Source: Candidatus Woykebacteria bacterium (GTDB lineage: Bacteria; Patescibacteriota; Microgenomatia; Woykebacterales; RBG-16-39-9b). Taken from it: 51,690 nt of DNA. The stretch covers positions 1-51,690 of the forward strand of contig JBBDPN010000001.1 in NCBI GenBank assembly GCA_040876265.1. The letters are read 5' to 3'. This document shows, one piece after another, positions 1-51,690 of this stretch. The position numbers and the translations under genes are program-made. The notes under the pieces were generated by a model, which saw nothing but the letters and a program-made list of their open reading frames with translations, was not told where the DNA came from and did not search any database. How positions within the stretch are numbered: the stretch's first letter is position 1; each line of letters opens with the position of its first letter.

Positions 1-76
1 CAGAGTCACCAGTGGTAGCAATACAAGCAATATTACTAATACAGATATCTCCACTAGCTACATCAGGTAGGGTGAA
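1..76. repeat. Exact 76-nt intragenic repeat, copy A (may extend past window edge)
   Basis: Identical to 2485-2560; offset 2484 nt (828 codons, in frame); encodes FTLPDVASGDICISNIACIATTGDS. Confidence 0.95.
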
Positions 77-3000
77 AGTACGGGAAGCACCAACATCGGC
101 GGCTGTCAAGGTAACATCGTTGGCATCATCAGTACTGCTGTTCCCTTCAAAAATAAGGCTATTTCCTTTGTTGGAAGAGGAATCAGAGCCTGTAAAAGCA
201 CTACCAGAAAGTACATTTCCAACAGCTGTAATCGTTCCGACACCACCGACACCAGCGCAGTTACCACTAGTTAAGCAAACATCGCCGGATTCATTGGGAA
301 AAGTATACGTGCGATTACTGCCTAGTGCAGCTGTTTTGATTATGCCGTATTCGGTAGGGGTGCCAGTGCTTTCAAGAATCCTCAATTCAGTTGTGGAACC
401 GCCGCCGTTAAATATAAATTGGCTGCCGGAGCTGCTAAGCCCAATGGTTAAGTTGCCAGATCCATCAACTGTGAAGTCTGCAAAATCTACACTGTCTGTT
501 TCTGTTAGACGTAGTTGCGGACCCGAAGTATCCAGGACCTCCAATGTAGCGTCCGGGCTAGTAGTACCAATTCCAAGTTCTTTAGAAGTATTATCCCAGA
601 AGAAATTAGCGTCGTCATTTATTTCTGAAGCACCGGTAAAGAAAGCGACTCTACCAGAAACGGCGGCATCTGGGGTGGTAACACCGCCACCAGCACCAAA
701 ACAGTTACCCAAAGTTTGCAGACAAACTGTATCATCAGATCCAGCAGTATCAGGTAGGGTCAAAATAGCGCTGCCAGTAGTTAAGGTAGCTGCAGATCTT
801 AGGGTTTGAGTAAAGGCGGTTCCAGCTTGGTCGTTGAAGATGATACTGCCTTGCTCATCACCATCTCCCAAAATAATATTAACATCGTTGTGGAGACCAT
901 CATTATCATTAATTGTAGGTGAAGTGGAAAAAGTCCAAGCGCCGGAGATAGTTTGGGTTTGATTTTCCCGAGTGATTCTTGAGGTAGCGTAATCGATATC
1001 AACTTCAGCAAATGTCCCATTTAAGTTTACATCAAAATCATCGGTAACTGCACCAAATACAATTCTGCTAATACCGGTTAACTCTGTGTTACTATCATCT
1101 TGGACTTCGATGATGCCACTGGTTCCAGTAGCATCTGCTTGACACTCCCAACGCCCATCAGTGTCGTTATCCCATTTTAGAACGTGACCTTCAGAACACC
1201 CTTGTAGCAGGGTTAATTTATCACTACCAGCCCCTCCAAATTCTAATCCCGAGAAGCTAAAACTAGCTCCCACACTGTCAGTAACACCCAATAAATCGAC
1301 TGCAACCACATCACCAGAGGTAGAGATACCATTGCCAGCAGAAACATCGACTGTAACTGCTCCCGGACCACCACCACCAGACAGACCAGCTCCAGCAGTG
1401 ACAGCAGTGACGGCATAACTTCCGATGTTAGTCGAATCTGCCAAAGTACGATCCCCCCAGAACAGGTCGCCGGTTGGAGCCCCTCCAGCCGCCGAGGTGT
1501 TCAGGAGGTTGTTGGCACCAGCCGCTCCCAGGCGAATACTGCCTTCTACGTCTAGATTTGCCACACCAGCAGCCGAGTTTGTAATCGTAAAGGTACGGTT
1601 GGCGGCGTTATTGAAATCAAAGGTAAAGCTAGCTCCAGTTAAAGGTACAGAGGTGTCAGATATGGTCAAGTCTGAGAAGGTTTTAGCTCCAGTAAAGTTT
1701 TGGGTACCTTCCAGGAAAGCAAAGGTACCGTCAGTCCCAAGGTCAGGTAGAGTAAAGGTGCGGGAAGCAGCGACATCAGCTGCGGTGAGAGTAACGTCGT
1801 TGGCGTCATTGACGGCTGTATTACCTTCAAATATAAGAGAGTTACCAAACTGACCACCGCCTGTATCTGCTCCTGTGAAGGCAGGTCCATTGCTCACATT
1901 ACCAACGGCTGAGATATCCCCGGTTCCGGCGCAGTTGTTGAGAGTCAGTAGACAAACAGTATCGCTGGCACCACCTGGATCTGGGAAGTTGTAGATAGTA
2001 TTGGTGGTGAGAGCGAGAACGTTGAAAGTACCGTAGTCTGTACCACCACCATCTTCTCTGGTTCTTAGTTCAGAAGAGGCGTTGTTGAGTAAGATATCAA
2101 AGCCACCGGTCTGGTTCCAATCGGCTGTTAGAGGACCTAGAGCTAAGGTAAGATTGGAACCCTCACCACCACCATCACCACCGGTGATACCCGAACCATT
2201 AGAAATAGAAGCCACGTAGTTACCAGTGGTGTCGGTAGTTAAAGCAACCGCATTCGCCGAGATGGTCAAGACCCCGGTATTACTAATAGTGGCGTCCCCA
2301 CTCATAGTTTCGAAAGAAGGTGGAGATCCGGTTTGACCCAGTAGCAGTTGACCATTAGTACCAGCGGTAGTAGCGCCAATAGCTCCACTACCATTACCGT
2401 AAAGCACACCATTGGCGGTGAATGAGGTTGCACCAGTACCACCAATACCTACCTCTAATACTCCAGAAGAGAAGAAGGAGGTAGCAGAGTCACCAGTGGT
2501 AGCAATACAAGCAATATTACTAATACAGATATCTCCACTAGCTACATCAGGTAGGGTGAAGGTTCTGTCTATACTTGGGTTTACTGCTGTCAAAACTATC
2601 TCCAAGGCGTCATTGGCACCAGTACCTTCAAAGGTAAGAATATTACCTTGGGTACCATTAAAAGCAGCCCCACTACTGACATCACCTACGTCAGTGATGT
2701 CTCCGCCAACCCCGGATCCAGGGCAGTTCCCAGAAAAATCGCAGACCTCATAAGTGACCCCACCTCTAACCACCTCAAACGTATCATTGGTCACACCGAT
2801 CCTCAATGCCTCACTGGTTGCGCCGGTTACAAGCCCACCTTCAACTAACAAATTAGCTACTTGGCCTCCAGTTGAGTTGATTACAGATAGGGTGGTAGTT
2901 GCGCCGCCTTGGAGATCAAAAGTGGTGCTGCCACCAGTGAAAGGAATATTTGTATCTGCTATCGAAAGGTCGCCGGCGATAGCTAATGTGTTACCAGCTT

Positions 3001-5287
3001 CAAAGGTATCAGAAGCGTTACTACGCAGGAAGTCAGCTGAAGTGAGACTGTCTAATAAATCAGCGTTTAAATTGCTAACCAATGTGGTTGAAGCGACGAC
3101 AAATGGGGCAGTACCAGTAGCTAGGGTACTGGTAAGTTGACCACTCATATTAATAGTGGTAACGCCGGAAACGGCACCGGCATTGGTAACTCCGCCGGAA
3201 TTATTATTAATGCCGCCAGAGGAAACTGTCAGTCCAGTACCAAAAGTGCCAGAACCTTCCACTGAAAGATTGGCTACGTTGCCTGCGTCCGAATTTGTTA
3301 CAGTGAATGTTCTAGTCGCAGCTGCGTTTAGGTCAAGGGTCGAATCGGCAGGAGCACCAAGCAACAAACCACCAGCTGCATTAGTGGTGATAGTTGGGTC
3401 AGTTATGCCCACTCCCGAAGTGTACAATCTAAGTAGGCCATTCAGGGATTCATTCGTTCCAAGATTTAGCTCGCCAGAACTTTCGTCAAAATGAAAAGAC
3501 CCAGTGGCGATAGTGCTACCGCCAATAACTACATCATCAGTGAGGGTTGTTAAATAAATAAAACCAGCGCCTTGAGTCCATTTTGAACCACCAGCGCCAA
3601 TTGCAGATTGCAAACAACGGATGGATTGTTGAACGGTAAAATCAGTAGTGCAGTTGACAAAACCACCAGTATAGACGCCAACCAAAAAAGCTCCGGCGGT
3701 AGCATCGCTTGTGGCTGGACCGAGCACTCCGTCACCCCAGTCGTTTAGCTCTACCGTGCCGATTTGCAAAGTTTCGGTGGAAGGTATTTGGATTTCTCCA
3801 GTTGCCGTAACTTGGAAATAAATGGTGGAACCATCATCATTCGTAGTCCGCAAAATACCACCACTGGCTGCACCGGAGCCGCGTACCTCCCAACTATTGG
3901 TAGCGTTATCTACTCCGATGGGGGTGGTAAGAAGAGAAGCGAGTTGAAAGTTGACTTCATCAGGCGGGCCTGCGTCAACAGTTAAACTAAAATCGCCACC
4001 GACAAAATCCAAAATCCCAGCTTCCGTAGTAAGATCAACGTCGTTTACCTGTACAGTGAATATTCCAAAAGCCGCTCCCCAGCTAGGCAGCCCACCACTA
4101 ACTACCAAAGTTTCACCGGCAGCTCCTATTGGTAGCCTAGCTAAAGTTCCAGCACCGGCGGCGTAGAGGATATCGCCAGTGGAGTATGAAGTAATGCCAG
4201 TGCCACCCCGGGTAGCGGCGATGGCTGTTGCTTGCCAGACGCCAGTGCTAACTCCCCCAAGCGTATTTATGCTAGTTTGTCCAGAATAGGTGCTGGAAAT
4301 ACCCACTGTCGGATTTTCACCCGCAGAGACGTCTATTTCACCACCAGTACCTAGCACACTACGGACCACACTGCCTGTGACTACCCCTGGTACCGAAATA
4401 GTTAGATCCTGATCACCGGAAACTGCTACGTTTGCTCCGGGGGCGATGCTATATATAAGATTGGAAGCGTAGACTTCGCCGGCAGCTGCATCTACATTGG
4501 CTCCTTCCGTCACAATCCCGCTCCTGGCGGTGAGTAACCCATTTATATCGGTAGGCGCATTTACGGTCAGAAAAGGATCGGTAATAGTGCCGAGAACTTG
4601 ACCAACTTCGCTAGGCAACTCCAATATTTGCGCCTGCTCTTGGACCTGAGTAGGGTTCAGTGTCCTGAGTAATACAAGTATATCTTTTGATGCATTACGA
4701 AACCCTGTGTTATTAAAGTAAAGTGCTGGAAGGGCCGTGGTAGCTGCTAGCAGCGCCAGGAGTAAATAGTGGGCTGGTTTGACTTTTTTTAGAACCTTTA
4801 TTGCTGCTGGTTCTGCAACCGTAAATGGTTCGTAAGGAGGACCTTTGGAAAAATCTGGGATCTGGACCTTTGGTTGGGTTGGAGCTGGCTTGATTACTGG
4901 GAGGGGTGTTATGTTCACTCCCTGAGGCAAATATTCGAGAGGAGATTTGGAGATACCTTCTTTGCCAGTAGGAGCTTGGGCATTTTCCCCGACAGCTGGC
5001 GGATTGTTCTTTTCGCGCAGTATTTGCTGGACGCTCTTGCCGGACCTAAGCTCATTGTCAATTTCTACCAGAGTCTCGACGACACTTTCTGGGTACGCAC
5101 CGACTGGGGAACCACCAGCAAAGGATTTTCTTTTAGCGTGGGGGAGAAGACCTATTTTGGTGTAATAGCGGAGACGGTTAAAAGGATTGCCTTTACCAAA
5201 AGTCACACCACGCCCCTTAGCGCGGTCAATTACTTCATCAAAAGCTATTAAATTGTCCAGGGCGTTTGATAAAAACCCCTCAGGCAT
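2..5287 (-). CDS. Giant surface/fibre-like protein (partial, >=1762 aa): MerR-like HTH, TM helix, tail-fibre-like repeats
   Basis: ATG at 5287 with GAGGA 9 nt upstream. My hand translation shows no stop to the window edge, consistent with the ORF track omitting it. N-terminus MPEGFLSNALDNLIAFDEVIDRAKGRGVTFGKGNPFNRLRYYTKIGLLPHAKRKS; hydrophobic HYLLLALLAATTALPALYF near aa 173-191; then YSGQTSINTLGGVSTGVWQATAIAATRGGTG, FVVASTTLVSNLNADLLD, ELGIGTTSPDATLEV and Gly/Thr/Ser/Asp-rich repeats. Confidence 0.85.
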   Translation of the reverse strand, partial: MPEGFLSNALDNLIAFDEVIDRAKGRGVTFGKGNPFNRLRYYTKIGLLPHAKRKSFAGGSPVGAYPESVVETLVEIDNELRSGKSVQQILREKNNPPAVGENAQAPTGKEGISKSPLEYLPQGVNITPLPVIKPAPTQPKVQIPDFSKGPPYEPFTVAEPAAIKVLKKVKPAHYLLLALLAATTALPALYFNNTGFRNASKDILVLLRTLNPTQVQEQAQILELPSEVGQVLGTITDPFLTVNAPTDINGLLTARSGIVTEGANVDAAAGEVYASNLIYSIAPGANVAVSGDQDLTISVPGVVTGSVVRSVLGTGGEIDVSAGENPTVGISSTYSGQTSINTLGGVSTGVWQATAIAATRGGTGITSYSTGDILYAAGAGTLARLPIGAAGETLVVSGGLPSWGAAFGIFTVQVNDVDLTTEAGILDFVGGDFSLTVDAGPPDEVNFQLASLLTTPIGVDNATNSWEVRGSGAASGGILRTTNDDGSTIYFQVTATGEIQIPSTETLQIGTVELNDWGDGVLGPATSDATAGAFLVGVYTGGFVNCTTDFTVQQSIRCLQSAIGAGGSKWTQGAGFIYLTTLTDDVVIGGSTIATGSFHFDESSGELNLGTNESLNGLLRLYTSGVGITDPTITTNAAGGLLLGAPADSTLDLNAAATRTFTVTNSDAGNVANLSVEGSGTFGTGLTVSSGGINNNSGGVTNAGAVSGVTTINMSGQLTSTLATGTAPFVVASTTLVSNLNADLLDSLTSADFLRSNASDTFEAGNTLAIAGDLSIADTNIPFTGGSTTFDLQGGATTTLSVINSTGGQVANLLVEGGLVTGATSEALRIGVTNDTFEVVRGGVTYEVCDFSGNCPGSGVGGDITDVGDVSSGAAFNGTQGNILTFEGTGANDALEIVLTAVNPSIDRTFTLPDVASGDICISNIACIATTGDSATSFFSSGVLEVGIGGTGATSFTANGVLYGNGSGAIGATTAGTNGQLLLGQTGSPPSFETMSGDATISNTGVLTISANAVALTTDTTGNYVASISNGSGITGGDGGGEGSNLTLALGPLTADWNQTGGFDILLNNASSELRTREDGGGTDYGTFNVLALTTNTIYNFPDPGGASDTVCLLTLNNCAGTGDISAVGNVSNGPAFTGADTGGGQFGNSLIFEGNTAVNDANDVTLTAADVAASRTFTLPDLGTDGTFAFLEGTQNFTGAKTFSDLTISDTSVPLTGASFTFDFNNAANRTFTITNSAAGVANLDVEGSIRLGAAGANNLLNTSAAGGAPTGDLFWGDRTLADSTNIGSYAVTAVTAGAGLSGGGGPGAVTVDVSAGNGISTSGDVVAVDLLGVTDSVGASFSFSGLEFGGAGSDKLTLLQGCSEGHVLKWDNDTDGRWECQADATGTSGIIEVQDDSNTELTGISRIVFGAVTDDFDVNLNGTFAEVDIDYATSRITRENQTQTISGAWTFSTSPTINDNDGLHNDVNIILGDGDEQGSIIFNDQAGTAFTQTLRSAATLTTGSAILTLPDTAGSDDTVCLQTLGNCFGAGGGVTTPDAAVSGRVAFFTGASEINDDANFFWDNTSKELGIGTTSPDATLEVLDTSGPQLRLTETDSVDFADFTVDGSGNLTIGLSSSGSQFIFNGGGSTTELRILESTGTPTEYGIIKTAALGSNRTYTFPNESGDVCLTSGNCAGVGGVGTITAVGNVLSGSAFTGSDSSSNKGNSLIFEGNSSTDDANDVTLTAADVGASRTFTLPDVASGDICISNIACIATTGDS
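2485..2560. repeat. Exact 76-nt intragenic repeat, copy B
   Basis: Identical to 1-76. Confidence 0.95.
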
Positions 5288-5304
5288 GATGGCAGGTCCT
5301 CTTC

Positions 5305-5330
5305 TGACACCTCGGTCCAAAAAGGTGTCA
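5305..5330. promoter_or_regulatory. 8-10-8 inverted repeat just upstream of the giant gene RBS
   Basis: TGACACCT-N10-AGGTGTCA, perfect dyad; function inferred. Confidence 0.45.
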
Positions 5331-5343
5331 TTTAACCAAAAAA

Positions 5344-5381
5344 TCCCGCGACAAGTTCAATACATCCTTGCTGTCACGGGA
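5344..5381. promoter_or_regulatory. TCCCGCGAC-N20-GTCACGGGA dyad, copy 1
   Basis: Arms at 5344-5352 and 5373-5381; the same arms recur at 5660-5704. On the minus strand the hairpin is followed by a T run. Confidence 0.5.
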
Positions 5382-5393
5382 AATTCTACCTAA

Positions 5394-5423
5394 ACTATAC
5401 CCATATTATTATCGGTTTGTCAA
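5394..5423 (-). promoter_or_regulatory. Sigma70-type promoter for the giant gene
   Basis: TTGACA (5423-5418), 18 nt, TATAGT (5399-5394). Confidence 0.6.
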
Positions 5424-5659
5424 GTTTAGAAGCTAGATTTCAGATGTCAGATCTAAGACGTATGAAGTGTATTTGAAATTTTTAATTCTCAATTTTTAGT
5501 TTTCATTCAATTTGCAAAATTTAATTTTAAATATTTAGATTTGTAGTCCATGAAATGGTTGCCGATTGTAAAGCAATCTATTAGAAAAATTGCAAATTTT
5601 AAATTGAAAATTATTTTTATAAAAGTGTTGTCAAGATAGTATTTACGCTCGAGTGGGTT

Positions 5660-5704
5660 TCCCGCGACGGGAAAATGAACCTAAAATACCTCTATGTCAC
5701 GGGA
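5660..5704. promoter_or_regulatory. TCCCGCGAC-N27-GTCACGGGA dyad, copy 2
   Basis: Arms at 5660-5668 and 5696-5704; TGTCACGGGAAA is identical at 5372-5383 and 5695-5706. Confidence 0.5.
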
Positions 5705-5760
5705 AACAGTTTTGGAGTTGAAATGGGTCAGTTTGGGGGAAAAGCTTGTGATACTATTTA

Positions 5761-6593
<833 letters not shown>

Positions 6594-6650
6594 CGAAGTC
6601 AAAAGCAGGATCTTTGGATTTGTTAAAGAGACTATTTTTGATTTAGACGA

Positions 6651-6712
6651 CAGATTTCAGATGTCAGACGTCAGATATCTTAAATCTTAGATCATAGGTC
6701 TTATAACTAACA
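6651..6712. repeat. 7-nt-period intergenic repeat
   Basis: CAGATTT CAGATGT CAGACGT CAGATAT then CTTAAAT CTTAGAT CATAGGT CTTATAA; AGATTTCAGATGTCAGA also at 5435-5451. Confidence 0.8.
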
Positions 6713-6774
6713 GAAAAGGAGGTAAAATATATCCCGCTAAAGCGTGATTTATTTTCACCTAGAAAGGTTCAAAT

Positions 6775-7476
6775 ATGACAGGAGTAGTTTTAATAGCCCT
6801 AATGCTCAATGCCCTGACGGTACTATTGGTTCTTTACCTAGTTTATAGAGCCGATAAGGCCATTGGGGACTTCGAGCCTTACTTGCAAGACGTAGAGAAA
6901 ATGCGCGGATCCATAGCTAAACGTGGCAACGAGATATTGGAGAAAACAATAACCGTCGCTCAAGAAATGATTAGGAACGCAGTCTATACCTCCCAGAAAA
7001 ATATCAGGCAATCGGAAAGCCTACAAGCCGAGATGGAAAACATAATGAAGGTGGGAATACAACAAAACCTATCAGAAAATAAACAAATGATACAAAAGGT
7101 AACGCAGGATATCTTAAAAGCCTACGAAGATCAATTTTCTAGCCTTGGCAAGGAAGTGGAATCTGCCGGTTTGGCCGCTCGTCAAGAAGTTCTGGACGCC
7201 ACAAAGCTGCGAATAGCTGAGCTTGCCGAAAGTATGAGCAGTGAACTAGCCCAGATAGGTAAAACAGCTGATGAAAAGATTTCTAGCGAACTAACCGCTT
7301 CCCAGGAAGTTATAAAAGCGTATCGTGATCAGAAACTAAAAGAGTTGGACAGCAAGGTATATCAGGTTCTTTCACAAGTTGCTAAAAAAACGATTGGGCG
7401 CACCATCGATCTTTCTGACCACGAAGAACTAGTGATGCAGGCTCTGGAGAAAGCAAAAAAGGAAAACCTTTTGTAA
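6775..7476 (+). CDS. atpF: F-type ATPase subunit b-like peripheral stalk protein (long, 233 aa)
   Basis: Single N-terminal TM, long coiled coil, b-like C-terminal DLSDHEELVMQAL, located before delta and alpha. Confidence 0.65.
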   Translation: MTGVVLIALMLNALTVLLVLYLVYRADKAIGDFEPYLQDVEKMRGSIAKRGNEILEKTITVAQEMIRNAVYTSQKNIRQSESLQAEMENIMKVGIQQNLSENKQMIQKVTQDILKAYEDQFSSLGKEVESAGLAARQEVLDATKLRIAELAESMSSELAQIGKTADEKISSELTASQEVIKAYRDQKLKELDSKVYQVLSQVAKKTIGRTIDLSDHEELVMQALEKAKKENLL

Positions 7477-7498
7477 ATTTATAATTTGAAATTCACTC

Positions 7499-7990
7499 AT
7501 GGTAAATCAGGAAGGAATCTTAACTAAATTAACTGAAGGTATCTATACACAGGAGGATCTAGAGTTGCTGTTAGGGGATGTGGAAGAAGCTAACCGTTGG
7601 GTCTACAAGGGCGGCAGTGTGCCGTTGAGTAAAAAAATTAGTGGTAGTGTCTCAGAAGGTTTTCGCAAGAAAATCGAAAGTCTGGAAAGCGAAGAGAACC
7701 TGCCGGGCAATCGAAAAGAACTCGCCGCTCTTTTTAGAAATCTGCTAGAAAATCTTGAAAAGATGGTCAAAGCAAAACTTACTTTGGCTTTCGCGCCTAG
7801 CGACGAGTTTTTAACAAAGCTTGCTGGTTGGTTCGAGGCCCAAACCGGTAAAAAAATTGTTCTGGATATCCAGATTGACGAGAGCATTATCGCTGGGTGC
7901 CGTCTGGAATATAGTGGTGAATATCGGGATTACTCATTGGGAGAGAAGTTGGAAGCCGTGTTGGACCAGGAAATAAAAGGGCTGGTTTAG
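7499..7990 (+). CDS. atpH: F-type ATPase subunit delta-like
   Basis: C-terminal IVLDIQIDESIIAGCRLEYSGEYRDYSL matches the delta/OSCP VDPSLIGG...DGS pattern; synteny. Confidence 0.8.
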   Translation: MVNQEGILTKLTEGIYTQEDLELLLGDVEEANRWVYKGGSVPLSKKISGSVSEGFRKKIESLESEENLPGNRKELAALFRNLLENLEKMVKAKLTLAFAPSDEFLTKLAGWFEAQTGKKIVLDIQIDESIIAGCRLEYSGEYRDYSLGEKLEAVLDQEIKGLV

Positions 7991-7993
7991 CTT

Positions 7994-8021
7994 TAAGTTC
8001 TAAGTTGTAAGTCTTAAGAAT
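7994..8021. repeat. 7-nt tandem repeat before the atpA start
   Basis: TAAGTTC TAAGTTG TAAGTCT TAAGAAT, then TA and ATG. Confidence 0.75.
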
Positions 8022-8023
8022 TA

Positions 8024-9485
8024 ATGAAAAATTACGAAGATTATCTAAAAGAGACGGGTGAGGTGGGTAACATTCGATCGATTGTCCAGTCAATTGTTTA
8101 CGTTTCTGGTTTGCCTGGGGTAAAACCAAAGGAAATGATTGTCGGCGAGGGTGGGCAGAGGGGGATAGTCCAGGCTTTGGAAGCGGACCTGGCCGAAGTT
8201 TTGATGCTTGATACTCATGGGCTTGTGAGCAATCTGCCAGTTGCCCGGACAAACGAGACTTTTACAGTTCCAGCCAGTGAGGGGTTGCTAGGTAGGGTTG
8301 TCGATGCCTTTGGTCGAGCGGTCGATGGGCGAGGACCGATAGCCGGGGAAAAAACAAACCAATCTATCGAGCCTACGGCCCCTGGCATAGAAAGAAGAGT
8401 GAAAGTAAATAAACCACTCGAAACCGGAGTAGCAATCGTCGATCTTCTTGTACCAGTTGGTTATGGTCAAAGAGAGCTTGTGGTGGGGGATAAGAAAACT
8501 GGAAAAACTACCTTTTTGCTTCAGGCCATTGCCAACCAAGCTAGTCAAGACGTAATTTGTATATACGTATCCATTGGTAAGCGTCAAGACGACGTTAAGA
8601 CCATTGAGAACTACTTGAGGAAAAAAAACGTCTTCGGAAATTGTATCCTTCTTACTGCCAATGCGGCTGATCCCGTTACGATGATTTACCTATCTCCCTA
8701 CGCCGGTATGGCAGTCGCCGAGTATTTCCGTGACAAGGGAAAAAACGTATTGATTGTTCTCGATGATTTGACCAACCACGCAAAATTTTATCGAGAAATC
8801 TCCCTCCTTCTGCAACGAACCCCTGGTAGATCTTCTTACCCAGGTGATATTTTTCATATCCACGCCGCGCTTCTCGAGAGGGCAGGGAACATAAAAATTT
8901 CTAGCGGCGATATGGTGAGTATTAGCGCTCTACCGGTAGCTGAGACTTTGGAAGGAGATATCACCGGTTATATCCAGACAAACCTGATGGCTATTACAGA
9001 CGGACATATCTTTTTTGATATAGACGAGTTTCGCAAAGGAGTACGCCCGGCGATCAACCCATCCCTTTCTGTTTCCCGCGTTGGTAACCAAACCAAACAG
9101 CCAATCGACAGGGAGTTGGCCCAACTGGTCCGGGAAGACCTTTCCCGCTACAGCCGATCTTTAGACATAGCTAAATTTGGTGTTGAGCTTCCCGAGAAAA
9201 CTCGGGCAGAAATAGACCTTGGCGAAAAAATCGGGGTTATTTTCAACCAGGATGCTGAAGGAATTGTACCCAGGAGCCTACAACTTATCTTGCTCGGGCT
9301 TCTTTTCTCAGGGTTTTGGAAAGGGAAAAACGCCAATTTGGTAAAAGTAGACATCATCAAGATGTTCCAGAAATATCAAAAGGGCGATTTTTCGCAGATT
9401 GAGAAAGAAGTGACCCGGGCCACCTCTCCCGAGGAGCTGATGAAACTTGTGGGTAAGCACCAATCTAAGTTTTCGGAGGCTTTGT

Positions 9486-9493
<8 letters not shown>
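8024..9493 (+). CDS. atpA: F1 ATPase alpha subunit (divergent)
   Basis: Walker A GDKKTGKT, PGRSSYPGDIF, ALPVAETLEGDI, RPAINPSLSVSRVG (Arg finger retained). Confidence 0.95.
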
Positions 9494-11734
<2,241 letters not shown>

Positions 11735-11738
11735 AATT

Positions 11739-12011
11739 ATGGAACGCAAGGGATCAAAAGAAGAAATTTTTGTGGCGGTGTTTTGGCCACCTTTTGTCGG
11801 TAAAGTTGGTTATCGGGGTTCTGTAGCAGCAATATCGTCAGTGAACCTGGTAGGTAAATTTGATATTTTGCCTGAACATACCAACTTTATTTCTTTGATT
11901 AAGGACCGCATAACTATCCACACTCTAGATAAGAAAAAGGTGGAATACGAGTTTAAGCGGGGTGTATTAGAGGCAAGCGGTAATCTGGTCAAGGTTTTCT
12001 TAGGAATCTAA
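11739..12011 (+). CDS. atpC: F1 epsilon subunit, N-terminal domain only
   Basis: GKFDILPEHTNFISLI matches epsilon GxxGILPxH; only 90 aa, no C-terminal helical hairpin. Confidence 0.8.
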   Translation: MERKGSKEEIFVAVFWPPFVGKVGYRGSVAAISSVNLVGKFDILPEHTNFISLIKDRITIHTLDKKKVEYEFKRGVLEASGNLVKVFLGI

Positions 12012-12061
12012 ACAATATACTTTGAATTTTCAATCAACTTTGTTGTAAAATCACTCCACCC

Positions 12062-12103
12062 ATGAGTACTGATAGATATAATCCAGCAGAAATAGAGGAA
12101 AAA
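12062..12103 (+). pseudogene. Relic 5' end of a leuS-like gene
   Basis: Encodes MSTDRYNPAEIEEK versus MDRYDPIVIEQK of leuS; 14/15-nt match between 12071-12085 and 12186-12200. Confidence 0.55.
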
Positions 12104-12182
12104 GAAGAAACCACCTTTTTCGTTGTTAGAATCCATTTTACAACTCAAAAGCTGGAACCTTGCTTTTGCTCAAGGAGGTTTT

Positions 12183-14678
12183 ATGGATAGATATGATCCA
12201 ATTGTTATTGAGCAAAAGTGGCGGAAGCGTTGGGAGGATGAAAAGACTTTTAAGACCGATTTAAAGAACGCAAAGAAACCCTTTTACAACCTAATGATGT
12301 TCCCCTATCCTTCTGGTGAGGGTTTGCATGTTGGCCACGTTTACGCTTTTGGTGGTAGCGATACGTTTGGTAGGTTCAAAAGGCTGCAGGGTTACGATGT
12401 TTTCGAGCCAATGGGCTTTGATAGTTTCGGAATTCATTCGGAAAATTACGCCATTAAAACTAAAACTCACCCCAAAGATTTGATCGAAAAGACCACTGGC
12501 TATTTTCGAGAAAAACAGCTAAAGAGGCTTGGGGCCCTATTTGATTGGGATCGTCAGGTGATCACTTCTGATCCAGATTATTATAAATGGACTCAGTGGA
12601 TCTTTATTCAGCTTTTCAAGGCTGGTCTGGCCGTGCGTAAAAAAGCGCCTGTTAACTGGTGTCCCTCGTGTAAGACCGTTCTTGCTGATGAGCAAGTTAT
12701 CAGTGGACGCTGTGAGCGTTGCAATAGTGAAGTCGTCCAAAAAGAACTCGCACAGTGGTTCTTTAGAATCACTGAATATGCCGAAAAATTACTGAATAAT
12801 TTGGAGACCATAGATTGGTCGCAAAGCACCAAACTAATACAGCGAAATTGGATAGGCAGGAGTGAGGGTGCTGAAATCGACTTCCCAATTAAGGGCTCGA
12901 GACTGAAAATAAGGGTTTTCACCACGCGGCCAGATACAATATACGGGGCGACCTTTATGGTACTGGCTCCTGAGCATGAATTAGCACTAAAAATTTCTAG
13001 TGCTAAGTTTTCCGAGGCTGTAAGAGATTATATTGCACAAAGCAAAAAGGCAACCGAACTTGAGCGCTCCCAAGCTAAAACCGGTGTATTTACCGGTGCA
13101 TATTGCCTGAATCCATTTACAAACAAGCAGGTACCCATTTGGGTAGCCGATTATGTGTTAGGTATCTACGGCAGCGGTGCTATTATGGCCGTCCCTGCCC
13201 ATGACCAGCGTGATTTCGAATTTGCGAAGAGGCAAGGATTGAAAATAGTCAAAATCGTTAGTGGAGGTGTCGCTCAAGAAAAGGCTTACGTAGGGGAGGG
13301 AAAATTAGTCAATTCTGGCCAATTTAATGGTTTGAATTCGCAGGAAGCAATAGATACTATGTCAGACTATATAGAAAAGAATAAATTTGGCCGAAAAACC
13401 GTCAATTATCATCTGCGTGACTGGCTTATAAGTAGACAACGGTACTGGGGTCCGCCAATACCAATGATCTTCTGTGCGCTCTGTGCTAAAAAGGGAGATG
13501 GCGAAAAAGCCAAGGATAGGGTGGTTCATCCCGGGTGGTACGCGGTACCTGAAAAGGATCTCCCAGTAAGACTGCCACATCTAGAAAACTATCAACCCAA
13601 AGGTCGTGGTGTCAGTCCTCTGGCTACTATGCCAGATTTTGTGAGCGTGAAGTGTCCAAAATGCGGAAAAACCGCCCGGCGTGAAACTGATGTTTCGGAC
13701 ACATTTTTAGACTCGTCCTGGTACTTTCTCCGTTACCCTTCGACTGAGTTTAAAACGAAAGCTTTTGATCAAAAAATAACCAAAAAATGGCTTCCAGTAA
13801 ACTCTTATATCGGTGGGAACGAGCACGCGGTAATGCACTTGCTCTATAGTCGGTTTATTACGATGGCGCTAAAGAGCTTGCGCTTGATTGATTTTGAGGA
13901 GCCGTTCAACAAGTTTAGGGCGCACGGTTTGATAATTCACAAAGGTGCCAAGATGAGTAAGAGCAGAGGCAATGTTGTAAATCCAAATGATTATATGGAT
14001 GCTTACGGTCCAGATGCTTTGCGGATGTACCTATTGTTTATTGGTCCTTATGATCTTGGCGGTGATTTTTCCGATCGGGCGATAGCCGGGGTTTACCGGT
14101 TTCTAAATCGAGTGTGGAAGCTCCTCTTGGGACTTGGCAAAGGAACTCAGGTAAGTGCTAGCGATAAATTAAATAGAGCGATAAATAGGCTCGTATTGAA
14201 GGCTGGCGAAGACCTAGAGAGTTTAAAATTTAACACCGCCATTGCAGCTATTATGGAATTTACAAACTTAGCTTCCAAGCACAAAAACGAATTCGACAGA
14301 GGAACAATCGAAAAATATTTGATTGTTTTATCCCCTTTTGCCCCTTTCACCACCGAAGAACTCTGGGAAAGACTTGGGTTTCTAAAAGAAAAAGGTTCAG
14401 TGCACCACCAAGCCTGGCCGATCTCAGAAAGTAAATATTTAGAGGCTGAAAACGTTACGATTGCTGTCCAAATAAACGGAAAGCTGCGTGACACGATGGT
14501 AGTTGAAAGGTCAAAAATCGATCGCTTCGCGACCGGCGACCACTTCGTGGACTACAAAAGAGAAATAGAGACCTTGGCATTGAGTTCAAAGAAGGTAAAA
14601 AAACATGTTAATGGACGTAAGGTTCGAAGGGTTATTTACGTCCCTGAAAAGGTCTTGAATATAGTTGTAGATGTTTAA
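12183..14678 (+). CDS. leuS: Leucine--tRNA ligase
   Basis: MFPYPSGEGLHVGH (HIGH), KMSKS, editing domain GTGA-like GSGAIMAVPAHD; AGGAGG precedes ATG 12183. Confidence 0.98.
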   Translation: MDRYDPIVIEQKWRKRWEDEKTFKTDLKNAKKPFYNLMMFPYPSGEGLHVGHVYAFGGSDTFGRFKRLQGYDVFEPMGFDSFGIHSENYAIKTKTHPKDLIEKTTGYFREKQLKRLGALFDWDRQVITSDPDYYKWTQWIFIQLFKAGLAVRKKAPVNWCPSCKTVLADEQVISGRCERCNSEVVQKELAQWFFRITEYAEKLLNNLETIDWSQSTKLIQRNWIGRSEGAEIDFPIKGSRLKIRVFTTRPDTIYGATFMVLAPEHELALKISSAKFSEAVRDYIAQSKKATELERSQAKTGVFTGAYCLNPFTNKQVPIWVADYVLGIYGSGAIMAVPAHDQRDFEFAKRQGLKIVKIVSGGVAQEKAYVGEGKLVNSGQFNGLNSQEAIDTMSDYIEKNKFGRKTVNYHLRDWLISRQRYWGPPIPMIFCALCAKKGDGEKAKDRVVHPGWYAVPEKDLPVRLPHLENYQPKGRGVSPLATMPDFVSVKCPKCGKTARRETDVSDTFLDSSWYFLRYPSTEFKTKAFDQKITKKWLPVNSYIGGNEHAVMHLLYSRFITMALKSLRLIDFEEPFNKFRAHGLIIHKGAKMSKSRGNVVNPNDYMDAYGPDALRMYLLFIGPYDLGGDFSDRAIAGVYRFLNRVWKLLLGLGKGTQVSASDKLNRAINRLVLKAGEDLESLKFNTAIAAIMEFTNLASKHKNEFDRGTIEKYLIVLSPFAPFTTEELWERLGFLKEKGSVHHQAWPISESKYLEAENVTIAVQINGKLRDTMVVERSKIDRFATGDHFVDYKREIETLALSSKKVKKHVNGRKVRRVIYVPEKVLNIVVDV

Positions 14679-14785
14679 TCAATTTGGGTTCTAACCCAAT
14701 TCTAAGGCCACTTAGCAGGCTTACAGACACCTAAAATGCCTGCTTGTCTCTTGCAAAAAGCCCCTAAAAGAGTTATGGTTGGAGG

Positions 14786-14827
14786 GAAATCTGGGCAGGC
14801 TACAACCAGTCCAGATTTCATTTTTTT
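14786..14827 (+). terminator. Hairpin plus T tract (terminator or attenuator-like)
   Basis: GAAATCTGG...CCAGATTTC followed by A and T7. Confidence 0.55.
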
Positions 14828-14845
14828 GGACTTATTCGAGGGCAA

Positions 14846-15235
14846 ATGAGAGAAAATTCTGACCTACAAAAAAGCCTGCAATTTATCTGGCGTAATTACT
14901 TCGGCGATGTTTCTGAGAAATACCCGGTTAGTATTAGTTTTGGTAGAGAAGCGAAATACAGGTTTGGGTCAATCCGCTTCCGTTACAGGGATAAATCTGT
15001 TCAAATTACAATAAATGGTCGATTTCGCGATAAAAAATACCCCCAGCAAATAATTGATCATACCATCGCTCACGAAATGGTCCATTACGCTCAAGGTTTT
15101 CCCACCCCTGGTCCCAGGCTTCACAAATATCCTCACCGTGGTGGTATAATCGATAAAGAGCTCGCCCAGCGTCACCTCTACCACCTAGTTGTTTTCTACA
15201 ATTCCTGGGTCGAAAAATACATCGAGAGCCTCTAG
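14846..15235 (+). CDS. SprT-like zinc metalloprotease domain protein
   Basis: HTIAHEMVHY (HExxH) preceded by a short strand, with downstream HRG. Confidence 0.65.
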   Translation: MRENSDLQKSLQFIWRNYFGDVSEKYPVSISFGREAKYRFGSIRFRYRDKSVQITINGRFRDKKYPQQIIDHTIAHEMVHYAQGFPTPGPRLHKYPHRGGIIDKELAQRHLYHLVVFYNSWVEKYIESL

Positions 15236-15260
15236 GTAAAAATTTAAACGTAAAAAATAC

Positions 15261-15289
15261 TTGACAACTTTTCCACTTCTTTCTAAAGT
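15261..15289 (+). promoter_or_regulatory. Sigma70 promoter, probably giving a leaderless comEA mRNA
   Basis: TTGACA, 17 nt, TAAAGT, 6 nt, ATG. Confidence 0.55.
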
Positions 15290-15295
15290 CTCCTC

Positions 15296-15913
15296 ATGGT
15301 GAGAATCCTCAAAGACAAACGTATAAAAAAGTTTTTTCAGCAGACAAAGAAATTCCAAACCTCCATTATCCTTGCGCTTGTTGGTTTGGCTTTAGTCGGT
15401 GCCGGTCTCTCTTTCCCAAAGGTATTTTCGAGTAAGGAAGAGCCTGAATTTATTCCGTCTCAAAAAACAACCGCTACCGAAAATAAAATCTTCGTGGATG
15501 TTGCCGGCGCGGTAGCCAAACCAGGGGTTTATGAATTGGACAGCGGCTCCAGAATAAATGACCTAGTAAATATGGCGGGTGGCTTTGCAAAAGCCGCCGA
15601 TAAGACGTGGATTTCCAAAAATGTAAACCTAGCCGCAAAACTGGCCGACGGCCAGAAAATTTATATTCCAGCTAAAGGAGAGGGGAGCTCCTCAGTTGTC
15701 CAAACGGGGCAAGTCGCCGGAGAGATTTCCGGTAAAATAAATATAAATTCAGCAACCGAAGCACAACTTGACTCTTTACCTGGTATTGGTCCTGTAAGGG
15801 CGGGGAAAATTATAGAAAATAGACCATACAGCAAGATTGGAGAGCTTCTGACTAAAAAGGTTTTGGGAGAAGCAACCTTTGAAAATATCAAGGACAAAAT
15901 CGCCGTATACTAG
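15296..15913 (+). CDS. comEA: ComEA DNA receptor (TM, SLBB, HhH)
   Basis: VDVAGAVAKPGVY, NLAAKLADGQKIYIP, ININSATEAQLDSLPGIGPVRA. Confidence 0.92.
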   Translation: MVRILKDKRIKKFFQQTKKFQTSIILALVGLALVGAGLSFPKVFSSKEEPEFIPSQKTTATENKIFVDVAGAVAKPGVYELDSGSRINDLVNMAGGFAKAADKTWISKNVNLAAKLADGQKIYIPAKGEGSSSVVQTGQVAGEISGKININSATEAQLDSLPGIGPVRAGKIIENRPYSKIGELLTKKVLGEATFENIKDKIAVY

Positions 15914-17114
15914 CCACAGAATAAAAGTTTTTCTTCTTATTTTTACAGTGCTTGCTTTATTCTCTTGGCGGTTTATCTCTTACCTTCCTAGACAACAAGA
16001 GGGTTACGTCAAGCTCACCAGCACACTATTGGAAGAGACTCAGGTTTACAACCAGTGGCAATATTTTAGCCTTGATGTTTATAATATAAAAGCTTCTAGT
16101 GATTTGGAAATTAATTACGGTGACAGATTGGAAATAGAGGGTGAGGTCAAAGATGGTCGTTTTGTTGATCCTAAAATAAAAATCGTTGGTTCTTCTACTT
16201 GGAGAAAAGTACTTTTTTCAATTAGAAACAATCTCAAAACAAGGATTTTCACTTCCCTTTCTGAACCGCAAGCTTCGCTGTTGGCAGGTGTACTACTGGG
16301 AGCCCGGGAAGAGTTGCCCGACGATTTTAGGGAGTCTCTAAGGAAAACAGGCACCATACACGTTGTGGTGGTTTCTGGTTACAATATTAGCGTTGTGGCT
16401 GGTTTGATGGTTGGCCTTTCTCGCTTTTTCAACCGCCGATTAGCTACAATATTGGCTTTGGCAGCCATCGCATCTTATACTTTGCTCGTTGGAGCCGATC
16501 CGCCGGCTGTCAGAGCCGCCATAATGGGCGCCTTGGGGTTTTCTGCTATTATATTGGGCAGGCAAAGATTTTCGCTTTACGCACTTTTTCTGGCGGCGAT
16601 CTTGATGTTGTTTGTGAGTCCGATTGTGGCTACAGATATAGGTTTCCAACTATCCTTTTTGGCTACAGCAGGAATAATTTTGTTCCAGGAGAAAATCTTG
16701 ACCTTCTCTAGGGTGCTACCTGGACCGTTCAACGAAGATTTGGCGACTACTATTTCTGCACAAATTCTAGTGGCACCTGTAATTTTTTATCACTTCGGTT
16801 CAGTGTCTGCTATATCTCCCTTGGTCAATGCGCTGGTACTTTGGACAATCCCATTTTCAACAATTGGGGGATTTATATTTTTAGTTCTTAGCTTTACGGT
16901 GCCTTTTTTAGCTGCGGTAGCCGCTTGGATAGTCTGGGCGCTGCTTTCAGTTTTCGTCTTTATAGTCGAAGTCTCTAGCCAGTTACCGATCACCAGTTTC
17001 GAATTCAAACCAAACCAAATATTGCCGCTGCTAATATATTACTTATGGTTAGCAGCTGCTATTTATTATCTGAGAAATGTCAGATTGGCTTACAAAAAAC
17101 AAACTAAGAGTTAG
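15879..17114 (+). CDS. comEC: ComEC/Rec2 membrane competence domain
   Basis: TGTIHVVVVSGYNI, VRAAIMG, DIGFQLSFLAT; start position uncertain. Confidence 0.92.
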   Translation: MKISRTKSPYTSHRIKVFLLIFTVLALFSWRFISYLPRQQEGYVKLTSTLLEETQVYNQWQYFSLDVYNIKASSDLEINYGDRLEIEGEVKDGRFVDPKIKIVGSSTWRKVLFSIRNNLKTRIFTSLSEPQASLLAGVLLGAREELPDDFRESLRKTGTIHVVVVSGYNISVVAGLMVGLSRFFNRRLATILALAAIASYTLLVGADPPAVRAAIMGALGFSAIILGRQRFSLYALFLAAILMLFVSPIVATDIGFQLSFLATAGIILFQEKILTFSRVLPGPFNEDLATTISAQILVAPVIFYHFGSVSAISPLVNALVLWTIPFSTIGGFIFLVLSFTVPFLAAVAAWIVWALLSVFVFIVEVSSQLPITSFEFKPNQILPLLIYYLWLAAAIYYLRNVRLAYKKQTKS

Positions 17115-17931
17115 TCTGTACGGGTTGGCCGTATTGAACATTTTGGTATGGAGCTTTTATTTTTCCCTGCCTGATGGTAAGCTCCACCTCAAAGTTTATG
17201 ATATTGGCCAAGGAGACGCTATCTTTGTCGAGACTGCCGGAGGCTACAAAGTTCTTATTGACGGTGGGCCAGACAACAAAGTGCTGGATCATTTAGGAAA
17301 AGATGTTCCTTTTTACTCGCGAAAAATTGATTTACTGGTTCTGACCCATCCTCAGTCCGATCACGTAACTGGGTTGGTGGAAGTGATCAAAAGGTATCAA
17401 ATAAATCATTTATGGATCAACGGTATGGCTGTTGAAAGCCGAGTATCCAAAGAGTGGGACAAAATAATTAATGAAAAAGGACTAAATACTAGGGTTGTCC
17501 GTCAGGGAGATAGGATGGTTTTCCCTGATAAAACTGAATTTAAGGTCCTTTGGCCCCTGCAAGGGGTCGTAAATAGCGATCCAAACGCCCACTCGATAGT
17601 TCTGCATTTGGTTTTTGGTCAATTTGACGCGTATCTTACTGGAGATGCGGATGCGCAAGTGCAACCGTACACGGTGAACCCCGGTCACATTGAATTTTTT
17701 AAAGTACCCCACCACGGAGGTAAAGGAGCCTTGAGGGAGGACTACGTAGCTGCCCTATCACCTCAAGTAAGCGTTATTTCCGTGGGTAGCAAAAACCCTT
17801 ATGGCCATCCAAGAGGCGAGGTATTGGATATTCTCGCCAAAACTGGATCAAAAGTTTACCGGACCGATAAGTGGGGCACCGTAGAAATTGTGAGTGATGG
17901 TAATAGTTGGTATACTAATTCGCAACGATGA
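17077..17931 (+). CDS. ComEC-associated metallo-beta-lactamase-fold protein
   Basis: DIGQGDA, LTHPQSDHVTG, KVPHHG, NPYGHP. Confidence 0.9.
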   Translation: MSDWLTKNKLRVSLYGLAVLNILVWSFYFSLPDGKLHLKVYDIGQGDAIFVETAGGYKVLIDGGPDNKVLDHLGKDVPFYSRKIDLLVLTHPQSDHVTGLVEVIKRYQINHLWINGMAVESRVSKEWDKIINEKGLNTRVVRQGDRMVFPDKTEFKVLWPLQGVVNSDPNAHSIVLHLVFGQFDAYLTGDADAQVQPYTVNPGHIEFFKVPHHGGKGALREDYVAALSPQVSVISVGSKNPYGHPRGEVLDILAKTGSKVYRTDKWGTVEIVSDGNSWYTNSQR

Positions 17932-19565
17932 TTAGAGATCAGATAAAAAATGAACTTGAAAAGGTGGCTAGGGAGGCTGGTTTTGATAAGATCGAGCTAG
18001 AGGTGTTGCCGACTACGGACCCAAAATTTGGGGATTATTACTCCTCAGTTGCTTTGAAGATTGCCCAAGTTCAGGGTAAGCAAAAGCCGGTTGAAATTGC
18101 TAAACAAATCGTGGCTAAATTGCCGAAAAGCGACGATGTTTTTACAGTTGAAATTGCCCCAAATGGGTTCATAAATGTTACTTTAACGGCCGGGTTCCTC
18201 CAATCCCAAGCCCAAAAAATTATCGAACAAAATGAGAGTTACGGACGGAACGAAATCGGCAAGGGTAAGAAGGCTAGGGTCGAGTTTGTTTCGGCAAACC
18301 CAACCGGACCGCTTCATATTGGTAACGCTCGTGGTGGGCCTCTTGGTGATACCATCGCGTCCGTGTTGGAGTTTGCTGGCTACAAGGTTTTGCGAGAGTA
18401 TATTAACAATGATAAGGGCAACCAAGTATTTGAACTCGGTAAGAGCCTGGCCGCAAAGGCAGGGTTAATTGATGCAAGTGATAAAGAACTTACATACGTG
18501 GGCGGGTATACGGATGACTTATCTCAAGAAGTGAAAAAAGAGCTCAACAAAGATAAAAACCTACCTGAAGATCAAATTGTAATGAAAGCTGGAGAGATTG
18601 GCACAAGGTTGATGCACAAAGATATCATTAATGATATATCTGATGCCGGTATAAAGTTCGATTTAGTGGTTAACGAAAGCGAGCTTCAAAAAAAGTTACC
18701 TCCGGCACTAAAATTATTAGAGGAAAAGGGCTTACTTAAAGAGCAGGGAGGAGCTACTTGGTTTCTACTGGGAGAGGGATTTGATGAAAGGCGAGACGCG
18801 GTAGTTATTAAAAGCGATGGTAGTTATACTTACTTTGGGGCTGATATTGTTTACCACAAAGAAAAATTTGAAAGCGGTTATGATTTGATCTTGGATGTGT
18901 TTGGTTCAAACACTTCCGGACACGTGCCAAAAATAGAGGCTATTGTCTCTGCCTTTGGGTTTGACGCGTCCAAGCTAAAAGTCATTTTGTACCAATTCGT
19001 CAGGGTAAAACGGGGAGAGCAGGTAATTAAGATGAGCAAAAGAGCGGGAAATTTTGTTACAGCGAAAGAAGTGTTGGATGAGGTAGGCAAAGATGCATTC
19101 CGTTTCACCCTTCTCATGTACGATTCTAATACTCATATGGATTTCGATCTTGAGCAGGCCAAGAAGCAGTCAGAGGAAAACCCGGTTTACTACGTGCAAT
19201 ATGCCCACGCCCGTGTAAGCAGTATCTTAAAGAAAGCAAAACAAGAAGGCTTTAGCCTCGAAAATCTTGTCAAAGCTGACCTAAAATTGCTAAAAACGAA
19301 CTCAGAAATCGCTTTGATAAGGAAATTAGTCAAATTCCCGGAGTTGATAGAGGATATAGTGGGTTCGGAAAGTTACCCAGTTCACTTGCTACCGCTGAAT
19401 ACATTAAAAATCGCGGACGAACTAAATAGGTTCTACGAAAGGACAAGAGTGTTGGGTGAGGAAAAAGAAACTACTGAGGCTAGATTAGCCCTAATGATGA
19501 CCACAAAAATAGTCTTGGCAAATAGTTTACAATTGATGGGTATCTCTGCCCCAGAGCATATGTAA
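17928..19565 (+). CDS. argS: Arginine--tRNA ligase
   Basis: VEFVSANPTGPLHIGNARG, KMSKRAG, YYVQYAHAR. Confidence 0.98.
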   Translation: MIRDQIKNELEKVAREAGFDKIELEVLPTTDPKFGDYYSSVALKIAQVQGKQKPVEIAKQIVAKLPKSDDVFTVEIAPNGFINVTLTAGFLQSQAQKIIEQNESYGRNEIGKGKKARVEFVSANPTGPLHIGNARGGPLGDTIASVLEFAGYKVLREYINNDKGNQVFELGKSLAAKAGLIDASDKELTYVGGYTDDLSQEVKKELNKDKNLPEDQIVMKAGEIGTRLMHKDIINDISDAGIKFDLVVNESELQKKLPPALKLLEEKGLLKEQGGATWFLLGEGFDERRDAVVIKSDGSYTYFGADIVYHKEKFESGYDLILDVFGSNTSGHVPKIEAIVSAFGFDASKLKVILYQFVRVKRGEQVIKMSKRAGNFVTAKEVLDEVGKDAFRFTLLMYDSNTHMDFDLEQAKKQSEENPVYYVQYAHARVSSILKKAKQEGFSLENLVKADLKLLKTNSEIALIRKLVKFPELIEDIVGSESYPVHLLPLNTLKIADELNRFYERTRVLGEEKETTEARLALMMTTKIVLANSLQLMGISAPEHM

Positions 19566-19575
19566 AGATATCAAA

Positions 19576-20844
19576 ATGGATCAAAAAATTATTACTCTAC
19601 CAAATAAATTAGAAATTCTTTCCTCGCAGCTGCCCGCTACAAAAAGCGTGACGGTGCTGATTTTGGTTCGAACCGGGAGCCGTTACGAGAGGAAAGAGAC
19701 AAATGGTATTGCCCACTACGCCGAGCACATGTTTTTTAAGGGAACAAAGAAAAGACCAACGGCCTTGGATATTTCAACTCTAATCGATGGTATTGGAGGC
19801 GAGTTTAACGCTTTCACTTCCAAAGAGTTCACTGGTTATTTCGTGAAGGCTAGTACGAGGCACTTTGAGCTGATTTTGGATGTACTTAGTGACATGCTCC
19901 AAAATTCTAAATTTGATCAGGAGGAAATAGTTAGAGAAAGAGGAGTAATATTTGAGGAATTGCGGATGTATCTAGATACTCCAGTGCGTTACATTCACGA
20001 TCTTCATGAGCAGCTACTTTTTGGGGATCAGCCTCTAGGTTGGGATATTGTCGGGACCATTGATTCTTTAAAAAATATAAACCGAAGAGAGTTTCTCGCG
20101 TTTAAAGATGCCTATTACAACCCGGAAAATATGTTGGTTTCAATTGCCGGTGGAACTTCTCATTCTGATACGGAAAATATCACTAAGATGTATTTAGGTG
20201 ATTTGAAAAACAAAAAGCAGGTTAAATTTCCTAAGGTGAAAATTACTCAAAATAGACCGGCGGTGAAAGTTTTAACTAAAAATACTGAGCAAGCCCATTT
20301 GATAGTTGGAGTAAGGGCTTACCCACGTGGGCATAAAAATCATTATCCAGCCGTGCTCCTAAATACAGTACTTGGCTCTTCAATGAGCTCAAGACTCTTC
20401 ATACAACTTCGAGAAAGAAGAGGACTGGCCTATTACGTACGTGGGGGTATTGAGGAATATCATGACGCTGGGTCCTTTGCTGCCAGCGCTGGAGTGCCGC
20501 CCCAAAAAATAGACGAGGCAATAAAGGTAATATTAGAAGAATATATCAAAACTACTCAAAGTATGGTTGGCGAGGCAGAACTTAAAAAAGCTAAAGAGCA
20601 TATTAAGGGTAGGCTGACTTTAGAACTTGAAGACTCTCGGGAAGTAGCGACTTTATTTGGTACGGACCAACTTCTTGAGGGTAAGTTTAGGAGCTTGGAA
20701 GAAATCTCCAAAAATGTTGATAAAGTTACTGCTAAGCAAGTACAAGACATAGCGAAGGAGATCTTCGTTGATAGAAATCTGAACCTGACTGTGATTGGCC
20801 CATACAAAAGAGAAGAGAAATTTGCTAAAATATTAAAATTATAG
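19576..20844 (+). CDS. M16 family (pitrilysin) peptidase
   Basis: GIAHYAEHMFFKGT (HxxEH), NAFTSKE, SSRLFIQLRERRGLAY. Confidence 0.95.
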   Translation: MDQKIITLPNKLEILSSQLPATKSVTVLILVRTGSRYERKETNGIAHYAEHMFFKGTKKRPTALDISTLIDGIGGEFNAFTSKEFTGYFVKASTRHFELILDVLSDMLQNSKFDQEEIVRERGVIFEELRMYLDTPVRYIHDLHEQLLFGDQPLGWDIVGTIDSLKNINRREFLAFKDAYYNPENMLVSIAGGTSHSDTENITKMYLGDLKNKKQVKFPKVKITQNRPAVKVLTKNTEQAHLIVGVRAYPRGHKNHYPAVLLNTVLGSSMSSRLFIQLRERRGLAYYVRGGIEEYHDAGSFAASAGVPPQKIDEAIKVILEEYIKTTQSMVGEAELKKAKEHIKGRLTLELEDSREVATLFGTDQLLEGKFRSLEEISKNVDKVTAKQVQDIAKEIFVDRNLNLTVIGPYKREEKFAKILKL

Positions 20845-20931
20845 TTAGGCTGTTCGCTATCGGTTTCTCGTTTAAACTATCGTTAAATCACTCTAAACCA
20901 ATAGCTTCGCAGCCTTGAATGGAGGACTAAA

Positions 20932-21498
20932 GTGGAAAGAACTGTTGTACTCATAAAACCAGATGGTGTCCGTCGGGGACTTATCGGCGAGGTGATAAGC
21001 AGGCTCGAAAAAATGGGCTTGAAAATCGTGGCGATGAAAATGATGCTCGCCCAAAACAACCACTTGGGTAAACATTACACCGATAAGGAAGATTATTTGA
21101 AAAGTTTGGGCGAGAAAACGCTCAAAACTTACCGTGAGTACGGCAAGGACCCAGGCCAAGACTTGGGCACTACAGACCCATTGGAGCTTGGGAAGATGAT
21201 AAGAGCCTGGACGATTGATTACGTGGGTTCTGGACCAATCGTTGCTTTGCTAGTTGAGGGGAGACACGCTGTGGACAACGTCAAAGCTATTGCCGGTCCC
21301 ACCATGCCGGTAAACGCACCGGTGGGGACAATTCGCGGCGATCTTTCCACCGATAGCGCTGCCTACGCCAATGTAGAAAAGAGGGGCGTTCAAAATATAA
21401 TTCACGTTTCAGGGACCGCGGAAGAAGCAAAATTTGAGGAAAAGCTTTGGTTTCACGAAAACGAAATCCAATTCTATAAGCGCGCAGACGAGAATTGA
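20932..21498 (+). CDS. ndk: Nucleoside diphosphate kinase
   Basis: ERTVVLIKPDGVRRGLIGE, GTIRGD, NIIHVSG (catalytic His). Confidence 0.95.
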   Translation: MERTVVLIKPDGVRRGLIGEVISRLEKMGLKIVAMKMMLAQNNHLGKHYTDKEDYLKSLGEKTLKTYREYGKDPGQDLGTTDPLELGKMIRAWTIDYVGSGPIVALLVEGRHAVDNVKAIAGPTMPVNAPVGTIRGDLSTDSAAYANVEKRGVQNIIHVSGTAEEAKFEEKLWFHENEIQFYKRADEN

Positions 21499-21499
21499 T

Positions 21500-21940
21500 T
21501 TAATCCTGGGCCGTTAGATTGTAGTTTCCGCAGGGCCCAGCTGTACCCGAACCAGTTTCCAAATCATCTCCGATATTATAATTCTGGCCACTAGCGGTTT
21601 GTTGATAACAAAATGCGACGTCACCGGGCGCTTTAGGTACTTCTCTTAAGTAAACTGGACTACCTCCCGAACCTTGTAAGTCAGCAACCCAAGTTGCAGT
21701 GTCCGGATAAGCGTTATTATCGGAGTAATATTGCTCCAGGGCTCCGCGAATAGTTTCGATGTCAGCTTTGCGTTGGCCGTCCCTAGCTTGGGATTGGGCA
21801 CGGGTGAAAGCAGCTAGTCCAATTGAGATAAGAATAGCGATAATAGCAATAACAATGAGGAGTTCAATAAGGGTAAATCCTTTTTTAGTTTCGTGATGCT
21901 TGATACTGGATAATTGATATTGAGGTAGCGGCAGTTTCAT
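21500..21940 (-). CDS. Type IV pilin / GspG-like prepilin
   Basis: KKGFTLIELLIVIAIIAIL class III signal; ARDGQRKADI...ALEQYYSDNNAYP. Confidence 0.93.
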   Translation of the reverse strand: MKLPLPQYQLSSIKHHETKKGFTLIELLIVIAIIAILISIGLAAFTRAQSQARDGQRKADIETIRGALEQYYSDNNAYPDTATWVADLQGSGGSPVYLREVPKAPGDVAFCYQQTASGQNYNIGDDLETGSGTAGPCGNYNLTAQD

Positions 21941-21985
21941 CTTAATTAATTCAACTATAATTTACTCAAAGTTCCTTTGTCAATT

Positions 21986-22060
21986 TGGTCGGGGTGACAC
22001 GAATTGAACGTGCGGCCTCTGCGTCCCGAACGCAGCGCTCTACCACTGAGCTACACCCCG
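21986..22060 (-). tRNA. tRNA-Pro(CGG)
   Basis: Cloverleaf; anticodon loop TTCGGGA; encoded CCA. Confidence 0.95.
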
Positions 22061-22106
22061 AAGATTTCATTTTAGCTTACATTATGATAAAATTCAAACC
22101 TGTCTG

Positions 22107-22183
22107 GGCCTTGTAGCTCAATTGGATAGAGCAGACCCGTCCTAAGGGTAAGGTTGTGAGTTCGAGTCTCACCAAGGCTGCCA
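22107..22183 (+). tRNA. tRNA-Arg(CCT)
   Basis: Cloverleaf; loop GTCCTAA; TTCGAGT T-loop; encoded CCA. Confidence 0.92.
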
Positions 22184-22196
22184 TTTTGTTTTTTCT

Positions 22197-22868
22197 ATGA
22201 AAAGAAGAAGGTTTTGGGTTTTTATAACGCTACGAACAATTGCAAATTCACTGATCATTGCGGGGATAGTCTTCTCGTTCCTTTCCTTTGCGCCGTTTAT
22301 CCAGCAAGAGCTTTGGTATTGGTGGAGAAGTACTTTTTTTGTTGATACTACAAAACAGGCAAACGCGCCGGATATACCGAAAGCAAAAGCTGTGGAGCTG
22401 CCAGAGCTTGGGGTTGAGCCCAAGGATCAGGATTTTGGAATTATTATTGAAAAAATAGGGGTGAACGCACCCGTGGTCCCCAGCGTAAACGCTGCCAACT
22501 ACAATGAATATATTGCTGCTTTGTCCAAAGGTGTTGCCCAGGCACGTGGTACTGCGGTGCCCGGATCCACAAAAGAGGATAATAACAACGTGTTTTTGTT
22601 TGCCCATTCAGCCATAAACGCGATCCAAGCCCGTCAGTACAATAGCGTTTTTTACTTGCTAAGGAAACTCGAAAAAGGTGATAGAGTGGTTACCTTTTAC
22701 AAAGGCAAGCGATACGATTATATTGTTAATGAAAAAAAAGTTGTCCAGGCAACAGACGTGCAGTATTTGACCGATCCTTCGGAAAAACCTATTCTCACGC
22801 TGCAAACTTGTGATCCACCCGGTAGTAGCTTACGAAGACTTATTGTTACAGCGGAGCTAGTCCGTTAG
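22197..22868 (+). CDS. Sortase-family protein
   Basis: N-terminal TM; FAHS, LTLQTCDP (TLxTC) and RRLIV catalytic positions. Confidence 0.92.
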   Translation: MKRRRFWVFITLRTIANSLIIAGIVFSFLSFAPFIQQELWYWWRSTFFVDTTKQANAPDIPKAKAVELPELGVEPKDQDFGIIIEKIGVNAPVVPSVNAANYNEYIAALSKGVAQARGTAVPGSTKEDNNNVFLFAHSAINAIQARQYNSVFYLLRKLEKGDRVVTFYKGKRYDYIVNEKKVVQATDVQYLTDPSEKPILTLQTCDPPGSSLRRLIVTAELVR

Positions 22869-22937
22869 TGGGTGTAGGTTGTAATATTGAAGTTCAAAGA
22901 TATCTGGAAGTCTTAGATCTAACATCTTAAGATCCAA

Positions 22938-24050
22938 TTAACGTAGTTCGATGGCGTATAGATCTGGCTGCTCACGAACAGATTTATTTAAATTGGTAGT
23001 GATAACAATTTTCGAGCCATCCGGCCAAGGCACCACAAATTCATTATTGAAACCTTCAGTATAAATCGTCACGTTGTTTGTAGTATCCACATCCATTACA
23101 GATATTGAACCACCGTTTACTAGAACTAAGTGTTCGTTATCTGGATACCAAAGATATTTTTTTGCGCTAGAAACTAGGTAGGTTTTGGGTTCTTTATCCG
23201 GTGCAAAACCCGGGTTGCTGTCGTAAATTAGGTATTTTCCATCTTTTCTACGCCCAACGAATTTTTCTTCATCAGGCGAGAATTCCAGAGCTTCCAACGA
23301 ATCGGCAATCATTTTCCCCTCGTCATCAAATGTTGCTAACGTCTTTTCCACAGCAGCCTGTTTTTCATCCTCCCAACTGGTTTTTATATCGTCTATGTCC
23401 AGGGTTACCTCTTTCGGATTTGGGTTCTCATCACCAACGTTAAGTAGAAAATAAGTGTTACTTTTTGCCAGTTTCACAAGAAGTTGACTGCCGTTTGGTG
23501 AGAATTCATAGGTTGCGGAAGAAAAATTGAAATTTTCTGAGTCCGCAACAATTTGGACAAGATCACGAGTAAAAAATGACGGAAGTGGGCTAGTTGACAG
23601 GTTTAGCACCCAGATGCCGGCTCGCTCCGGCGGTTCCTTCACAGAAAAAGCAACCTTTGAACCATTTGGGGAAGCCAAAGGATTTACCACACCGGTAAAA
23701 GTTAGGGCCCGCAAGGACGGTGCCACTGGAAATAGTACTGCTTCAATCACATTTACGGCCTCTTTTTTGACCTCGACTTCTTTCTGCCAACTGGTAAAAC
23801 CTTCTTTGGTAATTTCGACCGTATATTTACCAGGCTGTAAACTTGAAAGATCAACATTTGTCGTACCTTTGGACTTCCCATCAATAAAAACGCTTGCTTC
23901 AGAGGGCTTTGATCTGATGCTTACTACACCTGTCGCCTGGATATTCCTATCGGTTAGATTTGGCCGGTAGCCACTAGCGTAAAAAATAATTGCTGTTGTA
24001 GCTAGGATGGCGATCACAAGAAATATTACGATACCGGCTGCTTTTTTCAC
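22938..24050 (-). CDS. PEGA-domain protein with beta-propeller-like C-terminus
   Basis: N-terminal TM; SIRSKPSEASVFIDG...PGKYTVEITKEGF; SPNGSK, FSPNGS, FSPDEE, WYPD, WPDG blade motifs. Confidence 0.85.
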   Translation of the reverse strand: MKKAAGIVIFLVIAILATTAIIFYASGYRPNLTDRNIQATGVVSIRSKPSEASVFIDGKSKGTTNVDLSSLQPGKYTVEITKEGFTSWQKEVEVKKEAVNVIEAVLFPVAPSLRALTFTGVVNPLASPNGSKVAFSVKEPPERAGIWVLNLSTSPLPSFFTRDLVQIVADSENFNFSSATYEFSPNGSQLLVKLAKSNTYFLLNVGDENPNPKEVTLDIDDIKTSWEDEKQAAVEKTLATFDDEGKMIADSLEALEFSPDEEKFVGRRKDGKYLIYDSNPGFAPDKEPKTYLVSSAKKYLWYPDNEHLVLVNGGSISVMDVDTTNNVTIYTEGFNNEFVVPWPDGSKIVITTNLNKSVREQPDLYAIELR

Positions 24051-24208
24051 AACTAGAATTTTACTCCAACCAAGACTTACTTATCAACAAGGGCAGACCA
24101 ACAACGAGACTTTCATTACGTATTTTGACCCTTTTAAGTAAACTTTGATATTTTTGTTAAAACAGTAGGTTGCCCCCAGGATAAACCGAATATATAATTA
24201 AGGGCGCT

Positions 24209-25213
24209 ATGTTTTCCAAAAAAATCGCTATCGATTTGGGGACCGCTAACTCGTTAGTGTATCTAGAGGGTCAGGGTGTGGTGCTAAATGAACCGACGGT
24301 AGTAGCGGTTTCCTCGGAAGATGGAGAAGTTTTAGCGGTTGGCAACGCGGCCAAAGAAATGTTGGGACGGACCCCTGAAGGAATAGAAGCCAGCCGGCCG
24401 TTGCGTGACGGGGTAATAGCAGATTACATAGTCACCGAGGCTATGCTGAGGTATTTTCTTGATAAAGTTGCCGGGCGGACCAGGCTATTTAAACCAGATG
24501 TAATGGTTTGCGTGCCAGCTGGTGTGACTAGTGTCGAAAGGAGAGCGGTACTTGATGCTACTTTGTCCGCTGGGGCAAAAACAGCCTATTTAATCGAAGA
24601 ACCTTTAGCGGCAGCCATTGGGGCAAAGATCCCCATCAGCACTCCAAGCGGTAATATGATTGTAGATATTGGAGGTGGTTCTACGGAGGCGGCGGTAATT
24701 TCTTTGGGGGGTGTGGTGGTGCACAAAAGTGCTAGGGTGGCTGGAAATAAAATAGACGAAGCAATAACCACTTACGTTCGAAGGAAATATAACTTGATAA
24801 TCGGGGAACGGACAGCAGAGGAGATCAAACTTGCCTTGGCTAGTGCTACTGAAGAAGAAAAGGATGAGTCGGTAGAAGTCCGTGGTAGAGATAGTATTAC
24901 TGGTTTACCAAAACTGATAGAGCTGAAAACCAAAGAGCTGACTGAGGCGATCAGGCCAGTAGTTAATAGTATATTGGACGCCATAAAGCAAGTTTTGGAA
25001 GAAACACCACCAGAACTTTCTAGCGATATCATTGATAAAGGTATCGTATTGAGTGGCGGAACTTCACTTTTAAAGAATCTGGACAAATATTTTACTGATG
25101 TTTTGGGCGTGCCTTGTCACGTAGCTGAAGATTCGCTGCTATGCGTCGTTCACGGTACAGGAGTGGCGCTTGAAAATATAGATTTGTACCGTAGAAGTAT
25201 AACAAGAAGATAG
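24209..25213 (+). CDS. mreB: Rod shape-determining protein MreB/Mbl (paralogue 1)
   Basis: IDLGTANS, RPLRDGVIAD, VDIGGGST, LSGGTSLL. Confidence 0.96.
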   Translation: MFSKKIAIDLGTANSLVYLEGQGVVLNEPTVVAVSSEDGEVLAVGNAAKEMLGRTPEGIEASRPLRDGVIADYIVTEAMLRYFLDKVAGRTRLFKPDVMVCVPAGVTSVERRAVLDATLSAGAKTAYLIEEPLAAAIGAKIPISTPSGNMIVDIGGGSTEAAVISLGGVVVHKSARVAGNKIDEAITTYVRRKYNLIIGERTAEEIKLALASATEEEKDESVEVRGRDSITGLPKLIELKTKELTEAIRPVVNSILDAIKQVLEETPPELSSDIIDKGIVLSGGTSLLKNLDKYFTDVLGVPCHVAEDSLLCVVHGTGVALENIDLYRRSITRR

Positions 25214-25257
25214 TTTATATCCTGCGTTGCATGATGTAATTTCCCAAAAGGAAAATT

Positions 25258-26367
25258 ATGGTAATCGGTATAGATGCTTCTAGATCCGCCAGAGAAGATA
25301 AAACTGGAACTGAAAATTATTCAGACAATCTCGTAAACGCTTTAGTTGGCGTAGATAAAAAAAACCGCTACGTTCTTTATTTCAACAAAATACCGCCGTT
25401 TCTTGAAATCACCCAGCCAAATGTTAGCGTTAGGATCTTGAAAGCGCCAAGATTTTGGACGCAAGGGAGACTGGCTTGGGAGTGTCTGATCAGCCCACCC
25501 GACATACTTTTTGTACCTGCCCACACGATACCGGTGATACGCCGCCCAGGGTTAAAAACCGTTGCTACCATCCATGACTTGGGAGCAGAATTTTTAGCAG
25601 ACTACCATAAGTACCCGCAGAAAATTTATTTAAATTGGTCCACAAAATATGTAGCGTCTGCAGCAAATCATTTAATTGCTGTATCAAAATTTACCAAAAA
25701 GGATCTCACAACTACCTTAAAGGTTCCAAGCTCGCGTGTCAGCGTAGTCTACGAGGCTGTGAACATGAGGCATTTCTACCCTAGGGATAAAGATTTGATA
25801 GCGAGAACAAGAGCAAAATATGGACTAGCCGGCAAGTATTTTATTTATGTAGGTACCATCCAGCCAAGGAAAAACCTGGTGAGACTTATCGATGCGTTTG
25901 CCAAGGCAAAACTAGCGGATACTGATCTTGTATTGGTTGGGACAAAAGGCTGGCTCCACGAGGATATCTACAAAGCTCCCGGAAAATTTTCTGTATCAAA
26001 CCATACCCGCTTTCTTGGTTACGTACCAGATGAGGATCTCCCAGCTCTTTATAGCGGTGCCCTGGGTCTTACTTTCCCCTCCCTATACGAAGGTTTTGGC
26101 TTACCTATACTTGAAGCTTTTGCTTGCGGATGTCCAGTGCTTACCTCCGGGGTTGGCGCGACGGCCGAGATTGCAGAAGCAGCAGCCCTTCTGGTGGATC
26201 CTCTTGATACAAATGATATTGCCAAGGGGATCAAAAAACTGGCATTAGATAAGGTATTGCGGCAAGGACTTCGAGAAAAAGGTAGGGAGCGAGTGGTAGA
26301 CTTCAGCTGGGAAAAAACGGCAAAGGAAACAATAAAGGTTTTCGAGAAAGTTTATAAACAAAAATAA
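25258..26367 (+). CDS. Glycosyltransferase family 4
   Basis: GTIQPRKN, FPSLYEGFGLPILEAFACG. Confidence 0.95.
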   Translation: MVIGIDASRSAREDKTGTENYSDNLVNALVGVDKKNRYVLYFNKIPPFLEITQPNVSVRILKAPRFWTQGRLAWECLISPPDILFVPAHTIPVIRRPGLKTVATIHDLGAEFLADYHKYPQKIYLNWSTKYVASAANHLIAVSKFTKKDLTTTLKVPSSRVSVVYEAVNMRHFYPRDKDLIARTRAKYGLAGKYFIYVGTIQPRKNLVRLIDAFAKAKLADTDLVLVGTKGWLHEDIYKAPGKFSVSNHTRFLGYVPDEDLPALYSGALGLTFPSLYEGFGLPILEAFACGCPVLTSGVGATAEIAEAAALLVDPLDTNDIAKGIKKLALDKVLRQGLREKGRERVVDFSWEKTAKETIKVFEKVYKQK

Positions 26368-26432
26368 TTTTCAATTTATTATTTGAAATTTTTAGTCAAA
26401 CTTAATTTTAAAAGTTTAAAACATTGAAAATT
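26366..26432. repeat. AT-rich intergenic inverted repeat
   Basis: AATTTTCAAT (26366-26375) and ATTGAAAATT (26423-26432). Confidence 0.6.
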
Positions 26433-26448
26433 CAATGAAAATTAAAAA

Positions 26449-27183
26449 ATGAAAATTCTTGGGGTTAAAGTGGACAACTACACATATGCAAAGGCATTGG
26501 AAAGATCCAAGGAGCTGTTGGAATCAGGAAAAAAACATTACATTGTAACACCCAACCCGGAGATAATTGTTGCCGCTCAGAAAGACAAGGAACTACAGGA
26601 TATATTGAATAGAGCGGATCTATCAATTGCTGATGGATCAGGATTGGTAAAGCTAGCTAACCTTACTGAAAGAAACATCCCAGAAAGAATAACTGGTGTT
26701 GACTTTGTACAGGGTTTAGCAGGGATTGCTGAAGAATTTGGTTATAGCGTATTTTTTCTTGGTGGTCAGGAAGGGGTCGCCCAGGCGGCTGCAGAAAATC
26801 TAAAGAAAACACTCCCGAAGTTGAAAATCGCTGGGGCTTTCCCCGGGAAAGCGGATGAAAAATTTGATGATCAAACTGTATCACGGATCAAATCAGCGAA
26901 AGTCGACATTATCATTCTTGCTTTTGGCCATGGAAAACAAGAAAAATGGATCAAAAGAAACTTACCAAAATTAAACGTAAACCTTGCGATCGGAGTAGGA
27001 GGAGCCCTTGATTATATTAGTGGACGAAAGAAGCGAGCACCCCGATGGGTCCAAAAAGCTGGAATGGAATGGTTTTATAGATTGATAATGGAGCCATGGA
27101 GGCTTAAAAGACAACTCGCTTTACCGCACTTTGTTTATCTCATCGTAAAAGAGGGTTTTTTCCAAAAGAAAAACCCCTCGTAA
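26449..27183 (+). CDS. WecB/TagA/CpsF family glycosyltransferase
   Basis: IVTPNPE, ADGSG, RITGVDF, GKQEKW, KRAPRWVQKAGMEWFYRL. Confidence 0.95.
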   Translation: MKILGVKVDNYTYAKALERSKELLESGKKHYIVTPNPEIIVAAQKDKELQDILNRADLSIADGSGLVKLANLTERNIPERITGVDFVQGLAGIAEEFGYSVFFLGGQEGVAQAAAENLKKTLPKLKIAGAFPGKADEKFDDQTVSRIKSAKVDIIILAFGHGKQEKWIKRNLPKLNVNLAIGVGGALDYISGRKKRAPRWVQKAGMEWFYRLIMEPWRLKRQLALPHFVYLIVKEGFFQKKNPS

Positions 27184-27215
27184 GGGTCTTTGAACTCGCC
27201 CCTACGAGGGGCGTC

Positions 27216-27232
27216 CTCCGATTGAATCGGAG
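27216..27232. repeat. REP-like palindrome CTCCGATTGAATCGGAG
   Basis: Core CCGATTNAATCGG also at 36079-36091; adjacent CGCCCCT/AGGGGCG hairpin. Confidence 0.6.
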
Positions 27233-27489
27233 TTCCGGCGTTGATGCCTCTCCTTTAGTTTTTCCTGAAAATTATCTAGCTAACTGTGCGGGGGACAGGT
27301 TTCTAGAAAACAAAAATGGGACAGGTTGTGAAGGTGCAGGTACGATCGTCTCCTTTCTATGGGGTAACACTAATACAAAGTATTCCATAGTGTTACTTGA
27401 AAGTCAATCCCTACGTACTGCGAAACTAAAGTTTCTTAGTACTCCCGGTATTAGCAATTTTCGCTACGCTCAAATTGTCAAGCTGGGTT

Positions 27490-27524
27490 AGTATCGAGTA
27501 TATTGTATTCAGTATTGAGTATCA
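27490..27524. repeat. 7-nt tandem repeat
   Basis: AGTATCG AGTATAT TGTATTC AGTATTG AGTATCA. Confidence 0.75.
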
Positions 27525-27704
27525 AAATAAAAAAAACGGTTTTTTCTAGTCCACGAAGTGGTTGCAGGATCCGAGAGTGCTTAGGAACTGGAAGTTTCGA
27601 ATTACGGAGGATACTTAGGAGCGGAGTGACGCAGCACCCGAGAATACTGAAAAACTTTAGTTTTGAAGTATGGAGGGTGCTATAACGAAGCAGTGAGGAG
27701 ATTT

Positions 27705-27905
27705 TTAGACAGTTTCTTTCTTCATCTCGCCGAGAAGCCAGAGTACAGCTTCTTTTTTGTACCTTCTATCACCCCTGGTGTTTATCCTTATGGCGGGGAG
27801 CTTGCCGCGCTTGCCCCAGCGTTTGATAGTGAGAGGGGATACTCTTAAAAAACTGGCTACTTCTTTTACAGTTAGTAGCTCTGGTAGCTCATCTCCGAGA
27901 GCCAT
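27705..27905 (-). CDS. Small excisionase/MerR-like HTH protein
   Basis: LLTVKEVASFLRVSPLTIKRWGKRGKLPAIRINTRGDRRY; GAAAGGA upstream. Confidence 0.88.
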   Translation of the reverse strand: MALGDELPELLTVKEVASFLRVSPLTIKRWGKRGKLPAIRINTRGDRRYKKEAVLWLLGEMKKETV

Positions 27906-28110
27906 GCGAAGTGGATCCTTTCTAGGCAGAAACTTACTTTATGAAAACAAAGATGTTAGTTAACGTATCACACTAGAAATTATATTGTCAATACCTGACA
28001 ACATATTTTCTGCACCGGGTCTAAATAAAGAAGTTGCCAAGCGTCTAAAAAGTGGCTTTTATATCCAAAAATTTGACAAATGCTTATGGCCGACTTGATA
28101 ATAGAACTAA

Positions 28111-28983
28111 ATGAGGGCATCGAATTTATTTGCTTCCTATAGGAAAAGCATTAACTATCCTTACGGGCCAAAGGATTTGCTGGTGTTATTACTAACTGCT
28201 GTACTCTTGGTTTCCATTCCTGCGATTGCCATCACCACTATTCAGAACAGATCAGCTGTATCCAAAGCTTCAACTGCTCCGTTTATTTACGTTTCCCCTG
28301 TGTATAGACCCGTAAACCAAAATGCAGATTTTGCGATAAGAATTAGAGTAAATAGCCAAGGTATAGAGATAAACTCCGTCCAAGCGAATTTAAGTTACGA
28401 CAGCAGTCGGTTGAATTTTGTCTCCATTGACAGTGCAGGTAGCGCGTTCAATTTGGAGTTTCAAAATCAAGGAGGCAGCGGTAGCGTAAAGATTGCCAGA
28501 TCATCGACCAGCCCTCTGACAGGAGATTTACTGGTGGCTACCATCAACTTTAGGTCGTCTTCAATTGTTGGCAGAACTGATATTCGCTTTGCCCCCGGGA
28601 CCGTCTTGGTTAGTCTTGACAAAAACGTAGACGTGCTAGGAAGCAAAGGAAGTGGGATCATCGAGATAAGAGATAATGCTGTTGATCCAGATAGCGATGG
28701 GGATGGTTTTATAGATAGCGTTGAAGTTTTTGTCGGTACAGACCCCAATAAGGCCTGTTCCGATACCAACGATGCCGGTGATGAAACAATCGATGCTTGG
28801 CCACCAGATTTTAACGACGATAAAAAAGTTGACGATAAGGACACGAACTCCTTCGGTAAACATCTATTAAAGAAAAAAGGTGATCCTGCCTACAACGTGC
28901 GCTACGATCTAGACAAAAATGGCCGAGTAGATATTGGTGATGTTATCAAAGTAGCACCATACTACGGGGAAAGTTGCCAATAA
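28111..28983 (+). CDS. Surface protein with cohesin-like domain and Ca-binding dockerin-like C-terminus
   Basis: INSVQANLSYDSSRLNFVSID...GDLLVATINF; DSDGDGFIDSVE; DFNDDKKVDDKD and DLDKNGRVDIGD loops. Confidence 0.75.
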   Translation: MRASNLFASYRKSINYPYGPKDLLVLLLTAVLLVSIPAIAITTIQNRSAVSKASTAPFIYVSPVYRPVNQNADFAIRIRVNSQGIEINSVQANLSYDSSRLNFVSIDSAGSAFNLEFQNQGGSGSVKIARSSTSPLTGDLLVATINFRSSSIVGRTDIRFAPGTVLVSLDKNVDVLGSKGSGIIEIRDNAVDPDSDGDGFIDSVEVFVGTDPNKACSDTNDAGDETIDAWPPDFNDDKKVDDKDTNSFGKHLLKKKGDPAYNVRYDLDKNGRVDIGDVIKVAPYYGESCQ

Positions 28984-28994
28984 ACCGCCCAAAT

Positions 28995-31900
28995 ATGAGA
29001 GCTGCTGATCTGTTCAGACAAAGTAGTTTTGGTAGGTTCTTCAAAACTTACCGCAAGTCCATAAATCCTCCCTATAGGCGTAAGGATCTAGTTTCAATCG
29101 GAGCGACGGTTTTTATTTTACTTGTTATTCCCCTGACTGTTATCGCAGTCTATCAGGCTAGACAACTTCTAAGCCAAGCGGCGACTACGTCACCATACCC
29201 AAGTAGTAGTGTAATTACTGGGTTTAACTTTGATACTGCTTCATATAATTCGCAAGGCGATGGTGACTGTTGGCCAGCTACGTGGGCAGCTGACGGAGAT
29301 CAATACATCTTTGGTAACGATGCTACCGGTTTTCAAGGTGGGAGCAACCACAGTCTTTCTTTCCATAAAATTATTGGAAATACAGGCGCATCTGGTGCCT
29401 GGTCAGGCCAAGATATTAATTCAAGCATTGAAGAACCCGGCCCCAACGGTTCATGTGGTCGGAAAGCCAGCGGTCTCATCCAAGTCGATGGTAAATTCTA
29501 CGTAGCCGTACGTAACGCTGATGGTAACTGTTCTGGTACAGGATCCATACTAGCCGAGTCCACCAATGGTGGCACAAACTGGACGTACGCGAGTTGGAAA
29601 TTCTCCGAATTTGGCTATCTACTTTTCATGAACATGGGCCAAAACTACAACAAGGCAAAAGACAACTATGTCTATCTTTACTCTCCAGATGAAAGAAGCG
29701 CTTATAAAGTGGCAAATAACCTGGCTCTTATGCGTGTACCGAAGGATCAGATAATGAATAGAGGCTCCTACGAATTCTTTAAGGGTCTTGATGGTTCTGG
29801 CAATCCGACCTGGACAAGCGACATAAATCAACGCCAATCAGCCATGACTTTTAATCAACGGGTTTATCGCCCAGGAGCGGTGTACAACCCTGCCCTTGAT
29901 AGGTTTATGATGGTATTTAATATCCGCTCTAACGCTGAGGGGTGTACCGACTGTGGTGGTGTCAATGGTTTGCACGTCCTTGATGCTCCCAATCCCTGGG
30001 GGCCGTGGACGACGGTTTATTCAAATGATAATTGGGGGGATCAATTCTCCGGTAGTCTTGCTAACGCTACAAGCAGTCCTTTTCATCCCAATTTTGCGCC
30101 AAAGTGGATCAGCAGCGATGGCAAAACTATGTACCTGCATTGGTCATGCCATCCCAACTGTACTTATAAATTCAACGTGATGAAAATTACGTTGGAAACT
30201 TCTGGTGGCACGACACCGCCAGCGGGTAACATCAATGTTGATTTCACAAACACAATTCGGACACTTAGCCCACTTACCTTTGGAATGGATATTAGTGGAT
30301 ATGGGCAAGGCTTTTATATAACCAACGATGCTACTCACCGGTCACGTCTGACCGATCTGGATCTGGGGCATATACGCATGGATCTGAAATACGCAACGGC
30401 TGGTAACCCAAATAGTGCGATACAGTGCGGAGGTGCTGGTTGTGCCACCAGCGTGAGCGGAGATAGTTGGGTGAACTCGATTAAATCAACCGGGGCAGAA
30501 CCGGTGGTGATCGTCCCGATGTACCAGGGAAATGCCTCTTTGTCAGCCTCCGACGCGGCCAATATGGTGAAACACTTTAATGTAAATACAAACAACACTG
30601 TAAAGCGTTGGATTCTGTACAACGAACCTGACGGTGTTGGAATGAGTGCTAGTGAGTACACTAGCCAGTTCAATCAAATGTATGATGCGATGAAAGCAGT
30701 TGATCCCACTATAAAGATCGGTGGTCCGGCGACAGCTTGGTTTAACACTGCCTTCCTCCAAACTTTCTTGAACGGCTCCGGTTCCAGAGTCGATTTCATT
30801 GATTTTCACAAATATGGACAAGGCGGAACAGCGACAAAAACCGAAGCCCAGCTTCTAACTGATACAGTCGAATACGAAAATAATATAAATCAGCTGCGGA
30901 CAATGCTGCAAAACACCGTTCCAGCCCGGGCCAGCCAGATCGAGATCCAAATAGGGGAGTGGAATCTGGATTGGGACGGTGACCCTAAACATTATGAAAA
31001 TTTTAATACGGTTTGGAGTGCTTCTTCGATCGGGCGGATGATAAAAGCCGGTGGTTACCCTCTGCAGTACGCAGATAAAAACGGTGGTCTAGGGGCTATT
31101 TTCGAGACAGATAACGCCCAGTATGGCAAAAGTCGCAATGATCCCATGCCGGTATATCACGCTATTGGCATGTACACTGGGGAAAACCTATTTAGACACT
31201 TCGGAAATCAACTGGTCTCAGCCAGCACCACGCTGAGTAACGTTGAAGTCTACGCTTCGAATAATCAAAAAAATATCGTCGTGGTGAATAAAAACCCTTC
31301 GACCAGCCAAACCGCAACCTTTAGCCTTACCGGAGTTACATCTGCTCCTGCGGATGTGTGGCGCAAAGACGGCAGTTTCTCCCAATTTGACGCTCCAAAG
31401 AAAATTGGAACTACAAATGTTAGCGGTGGTCAATTTTCTTACACCTTACCGGCTTACTCGGTCACCACCTTTGTTATCGATCCCTCTAGCGGCCCAACGC
31501 CAGATCCAGCTCCTACAGTTGACATCAAAGCTAATGGATCAAATGGTCCCATCACCGTGCAATCAGGTTCTGACGTGACGCTTAGCTGGATCAGCACAGA
31601 CGCAACTAGCTGTACGGCTGCGGATGATTGGTCTGGTAGTAAAGCTACCAGCGGTTCCCAGACTATAAGTAACGTAACTAGTAATAAAAAGTTTACTTTA
31701 TCGTGTACTGGTAGTGGAGGTTCAGCTTCAGATAACGTAGTAGTAAATGTTTCTGAACCTACACCAGATGGCAGTTTCTTAGGAGAATATTGGGACAACT
31801 TTGGTAGTGGTAGTACCTCAACTAGTTGCTGCTCGAGCCTGCAGTTTCCAACTTCAAGTCCGACATTTACTCGTAGCGATGCCAACGTAAATTTTGACTG

Positions 31901-32363
31901 GGGTCTGGGATCGCCAACTGGCTCAATAGGCGCTGATACCTTTATGGCTCGCTGGACAAAAACCGAGGATATTTCCCAGGCTGGTAATTATACTTTTACC
32001 CTGCGTTCCGATGACGGTTCAAGATTGTATATCGATGGGAACTTGTTAATTGATGCCTGGTACAACCAAAGCGGGGCTACTACTCACACTGCAACGGTGT
32101 TCCTAAGCAGTGGAGATCACGACATTAAAATAGAATACTATGAAAATACATTTGACGCGAAGATCTTTTACTCAATGAGCTTTGATGGCGATCCTACCCC
32201 GACCAAGCCAGGAGATATAAATGGCGATGGGCTGGTAAATATATTCGACGCAAGTATCCTTAGCTCCAGATGGGGAACTAATGATCCGGATGCGGATCTA
32301 AACGGCAACGGTATAGTAGATATCTTTGACGCGAGCATTTTAGCCGCCAATTGGGATGACTAG
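28995..32363 (+). CDS. Multidomain surface glycoside hydrolase-like protein: DUF4185-like, clan GH-A barrel, Ig-like, PA14, dockerin
   Basis: GDCWPATWAADG and PNPWGPW; WILYNEPD (acid/base) and IGEWN (nucleophile); RSDDGSRLYIDG; GDINGDGLVNIFD...DLNGNGIVDIFD. ATG 28995 preferred over the track start 28974. Confidence 0.8.
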   Translation: MRAADLFRQSSFGRFFKTYRKSINPPYRRKDLVSIGATVFILLVIPLTVIAVYQARQLLSQAATTSPYPSSSVITGFNFDTASYNSQGDGDCWPATWAADGDQYIFGNDATGFQGGSNHSLSFHKIIGNTGASGAWSGQDINSSIEEPGPNGSCGRKASGLIQVDGKFYVAVRNADGNCSGTGSILAESTNGGTNWTYASWKFSEFGYLLFMNMGQNYNKAKDNYVYLYSPDERSAYKVANNLALMRVPKDQIMNRGSYEFFKGLDGSGNPTWTSDINQRQSAMTFNQRVYRPGAVYNPALDRFMMVFNIRSNAEGCTDCGGVNGLHVLDAPNPWGPWTTVYSNDNWGDQFSGSLANATSSPFHPNFAPKWISSDGKTMYLHWSCHPNCTYKFNVMKITLETSGGTTPPAGNINVDFTNTIRTLSPLTFGMDISGYGQGFYITNDATHRSRLTDLDLGHIRMDLKYATAGNPNSAIQCGGAGCATSVSGDSWVNSIKSTGAEPVVIVPMYQGNASLSASDAANMVKHFNVNTNNTVKRWILYNEPDGVGMSASEYTSQFNQMYDAMKAVDPTIKIGGPATAWFNTAFLQTFLNGSGSRVDFIDFHKYGQGGTATKTEAQLLTDTVEYENNINQLRTMLQNTVPARASQIEIQIGEWNLDWDGDPKHYENFNTVWSASSIGRMIKAGGYPLQYADKNGGLGAIFETDNAQYGKSRNDPMPVYHAIGMYTGENLFRHFGNQLVSASTTLSNVEVYASNNQKNIVVVNKNPSTSQTATFSLTGVTSAPADVWRKDGSFSQFDAPKKIGTTNVSGGQFSYTLPAYSVTTFVIDPSSGPTPDPAPTVDIKANGSNGPITVQSGSDVTLSWISTDATSCTAADDWSGSKATSGSQTISNVTSNKKFTLSCTGSGGSASDNVVVNVSEPTPDGSFLGEYWDNFGSGSTSTSCCSSLQFPTSSPTFTRSDANVNFDWGLGSPTGSIGADTFMARWTKTEDISQAGNYTFTLRSDDGSRLYIDGNLLIDAWYNQSGATTHTATVFLSSGDHDIKIEYYENTFDAKIFYSMSFDGDPTPTKPGDINGDGLVNIFDASILSSRWGTNDPDADLNGNGIVDIFDASILAANWDD

Positions 32364-32377
32364 TATAGAGCTCTTAA

Positions 32378-33016
32378 TTACTTCAGTTCCACCTTGCCAC
32401 CAGCTGTTTCCAGTTTCTGTTTGGCTGCATTCGCAGCGTCCTTACCGACACCTTCGAGAACAGTTTTTGGCGCGCCGTCCACCAGATCTTTAGCTTCTTT
32501 CAGACCGAGAGTGGGTACAAGCTCTCTGACAGCTTTGATGACGCTGATTTTGTTGGCGCCACCATCAGCAAGAACCACGTTAAATGTAGTTTGACCTTCA
32601 TCGGCTGCTTCTTCAGCCCCACCGGCTGCGGGAGCCGCGCCGGCAACTGCAATTGGTGCTGCGCTCACCCCAAATTTTTGCTCAAGTGCTTTTACGAGAT
32701 CCGCAAGTTCTAGTACCGAAAGCTTTTCGATATCCTTAATAATTTCCGCGAGCTTTCCACTTACCTTTATTTCCTGCTTCTCTTCTTTTGCAGTTTCTTT
32801 GACCTCCGCGACAACTTCTTTAGCTTCTTCTTTTGATTCTTCAGCCTTTTCGGCCGCTTGGTCTGCTTTTTCTTCAGACTCCGTAGCTTTTTCTTGGGCT
32901 TCTTCGGTTTTTCCTTCGGCCTCTTCTTCAGCCTTTTCCTCGGATTCCTTAGCGCTCGCTGCGGCCTCTTGAGCTTGTTCTTCGCCAGCTGGCGAATTCT
33001 TATCTGCATCGTCCAT
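32378..33016 (-). CDS. rplL: 50S ribosomal protein L7/L12 with acidic N-terminal extension
   Basis: [45 protein letters not shown]. Confidence 0.97.
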
Positions 33017-33549
33017 TAATTACTAGCACCTCCTTTCTGTTTTTGAACTTGTGATAATACATGTACCAGGTTACGTAAGTTTCCATTTAATACTGAAACG
33101 ATCCCATAGATAGGGGAGTTTAGGCTACCGACTACCTTCGTGTATAGCTCGTCTCTCCCAGGGATTTTGGAAAGATTAATGACTTCTTCTTTTGTAATTT
33201 GGCGCCCTTCGAAAACAGCTGATTTAACTATCGGCAGTTCATATTTTTTAATGAATTCAAAGAGCTTCTTTATTGCCTCGATTGGATCGGCCATAGAAAA
33301 AAGTATAGCGGTAGGGCCTTTGAGATTTTCACTTGGGATTTCTTTCCCAGCTTCTTTTGAAGCCCTCGATACTAAAGTATTTTTGGCTACAGTGAAGTCT
33401 CCCTGTATGGGTTTGAGTTCGCGTTTTAATTCCTGCATTTGGGAGACGGAAAGACCGTGGTAGTCGGTTATTACTACACCGTTACTGTCTTCAAATCTTG
33501 TTTTGAGCTTTTCAACTGATTCTTCTTTTTGCGTTCTAGTTTTTGCCAT
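33016..33549 (-). CDS. rplJ: 50S ribosomal protein L10
   Basis: [20 protein letters not shown]. Confidence 0.97.
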
Positions 33550-33574
33550 ACTTCAGATCCTTTCAGGATAAATG

Positions 33575-33732
33575 AAAAAACCTCGTTTCCACCGAGGTTT
33601 TAGTTTGAAGATTTAAGTTTTAAGATTACTTTTACGCTTTAAAACTTACTTCTTACAACTTATAGCTAACTTGCCTCGGTAGGTCTGCCGATCGGCGGAT
33701 TAATTCTTTCCGAAACCTACTGTCTTTGGACT
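33575..33732 (-). promoter_or_regulatory. L10 leader (rplJ autoregulatory element) with terminator hairpin
   Basis: CCAAAGACAGTAGG...TTAAT...CCTACCGAGG, then AAAACCTCGGTGGAAACGAGGTTTTTT; a 7-nt-period tract (33601-33672) lies between them. Confidence 0.75.
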
Positions 33733-33750
33733 GTCGGTAGTATACCGACC

Positions 33751-34584
33751 TTATTTTTCCTTGTCAACTGGTTCTGGGTTGGGGACAGTTTTTATAGAGG
33801 GACCCATAGTTGAGGAGAGGAAGATGTTTTTTATAAATTCTTTCTTTAGTCCTTCAGGTTTAGCTGATTTTATCGCTTCAATAAGTGAGTGCAGATTTTC
33901 CAAAATTTGCTTTTCAGAAAAGCTAGCTTTACCGATTTGAACGTGAATGATAGGGGATTTTTCTGTTTTTATCTCCAATTTACCGCCAGAAAATTCCTGC
34001 AGCGCTTTTAGCGGATCGTCAGTTACAGTGCCGGATTTTGGGTTGGGCATTAGACCTTTCGGTCCAAGTATTTTAGCAACTTTTGCCAGTTTTGCCATCC
34101 AGGCGGAATCGGAAATTATCTTGCCCGCTTCAATTTTCCCAGCTTCAATATTTTTTAGGACTTCTTCGGTACCGATTTCTGCGCCGAGTTTCTTGATTTC
34201 AGCGGTGTTTTTACTTGAAAAAACTAGGATCTTTAGCTTTTTACCAACCTTGTGGGGGAGTGATACTAGGGTTCTGATTTGGTTTTCAGCCTTGTCCGCT
34301 GAAATACCCAGATTTATATGAGCTTCGATTGTAGCGTCAAATTTAGTGTTGGCGGTTTTTTTGATTAGCGCTACTGCTTCGGGGAGAGAGTAATCTTTTG
34401 ATTTATCTAATAGAGAAACCAGCTCCTTAAACCGCCGGCTGCGAACCTTTGGAGGCTTAGTTTTTCCCTTTTTTTCATCTTGGCTCTGGGCTACAACGAC
34501 GGGTTTTTTCTCAATCTCTTCAATTTTCTTTAGATGGGCTTCATCCAGACCTTCCTTAACTTCTGTTTTTCTTTGTTGCCCCAT
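33751..34584 (-). CDS. rplA: 50S ribosomal protein L1
   Basis: KFDATIEAHINLG, LGPKGLMPNPKSGTV, STMGPS; N-terminal extension. Confidence 0.97.
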   Translation of the reverse strand: MGQQRKTEVKEGLDEAHLKKIEEIEKKPVVVAQSQDEKKGKTKPPKVRSRRFKELVSLLDKSKDYSLPEAVALIKKTANTKFDATIEAHINLGISADKAENQIRTLVSLPHKVGKKLKILVFSSKNTAEIKKLGAEIGTEEVLKNIEAGKIEAGKIISDSAWMAKLAKVAKILGPKGLMPNPKSGTVTDDPLKALQEFSGGKLEIKTEKSPIIHVQIGKASFSEKQILENLHSLIEAIKSAKPEGLKKEFIKNIFLSSTMGPSIKTVPNPEPVDKEK

Positions 34585-35009
34585 TATTTCTCGACCTCCA
34601 CGCCCATGCTGTTGGCTACTCCTTCGATTATTTTTTCGGCCGACTCGGATGTATCAGCGTTAAGGTCGGGCATTTTATCAGACGCAATTTTTCCCAATTG
34701 TTCCTTAGAAAGTTTACCCACTTTATCTCTATTGGGTACCCCGGAGCCTTTTTCTAAATTTAAGGTCTTTTTGATCATCTCAGCTACTGGAGGTTTTTTT
34801 GTTAAAAAAGAAAAGGTACGGTCCTCGTACACGTTAATAACGACCGGTAAGACGTTGCCTTTTTCACCCTCCGTTTGCTCGTTGAAGGCTTTGACAAAGT
34901 CCATAATCGGCAAACCATGTTGTCCAAGGGCGGGGCCAACCGGTTGCCCAGCGGTAGCTTCGCCGGCGGGTATATTTAGCTTAATCACTGTTTTTATTTT
35001 TTTAGCCAT
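34584..35009 (-). CDS. rplK: 50S ribosomal protein L11
   Basis: [25 protein letters not shown]. Confidence 0.98.
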
Positions 35010-35012
35010 AAT

Positions 35013-35651
35013 TTAAAGTTTGTTAACCTGCAAGAAGTCCAGCTCCACCGGCGTTTCCCGGCCAAAAATACTCACCAAGACTTTTAATTTGCCCTTTTCT
35101 TCGTTTATCTCATCCACCGTACCGATAAAATCAGAGAAGGGACCATCAATTATCTTTACTGCCTCCCCAACGCTAAAGGAAGCTTTGTAAGTCGGCGCCT
35201 CCATTTTCGAAAACTTTTGAATGCTTTCTACCTCAGTTGGATCCAGTGGAGTAGGTTTATTACCGATGCCGACGAACCCAGTAACGCCAGCGGTGGAACG
35301 AACAGCGTACCAGGTTTGATTGTCCAACTTCATCCTCACCAAGACGTAACCAGGGAAAATTCGTTCCCGTATCGTTTGTTTCTTACCCTCCCGGATCTCT
35401 ATCTTTTCTTGGGTGGGTACCATCACTTCCAAAATACGATCGCCAAGGTGGCTAGCCTCGATTTTTTGATTTAGCGTTGCGGCCACTTTATTTTCGTGTC
35501 CAGAGTAAGTGTGGACGACGTACCAATCACCGCCCTTGGCTTTTGAAGGGGTCTCTACCTTATTTTCCGGCGTTTCAGTTTGCTCTGTTGTCACCTGCCG
35601 CTCGGAAACCTTCTTGGTTGTTTTTTCCTTTTTTCCCTTTGCTTTTGCCAT
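35013..35651 (-). CDS. nusG: Transcription factor NusG
   Basis: [28 protein letters not shown] (KOW), [12 protein letters not shown]. Confidence 0.98.
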
Positions 35652-35654
35652 GTG

Positions 35655-35840
35655 TTAAAGATTGATGATCCTACTCATAAGCTGTGTCAAAAATAAATCA
35701 AGGCCACCGATCAAGGCAGCAACTATTACGCTTACAATTATAACTGTAAGAGTCATTCTGGTTGCTTCTTGGCGTGTAGGCCAAGTTACTTTCCCAAGCT
35801 CTTCCCAGACTTGAGTGAAATAACTGATTACTTTTGACAT
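35655..35840 (-). CDS. secE: Preprotein translocase SecE
   Basis: ELGKVTWPTR plus one TM; synteny with nusG. Confidence 0.95.
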   Translation of the reverse strand: MSKVISYFTQVWEELGKVTWPTRQEATRMTLTVIIVSVIVAALIGGLDLFLTQLMSRIINL

Positions 35841-35898
35841 GCAGGGGCAAATATTAGCATATGTCAGTGGGTGTGTAAAGCTACATAAACAACCAACT

Positions 35899-35972
35899 TG
35901 GCAGGCCCGGGAGGAATCGAACCTCCAATAGCGGTTTTGGAGACCGCCGTTATGCCGTTTAACTACGGGCCT
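35899..35972 (-). tRNA. tRNA-Trp(CCA)
   Basis: Anticodon loop CTCCAAA; encoded CCA. Confidence 0.95.
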
Positions 35973-35980
35973 AGGGGTAG

Positions 35981-36061
35981 CTACTTAACTTCACGGTGTA
36001 GAGTAGCTTTACGACAATTCTTGCAGAATTTCTTCAGTTCCAACTTGTCCTGAGTGTTCTG
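35981..36061 (-). pseudogene. Second, diverged copy of the rpmG 3' half
   Basis: Encodes [26 protein letters not shown], 22/26 aa and 61/81 nt identical to rpmG codons 29-55; no in-frame 5' half of its own. Confidence 0.85.
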
Positions 36062-36114
36062 ACATAGCCCACGAAGTCCCGATTCAATCGGGAGAAGTGG
36101 TCGCAGGCAGAATA

Positions 36115-36279
36115 CTACTTAATTTCCCTATGCGTTGTAGTTTTCCTACAGTTTCTGCAGAACTTCTTCAATTCTAACTTATCTTGAGTATTCTGCCTAT
36201 TTTTCTCAGTTATGTAATTTTGAGTTTTACATTCGGAACATTCCAATGTAATCAAAATCCGCGGACCTTTTTTTGCCAT
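36115..36279 (-). CDS. rpmG: 50S ribosomal protein L33 (zinc-ribbon type, 54 aa; not in ORF track)
   Basis: [54 protein letters not shown]. Confidence 0.96.
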
Positions 36280-36352
36280 CCTTCGTCGATTCCTTTCCTC
36301 AGGATAAATTCCTGAGATTAATTATATGTTTACACCGAGCCATCTAGCGAGG

Positions 36353-36428
36353 TGGAGCCGGCTATCGGATTCGAACCGATGACCTACGGTTTACAAAACC
36401 GCCGCTCTAACCACTGAGCTAAGCCGGC
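36353..36428 (-). tRNA. tRNA-Thr(TGT)
   Basis: Anticodon loop TTTGTAA; encoded CCA. Confidence 0.95.
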
Positions 36429-36477
36429 ACATTCGCTACGCTTAGTATAAACCCGTTTATACTGAACTTAAGTAAAG

Positions 36478-36564
36478 TGGTGCCAGGGGAGGGATTCGAA
36501 CCCCCGAAGGCACAAGGCCGTCTGATTTACAGTCAGATGCGTTTGGCCGCTTCGCTACCCTGGC
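36478..36564 (-). tRNA. tRNA-Tyr(GTA)
   Basis: Anticodon loop CTGTAAA; long variable arm; encoded CCA. Confidence 0.95.
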
Positions 36565-36573
36565 ACAAAATTC

Positions 36574-36648
36574 TGGAGCCGACACTGGGGATTGAACCCA
36601 GGACCTCGTTCTTACCAAGAACGCGCTCTGCCACTGAGCTATGTCGGC
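36574..36648 (-). tRNA. tRNA-Thr(GGT)
   Basis: Anticodon loop TTGGTAA; encoded CCA. Confidence 0.95.
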
Positions 36649-36782
36649 ACAATTTAAGTCGGTGGAAATTATATCAGATACCTTTTACTTGTTCAATTTA
36701 CTAGAGTAACGTTACTAATCAACCTCTTTAAATTCTAACTGTAGGTTGGACAAAGCTCATTTCAAAGTAATATAATAGCCTT

Positions 36783-37172
36783 GTGGAAACAGCAGAGCCT
36801 AAAGTTCTCCTCATTGATGACGACCCCACTTTTGTTGATATCGCTGTGAGGGCTTTCAAAAATACGACTATAAACTACGCAACAGCGTTCAATGGCATAG
36901 AAGCGATAGAAAAGGCAAAAAGTGAAAAGCCGGCTCTAATTTTACTTGATATTATGATGCCTGGTATAGATGGATTTGCTGTCCTGAATAAATTGAGACA
37001 GGATCCGGGGACTGCTAAAATTCCAGTTTGGATGCTTACTAATTTGCCCGGAGAAATGAATAAAGAATTAGCAGCCTCTATGGGGGCAAGTGAATACTTG
37101 GTAAAAGCCGACAACCCGCCAAGTAAATTTTGCGAAAAAATACAGTCATTCTTAGCCTCCGTTCAACATTAA
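36783..37172 (+). CDS. Single-domain response regulator (receiver)
   Basis: LLIDDD, LLDIMMPGIDG (phospho-Asp), MLTN, YLVK; TGGACA-18-TATAAT ends 6 nt before GTG. Confidence 0.93.
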   Translation: METAEPKVLLIDDDPTFVDIAVRAFKNTTINYATAFNGIEAIEKAKSEKPALILLDIMMPGIDGFAVLNKLRQDPGTAKIPVWMLTNLPGEMNKELAASMGASEYLVKADNPPSKFCEKIQSFLASVQH

Positions 37173-37199
37173 AGACACCACGAACTCACTTTTGAAAAT

Positions 37200-37241
37200 A
37201 AAAAAAGACTCTGGTCCACTGGTTGGTGAAGAGTCTTTTTT
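37200..37241. terminator. Probably bidirectional intrinsic terminator
   Basis: AAAAAGACTCT (37202-37212) and AGAGTCTTTTT (37230-37240), T runs on both strands. Confidence 0.7.
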
Positions 37242-37425
37242 ACCCTCTAGTTTGATTATTCCACCCTGCATAAAAGGGGGCTTAGTCGGCTTTCCTCCGG
37301 TCTGTAAGGTGGGAACTCTGCCGTCTACTCCAAGGAGTAAACGGACTCCGAGTCAACCCTATTATGAAGGAAAACGAGGAAGATAGCCTCAAAGCCGATT
37401 TCCCTTCGCAGGGGGTCTTGCGACC
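37200..37425 (-). ncRNA. Candidate structured ncRNA, 6S-like rod
   Basis: TTGATA-17-TTTAAT promoter at 37460-37432; nested stems across 37264-37413 with G-U pairs on the minus strand only; terminator downstream. Confidence 0.5.
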
Positions 37426-37487
37426 ATCTTTATTAAAGCACAATTTTACCTTTATATCAAGTGTCAATCGAACTCTAGACTGTTTGA

Positions 37488-38222
37488 TTAAAAACTCGTA
37501 CCGATGAAAAGATTTAAAAGGATACTTAGTATCGCACTGATGATGGGGGATACTAATTGAAAAAAGAAGAATATAAAGATAATTAATATTATTGGACCGT
37601 ATCTTTCCAAAGCAGCTAACTGAAGCGCAGTTTCTTTGGGTACGATACCGACGACTATTTTAAACCCGTCTAACGGGGGGATCGGTAGTAGGTTGAAAAT
37701 ACCCAAGATAAGATTTAACACTACGATTATCGCTAATATAAAGAAAATTAAAGAAAATACGTTGCCGCCAATAAGATCAAAAAGGCTGGACCATTGTCCT
37801 CCAAGAGCCAGATTAATTATTGTAGTTTTTTCTAATGATGAAATAGGTAGCAAACGGCTAAAAAATCCAACAATACCCGCTAAAGCAAAATTTGATGCTG
37901 GTCCGGCAAAAGCTACTAAAGCCGAATCCTGCCTAGGACGAGAAAAATTTAAGGGGTTTATTGGTGTTGGTTTAGCCCACCCAAAAATAAATCCAGTGAG
38001 AACTAATAGAACCAAAGGCACTATTATGGTCCCGATTGGATCGATATGTGCTCCTGGGTTTATGGTCATCCGACCGAGAAGTCGAGCCGTTGGGTCGCCG
38101 AGCTTATTGGCAACATACGCATGAGAAGCCTCATGCATAGAAATCACCAGGCTGACAATTGCCATCAAAGTAAGGACACTGATAAAGATCACTATTGGGT
38201 TTGACAGATCGAAATTTATCAT
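37488..38222 (-). CDS. Site-2 protease (M50)
   Basis: MHEASHA (HExxH), AGPASN, FNLLPIPPLDG. Confidence 0.95.
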   Translation of the reverse strand: MINFDLSNPIVIFISVLTLMAIVSLVISMHEASHAYVANKLGDPTARLLGRMTINPGAHIDPIGTIIVPLVLLVLTGFIFGWAKPTPINPLNFSRPRQDSALVAFAGPASNFALAGIVGFFSRLLPISSLEKTTIINLALGGQWSSLFDLIGGNVFSLIFFILAIIVVLNLILGIFNLLPIPPLDGFKIVVGIVPKETALQLAALERYGPIILIIFIFFFFQLVSPIISAILSILLNLFIGTSF

Positions 38223-38293
38223 TTACCCAAACAGTATATCATCTCAAAGGTAGATATTTACATTGTTTTGCTCATGTTGTAGAATAGCTCACT

Positions 38294-38533
38294 ATGCGTA
38301 TTTGTGATCGTTGTGGAAAAGGTGCGCAGGTTGGGATGAATGTATCCCACAGCCACATCCGCACTAAAAAAAGAAGCTTCCCAAACTTACACCTTTTTAC
38401 CATGAAAGAGGCTGGAAAAAAGCGTAGGTTGTCTTTCTGCACCAAGTGTCTGCGTATTGTTAAAAAAGAGCAGTCAGATAAACTCCAAAAGTCTTCAAAG
38501 GTGGAAAAAGAAGTAATTGCCTTACCAGTTTAA
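38294..38533 (+). CDS. rpmB: 50S ribosomal protein L28
   Basis: CDRCGKG...VSHSHIRTKKRSFPNL...CTKCLR. Confidence 0.95.
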   Translation: MRICDRCGKGAQVGMNVSHSHIRTKKRSFPNLHLFTMKEAGKKRRLSFCTKCLRIVKKEQSDKLQKSSKVEKEVIALPV

Positions 38534-39826
38534 AGTAAAGTCTTTGTGCCCAGCCTTGAATTCCTTTACAGTCACCGGGTTTTTGCCTTCCAGCTGAAGT
38601 TTATTTCCAGGTAAAAGTTTTAAGATCTTCCCGTTGTATTTTGTCCACACACCTGGCCACGGGTAATAAGCGCGTATTATTAGTTCAAGATTTTGGGGTG
38701 GTTTTTTCCAGTTTATGAGTCCATCTTCCTTACGAATTATTTTGGTATAAGTAGCTAATTTGTGATTTTGCGGTTTGGCCTTAATTTTCTCAAGATGGGC
38801 AAGGTGCAGGATGTGAAGTATGAATTTTGAACTCAAATCAGCAAGTTTTTTGGAAAGAGATTGCGCCGTGTCTTTTGTTGAGATCCGTATCCTGGCTGTG
38901 CCCAAAATATCGCCCTCGTCCATTTTTTCGTTCATTTTTATGATCGTGACACCAGTAGATTTATCTCCAGCCAAAATTGCGGACCCAATAGGTGAAGGAC
39001 CCCGATATTTTGGTAGGATGGAGGGGTGGACGTTTATAGACCCTTTTTTTGGTACTTCCAGTATTTCTTTAGGAATTATTTTTCCGTATGAGGCTAAAAC
39101 GATAAAATCTGGATTTAGAGATTTTAATTTTGAGACGAACTTTTTATTCCCTTTCAAAGATGCTGGAGTGTCAATGTTTAAATTAAATTCAGTTGCAATA
39201 AGCTTAACCAGCGAGCTGGTGCTCGTCTTGCCACGACCGGCTGGTGCATCCGGAGCGGTTATAACCAGAGGGATCTCAACTTCGCCTACAAATTGCTGAC
39301 CATAAAGTGTCTTTAGTATTGGCACTGCAAATTCTGAAGTGCCAAAGTAAACAATTTTGATTGGTTTATAGGTGTAAAGCTTATTTTTATCTACAATGTG
39401 ACTGGTATAGAAAGTGGAAGAGAGGTGATCGTATTCATGTTGGACAATTCTAGCGTAGTAGCCTGCAAGTATGGCCCTTTTCTTCTTTCCGTGGATATCT
39501 ATATAATCGATTTCGATCCCCGTTGAACGGGAAACCAGACCTCTCACTCCTGGTACCGAGAGACAGCCTTCTTCCACCTCATCTGCTTCTTTCTCTCGCT
39601 TGATTATTTTGGGGTTGATAAAGGTTTCCTTCAGTTCTCCATAATCGACAATAAAAAGCCGCAGTGGTTGGCCGATTTGGGGCGCGGCTAGGCCAACTCC
39701 GCTGGTAAGCTCGAGTGTTTCTTGCATATCTTTCACCAACTGTTTCAACTGGGGCGATATAGCCTTGATACTTTGAAATTTTTGCTTCCAGATCTTTCCT
39801 CTGTGTCTATAAAGCTTTAATATCAT
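38522..39826 (-). CDS. def-fmt: Peptide deformylase / methionyl-tRNA formyltransferase fusion
   Basis: GVGLAAPQIG, EGCLS, QHEYDHL; then IVYFGTSEFA, INVHPSILPKYRGPSPI, MDEGDI in a single frame. Confidence 0.92.
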   Translation of the reverse strand: MILKLYRHRGKIWKQKFQSIKAISPQLKQLVKDMQETLELTSGVGLAAPQIGQPLRLFIVDYGELKETFINPKIIKREKEADEVEEGCLSVPGVRGLVSRSTGIEIDYIDIHGKKKRAILAGYYARIVQHEYDHLSSTFYTSHIVDKNKLYTYKPIKIVYFGTSEFAVPILKTLYGQQFVGEVEIPLVITAPDAPAGRGKTSTSSLVKLIATEFNLNIDTPASLKGNKKFVSKLKSLNPDFIVLASYGKIIPKEILEVPKKGSINVHPSILPKYRGPSPIGSAILAGDKSTGVTIIKMNEKMDEGDILGTARIRISTKDTAQSLSKKLADLSSKFILHILHLAHLEKIKAKPQNHKLATYTKIIRKEDGLINWKKPPQNLELIIRAYYPWPGVWTKYNGKILKLLPGNKLQLEGKNPVTVKEFKAGHKDFTLNW

Positions 39827-40069
39827 GTTTGTTTACCCTTTTGTAGGTTTCTTATTCATTTTTGCACTTTTTCAAGTTCACTCAATTTTCATATAAGATC
39901 GCTCGTATTCTATGCCTCTTTCAGAGCCGAATACTCCGCGTCTTTAGTGGAAATTGTTCAGATTTTATTTAGTTTCATCCTCAAGTTGTTGCAACTCCCA
40001 CATCACCTCGCTCCATAGTGCGAAACACTTTGTTTCTTAATATTCTCGCGGCTGGTCTGGAAATTGGTC

Positions 40070-40348
40070 TCACGTTTTATTTTTTGACTCTTTTCCTAGT
40101 TCGACCAATTTCCACATGAACAGCTTGCCGCGGTTTACGCTTTTTGTATTGTAATCTATGGCGAATATTCTAGCCCTTTCAAGCAAAGGCCGGGCTTTTT
40201 CCTTCGCTAGTTTTATATACAGTGCTTTGTGACGTTTGTCGTGAAGCTGCTCAGAAATCCAGATCCCATATTCCTGAAACTCGTGCCTTGCTCTGGGCTT
40301 TCCTTGCTTCTCCATTTTTTCCTTGAGGATCTGCTTAATTGATTTCAT
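40070..40348 (-). CDS. Hypothetical basic protein
   Basis: 92-aa ORF overlapping the end of the upstream gene; no family recognised. Confidence 0.7.
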   Translation of the reverse strand: MKSIKQILKEKMEKQGKPRARHEFQEYGIWISEQLHDKRHKALYIKLAKEKARPLLERARIFAIDYNTKSVNRGKLFMWKLVELGKESKNKT

Positions 40349-42455
40349 GTCTTTCCAGGAATTCTTTATTGTCTGCCTGGTCAGGGAAATAGTTCTTAAA
40401 TTTTTTAAAGTGAGCCTTCTTGCTTACCTTATCATTCAACTGCGAATCGACTTGAAACAGCAGCTTCCAAGCGTCTAGGTAATTAAATTTTAGTGCCACC
40501 ACCTTTTCAAGTTGCTGCTGGGCTTTCTTGAAATCCTGTGCAAAAACATACATCGATGCTAGATTATACTGGATTTCTGCCTCTGTTGGCGCAAGAGCGG
40601 CGAAAATTTGGGCGGTTGCCACTACTTGAGATGTGTATCGTGGGTCAGAAGTGGCCAGATTATAAATTGCTTGCAGGCGGATACGCCAAAGGCTGATATT
40701 TTCAGGACTAGTAGTGGTTGCGAAGTTTAGGTAGGAGAAACTCTCAGCAATTTTCTCTTTTTTCTCTCTGCCTTGGAGGTCGTTGGCTAAGTGCATAGTT
40801 ACCAGACCCAGGTTTGCTTTGTACAAAGGTTCATCAGGGCGTAGGCGGGTCGCAGTTTTTAAGTTGTCATAACTGGCAGCGTAGCTTGGGGAAGAGAGGC
40901 CTTTGTTGTAGAAAAAGTCAGCTAGCCACATTGCGGAAACAGAGGTAATTAAAGATAAGCCAATAAAAACAGCTAGAAACCTTCCGGATAATGAGAGATA
41001 GCGATTGCGGAAAATGTTCAAAGGTAAGACGACTTTCTTTATATCTTCAACTACCACAAAGATAAAGGCGGTAGTAAGATAAAACAAAAGGGCTATTGGG
41101 ACGATACTGAAACCAAATAAATTCTGGACGTGAAAACCAACTAATCCGCTTGAGGCTAGGACGATAAATATTTTCTTCCACTTATCCAGTTTCTGGTTCA
41201 GATACTTAAGCACCAATAGAGATAAAGTGCTAAGTAGAAATAAGTAAGTGCCGATGCCTAATATGCCGGTTGTAGCAAGATAGTGAGCGAATTCGTTATG
41301 AGCCTTGTTGTAGAGAAAATTCCATTCGGTAGTTAAATTGTGTTCGACCGGTCTATGTTGGTAGTAGCTATAGGCGAAGGTCTCCACTCCTGAGCCTAAA
41401 AGCGGGTAATTTTTGAATATATCAAAAGCGCCACGCCAGACGATGAGTCTGATCCGTCCGGTTTCTGGACCCGAGGTGGCTAATTGGGTATCACCCGTGG
41501 CTCGAATTGCTTCCAAGTTTAGACCGCGCGAAACCAAAGCGTTGCCAAATAGAAGTAATATCAACGCCCAAGCAACTAGTAAGATCGTTAGGAAAAACCC
41601 AGTGTTTGGAGGTCGAAAGCGGGGTTTAATTTTAGAAAAGTCTTTTTCTTGGGAAAACTTTTTGATATCTGATTTGAACGTAAATAAGAATAGAAACAGG
41701 GCTGAAAGCAGCATGCCCACAAAGCCGACACTAGCACCTCGCGAGTAGGCGAAGGTAAAAGCCAGAAACAGTACTATTAAGGCAACGGTGGAAAGGGCTT
41801 TTTCCCAGGTTTTTTTGGCGAGTAAGAGAAAAAAGGCTGCCATCGGTATTACCATCGATAAAAATGCAGCCAGCCAATTGGAATGTCCAAGAGTAGAAAA
41901 TGCCCGGGCCTCCGCATCCTGCTGCCAAAAACCGGCGTCTATCCCGCGCCAAGAGCCGTCTGGGTTTTGGAAGAGTGGAGTGGGGTGCTGCAATATTGCG
42001 TAGATAGCTACAATGGTCGATGAGAGCAATAGAAACTTTAGTGAGCGCAATACCTTTTCTGTACCTGCCCGTCCGGCAGGCGGGTCAAAAAAAGTTACAA
42101 AAGAAAAATAAAGCACGATGTACGAGATTGTAGAGAGGAGTCCGCCATTGAAACGGGAGTAGTGGCCAAAGATACTGGTGTGCGGTTCAATTGAAAATAT
42201 AGTTGAAAGGATGTTGGCGGCGAGAAAAAGTAAAATGGGTATATCTAGTGGTGTGCTTTTATATACAAATTTACCTTCTGACACGGTTTTTACCAGCCAT
42301 GCGGTTAAGATGATACTGGCACCAAAATAAACCAAGATCATTTTGTTGAACTCAAAAAGCTCACTGGTTACCGGGAGCCAAATGAGGGGGACCAAGAAAA
42401 ATAAAGCGTAAAAAGTGTATTCGATGATTGTTTCACTGATGCGCGAAGAATTCAT
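40335..42455 (-). CDS. O-antigen ligase-like membrane protein with TPR-like C-terminus
   Basis: Many TM helices; RAFSTLGHSNWLA, FAYSRG, GSGVETF, AHNEF; ATG 42455 preferred over the track TTG. Confidence 0.88.
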   Translation of the reverse strand: MNSSRISETIIEYTFYALFFLVPLIWLPVTSELFEFNKMILVYFGASIILTAWLVKTVSEGKFVYKSTPLDIPILLFLAANILSTIFSIEPHTSIFGHYSRFNGGLLSTISYIVLYFSFVTFFDPPAGRAGTEKVLRSLKFLLLSSTIVAIYAILQHPTPLFQNPDGSWRGIDAGFWQQDAEARAFSTLGHSNWLAAFLSMVIPMAAFFLLLAKKTWEKALSTVALIVLFLAFTFAYSRGASVGFVGMLLSALFLFLFTFKSDIKKFSQEKDFSKIKPRFRPPNTGFFLTILLVAWALILLLFGNALVSRGLNLEAIRATGDTQLATSGPETGRIRLIVWRGAFDIFKNYPLLGSGVETFAYSYYQHRPVEHNLTTEWNFLYNKAHNEFAHYLATTGILGIGTYLFLLSTLSLLVLKYLNQKLDKWKKIFIVLASSGLVGFHVQNLFGFSIVPIALLFYLTTAFIFVVVEDIKKVVLPLNIFRNRYLSLSGRFLAVFIGLSLITSVSAMWLADFFYNKGLSSPSYAASYDNLKTATRLRPDEPLYKANLGLVTMHLANDLQGREKKEKIAESFSYLNFATTTSPENISLWRIRLQAIYNLATSDPRYTSQVVATAQIFAALAPTEAEIQYNLASMYVFAQDFKKAQQQLEKVVALKFNYLDAWKLLFQVDSQLNDKVSKKAHFKKFKNYFPDQADNKEFLERHEIN
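42064..42084. repeat. 21-nt GC-rich palindromic element in frame inside a CDS
   Basis: CCTGCCCGTCCGGCAGGCGGG, read as PPAGRAG in the protein. Confidence 0.6.
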
Positions 42456-42672
42456 TTGCAAAAATATTAACACATTTTCTACTACCTTTTGCCGAAAAGG
42501 TAGTGCCAAAGCGGCCGCCAGACTGCGGGAGCTGTTAGACTAAGCTAAAAAGCTTCGGGACTTCCCCTGGAATTCAGCTTCGGCAAGCTCAGCTTCAGTT
42601 TCCGTTTCCTCTTCGCTTTTCAGCAAGTCTAAATACGCTCTCCTCGTAAGGCGGTTTTAAGAACTAGTAGGT

Positions 42673-42701
42673 TTGACAATGACCCTATAGTATACTATAC
42701 T
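42673..42701 (+). promoter_or_regulatory. Near-consensus sigma70 promoter with overlapping palindrome
   Basis: TTGACA, 17 nt, TATACT; ATAGTATACTAT palindrome at 42687-42698. Confidence 0.75.
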
Positions 42702-42707
42702 AGTGGT

Positions 42708-42945
42708 GTTCTTTGAAGGTGAATAGGATTCTCATATCTGGCTTGCTGGGCAAGGCAGATATTGCTAATCCTGCGATTGAGCAATAGCTGACACTATTCT
42801 GCTCAATCTAAAAAGTTACAAGTAAAGGCACTTTGTAACTGGTTCTAATTCTATGTTGTAACTGCCACTACACAAGTTGTCTTGGAGTAATGTAGAGAAA
42901 TTAAAGCCAGTTACCAGGTGCCTTTCTTTAAACCATGAAAATGGT
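42708..42945 (+). ncRNA. Highly structured leader or small RNA
   Basis: Consecutive hairpins at 42725-42772, 42775-42808, 42824-42925 and 42931-42944 (GAAA loop). Confidence 0.45.
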
Positions 42946-43028
42946 GAGAAGTCCCGCGAAGCCTAGTGCGTAGTGGGATTAGGTACTTTGGATATCGGAA
43001 ATGGCCAAGATAGCCAAGGAGACAAGAG

Positions 43029-43184
43029 ATGTTTGCCAAAATCTCAGCAGTGTTCTTCAGCTTCGCTGGCACCGCCTCTGTAATAGCAGGGGTAAAGGAG
43101 TTAGGGGCTGGAACTGACGCAGCTCTCATGTTTGGCATGGCGTTTCTTGCACTGTGCGGTCTCCATATCGCTAGAACGCGTTAG
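43029..43184 (+). CDS. Small two-TM peptide (51 aa; not in ORF track)
   Basis: AAGGAG SD; MFAKISAVFFSFAGTASVIAGVKELGAGTDAALMFGMAFLALCGLHIARTR. Confidence 0.6.
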   Translation: MFAKISAVFFSFAGTASVIAGVKELGAGTDAALMFGMAFLALCGLHIARTR

Positions 43185-43270
43185 TGGAGCAGCAGTCCAA
43201 GAACAAGCTGGATTAACGACTTCGAACGGTGTGTTCTCACCTCGTTCGAAATAGCCAAAGGAGGAGTGAG

Positions 43271-43513
43271 TTGCCAGTAGCCGGAAAGTGCATGTGGTGC
43301 GGTAAAGTCCGCACAGATGTGCCACGAGACGATGTGCAGTGGTACTGCGTTGGTCTTGATGGATGTGGGCGGTTCAACCCACCGATCATTAAGACAGCCT
43401 ACTGGCGCTGCATCAATGGCTGCTTGGGTGAATGGGTGTTCGGCGAACCGCCGAAGGCTTGTCACAATTGCCGCGGTCCGCTTGAGACCCGTCGGCTGGA
43501 ACCGACTAGCTAG
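43271..43513 (+). CDS. Double zinc-ribbon-like protein (80 aa, 8 Cys)
   Basis: AAAGGAGGAG SD before TTG; CMWC, CVGLDGC, CINGC, CHNC. Confidence 0.7.
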   Translation: MPVAGKCMWCGKVRTDVPRDDVQWYCVGLDGCGRFNPPIIKTAYWRCINGCLGEWVFGEPPKACHNCRGPLETRRLEPTS

Positions 43514-43543
43514 TTCACCGGCCAAGAGGCCTAAGGAGGAAAG

Positions 43544-43849
43544 GTGATGACGATTCAAGGAACCGGGGACCCGGCCAAGCGGGAGGAGATTCTTTTTCGC
43601 GCTTGGCAGCGGGAGCAAAACCTTCTAGCAATGGAACTGACGTTCCTGCTGAAGGTCGCCTATGGGCAGCAGGAATGCGATGAGACTGCTACCTTTTCGA
43701 AGCCGTTCGTGTTCGAGTGCTACTGGCAGATCAAGCTGGCCAAGGACACCGGCGGCGAGGTCATGGCGCGGGTTTGCAGAGACGTCGTTGAGACGTTCAT
43801 CGCACACAGACTGCACCCGAAGCTCGCAATTCTCGCGACGCATCTGTAG
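43544..43849 (+). CDS. Hypothetical protein
   Basis: Strong SD AAGGAGG; start is GTG 43544 or ATG 43547. Confidence 0.7.
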   Translation: MMTIQGTGDPAKREEILFRAWQREQNLLAMELTFLLKVAYGQQECDETATFSKPFVFECYWQIKLAKDTGGEVMARVCRDVVETFIAHRLHPKLAILATHL

Positions 43850-43864
43850 ACCGAAGGAGGAAAG

Positions 43865-44080
43865 GTGATGAACGTAGAACTGGTTCCTATCCCGGAGCAG
43901 ACAGCTTTCTGGTCAGTGGGGATAGCCACCGGGGTCTTCCTGGTTCTCCTCTACCTGCCTGTGCAGGATGAGAGCCTGAAAGGGATCCGGAAGCTGTTCA
44001 CCTTCCTGACTGGGGCGCTCGGTTTCGGGATCGCCGCTCTCTGGGTTCTGAGCAACTACGTCTTCGTCCCAGGGGCCTAG
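43865..44080 (+). CDS. Small two-TM protein
   Basis: Same 18-nt RBS/start as the previous gene; two hydrophobic segments. Confidence 0.7.
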   Translation: MMNVELVPIPEQTAFWSVGIATGVFLVLLYLPVQDESLKGIRKLFTFLTGALGFGIAALWVLSNYVFVPGA

Positions 44081-44270
44081 GGGATCTGCGACTAAAGCGC
44101 TTTAAGCGCCGTGGTAGAAGCATCGAGTTTGACTCTCGATGAGAATTCAGATTTCATCTGATACGCTTCACCAAGTTTCCTCAAGCAAATCAGATCGCTG
44201 GTTTATTTGAGGGAGAACAGGAAGCAATTCGTGTTCTTTGGGAAAAAATAAATAGTCAGTCTAGAGGGGA

Positions 44271-45011
44271 GTGAGATCCGTGATTGGTCGAACCGTTAGG
44301 GTTAACGGCCGTCGGATTCATTACCTCTTTGGAGGTGGTGAACAAAGCTCGGCAGTGGTTCTCCTGCACGGTTACGGTATGAGCGCATCCGTATACCGGT
44401 CGGTGGGGGATGCGCTGTCGACGAACCACCGCGTCATTATCCCAGACCTTCCGGGTTTTGGGAAAAGTGACAAGGTAGGAAAGGCTAGTTTCGAGGAGTT
44501 TGCGGCCCTCCTCCAGGGCTTTCTCAGGGAGATTGGCGTCTCGACAGCCACGTTGATCGCCCATTCTATGGGTGGAGGTGTGGCAATAGAGTTTGCCAGG
44601 CTTTTTCCCGAAGAAGTCGCCAAGTTGGTACTCGTCGATAGCGTAGGTAGCCCGATCAAGCGTTCTACCCTTGGGTGGGCCTACTCAGCGATCCGCAAGA
44701 CTTGGCACGGACTATACAGACTGCGTGTCTCTTTGGAGATTGTTTCTGCCTTTGTCCTTAATTGTCTGAGGCGTCCAGTCTGGATGCTCAGGACTTTTAG
44801 GATGACGGCCGATTGCGATCTCCTGGGGGTACTTGGCCGGTTGAAAGTCCGAATACGTGTGGTCTGGGCAGCGGAGGACGAGTACTTTCCTCTCTCTGCC
44901 TGTTCCAATATCTGCCGCGCAAGCTCTGTCAAGTCCATCCTCATTGATGCAGGACATGACTGGATAATCCTAGAGCCCACAGCACCGCTAGTTTTGCACC
45001 AATTGCTCTAG
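44271..45011 (+). CDS. Alpha/beta-fold hydrolase
   Basis: LLHGY, PDLPGFGKS, AHSMGG, AEDEY, AGHDW (Ser-Asp-His triad). Confidence 0.92.
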   Translation: MRSVIGRTVRVNGRRIHYLFGGGEQSSAVVLLHGYGMSASVYRSVGDALSTNHRVIIPDLPGFGKSDKVGKASFEEFAALLQGFLREIGVSTATLIAHSMGGGVAIEFARLFPEEVAKLVLVDSVGSPIKRSTLGWAYSAIRKTWHGLYRLRVSLEIVSAFVLNCLRRPVWMLRTFRMTADCDLLGVLGRLKVRIRVVWAAEDEYFPLSACSNICRASSVKSILIDAGHDWIILEPTAPLVLHQLL

Positions 45012-45061
45012 ACGCGTTCATCTTGCGTCTTCGAACGTTGACAAGTAGTAAAGGAGCTGAG

Positions 45062-45439
45062 ATGTTCTTTCGAAGAAAGAAACGCACAATGACAATCGAC
45101 CCTCTTACGGTACAAATTGCCGTAATATGCGACCGTATCGTCAGCACTATCTGCCATTGGCTACCCTATCTGGAGGTAGAGGTGCTTGAGGTGGTGAAGC
45201 CCAAACGGTTCGGAGAACCGACCTACATAATAGTCAAGGTCAAATTTGGGCTCCCGGGGGAGGAGATGCGAGACGAAACGGTAGTTACCATGACAGTTCC
45301 CTCCCGTTACTTGATCGAAACCGTTGAGGTGAAAGGGAAGCGATATTTCATCAGGCACATCACTGATGACTGGACAGGCCCGAATGCGCCGTTCGGTCCG
45401 ACGGCAGGGATGGTCAAATTAGAGGAGGTGACGTGGTGA
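45062..45439 (+). CDS. Hypothetical protein
   Basis: AAGGAG SD before ATG 45062; beta-rich; no family recognised. Confidence 0.6.
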   Translation: MFFRRKKRTMTIDPLTVQIAVICDRIVSTICHWLPYLEVEVLEVVKPKRFGEPTYIIVKVKFGLPGEEMRDETVVTMTVPSRYLIETVEVKGKRYFIRHITDDWTGPNAPFGPTAGMVKLEEVTW

Positions 45440-45645
45440 ACTACGAGAAGTGGGTGGTATGGTTGGCGTTTACCCCAATTATGTTCGTATGCGTGGTGGT
45501 AGTTGTGTTCCTCGGAGCCTTCGTCTATGCCATGATTTCAGGCTCGAACGTAGTGGCGATGCAGATCGTGGAGATCGGGACTGCGGTTGCGGTTCTCTCC
45601 ATGATTGCTTCGGTGATCATCACCAACTATCTCGTTAACAGCTAG
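45433..45645 (+). CDS. Small two-TM protein
   Basis: GAGGAGG SD; two long hydrophobic segments. Confidence 0.65.
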   Translation: MVNYEKWVVWLAFTPIMFVCVVVVVFLGAFVYAMISGSNVVAMQIVEIGTAVAVLSMIASVIITNYLVNS

Positions 45646-45660
45646 AAGGGAGGGAGACAC

Positions 45661-46476
45661 GTGCTCAGTGATGAGCAGCGCATCGAGCTCTACGGTGGTC
45701 TCCCTCGAGAGGCAATCGTCAGAGCAAGCGGATCTGGGTGGCGGATCGAAACACCCACCATCAAGGTCGATGGGCGTCAGGAAGTTGGCATTCTGATCCA
45801 GGGTGGCATTCACTCCCAGTCAGCACAACTGTCGCACAAAGTGCGAGAGTTCGCTCGCCGAGGCTTTACGGTAGGTTGCATCGATCAATCAGGGGCAGCG
45901 ACCGTGAGTAAGTCCACAAACTTTTACGACTGCGCGGACTACGCGAGGTTCGTTGCTCGTGATCTTGCGGCCCTAGAGACCCTTGGTTTAAGCAGAGTAA
46001 TAGCGTACGGCTCCAGCCTCGGAGCTGGTGCTTCAATTGCACTGGCTGCCGAAGCTCCGGAGTGTGTAACAGCAGTTATTGCTGTCAGCCCGGCATCCCT
46101 GATTCGGCAGAACCCTTGGTTCGTTGCCGCGAAATTCGCTCTCTCGAGTTTTCAAGTTCCGGAGAAAGACTTCACACCACAGTCTACAAGAGGACCTGGT
46201 GTCGGGGAGATGCTGAGGGAAGGGTTAGGAAAAGCCAAGAACCTAGCCGCAAGCGATATAGGGTTGAACTACCTAGCTCGCGTGTCCTGTCCCGTGCTGA
46301 TCTACACTGGTAAACGGGATTTCGTGTTCCCGTGGCGACGTCTGAAGGGGCTGGAAGATCAGTTCCCGAACCTGCGGGTGCTTGTGGTAGATAATTTCAT
46401 CCACAGCGATCCCAACAGTCGGAAAAAGATCAACTGGCTCGTTGCTGACGCCATGAGGAGACTGGAGATCAATTAG
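45661..46476 (+). CDS. Alpha/beta-fold hydrolase
   Basis: YGSSLGA (GxSxG), GKRDFV, FIHSD. Confidence 0.85.
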   Translation: MLSDEQRIELYGGLPREAIVRASGSGWRIETPTIKVDGRQEVGILIQGGIHSQSAQLSHKVREFARRGFTVGCIDQSGAATVSKSTNFYDCADYARFVARDLAALETLGLSRVIAYGSSLGAGASIALAAEAPECVTAVIAVSPASLIRQNPWFVAAKFALSSFQVPEKDFTPQSTRGPGVGEMLREGLGKAKNLAASDIGLNYLARVSCPVLIYTGKRDFVFPWRRLKGLEDQFPNLRVLVVDNFIHSDPNSRKKINWLVADAMRRLEIN

Positions 46477-46654
46477 TGGTTATTTACCGGATCGCGTCAA
46501 ACGTGACACCGGGTTCTTTCCTTAAAGAACCAACCACTTCTTTAAGCCAAACTAGCAACACTTTGAGTATCTTCCGACCTCTTACGATCCACTGCCAATT
46601 ATCAACCTGTTTCTGTTACAATTTCCAGTAGAAAACTATATCAGGGGTAGGATT

Positions 46655-47728
46655 GTGAAATTTGACTTAAATCCCTTAAATCATTTCTGGGGTACTTTCT
46701 CGCACGACGTGGCGGTGGATCTGGGTACCAAAAACACCAAGATCGCCGTTGTTGGTAAAGGTGTCATGGTCCGAGAGCCTACAGTAGTGGCATCTCATAA
46801 AAAAACCAAGCAGATTTTTTCTATTGGCAGCGACGCGGCTAAAATGCTGGGCCGGACACCAGCCAGCATTGTCGTCACCCACCCACTTCGCGACGGCGTG
46901 ATCGACGATCTTGATCTAGCCGAAAGTCTTCTTAAGCATTTCATAGTCAAAGTGCACAATAGCCCTGCTTCTTTTCCAAAGATACCTAGGCCACGGGTAG
47001 CCATTGGTGTTCCTTCCGGTGCTACAGAGGTGGAGAGGCGAGCGGTTTCCGATGCCGCCATGAACGCTGGTGCCAGAGAAGTCTATCTGGTCGAAGAGCC
47101 AATGGCAGCTGCTCTGGGCGTAAAAATGGAAATCGAGCAGCCTTCGGGCAACATGATTGTTGATATTGGTGGTGGTACCACCGAGATCGCTGTCATTTCT
47201 TTGGGTGGAGTGGTCGTAAGTAAGTCACTACGACGCGCTGGCAACGAGATGGACGAAGATATTATTGGCTACGCTAGGACTCGTTACAACCTACTTCTCG
47301 GGGAAACTACCGCCGAAGCAATAAAAATAGAAGCCGGCTCTGCCTACCCGGTTGGTAAAGAAGGAAAGGTCATCATGAGGGGTAGGGATCTGGCCAATGG
47401 GTTGCCTTCGTCTATTAGCATAAGTACCGGTGAAGTACGCGAAGCCATCTCCAATACTCTCCGGAACATTCTTGAGGGAATTAAAGAAGCAATTGAGGAA
47501 TCGCCGCCAGAGCTGGTGGGAGATATTGTCGAAAACGGGATCTACCTTACCGGTGGCGGTGGGTTACTGAAAGGGTTCACACACCTTATCGCCAAAGAGA
47601 CTAAGATGCCAGTTATTCTGGTTGATGATCCTCTTTCGACGGTGGTTAAGGGGATGAGCAAAATTTTAGAAGAACCAAAATTGCTGACAAAAATTAGGTT
47701 CGCAGGAAGTTTACACGTGATCGCTTAA
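46655..47728 (+). CDS. mreB: Rod shape-determining protein MreB (paralogue 2)
   Basis: VDLGTKNT, HPLRDGVI, VDIGGGTTE, LTGGGGLL; upstream of mreC. Confidence 0.96.
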   Translation: MKFDLNPLNHFWGTFSHDVAVDLGTKNTKIAVVGKGVMVREPTVVASHKKTKQIFSIGSDAAKMLGRTPASIVVTHPLRDGVIDDLDLAESLLKHFIVKVHNSPASFPKIPRPRVAIGVPSGATEVERRAVSDAAMNAGAREVYLVEEPMAAALGVKMEIEQPSGNMIVDIGGGTTEIAVISLGGVVVSKSLRRAGNEMDEDIIGYARTRYNLLLGETTAEAIKIEAGSAYPVGKEGKVIMRGRDLANGLPSSISISTGEVREAISNTLRNILEGIKEAIEESPPELVGDIVENGIYLTGGGGLLKGFTHLIAKETKMPVILVDDPLSTVVKGMSKILEEPKLLTKIRFAGSLHVIA

Positions 47729-47743
47729 AGTTAGGGGACCCTC

Positions 47744-48556
47744 TTGGCAAAAAATGAAAGCATCAACAAGCCGTCTGGAAGGAAAAAGATGTTTATCACT
47801 CTGGCAAGTTTAGTGATAATTTTTTTCTTCCTCGAGGTCGTCGGTCTGACAAACTTCATCCAAACCCCCTTACAAAAAATTTTTACTCCAGTACAACTGG
47901 CTTTTTATAAGAGTGGTAAAGACGTAGAAAATTTTCTAGGCACGATAACATCTATTAAAGGTTTAAAAGAAAGGGAAACTGCGGCCACTTATGAAAACGC
48001 TTGGTTGAGAGCAGAAAACGCTAGCCTCAAAAAGCTGGAAGGAGAGAATAAAGCGCTGCGAGAGCAGTTGGGGGCGCCAAGATTAGGTGAGGATCTGATT
48101 TTAGCCCAAGTCATTGGTCACGACCCACTTTTGGGTAGTAGCGATTTACTGGTGGATAAGGGGAGAAGCCGTCGGGTAAAGGTAGGTTACTTAGTGGTTA
48201 TTAAAAATATATTAGTTGGAGAAGTTGTTAGAGTCGGTGATTCTACCGCTGTAGTGAGGCTGTTGACAGATTCGGGAACAAAGATACCGGCTGAAACAGA
48301 AAACCAGGTTGGCGGTATAGTCCGGGGAGAGTTTGGTAACAGGATAATTTTGGACAAAGTTGCCCAAGGCGAAAAATTGAAAGTGGGCGAAATAGTTTTC
48401 TCTTCTGGAGCAGCTGATATACCAAAAGGATTGGTCCTAGGGGAAGTAGAAAAGATAGAGAACAACCCAGCCGAAATTTTTCAAAAAGCAACCATAAAGC
48501 CACTTGCGCCTTACGATAAACTAGACACTCTATTTATTATTAACGCAGGTGGCTGA
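47744..48556 (+). CDS. mreC: Rod shape-determining protein MreC
   Basis: TM, coiled coil, AQVIGHD...LLVDKG...LVGEV...SSG...PKGLVLG. Confidence 0.92.
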   Translation: MAKNESINKPSGRKKMFITLASLVIIFFFLEVVGLTNFIQTPLQKIFTPVQLAFYKSGKDVENFLGTITSIKGLKERETAATYENAWLRAENASLKKLEGENKALREQLGAPRLGEDLILAQVIGHDPLLGSSDLLVDKGRSRRVKVGYLVVIKNILVGEVVRVGDSTAVVRLLTDSGTKIPAETENQVGGIVRGEFGNRIILDKVAQGEKLKVGEIVFSSGAADIPKGLVLGEVEKIENNPAEIFQKATIKPLAPYDKLDTLFIINAGG

Positions 48557-48894
48557 TGAATAATTTGGGTTTGTATACAATTTTGCTTTTAGGAGCGATC
48601 TTAATCGAGGTCAGTATCTTAGCACTACCATTGGGATTGCTGCTAATTTTAATTTGGTATGTAAAAAACGGACCCAAACAAATTATTTTTCTACTATTGA
48701 TATTTAGTCTTGTGTTATCCGCTATTTTTAACGTTCCGGTCTGGGCTGTTTTGGCTACGACAGCAGCGAGTTTTTTACTTTTTTTGTTGGCAGAGACCGT
48801 TTTACCGCAAAAGCCGGTTATTACTTTTGGTGTATTTGTCGCCGCGTTGGTTTTTTGGGAGTTTTCAACAGGTTTGATTTTAAATTTTATCTAG
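48556..48894 (+). CDS. Small multi-pass membrane protein in the MreD position
   Basis: About four hydrophobic helices; lies between mreC and mrdA. Confidence 0.6.
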   Translation: MNNLGLYTILLLGAILIEVSILALPLGLLLILIWYVKNGPKQIIFLLLIFSLVLSAIFNVPVWAVLATTAASFLLFLLAETVLPQKPVITFGVFVAALVFWEFSTGLILNFI

Positions 48895-48897
48895 CGT

Positions 48898-50793
48898 ATG
48901 AAAAATAAATTAATCAAAAGCTTCGGCTTTGTCTTTGGTGAAAACTTGCAACTTTCTAGAAGGAGGAAAAACATTGCCAGCTCGGCGGAGATAGAGAAGG
49001 CAGAAAGTTGGTCTGAAAGCCACAAACCAAAGCTAAATCAAGGACCGCTTCCGTCGCCTTGGAGACTGGTTCCAGTTTACTTTATCTTTAGTGCTTTTTT
49101 GGTGTTTTTGTTGGCAAGGGCCTTTGATTTACAGGTGATCCAGGGGGACATCTTTCTAGGACAGGCCCAAGGTAATTATGCTCGCCTAGAAGCTAATCAC
49201 GCACCCAGAGGGGTTGTTTTTGACCGCAGTGGCGTTATTTTAGCCCAAAACAAGCCAGGGTTTCGTTTATTTGCCGAACCTAAAGTGATCCCTAGCGATA
49301 AGAAAAAGGATATATTGGGTTCCCTGGCCGAAACCCTAGAGGTCCAGGAAAGCGAGCTTTCCAAAAAATTAAATCAAGCTAGTGGAGATCAAGTTACTTT
49401 GAGCAACCAAATAACAAGTGATCAGGCACTAGAAATAGAGACCAAATCAGATAACTGGCCTGGGGTTGGTTTGGAGGTAAACCCAATTCGTTACTACCCG
49501 TACAAAAATACTATTTCTCATGTAGTTGGTTATACTACCGAAGCTGATAAATCAGATCTGGCTAGAAGAGGCTTGGAGCCTCCGTACGTTTTGGGGGATA
49601 AGGTGGGGAGAGCTGGGGTCGAAAGTTTCTTTGAAGACACGCTGCGAGGTACAAACGGGTATACCCTCACTACTGTAGCGGCATCTGGTGAAAAAACCGG
49701 GGAGATCTTTCGTAGTCCCGCAAAAGCCGGTAAAAATATTACTTTGAGTGTCGATATCAAGCTGCAGGAATTTATCTACAAACTACTTGAAAAGAAAATA
49801 AGGTCGATTGGTGCAAAGGCGGCTTCGGCAGTGGCTATGGACCCCAGCACGGGAGAGATTTTAGCACTTGTGTCCATCCCCTCATTTAATAATAATTTAT
49901 TTTCGAGGAGGCTTACCAGCGAAAGGTACGAGCAGTTAATTAGCAATCCGAATAAATTATTGCTAAATAGAGCTGTGGCAGCAGCTTACCCGCCCGGATC
50001 TACTTTTAAGATGGTTACTGCCGCGGCCGGCCTTGAAACAGGTACTATTACCGCTCAAACCAAGATAAAGGATCCAGGTTTTATAACTTTGGGTGGGAGA
50101 GTATTTACAAATTGGTTGTGGACTGATCAAGGAAGAACTGAAGGATCGATTAATGTTGTACGAGCCATAGCTAGAAGCACGGATACTTTCTTTTACAGTA
50201 TTGGTCAGATGATGGGGGAGGGAAACATTCAAAAGTACGCTAAAATTTTTGGTTTAGGGTCAACGACTGGTGCCCAATTACCTGAAGAAATAGCTGGTCT
50301 TGTACCGACAGAGGAATGGAAATTAGCGACAAAAGGCGAACCTTGGTATCCGGGGGAAACCCTAAACATTAGTATTGGTCAAGGAGATCTTTTAACCACA
50401 CCGTTACAAATTAGCATAGTAACTGGTGTATTTGCTAATGGCGGTAAATTAGTTGTCCCAACGCTATTAAAAACCAATCAAGCTAAAGTGCAGAAAAGTA
50501 ATTTTCTAAGTAAAAAAACAATTGACGTGGTGAGAGAGGGTTTATATCAAGACACAATCGGCGATGGCAATGTGGGTTGGTTGTTTGGTGATTTTAAAAT
50601 CAAAACCGCTGGTAAAACTGGTACTGCCGAGGCCGGGGAAAAAGGACCTCACGCTTGGTACACCGCTTACGCTCCACATCCTGAGGCAAAAATTGTCGTT
50701 ACCGTAATGATCGAACACGCTGGCCACGGAAGCGAAGAAGCAGCACCGTTAGTAAAGGAAATTTTTGATTGGTGGTTTTCCCATAAAAATTGA
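48898..50793 (+). CDS. mrdA: Penicillin-binding protein 2
   Basis: YPPGSTFK (SxxK), STD (SxD), GKTGT. Confidence 0.95.
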   Translation: MKNKLIKSFGFVFGENLQLSRRRKNIASSAEIEKAESWSESHKPKLNQGPLPSPWRLVPVYFIFSAFLVFLLARAFDLQVIQGDIFLGQAQGNYARLEANHAPRGVVFDRSGVILAQNKPGFRLFAEPKVIPSDKKKDILGSLAETLEVQESELSKKLNQASGDQVTLSNQITSDQALEIETKSDNWPGVGLEVNPIRYYPYKNTISHVVGYTTEADKSDLARRGLEPPYVLGDKVGRAGVESFFEDTLRGTNGYTLTTVAASGEKTGEIFRSPAKAGKNITLSVDIKLQEFIYKLLEKKIRSIGAKAASAVAMDPSTGEILALVSIPSFNNNLFSRRLTSERYEQLISNPNKLLLNRAVAAAYPPGSTFKMVTAAAGLETGTITAQTKIKDPGFITLGGRVFTNWLWTDQGRTEGSINVVRAIARSTDTFFYSIGQMMGEGNIQKYAKIFGLGSTTGAQLPEEIAGLVPTEEWKLATKGEPWYPGETLNISIGQGDLLTTPLQISIVTGVFANGGKLVVPTLLKTNQAKVQKSNFLSKKTIDVVREGLYQDTIGDGNVGWLFGDFKIKTAGKTGTAEAGEKGPHAWYTAYAPHPEAKIVVTVMIEHAGHGSEEAAPLVKEIFDWWFSHKN

Positions 50794-50833
50794 CAAAGCT
50801 CCTCAAATAGGCGCAAAATTAAACTACCTACCC

Positions 50834-51244
50834 ATGGAATCTATAAAGCTTGCTGTAAGGCGTATCCGTACACCCATAACCCTCTTTTTAACTGCAGTTA
50901 TTGTTCTGGTAGCCTCTATTTACCTGCATAGTAGTACTTCCTCGAGTATTGCCCAACCACGTTTTATTAAAGCTCCGGCAGCGAATGCATCTGGGGTTCC
51001 AATTTCTATAACGAAAAATGGTTTTTCGCCGGCTGATGTCGTGATAAACCAGAGACAAGTTGTGACTTGGACAAATAAGGAAGAAAGGTCATACCAGCTG
51101 GCCAGCCCGGACCTTAAGGGTTTTGGAGGTACTAGCCTAAGCAAAGAGGCCTCTTACAGCTTTAAGTTCGAACAGAAAGGAACTTTTTCTTATCACGATG
51201 AGCTCAACTCCTCGAAATTTAAAGGTACTATTGTTGTGAAATGA
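50834..51244 (+). CDS. Membrane-anchored cupredoxin-fold-like protein
   Basis: TM then GFSPADVVI...VTWTN...FKFEQKGTFSYHD...KGTIVV; no Cys; ATG 50834 preferred. Confidence 0.7.
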   Translation: MESIKLAVRRIRTPITLFLTAVIVLVASIYLHSSTSSSIAQPRFIKAPAANASGVPISITKNGFSPADVVINQRQVVTWTNKEERSYQLASPDLKGFGGTSLSKEASYSFKFEQKGTFSYHDELNSSKFKGTIVVK

Positions 51245-51690
51245 AAAGAGTCAAGATGAGAGCCCTTGATTTACTGAAACAATACCGCAAAAGTATAAAT
51301 CCCCCGTATAGACGCCGCGATCTTTCATCTATCATTGGGACGATATTTATTTTGATCGCTATCCCCGCCACAGTATTATTGATCATTCAAGGAGTTCGAT
51401 TACTCACCAGAGCCGCCGGCGAAACAAATATTTGGCTTGAGGCGGAAAGCGGTAATTTGACTGCGCCAATGACGGCTGTTAGTGACTCTACCGCTTCGGG
51501 CGGGAAGTACATTACAACAACTGTCACCAACACAGCGTTTGAAGGGGACAAAGTAGCCCAAGTGGGGCAGGTCTTGCAAGCTCAGAGCTGGGATTTTGTC
51601 GAGGGTTTTGATATAGACCCAGCCAGTCCTCAGAGCGCTTACTTTTATCCAAACTGGGATTTTGCAGTTCATACAAGGGATGAATACGCT
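51241..51690 (+). CDS. Surface protein, 5' part (partial; not in ORF track)
   Basis: ATGA overlap with the previous stop; open to the edge; MKRVKMRALDLLKQYRKSINPPYRRRDL, TM, then CBM6/35-like WLEAESG...DSTASGGKYI. Confidence 0.85.
   Translation, partial: MKRVKMRALDLLKQYRKSINPPYRRRDLSSIIGTIFILIAIPATVLLIIQGVRLLTRAAGETNIWLEAESGNLTAPMTAVSDSTASGGKYITTTVTNTAFEGDKVAQVGQVLQAQSWDFVEGFDIDPASPQSAYFYPNWDFAVHTRDEYA

Follow-up and report, generated by a model that had tools for sequence, protein, structure and literature searches.

Winged helix-turn-helix (wHTH) domains of the MerR type are known from proteins that anchor the chromosome to the membrane or cell pole, namely RacA (B. subtilis), RocS (S. pneumoniae) and RicO (S. 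aureus); RacA and RicO act at few specific sites (25 ram sites for RacA, nine ricS sites for RicO), and an unrelated transmembrane (TM) domain can stand in for the membrane anchor of RocS (PMC4914108, PMC11500499, bioRxiv 10.64898/2026.03.06.710092). Noc of B. subtilis also recruits DNA to the membrane (PMC4331003). Giant proteins have been described in Omnitrophota, in a paper that makes no mention of a MerR or HTH head (bioRxiv 10.1101/2023.11.21.568195). Among the papers searched, none dealt with membrane-tethered MerR proteins or with MerR heads on CPR giants. The locus described here suggests that an ultra-small (CPR-type) cell ties a huge surface protein to its own gene. The reading we favour, with a probability of roughly 0.5, is that a membrane-tethered head binds its own locus, most likely for negative autoregulation and/or cis-tethering of the putative fibre gene.

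The window, that is, the whole stretch of DNA analysed (51,690 nucleotides), makes up the beginning (51.7 kb) of contig C1, one of two contigs in a genome of 834 kb (G000). The initial annotation had placed a giant open reading frame at its edge without giving a strand. The frame was confirmed on the minus strand, where it runs from an ATG at 5287 to base 2 and off the contig with no stops and no frameshifts; the fragment lacks a stop codon because C1 ends there. A Shine-Dalgarno sequence, GAGGA (5301-5297), lies 9 nt 5' of the ATG, and the start (MPEGF...) agrees with the N-termini of close homologues. The HTH and the ectodomain thus stand in one uninterrupted frame, as had been supposed, and the rest of the gene could be retrieved from the start of the genome's other contig, C2 (Table 1). 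Synteny with a relative assembled as a single contig (G393) shows that the frames on C1 and C2 belong to a single gene, which is at least 3,382 codons long. In G393, the orthologue (2,375 aa) aligns collinearly with the two halves and has the same neighbours, the ATPase operon and the Wzy_C/TPR gene (E 5e-133). From the register of the internal repeats, ~71 aa are predicted to be missing between the halves.

Table 1. Features of the giant gene, its control region and its divergent neighbour (window positions unless another contig is named).
Feature	Position	Strand	Basis or remark
79-nt repeat block, 99% identical to 2485-2563	1..79	.	site of assembly break
Giant gene, N-terminal 1,762 codons	2..5287	-	open frame; synteny with G393
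Predicted extracytoplasmic G/T/A/S/D-rich region	2..4714	-	composition; internal similarity map
Single TM signal-anchor helix (predicted), aa 172-191	4715..4774	-	hydropathy maximum; homologues
Pro-rich linker, probably disordered, cytoplasmic, aa 96-170	4778..5002	-	sequence; low pLDDT, without regular structure
MerR-type winged HTH head, aa 10-95: strand, α1, α2, β-hairpin wing, α3, α4	5003..5260	-	profiles, AF2, Foldseek
Second leader dyad, GACACCTTT...GAGGTGTC	5303..5329	-	abuts Shine-Dalgarno
Promoter-proximal element	5338..5383	-	begins ~10 nt past -10 box; conserved in L049, G288
Predicted sigma-70 promoter of giant gene: TTGACA, 18 nt, TATAGT	5394..5423	-	11/12 matches; relatives have same layout
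Distal module: palindrome plus second exact TGTCACGGGAAA (5695-5706)	5657..5707	.	12-bp dyad, 27-nt spacer
Palindrome TTCCCGCGACGGGAA	5659..5673	.	genome's only match to TTCCCG-N3-CGGGAA
Divergent neighbour: signal peptide, exported domain, subunit-c-like TM hairpin without carboxylate	5823..6593	+	exported domain homologous to giant's C-terminal barrel
Giant gene, remaining 1,620 codons	G000:C2:1-4863, outside window		opens genome's other contig

Profiles and predicted structure show the head to be a true winged HTH of the MerR type, which bears out the MerR-like N-terminus read from the letters alone. It carries the canonical signature (α1-α2-wing-α3-α4, RYYE/GLL), and NRLRYYTKIGLLP corresponds to aa 37-49 of the giant protein. 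The head matches its family profile (A1) with an E-value of 3.5e-37, while in the PDB that profile retrieved MerR 4ua1 (E 2.4e-5), TnrA and GlnR; PF13411 is matched by 31 of the 43 head-family members. A single-sequence AF2 prediction of aa 1-230 was uninformative (pLDDT 42), so that a model built from an alignment was needed; this reached a pLDDT of 88.7, and its best Foldseek matches were GlnR-DNA, SoxR, HiNmlR and CarH. The head also has an FGKG insertion between α1 and α2. Within the family, conservation is highest in the elements with which MerR proteins read DNA (RLRYY, GLLP and the wing Arg). From comparative genomics, we infer that the head binds DNA. The C-terminal effector- or metal-binding domain of MerR proteins is absent, its place being taken by the linker, TM helix and ectodomain. 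Also absent is the long antiparallel coiled-coil dimerisation helix (α5), since the head model stops with α4 at aa 94; this is a point against binding of the own locus.

The linker, the hydrophobic helix and the Gly/Thr/Ser/Asp-rich stretch of more than 1,500 aa reported in the initial annotation were all seen again. Proline makes up 11% of aa 1-200, and aa 173-191 (HYLLLALLAATTALPALYF) form the most hydrophobic 19-mer of the fragment. Its hydropathy is moderate (Kyte-Doolittle 1.56), another point against the favoured reading. On its N side the helix has KVLKKVK (+4), and the stretch after it is near-neutral, so that an inside N-terminus is expected. Nearly every homologue of more than 160 aa has one hydrophobic segment in this position. 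The giant protein is therefore predicted to be a single-pass N-in/C-out membrane protein; the previously suggested topology, with a cytoplasmic HTH, agrees with the single signal-anchor helix, the positive-inside charge and a layout that recurs in ~260 homologue clusters.

Within the fragment, the ectodomain spans 1,570 aa rich in Gly, Thr, Ala, Ser and Asp, with degenerate internal repeats and recurring (T/F)(L/F)PD..G..C....NC motifs (composition of aa 201-1762: G 14.7, T 13.5, A 9.9, S 9.2 and D 7.2%). Neither half of the giant protein matched Pfam, NCBIfam or PHROGs, sequence searches of the PDB found no relative of the ectodomain or C-terminal module, and no profile shows a fibre or chaperone family that would speak for the fibre nature of the ectodomain. 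A phage origin or a tail fibre was rejected on the lack of matches in these three databases and on the housekeeping character of the neighbours. Phage genes had already been reported as missing nearby, and none were found in the next 20 kb, which hold an F-type ATPase-like operon, leuS, comEA/comEC and argS.

At the end of the ectodomain come a Cys-rich neck, a small barrel and, last, a sandwich-like FDWW domain, an arrangement common to hundreds of giant CPR proteins; the C-terminus of this one reads ...KFDWWIIQ. A likeness to the product of the divergent gene had been anticipated, and the exported domain of that gene does share 42% identity (E 9e-18) with a domain of the C-terminal part encoded on C2. 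The proposed Peptidase_G2/S74-like nature of the C-terminus stood only in part: Peptidase_G2 (PF11962) was matched weakly by the barrel (2 of 23 family members, best E 0.005), and Peptidase_S74 gave no match. The divergent gene is the first of an F1-type ATPase operon, and its pairing with the giant gene is kept in G393 and G288. Downstream of the giant gene, beyond an IS200-like insertion, lies a gene for a Wzy_C/TPR membrane protein (C2:6070-8355).

The head with its TM helix is, from its distribution, a reusable module. It occurs in the ~260 clusters mentioned above, in proteins of 80 to 3,674 aa, with the head at the N-terminus, one TM helix after it and ectodomains of 90 to >11,000 aa; the giant protein likewise has an N-terminal profile match followed by one TM helix. 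Some members carry tandem heads, which fits a palindromic target. Among 119 proteins having the C-terminal module, 28 carry the MerR head on one contig, while other giants with the same module have an integrase SAM-like head, a canonical MerR head or none. In other lineages, a small form of ~230 aa (head, TM helix and terminal domain) precedes the same Wzy_C/TPR gene, and its ectodomain resembles the terminal domain of the giant protein (E 3e-10). The giant protein is the expanded form of this small protein. As the initial annotation had guessed, the family is present in databases yet uncharacterised: one member of 2,667 aa bears only the NCBI name 'MerR family DNA-binding transcriptional regulator'. 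A related-locus search with the single giant protein returned one locus, labelled as a Nanoarchaeia MAG.

A palindrome, TTCCCGT-N-ACGGGAA, is linked to this family. At least three sites are present in 11 of 26 genomes with the head and in none of 375 without it (Fisher 8e-15), the counts in head-less genomes being those of the reversed-pattern control. The palindrome is also found, within 2 mismatches, at 16 of 28 head-gene loci, against 0-1 for control patterns. This link is correlative and appears in part confounded by phylogeny, because a single family (f56) gives seven of the 11 site-rich genomes. The near-perfect copy at 5659-5673 is the genome's only match to TTCCCGTNACGGGAA within 1 mismatch, where 0.09 such sites would be expected in the whole genome. 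It stands 250 bp upstream, within the stretch that the giant gene and the divergent ATPase-like operon have in common, and the sole genomic site of G393 is likewise upstream of the giant gene. The Noc site, ATTTCCCGGGAAAT, resembles TTTCCCG..CGGGAAA, a resemblance to the family palindrome that is most likely coincidence.

The predicted promoter lacks the over-long spacer (19-20 bp) between -35 and -10 boxes that holds the operator of canonical MerR regulators: its boxes are 18 bp apart, with the motif downstream of the -10 box. Here, the promoter-proximal element contains TTTCCCGTGACAGCAA (5368-5382), which is the family palindrome with 2 mismatches, with its partner arm TGTCGCGGGA 18 nt further on, followed by T6. 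That the proximal element is only a 2-mismatch palindrome also weighs against the favoured reading. As RNA, the element would form a strong leader hairpin with a U6 tract (z -3.98), whose arms are conserved and whose loop is variable in a relative (L049); part of the signal may therefore work at the RNA level. Neither the control region nor the second-best palindrome (C2:26223) matched a known RNA family. The site of giant forms comes after the -10 box; at small-form loci it precedes the -35 TTGACA of the next gene by 4-9 nt and hence is outside that gene's transcript, which points to a DNA rather than an RNA site. On this ground, a pure RNA hairpin or terminator was rejected for the family. 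An encoded peptide motif was also rejected, as sites occur in all three frames of unrelated ORFs.

In the favoured reading, two heads acting as a pair would bind TTCCCGT-N-ACGGGAA and, because the head cannot leave the membrane, the bound locus would be drawn there. Sites in this genome appear confined to the giant gene's own control region, and the degenerate copy overlaps the predicted transcript start, a position expected of a repressor. This placement makes negative autoregulation and/or cis-tethering of a very costly, putative fibre gene the most likely function. The co-oriented Wzy_C-like gene would probably be under the same control or tethering, the ectodomain would be a putative surface or host-contact structure, and the layout would need no signal transfer from ectodomain to head. 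The coupling of host contact to transcription proposed in the initial annotation gained no support.

A chromosome-membrane anchor is a possible but unlikely alternative, in which head and TM helix would, much like RacA, RocS, RicO or Noc, bind scattered palindromes, many of them intragenic, and hold DNA at the membrane for segregation or division control, the giant form having inherited the head and one site. MerR-type wHTH domains do serve RacA, RocS and RicO, and 13 of the 14 sites in a site-rich small-form relative (G057) are intragenic, suggesting that the ancestral role may have been chromosome organisation rather than promoter control; as they fall in all three reading frames, they do not encode a peptide motif. 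Mild clustering around dnaA was seen in G030, where seven of ten sites lie on the 258-kb dnaA contig (P 0.004), and in G057, where eight of 11 are no further than 140 kb from dnaA (P 0.026), although such ori-proximal clustering in small-form relatives is suggestive only. Against an anchor, a coiled coil is missing from the head, the position of the site beside promoter elements is fixed in small and giant forms, and this genome has one good site, in the gene's own promoter region and ~155 kb from oriC/dnaA. Origin-proximal anchoring was rejected for this genome on account of the single site and the distance of 155 kb between gene and dnaA.

The HTH of RodZ binds MreB, and a comparable head that does not bind DNA, serving as a plug that fixes topology or as a docking site for a partner, is somewhat less likely again; the palindrome would then be read by another factor or act as an RNA hairpin. 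The missing dimerisation helix, the occurrence of the same C-terminal module with other heads or none, and the leader hairpin and U-tract conserved in L049 would suit it. However, the alternative heads are also DNA-binding folds, the DNA-reading elements are the best conserved part of the head, palindrome enrichment follows head presence, and small-form sites lie upstream of the -35 box, outside the downstream transcript. A sensor of the ToxR/CadC type, whose ectodomain would sense host contact or envelope state and alter the head by oligomerisation or releasing proteolysis, is improbable: ToxR, CadC and TcpP share the topology and the site sits at promoter elements, but there is no sensor-type domain and no sign of cleavage sites, and ectodomains of 90 to >11,000 aa suit structural cargo better than shared sensing. 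Slightly less doubtful than a sensor is a wider scheme, in which a giant host-contact fibre, the Wzy_C/TPR partner (putatively for glycosylation or assembly) and a proton-blind F-type ATPase would form one membrane-proximal unit, with the ATPase ring subunit showing the fibre's terminal barrel; the head, on palindromes of the shared region, would hold the locus at the membrane, where the protein of >3,400 aa would be made and exported in cis (programmed transertion), and autorepression would count finished fibres. An assembly artefact, with the contig-end frames being separate genes or a chimera from repeat collapse, is very improbable. The contig break does fall on a 79-nt repeat, but G393 synteny and collinearity speak otherwise, many full-length single-contig proteins have both ends, and the open frames on C1 and C2 run toward each other.

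Should the head bind the palindrome, DNA and envelope would be linked by a new architecture, in which a true TM helix fixes a MerR-type domain to surface proteins of any size, even >11,000 residues, and this in bacteria that depend on host-cell contact for their biology. Such a link would account for the way in which tiny genomes control or place the making of proteins that use >1% of their coding capacity, and would extend the principle of RacA, RocS and RicO, a MerR-type wHTH as DNA-membrane anchor, beyond Firmicutes. This also calls for caution in annotation, as such giants now carry the label 'MerR family transcriptional regulator' or 'hypothetical', and assemblers usually split them.

Compared with known systems, the giant protein shares with RacA, RocS and RicO an N-terminal MerR-type wHTH without effector domain and the joining of a DNA-binding domain to membrane attachment. 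Those proteins have a central coiled coil and an amphipathic-helix or DivIVA anchor, whereas the giant protein has a Pro-rich linker, a true TM helix and an ectodomain; the target palindrome also differs, the sole site lies at the gene's own promoter and not around oriC, and no sequence relationship is detectable beyond the fold class. GlnR and TnrA are the best sequence and structure matches of the head, and their operators are short palindromes near promoters. Like these (4r4e, 4r22) and BldC (PMC5859096), the head has the α1-α2-wing-α3-α4 core without a long dimerisation helix, but they are soluble, whereas the head is membrane-tethered and has the FGKG insertion. ToxR, CadC and TcpP are similar in their N-in single pass, with a cytoplasmic domain of DNA-binding type and a domain outside, but combine an OmpR/PhoB-type DNA-binding domain with a small outside sensor in place of a MerR-type head and a giant repeat ectodomain. 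Noc bridges sequence-specific palindromes, scattered over the chromosome and often intragenic, to the membrane, as the family may do, and differs in its ParB-type fold, CTP dependence and amphipathic helix. The Omnitrophota giants (bioRxiv 10.1101/2023.11.21.568195) are alike in being very large and mostly extracellular, in small genomes and encoded by assembly-fragmented genes, but are set apart by many TM segments and SecA-like domains.

The giant gene, read on the minus strand, runs from its ATG at 5287 to base 2 and off the edge of contig C1, with 1,762 codons and zero stops. The initial annotation had described a MerR-like segment, a Pro-rich linker, one hydrophobic helix and a tail of more than 1500 aa rich in Gly, Thr, Ser and Asp, and all of these were seen on translation of the frame. 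KVLKKVK before the helix indicates a probable N-in orientation, and the 1,570 residues past it (G 14.7, T 13.5, A 9.9, S 9.2 and D 7.2%) contain degenerate internal repeats. The gene is on the lagging strand, where it faces replication head-on, ~155 kb from oriC (dnaA at C2:156.4 kb), unlike nearly all other window genes, which are carried by the leading strand.

Coordinates of features in and around the giant gene (nucleotide positions in the window, or residues of the giant protein)
Feature	Position	Strand	Details
Promoter-proximal element of giant gene	5338-5383	minus	palindrome with 2 mismatches
Shine-Dalgarno GAGGA of giant gene	5301-5297	minus	9 nt upstream of ATG
MerR-like segment NRLRYYTKIGLLP	aa 37-49		translated sequence
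Pro-rich stretch	aa 96-170		translated sequence
Hydropathy maximum of C1 fragment HYLLLALLAATTALPALYF	aa 172-191
Divergent neighbour	5823-6593	plus	signal peptide, exported barrel homologous to giant C-terminal module, ATP-synthase subunit-c-like TM hairpin

The genome, G000, is reported as 100% complete in two contigs, C1 (the window being its first 51.7 kb) and C2; its 834 kb are typical for CPR/Patescibacteria. The remainder of the gene, which the initial annotation had proposed to retrieve, was found as a 5'-open frame of 1,620 codons that opens C2 and has the same composition as the C1 fragment. Four lines of sequence evidence show the two frames to be one predicted gene. The terminal 79 nt of C1 are 99% identical to 2485-2563, as is typical where an assembly breaks. 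The repeat register carries across the contigs (aa 847-934 resemble aa 1669-1762, and aa 1006-1120 the opening 114 residues on C2), which predicts a gap of ~71 residues. In G393, a genome of the same family, the single-contig orthologue (2,375 aa) lines up with the beginning of the C1 fragment and the final part of the C2 fragment, and its neighbours are those seen in G000: a divergent ATPase-like operon on one flank, a Wzy_C/TPR membrane protein (33% identity, E 5e-133) on the other. The MerR-like head (aa 10-95) is also present on a single contig in 28 of 119 database proteins having the C-terminal module. Together the frames encode a predicted protein of at least 3,382 residues, not counting the gap, and its gene takes up about 1.2% of the genome. 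An IS200-like Y1 transposase (PF01797, E 2e-9; C2:5245-6003, minus strand) lies between the giant gene stop and the Wzy_C/TPR gene; in G393 only about 12 nt separate the two genes.

Over 325 homologues of the last 470 residues are found, each at the end of a giant CPR protein; the heads of these proteins are MerR-type, integrase-SAM-like or absent. The motif GRVPVKVS.ENG.I.PGD.LTSS.TPGVAMKAT gave weak matches to XM1_gp53, Phage_cement_2 and Peptidase_G2, and PDB sequences gave no match to the module. Of the earlier suggestion that the C-terminus might carry a Peptidase_G2/S74-like domain resembling that of the divergent neighbour, the shared domain held (42% identity over 125 aa of the neighbour's exported part, E 9e-18), whereas the peptidase label, with its weak match, is tentative. 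The neighbour's TM2 is without a carboxylate. It is the first gene of an operon with b-like, delta, alpha, gamma and beta genes, and the canonical ATP synthase a and c subunits are encoded elsewhere (C1:279.6-280.5 kb). The divergent pair is kept in G393 and in G288, another genome of the family. The window also holds comEA (SLBB+HHH) and comEC (Competence and metallo-beta-lactamase) at 15296-17931 (plus), 10 kb from the giant gene, comEC apparently as two overlapping ORFs (15879-17114 and 17077-17931).

As a single sequence, the head gave a sub-threshold Pfam match to MerR (E 0.061). When aa 1-103 were compared with 1.84 billion cluster representatives, 260 proteins reached E<=1e-3, 103 of them E<=1e-10; the proteins measure about 80 to 3,674 aa, and the head is nearly always N-terminal. 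The profile of 43 aligned heads matched MerR (4ua1, E 2.4e-5), the MerR-family regulator 3gpv, TnrA and GlnR best among PDB sequences, across recognition helix a2, wing, a3 and a4; 31 of the 43 matched PF13411 singly (best E 2.3e-10). AlphaFold2 with this alignment gave a pLDDT of 88.7 and the order strand-a1-a2-b-b-a3-a4, for which Foldseek leaders were GlnR-DNA (probability 0.97), SoxR (0.99), HiNmlR and CarH. The HTH called initially is thus borne out: judged by profile and model, the head is a predicted MerR-type winged HTH. It has no a5 coiled coil and no effector domain, which sets it apart from canonical MerR regulators and places it among the minimal MerR forms. These analyses demonstrate the architecture of the giant protein and the fold class of its head.

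Head and TM segment form a reusable module in a conserved gene neighbourhood. Nearly all homologues above ~160 aa have exactly one strongly hydrophobic segment, 10-110 residues past the head, and several carry two heads in tandem ahead of it. The head occurs in 26 genomes of a 401-genome phylum sample, once in G000. Giant forms are found in all three genomes of its family (frames of 2,379 codons in G393 and 5,963 in G288), and head-bearing frames of other lineages span 1,315 to 11,716 codons, the head of locus L027 (G198:C1:179261...) opening the 11,716-codon frame. Family f56 and others have head proteins of about 230 aa, comprising head, TM and an outside domain of roughly 90 aa with C-terminal FNWW. 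The giant protein's final 93 residues align with this domain (E 3e-10), and downstream of the small gene lies a homologue of the giant gene's Wzy_C-like neighbour. The giant protein is therefore the small one expanded by an insertion of over 3,000 residues, which separates the anchor from the terminal domain.

The module is linked both statistically and positionally to a palindrome, TTCCCGT-N-ACGGGAA. TTCCCG-N3-CGGGAA occurs exactly once in the 834 kb, at 5659-5673 within the 535-bp region that precedes the giant gene (chance expectation within 1 mismatch, about 0.09 per genome), and this region has four TTCCCG/CGGGAA half-sites against 0.21 expected (P 7e-5). At least three sites were found in 11 of 26 head-bearing and 0 of 375 head-less genomes (Fisher 8e-15), the latter at the level of the reversed-pattern control. 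The one genomic site of G393 lies 99 bp ahead of the giant gene's head domain, and a site with at most 2 mismatches is present at 16 of 28 gene loci, where control patterns score 0-1. The L027 promoter region has the variant TTCTCAT-C-ACGAGA, and family f14 seems to use TTCTCG..CGAGAA rather than TTCCCG..CGGGAA, both half-sites being changed symmetrically. The second-best palindrome of G000, TTCTCGCGACGGGAA at C2:26223 (14/15 identical to the window's site), directly follows an ATAAAT box in a 1.1-kb stretch (C2:25247-26337) with extra CGGGAA/TCCCG half-sites, no ORF of at least 90 aa and no Rfam match.

In giant forms (G000, G393, G288, G026, G339 and locus L049), the motif begins about 8-13 nt past a good -10 box, which is a repressor-type location. 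L049 (DASVHF010000013.1), the closest public head at 82% identity, has promoter and leader arranged as in G000; its MAG carries the label 'Candidatus Nanoarchaeia archaeon', probably because a CPR contig was mis-binned or mis-labelled. An RNA role can also be considered. The left arm of the proximal element pairs with a second arm 18 nt off, followed by T6, and the folding energy of the leader as RNA is -37.8 kcal/mol (z -3.98). Both arms and the T-run recur in a relative whose head is 82% identical, but the loop differs. This makes an attenuator-like hairpin a credible addition or alternative, at this element only. In small forms, the site comes just past the gene's stop, with the -35 TTGACA of the Wzy_C-like gene 4-9 nt further downstream; it is outside the transcript of that gene, which favours a DNA site over an RNA element. 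In G057, 13 of the 14 sites are inside ORFs, in all three frames, so that the family may ancestrally have served to bridge chromosome and membrane, and not to control promoters. Sites cluster only mildly near dnaA (G030, P 0.004; G057, P 0.026).

In the proposed mechanism, pairs of heads would bind the palindrome, and membrane-fixed heads would hold the locus at the membrane. DNA binding by the head would be the key step. As the only targets in G000 lie in the giant gene's own control region, autorepression and/or cis-tethering of this gene may be expected. The fibre nature of the protein and any host-contact role are assumptions from composition and from homologues annotated as beta-helix or adhesin-like.

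A literature search found no paper that describes MerR proteins tethered to the membrane or CPR giants with MerR heads, and a study of Omnitrophota giant genes (bioRxiv 10.1101/2023.11.21.568195) makes no mention of MerR heads. The closest precedents are RacA, RocS and RicO, MerR-type wHTH proteins that anchor DNA to membrane or pole, the membrane anchor of RocS being reportedly replaceable by a TM domain (PMC4914108; PMC11500499; bioRxiv 10.64898/2026.03.06.710092). Unlike these, the giant protein is predicted to combine a true TM helix with a huge ectodomain, to lack a coiled coil and, putatively, to target its own locus. As read from sequence, the feature is real and conserved, and is an unusual variant of known principles, those of membrane-tethered DNA-binding proteins and MerR-type anchors.

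Follow-up and report, generated by a model that had tools for sequence, protein, structure and literature searches.

The locus analysed here lies in a window of 51,690 nucleotides, i.e. the whole stretch of DNA that was analysed (contig JBBDPN010000001.1 of assembly GCA_040876265.1), which belongs to the 834-kb genome of a Candidatus Woykebacteria bacterium (2 contigs, 43% G+C, completeness 100%, contamination 0.08%). All genes of the neighbourhood are carried on the minus strand, namely tRNA-Thr(GGT), tRNA-Tyr, tRNA-Thr(TGT), rpmG, tRNA-Trp, secE, nusG, rplK and rplA. The features at and after rpmG, including a copy of a structured palindromic repeat that we name E, are as follows.

36115-36279, minus strand: intact rpmG, encoding ribosomal protein L33 (54 aa, both CxxC knuckles)
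36115-36195, minus strand: copy A, the in-gene copy of codons 29 to stop
36187-36198, minus strand: left arm of an inverted repeat, AGGCAGAATACT on the gene strand, in rpmG codons 28-31
36105-36116, minus strand: right arm of the inverted repeat, AGTATTCTGCCT, overlapping the last two bases of the stop codon
36062-36114, minus strand: spacer of 53 nt
36063-36114, minus strand: short or partial copy of repeat E, consisting of the 3' strand of stem P1 and of hairpin P2
36065-36104, minus strand: hairpin P2 of this E copy, GCGACCAC..GTGGGCTA
36077-36093, minus strand: optional inner hairpin inside P2, TCCCGATTGAATCGGGA
35981-36061, minus strand: displaced copy B of codons 29 to stop, whose C-terminal peptide ends in ...FCKNCRKATLHREVK
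35899-35972, minus strand: tRNA-Trp(CCA), 8 nt after copy B

A sequence-only reading of this DNA had described an intact rpmG with codons 29 to stop repeated beyond a spacer of 53 nt, and its coordinates hold. Its counts were also exact: copies A and B are identical at 61 of 81 nt (75%) and 22 of 26 aa, the codon differences being 11 synonymous and 4 non-synonymous, while the longest run of identity between them does not exceed 8 nt. The two 81-nt direct repeats are in register and their starts are 134 nt apart; as had been stated, removal of 134 nt keeps the frame and leaves the stop intact. The perfect 12-nt inverted repeat is real, and the half that it encloses is the upstream, in-gene copy A and not the displaced copy B. 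That its paired boundaries are non-random was borne out, a length of 12 nt being reached in 1 of 2000 dinucleotide shuffles of the region. The left arm is ordinary conserved coding sequence, the motif being found in the rpmG of relatives as well, and the right arm corresponds to the P1 3' strand of E (positions ~37-52 of the model in the covariance-model alignment). The spacer hairpin noted earlier, CCAC..TCCCGATT-G-AATCGGGA..GTGG, is present in the minimum-free-energy fold, and the region has a z of -3.07 relative to shuffled sequence.

Copy B was recovered by tblastn with an E-value of 1e-10, and the same search of the whole genome returned no further sequence resembling the rpmG half-copy. 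Its frame is open through the spacer but starts from a TAA located within the rpmG end, and neither a credible start codon nor a usable ribosome-binding site was found for it, so copy B is not an independent gene. The 53-nt spacer contains no ORF. Expression of copy B by stop read-through or frameshifting was considered and rejected, given that 53 nt is not a multiple of 3, that the copy-B frame meets the TAA and that the -1 frame meets a TGA. A role of the hairpin as terminator was likewise dismissed, since it has no U-tract and received no terminator call on the minus strand. There is no terminator between rpmG and tRNA-Trp, and the relic thus sits in a transcribed spacer. A switch between zinc-binding and zinc-free L33 paralogues was discarded because the CxxC knuckle is kept in both ends.

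The consensus of E reads 5'-TATAGCnnnC TCCGTA..(variable hairpin)..TACTCT GnnnGCT GCGACCAC-(loop)-GTGGGCTA-3', that is, a stem P1 around a variable apical hairpin, directly followed by the hairpin P2. The latter has either a loop of 3-4 nt or an inserted hairpin (CTCCGATCAAATCGGAG), as at rpmG; this long-form insert is common to the rpmG copy and to those at C1:68077, C1:62259, C2:185708 and others. In an alignment of 14 E sequences, compensatory changes were found at 8 of the 16 predicted pairs. Most copies are bordered by TA..TA, a dinucleotide that is common in this DNA, and the comparisons yielded no clean pair of a filled and an empty site for E. When the window was searched with the covariance model R1, a match was obtained at 36063-36150 (E-value 0.033), in which the posterior probability is high for the P1 3' strand (AAGTAGTATTCTGCC) and for P2 and the 5' part is poorly aligned, indicating that the rpmG copy is a short or partial E. 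Its P1 3' strand overlaps the rpmG stop codon. The other copies in the window (full, short or partial) are listed below; two of them, near 27.5 kb, lie close together in opposite orientation.

5542-5582, minus strand: E copy
14516-14556, plus strand: E copy
27402-27468, plus strand: E copy
27545-27617, minus strand: full-length E (74.5 bits, E-value 3e-15 with the covariance model)
40009-40050, plus strand: E copy

In the whole genome, 34 E copies were found by regular expression and 38 by R1. The same model detected 1-55 copies per genome in 14 of the family's 16 other genomes, and no match in 24 genomes of other families in the class. Rfam gave no match at an E-value of 1 or below for the rpmG locus or for full-length E copies, only tRNAs being found. 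The repeat is mostly intergenic and occurs in both orientations relative to neighbouring genes, which favours a DNA-level repeat over a strand-specific regulatory RNA. E is dispersed, short, present in many copies, devoid of ORFs, hairpin-forming and terminally symmetrical, as MITE- and REP-like repeats are. It resembles small palindromic or MITE-like bacterial repeats such as REP, Correia and the Rickettsia palindromic elements (reviewed in PMC10969869 and PMC2229807) in being short, multi-copy, ORF-less, hairpin-forming, mostly intergenic, inserted in both orientations and variably present at orthologous sites, while it differs from them in its two-stem layout, its swappable inner hairpin and its tie to displaced gene ends. 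A long-form E was also seen in the region C2:83946-84948, ~480 nt upstream of one of the two tyrosine-recombinase genes of this genome (C2:84460-84948), which may be a coincidence. No description of this repeat or of such behaviour of gene ends in CPR bacteria was found in the literature consulted, which is not proof of absence.

The rpmG locus was then compared with those of relatives. A second L33 half-copy was found in none of 40 relatives' genomes (all of other genera) and in none of the 80 best metagenomic rpmG loci, with flanks of 1.5 kb. Its absence from these ~110 rpmG loci argues that the arrangement is lineage-specific and is not a conserved device, switch or intron. Nor was an integrase-bearing parent element seen at this site in the same flanks. 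E itself is variably present at the orthologous site. In G015, G012, G008 and the metagenome loci L032 and L042 a full copy starts exactly at the rpmG stop codon (TAG followed by CA...), and in G001 a few bases past it, whereas in other relatives tRNA-Trp lies 0-10 nt after rpmG. Since E is found at the rpmG stop in several lineages, an rpmG end together with E forms a natural contiguous block. Other configurations were noted in single relatives: L040 carries two complete, convergent rpmG genes ~120 nt apart, and in L057 and L059 a second L33 paralogue (36% identical) follows rpmG immediately.

The nearest available relative, the metagenome contig L031, matches the 5' half of rpmG at 69 of 84 nt (82%) and the displaced copy B at 63 of 78 nt (81%) and 24 of 26 aa, but the in-gene copy A at only 54 of 78 nt (69%). 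Copy B is hence closer to the working gene of L031 than to the neighbouring copy A. Among the positions that distinguish the two copies, L031 has the base of copy B at 14 and that of copy A at 5 (sign test, p=0.06). This suggests that the native gene comprised the 5' half and the displaced end, and that the in-gene end and E came in. With one relative and a p of 0.06 the comparison is only suggestive, and the direction, i.e. which end is native, is a point that we infer. Codon usage and GC3 did not separate a native from a foreign copy, and an exact-protein look-up of this L33 returned no other record. Neither an empty-site sister strain nor a donor allele was found among the sampled relatives.

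The neighbourhood of rpmG in relatives also contains tRNA relics. In many of them a whole new tRNA-Trp or tRNA-Thr separates the 5' piece from the 3' piece of an older and different tRNA gene: tRNA-Trp in L005 (G005), L006 (G006), L002 (G015), L022 (G021), L031, L041 and L043, and tRNA-Thr in L009 and L013. E is often inserted in the D-loop or T-loop of these relics, which look like scars of whole-gene replacement. In L042 (Ga0214473_10000525) the D-loop of the tRNA-Trp after rpmG appears to contain over 100 nt of inserted DNA unlike E, which may represent an intron or another insertion.

In a genome-wide screen, the last 40 residues of every ORF were compared with the 450 nt downstream of it. 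Paralogues aside, the only housekeeping genes among the matches were lepA and glmS, and both adjoin E; the repeat is therefore adjacent to all three displaced 3' ends of this genome (rpmG, lepA and glmS). The order of intact gene end, E and diverged second end at lepA or glmS was found in this genome (G000) and in five other genera, the differences between the ends being mainly synonymous.

lepA, G000, C2:206832-206975: the intact end is followed after 5-10 nt by a displaced copy of its final ~20 codons, which a full E interrupts; 42/60 nt identical, 12 synonymous and 3 non-synonymous differences
lepA, G001 (L160): short E, followed by a displaced end of ~31 codons; 42/63 nt, 8 synonymous and 6 non-synonymous (last 21 codons)
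lepA, G005 (L162): displaced end of 10 codons; 25/33 nt, 8 synonymous and 0 non-synonymous
glmS, G000, C1:398000-398190: end A, short E of 45 nt, end B, long E; 29/39 nt, 7 synonymous and 0 non-synonymous
glmS, G014 (L138/L142): layout of G000 plus a third, more decayed end past the long E; 24/39 nt, 10 synonymous and 1 non-synonymous
glmS, G015 (L145): end A, short E, end B; 29/39 nt, 9 synonymous and 0 non-synonymous
glmS, G004 (L150): end A, short E, end B; 25/39 nt, 9 synonymous and 2 non-synonymous

The glmS junction, CTA followed by AAACC, is the same in four genera. Between genera the displaced glmS ends differ almost only synonymously (10 synonymous and 0 non-synonymous differences between G000 and G015). 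The lepA breakpoints, on the other hand, are unlike among G000, G001 and G005. Duplications were also sought in the flanks of 27 E loci of other genomes, with two convincing cases, one at glmS in G014 and the other a displaced 5' end in G012; a displaced end is thus missing beside most E copies. In the latter case (L118, C6 ~359,200) a displaced start of 10 codons, MFTPKFKITN, is followed by E and then by the intact gene, which starts MYNPKFKITN (MYNPKFKITNKILNN...). At C2:65000-65560 of G000, a 66-aa ORF is followed after ~130 nt by a diverged copy of its 28 C-terminal residues (VMWDRTLSEAFEIIV... vs VMWDCTLSVAFERLV...); no E was seen there, and the copy may be a displaced end or a small paralogue.

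The divergence of the ends was examined by simulation. Copy B was duplicated in place and left to neutral drift up to 20 nt differences, half of which were allowed as synonymous changes of the working copy. An outcome in which at most 4 aa were changed, no stop arose internally and the terminal one was kept was reached in 0.4% of the runs for rpmG (P=0.004), and the joint value for rpmG, lepA and glmS was 3e-10. Drift in place is therefore rejected, which indicates that the ends diverged inside working genes of separate lineages and were joined recently.

We consider it likely that the rpmG locus is the scar of a gene-end replacement, and the presence of the same scar at other genes of these ultra-small CPR bacteria argues for a recombination footprint rather than a genetic switch. 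Ancestrally, rpmG would have consisted of its present 5' half and the now displaced 3' half (35981-36061), with tRNA-Trp directly after it. A block from a diverged relative, containing the 3' half of that allele and an E copy at its stop codon, would have been joined in register inside rpmG. The intact gene thus probably combines a native 5' half with a 3' half that came in, and this hybrid would be the version that is translated. Copy B is probably the native 3' end, moved 134 nt downstream and now part of the untranslated spacer before tRNA-Trp. The earlier suggestion that the locus is the scar of an rpmG-targeting element can be kept in so far as one 3' end would be foreign and the other displaced; a classical integrative element does not fit. 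With regard to the mechanism, we give slightly less than an even chance to a recombination event with DNA taken up from a diverged relative, in which the junction inside the gene would have been formed by homology and the one at the hairpin repeat by illegitimate joining, much as in homology-facilitated illegitimate recombination. In a two-step variant, E would land by the gene end and truncate the gene, and a foreign end would then repair it upstream of the damage. Such damage followed by a patch would explain the association with E, and the lepA relic is split by E as the variant has it. Since no identical run is longer than 8 nt, homologous deletion is unlikely and the scar would persist.

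Several other explanations have to be weighed against a gene-end replacement. A tandem duplication in place with subsequent decay of the downstream copy would agree with direct repeats in register, but we find it scarcely credible, since the simulation speaks against it for rpmG and far more so for the three genes jointly, and since the displaced copy is nearer to a relative's working gene than to its neighbour. An assembly chimera of two strains might be suspected in an uncultured organism whose two ends resemble two alleles. However, the end of E and the start of copy B share no sequence long enough to mislead an assembler, and the layout recurs at two further loci of a complete and almost uncontaminated genome in 2 contigs; its occurrence in independently assembled genomes of five other genera makes a chimera very improbable. 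We are equally sceptical of a functional device, in which alternative L33 C-termini would result if the 134 nt were deleted from the DNA, spliced out of the RNA or bypassed by the ribosome. The preserved frame, the coding potential and stop codon of the second end, and a fold better than that of shuffled sequence are in its favour. Nevertheless, it is conserved in 0 of ~110 relatives' rpmG loci, the layout is also found at lepA and glmS, where the alternative ends differ by 0-3 residues, both rpmG ends are zinc-knuckle forms, and the repeats are too diverged for homologous deletion. The minimal intron or recombination switch offered by the sequence-only reading finds no support either, given the occurrence of the layout at unrelated genes, the missing half-copy in relatives and the lack of any ribozyme or intron family match, Rfam returning tRNAs only.

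An att-site scar left at the rpmG 3' end by a tyrosine- or serine-integrase element, similar to the microCIMEs, has better precedent. As the sequence-only reading had stated, rpmG is a documented target of integrative elements, with gene-free microCIMEs of 130-220 bp at its 3' end (PMC7563491); an intact gene end, short gene-free DNA and a direct repeat of the gene end fit this layout, and the stacked glmS ends resemble tandem accretion. We regard it as improbable all the same. The absence of an identical run above 8 nt leaves no shared crossover core, the intervening DNA is a repeat of ~38 copies that mostly lacks flanking duplications, and the genome has only two Xer-like recombinases (PF00589; C1:160885 and C2:84460), far from rpmG, lepA and glmS. 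In addition, no second half-copy was seen in the fetched flanks of ~110 relatives' rpmG loci and the lepA breakpoints vary by genus. The most serious competitor, unlikely in our judgement though well above the others, is that E, as a mobile element that is active and non-autonomous, brings with it or directs a spare gene end and was inserted in register into rpmG. The unit would run from the left arm of the inverted repeat to the end of P2 (36198-36065), with the P1 stem enclosing the new rpmG end as cargo. This stretch is exactly 134 nt, equal to the spacing of the repeats, and has the layout of E, a 12-bp stem immediately followed by P2, with a non-random complementarity of 12/12. The association of E with 3/3 displaced ends in this genome and the two stacked displaced glmS ends in G014 are in line with it, and a glmS junction alike in four genera with displaced ends differing synonymously is what repeated directed events predict. 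On the other side, the new end of lepA lies outside a complete E, which splits the displaced copy instead, and the lepA breakpoints differ among the three genera. A flanking duplicate is missing from most E copies (present in ~2/27 E loci of other genomes), no enzyme partner was found when tyrosine recombinases were searched, and the 5' part of the rpmG unit scores poorly with the covariance model.

Gene-end replacement by passive recombination nevertheless does not account for every observation. A passive recombination scar would not be expected to contain a perfect 12-nt inverted repeat. The identical glmS junction, together with differences that are almost only synonymous, argues for recurrent events of a directed kind or else for selection acting on the displaced ends, and random illegitimate recombination would lead to neither. 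It is thus conceivable, although we would not expect it, that Woykebacteria, and probably other CPR lineages, have a recombinase-free process dealing in gene-end cassettes. In such a process the final 10-30 codons of conserved genes (e.g., rpmG, lepA, glmS, tRNA genes) might accompany E or be copied under its direction, a role of E that we put forward tentatively. Insertion in register would displace the resident end, and the process would be recurrent and partly site-directed; this too is a doubtful proposition, for which the glmS junction shared by four genera and the stacked ends can be adduced.

A number of known systems bear on gene-end replacement. In Allomyces macrogynus atp6 (Paquin et al., 1994; PMC45324) and in Glomus atp6, atp9, cox2 and nad3 (PMC3630166), mobile endonuclease ORFs insert a foreign C-terminus. 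In these fungal mitochondrial cases the inserted and native ends share 64-81% nt identity with nearly identical protein, the native relic is nearer to sister species, and the endonuclease was shown to drive mobility. The rpmG locus is similar in that an end was joined in phase and the native end appears displaced downstream, and the displaced end is nearer to a relative (14 vs 5 differing sites, p=0.06, suggestive only). It differs in that an ORF-less hairpin repeat of 53 nt, with no linked nuclease, lies between the ends. By analogy, C-terminus insertion in fungal mitochondria may be regarded as the closest functional counterpart. The microCIMEs of Streptococcus salivarius, found at rpmG, rpsI and fda (PMC7563491), share with our locus the target gene, the gene-free size class and the flanking repeats from the gene 3' end. 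Decayed integrative elements at the Streptococcus rpmG 3' end derive from integrase-bearing ICEs or IMEs and are in tandem with them (PMC7563491; PMC4701971), while here a crossover core, a cognate integrase and a parent element are all missing and the insert is a multi-copy genome repeat. In naturally competent bacteria, 'insertion with long target duplication' often concerns gene 3' ends and leaves direct repeats of tens to hundreds of bases (PMC2853133). Homology-facilitated illegitimate recombination, as cited in PMC6382021, can insert DNA without a dedicated recombinase. Long target duplications are near-identical (e.g., 44/46) because the target itself is copied, whereas the repeats described here are 70-75% identical with a synonymous bias, which indicates that one copy came from another lineage; at rpmG (61/81 nt), neutral decay from an identical pair is rejected.

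Taken alone, the rpmG locus is an ordinary and harmless, but instructive, scar. Relics of this type carry a risk for annotation, as they can be mistaken for mini-ORFs, split genes, introns or alternative exons. Should E prove to be the driving agent, it would represent a bacterial equivalent, devoid of ORFs, of the mobile elements that replace gene termini in fungal mitochondria. As a series, the scars suggest that core genes of streamlined uncultured bacteria repeatedly swap ends with diverged relatives at hairpin repeats, and they would be a visible trace of recombination in organisms that are thought to depend on DNA uptake.
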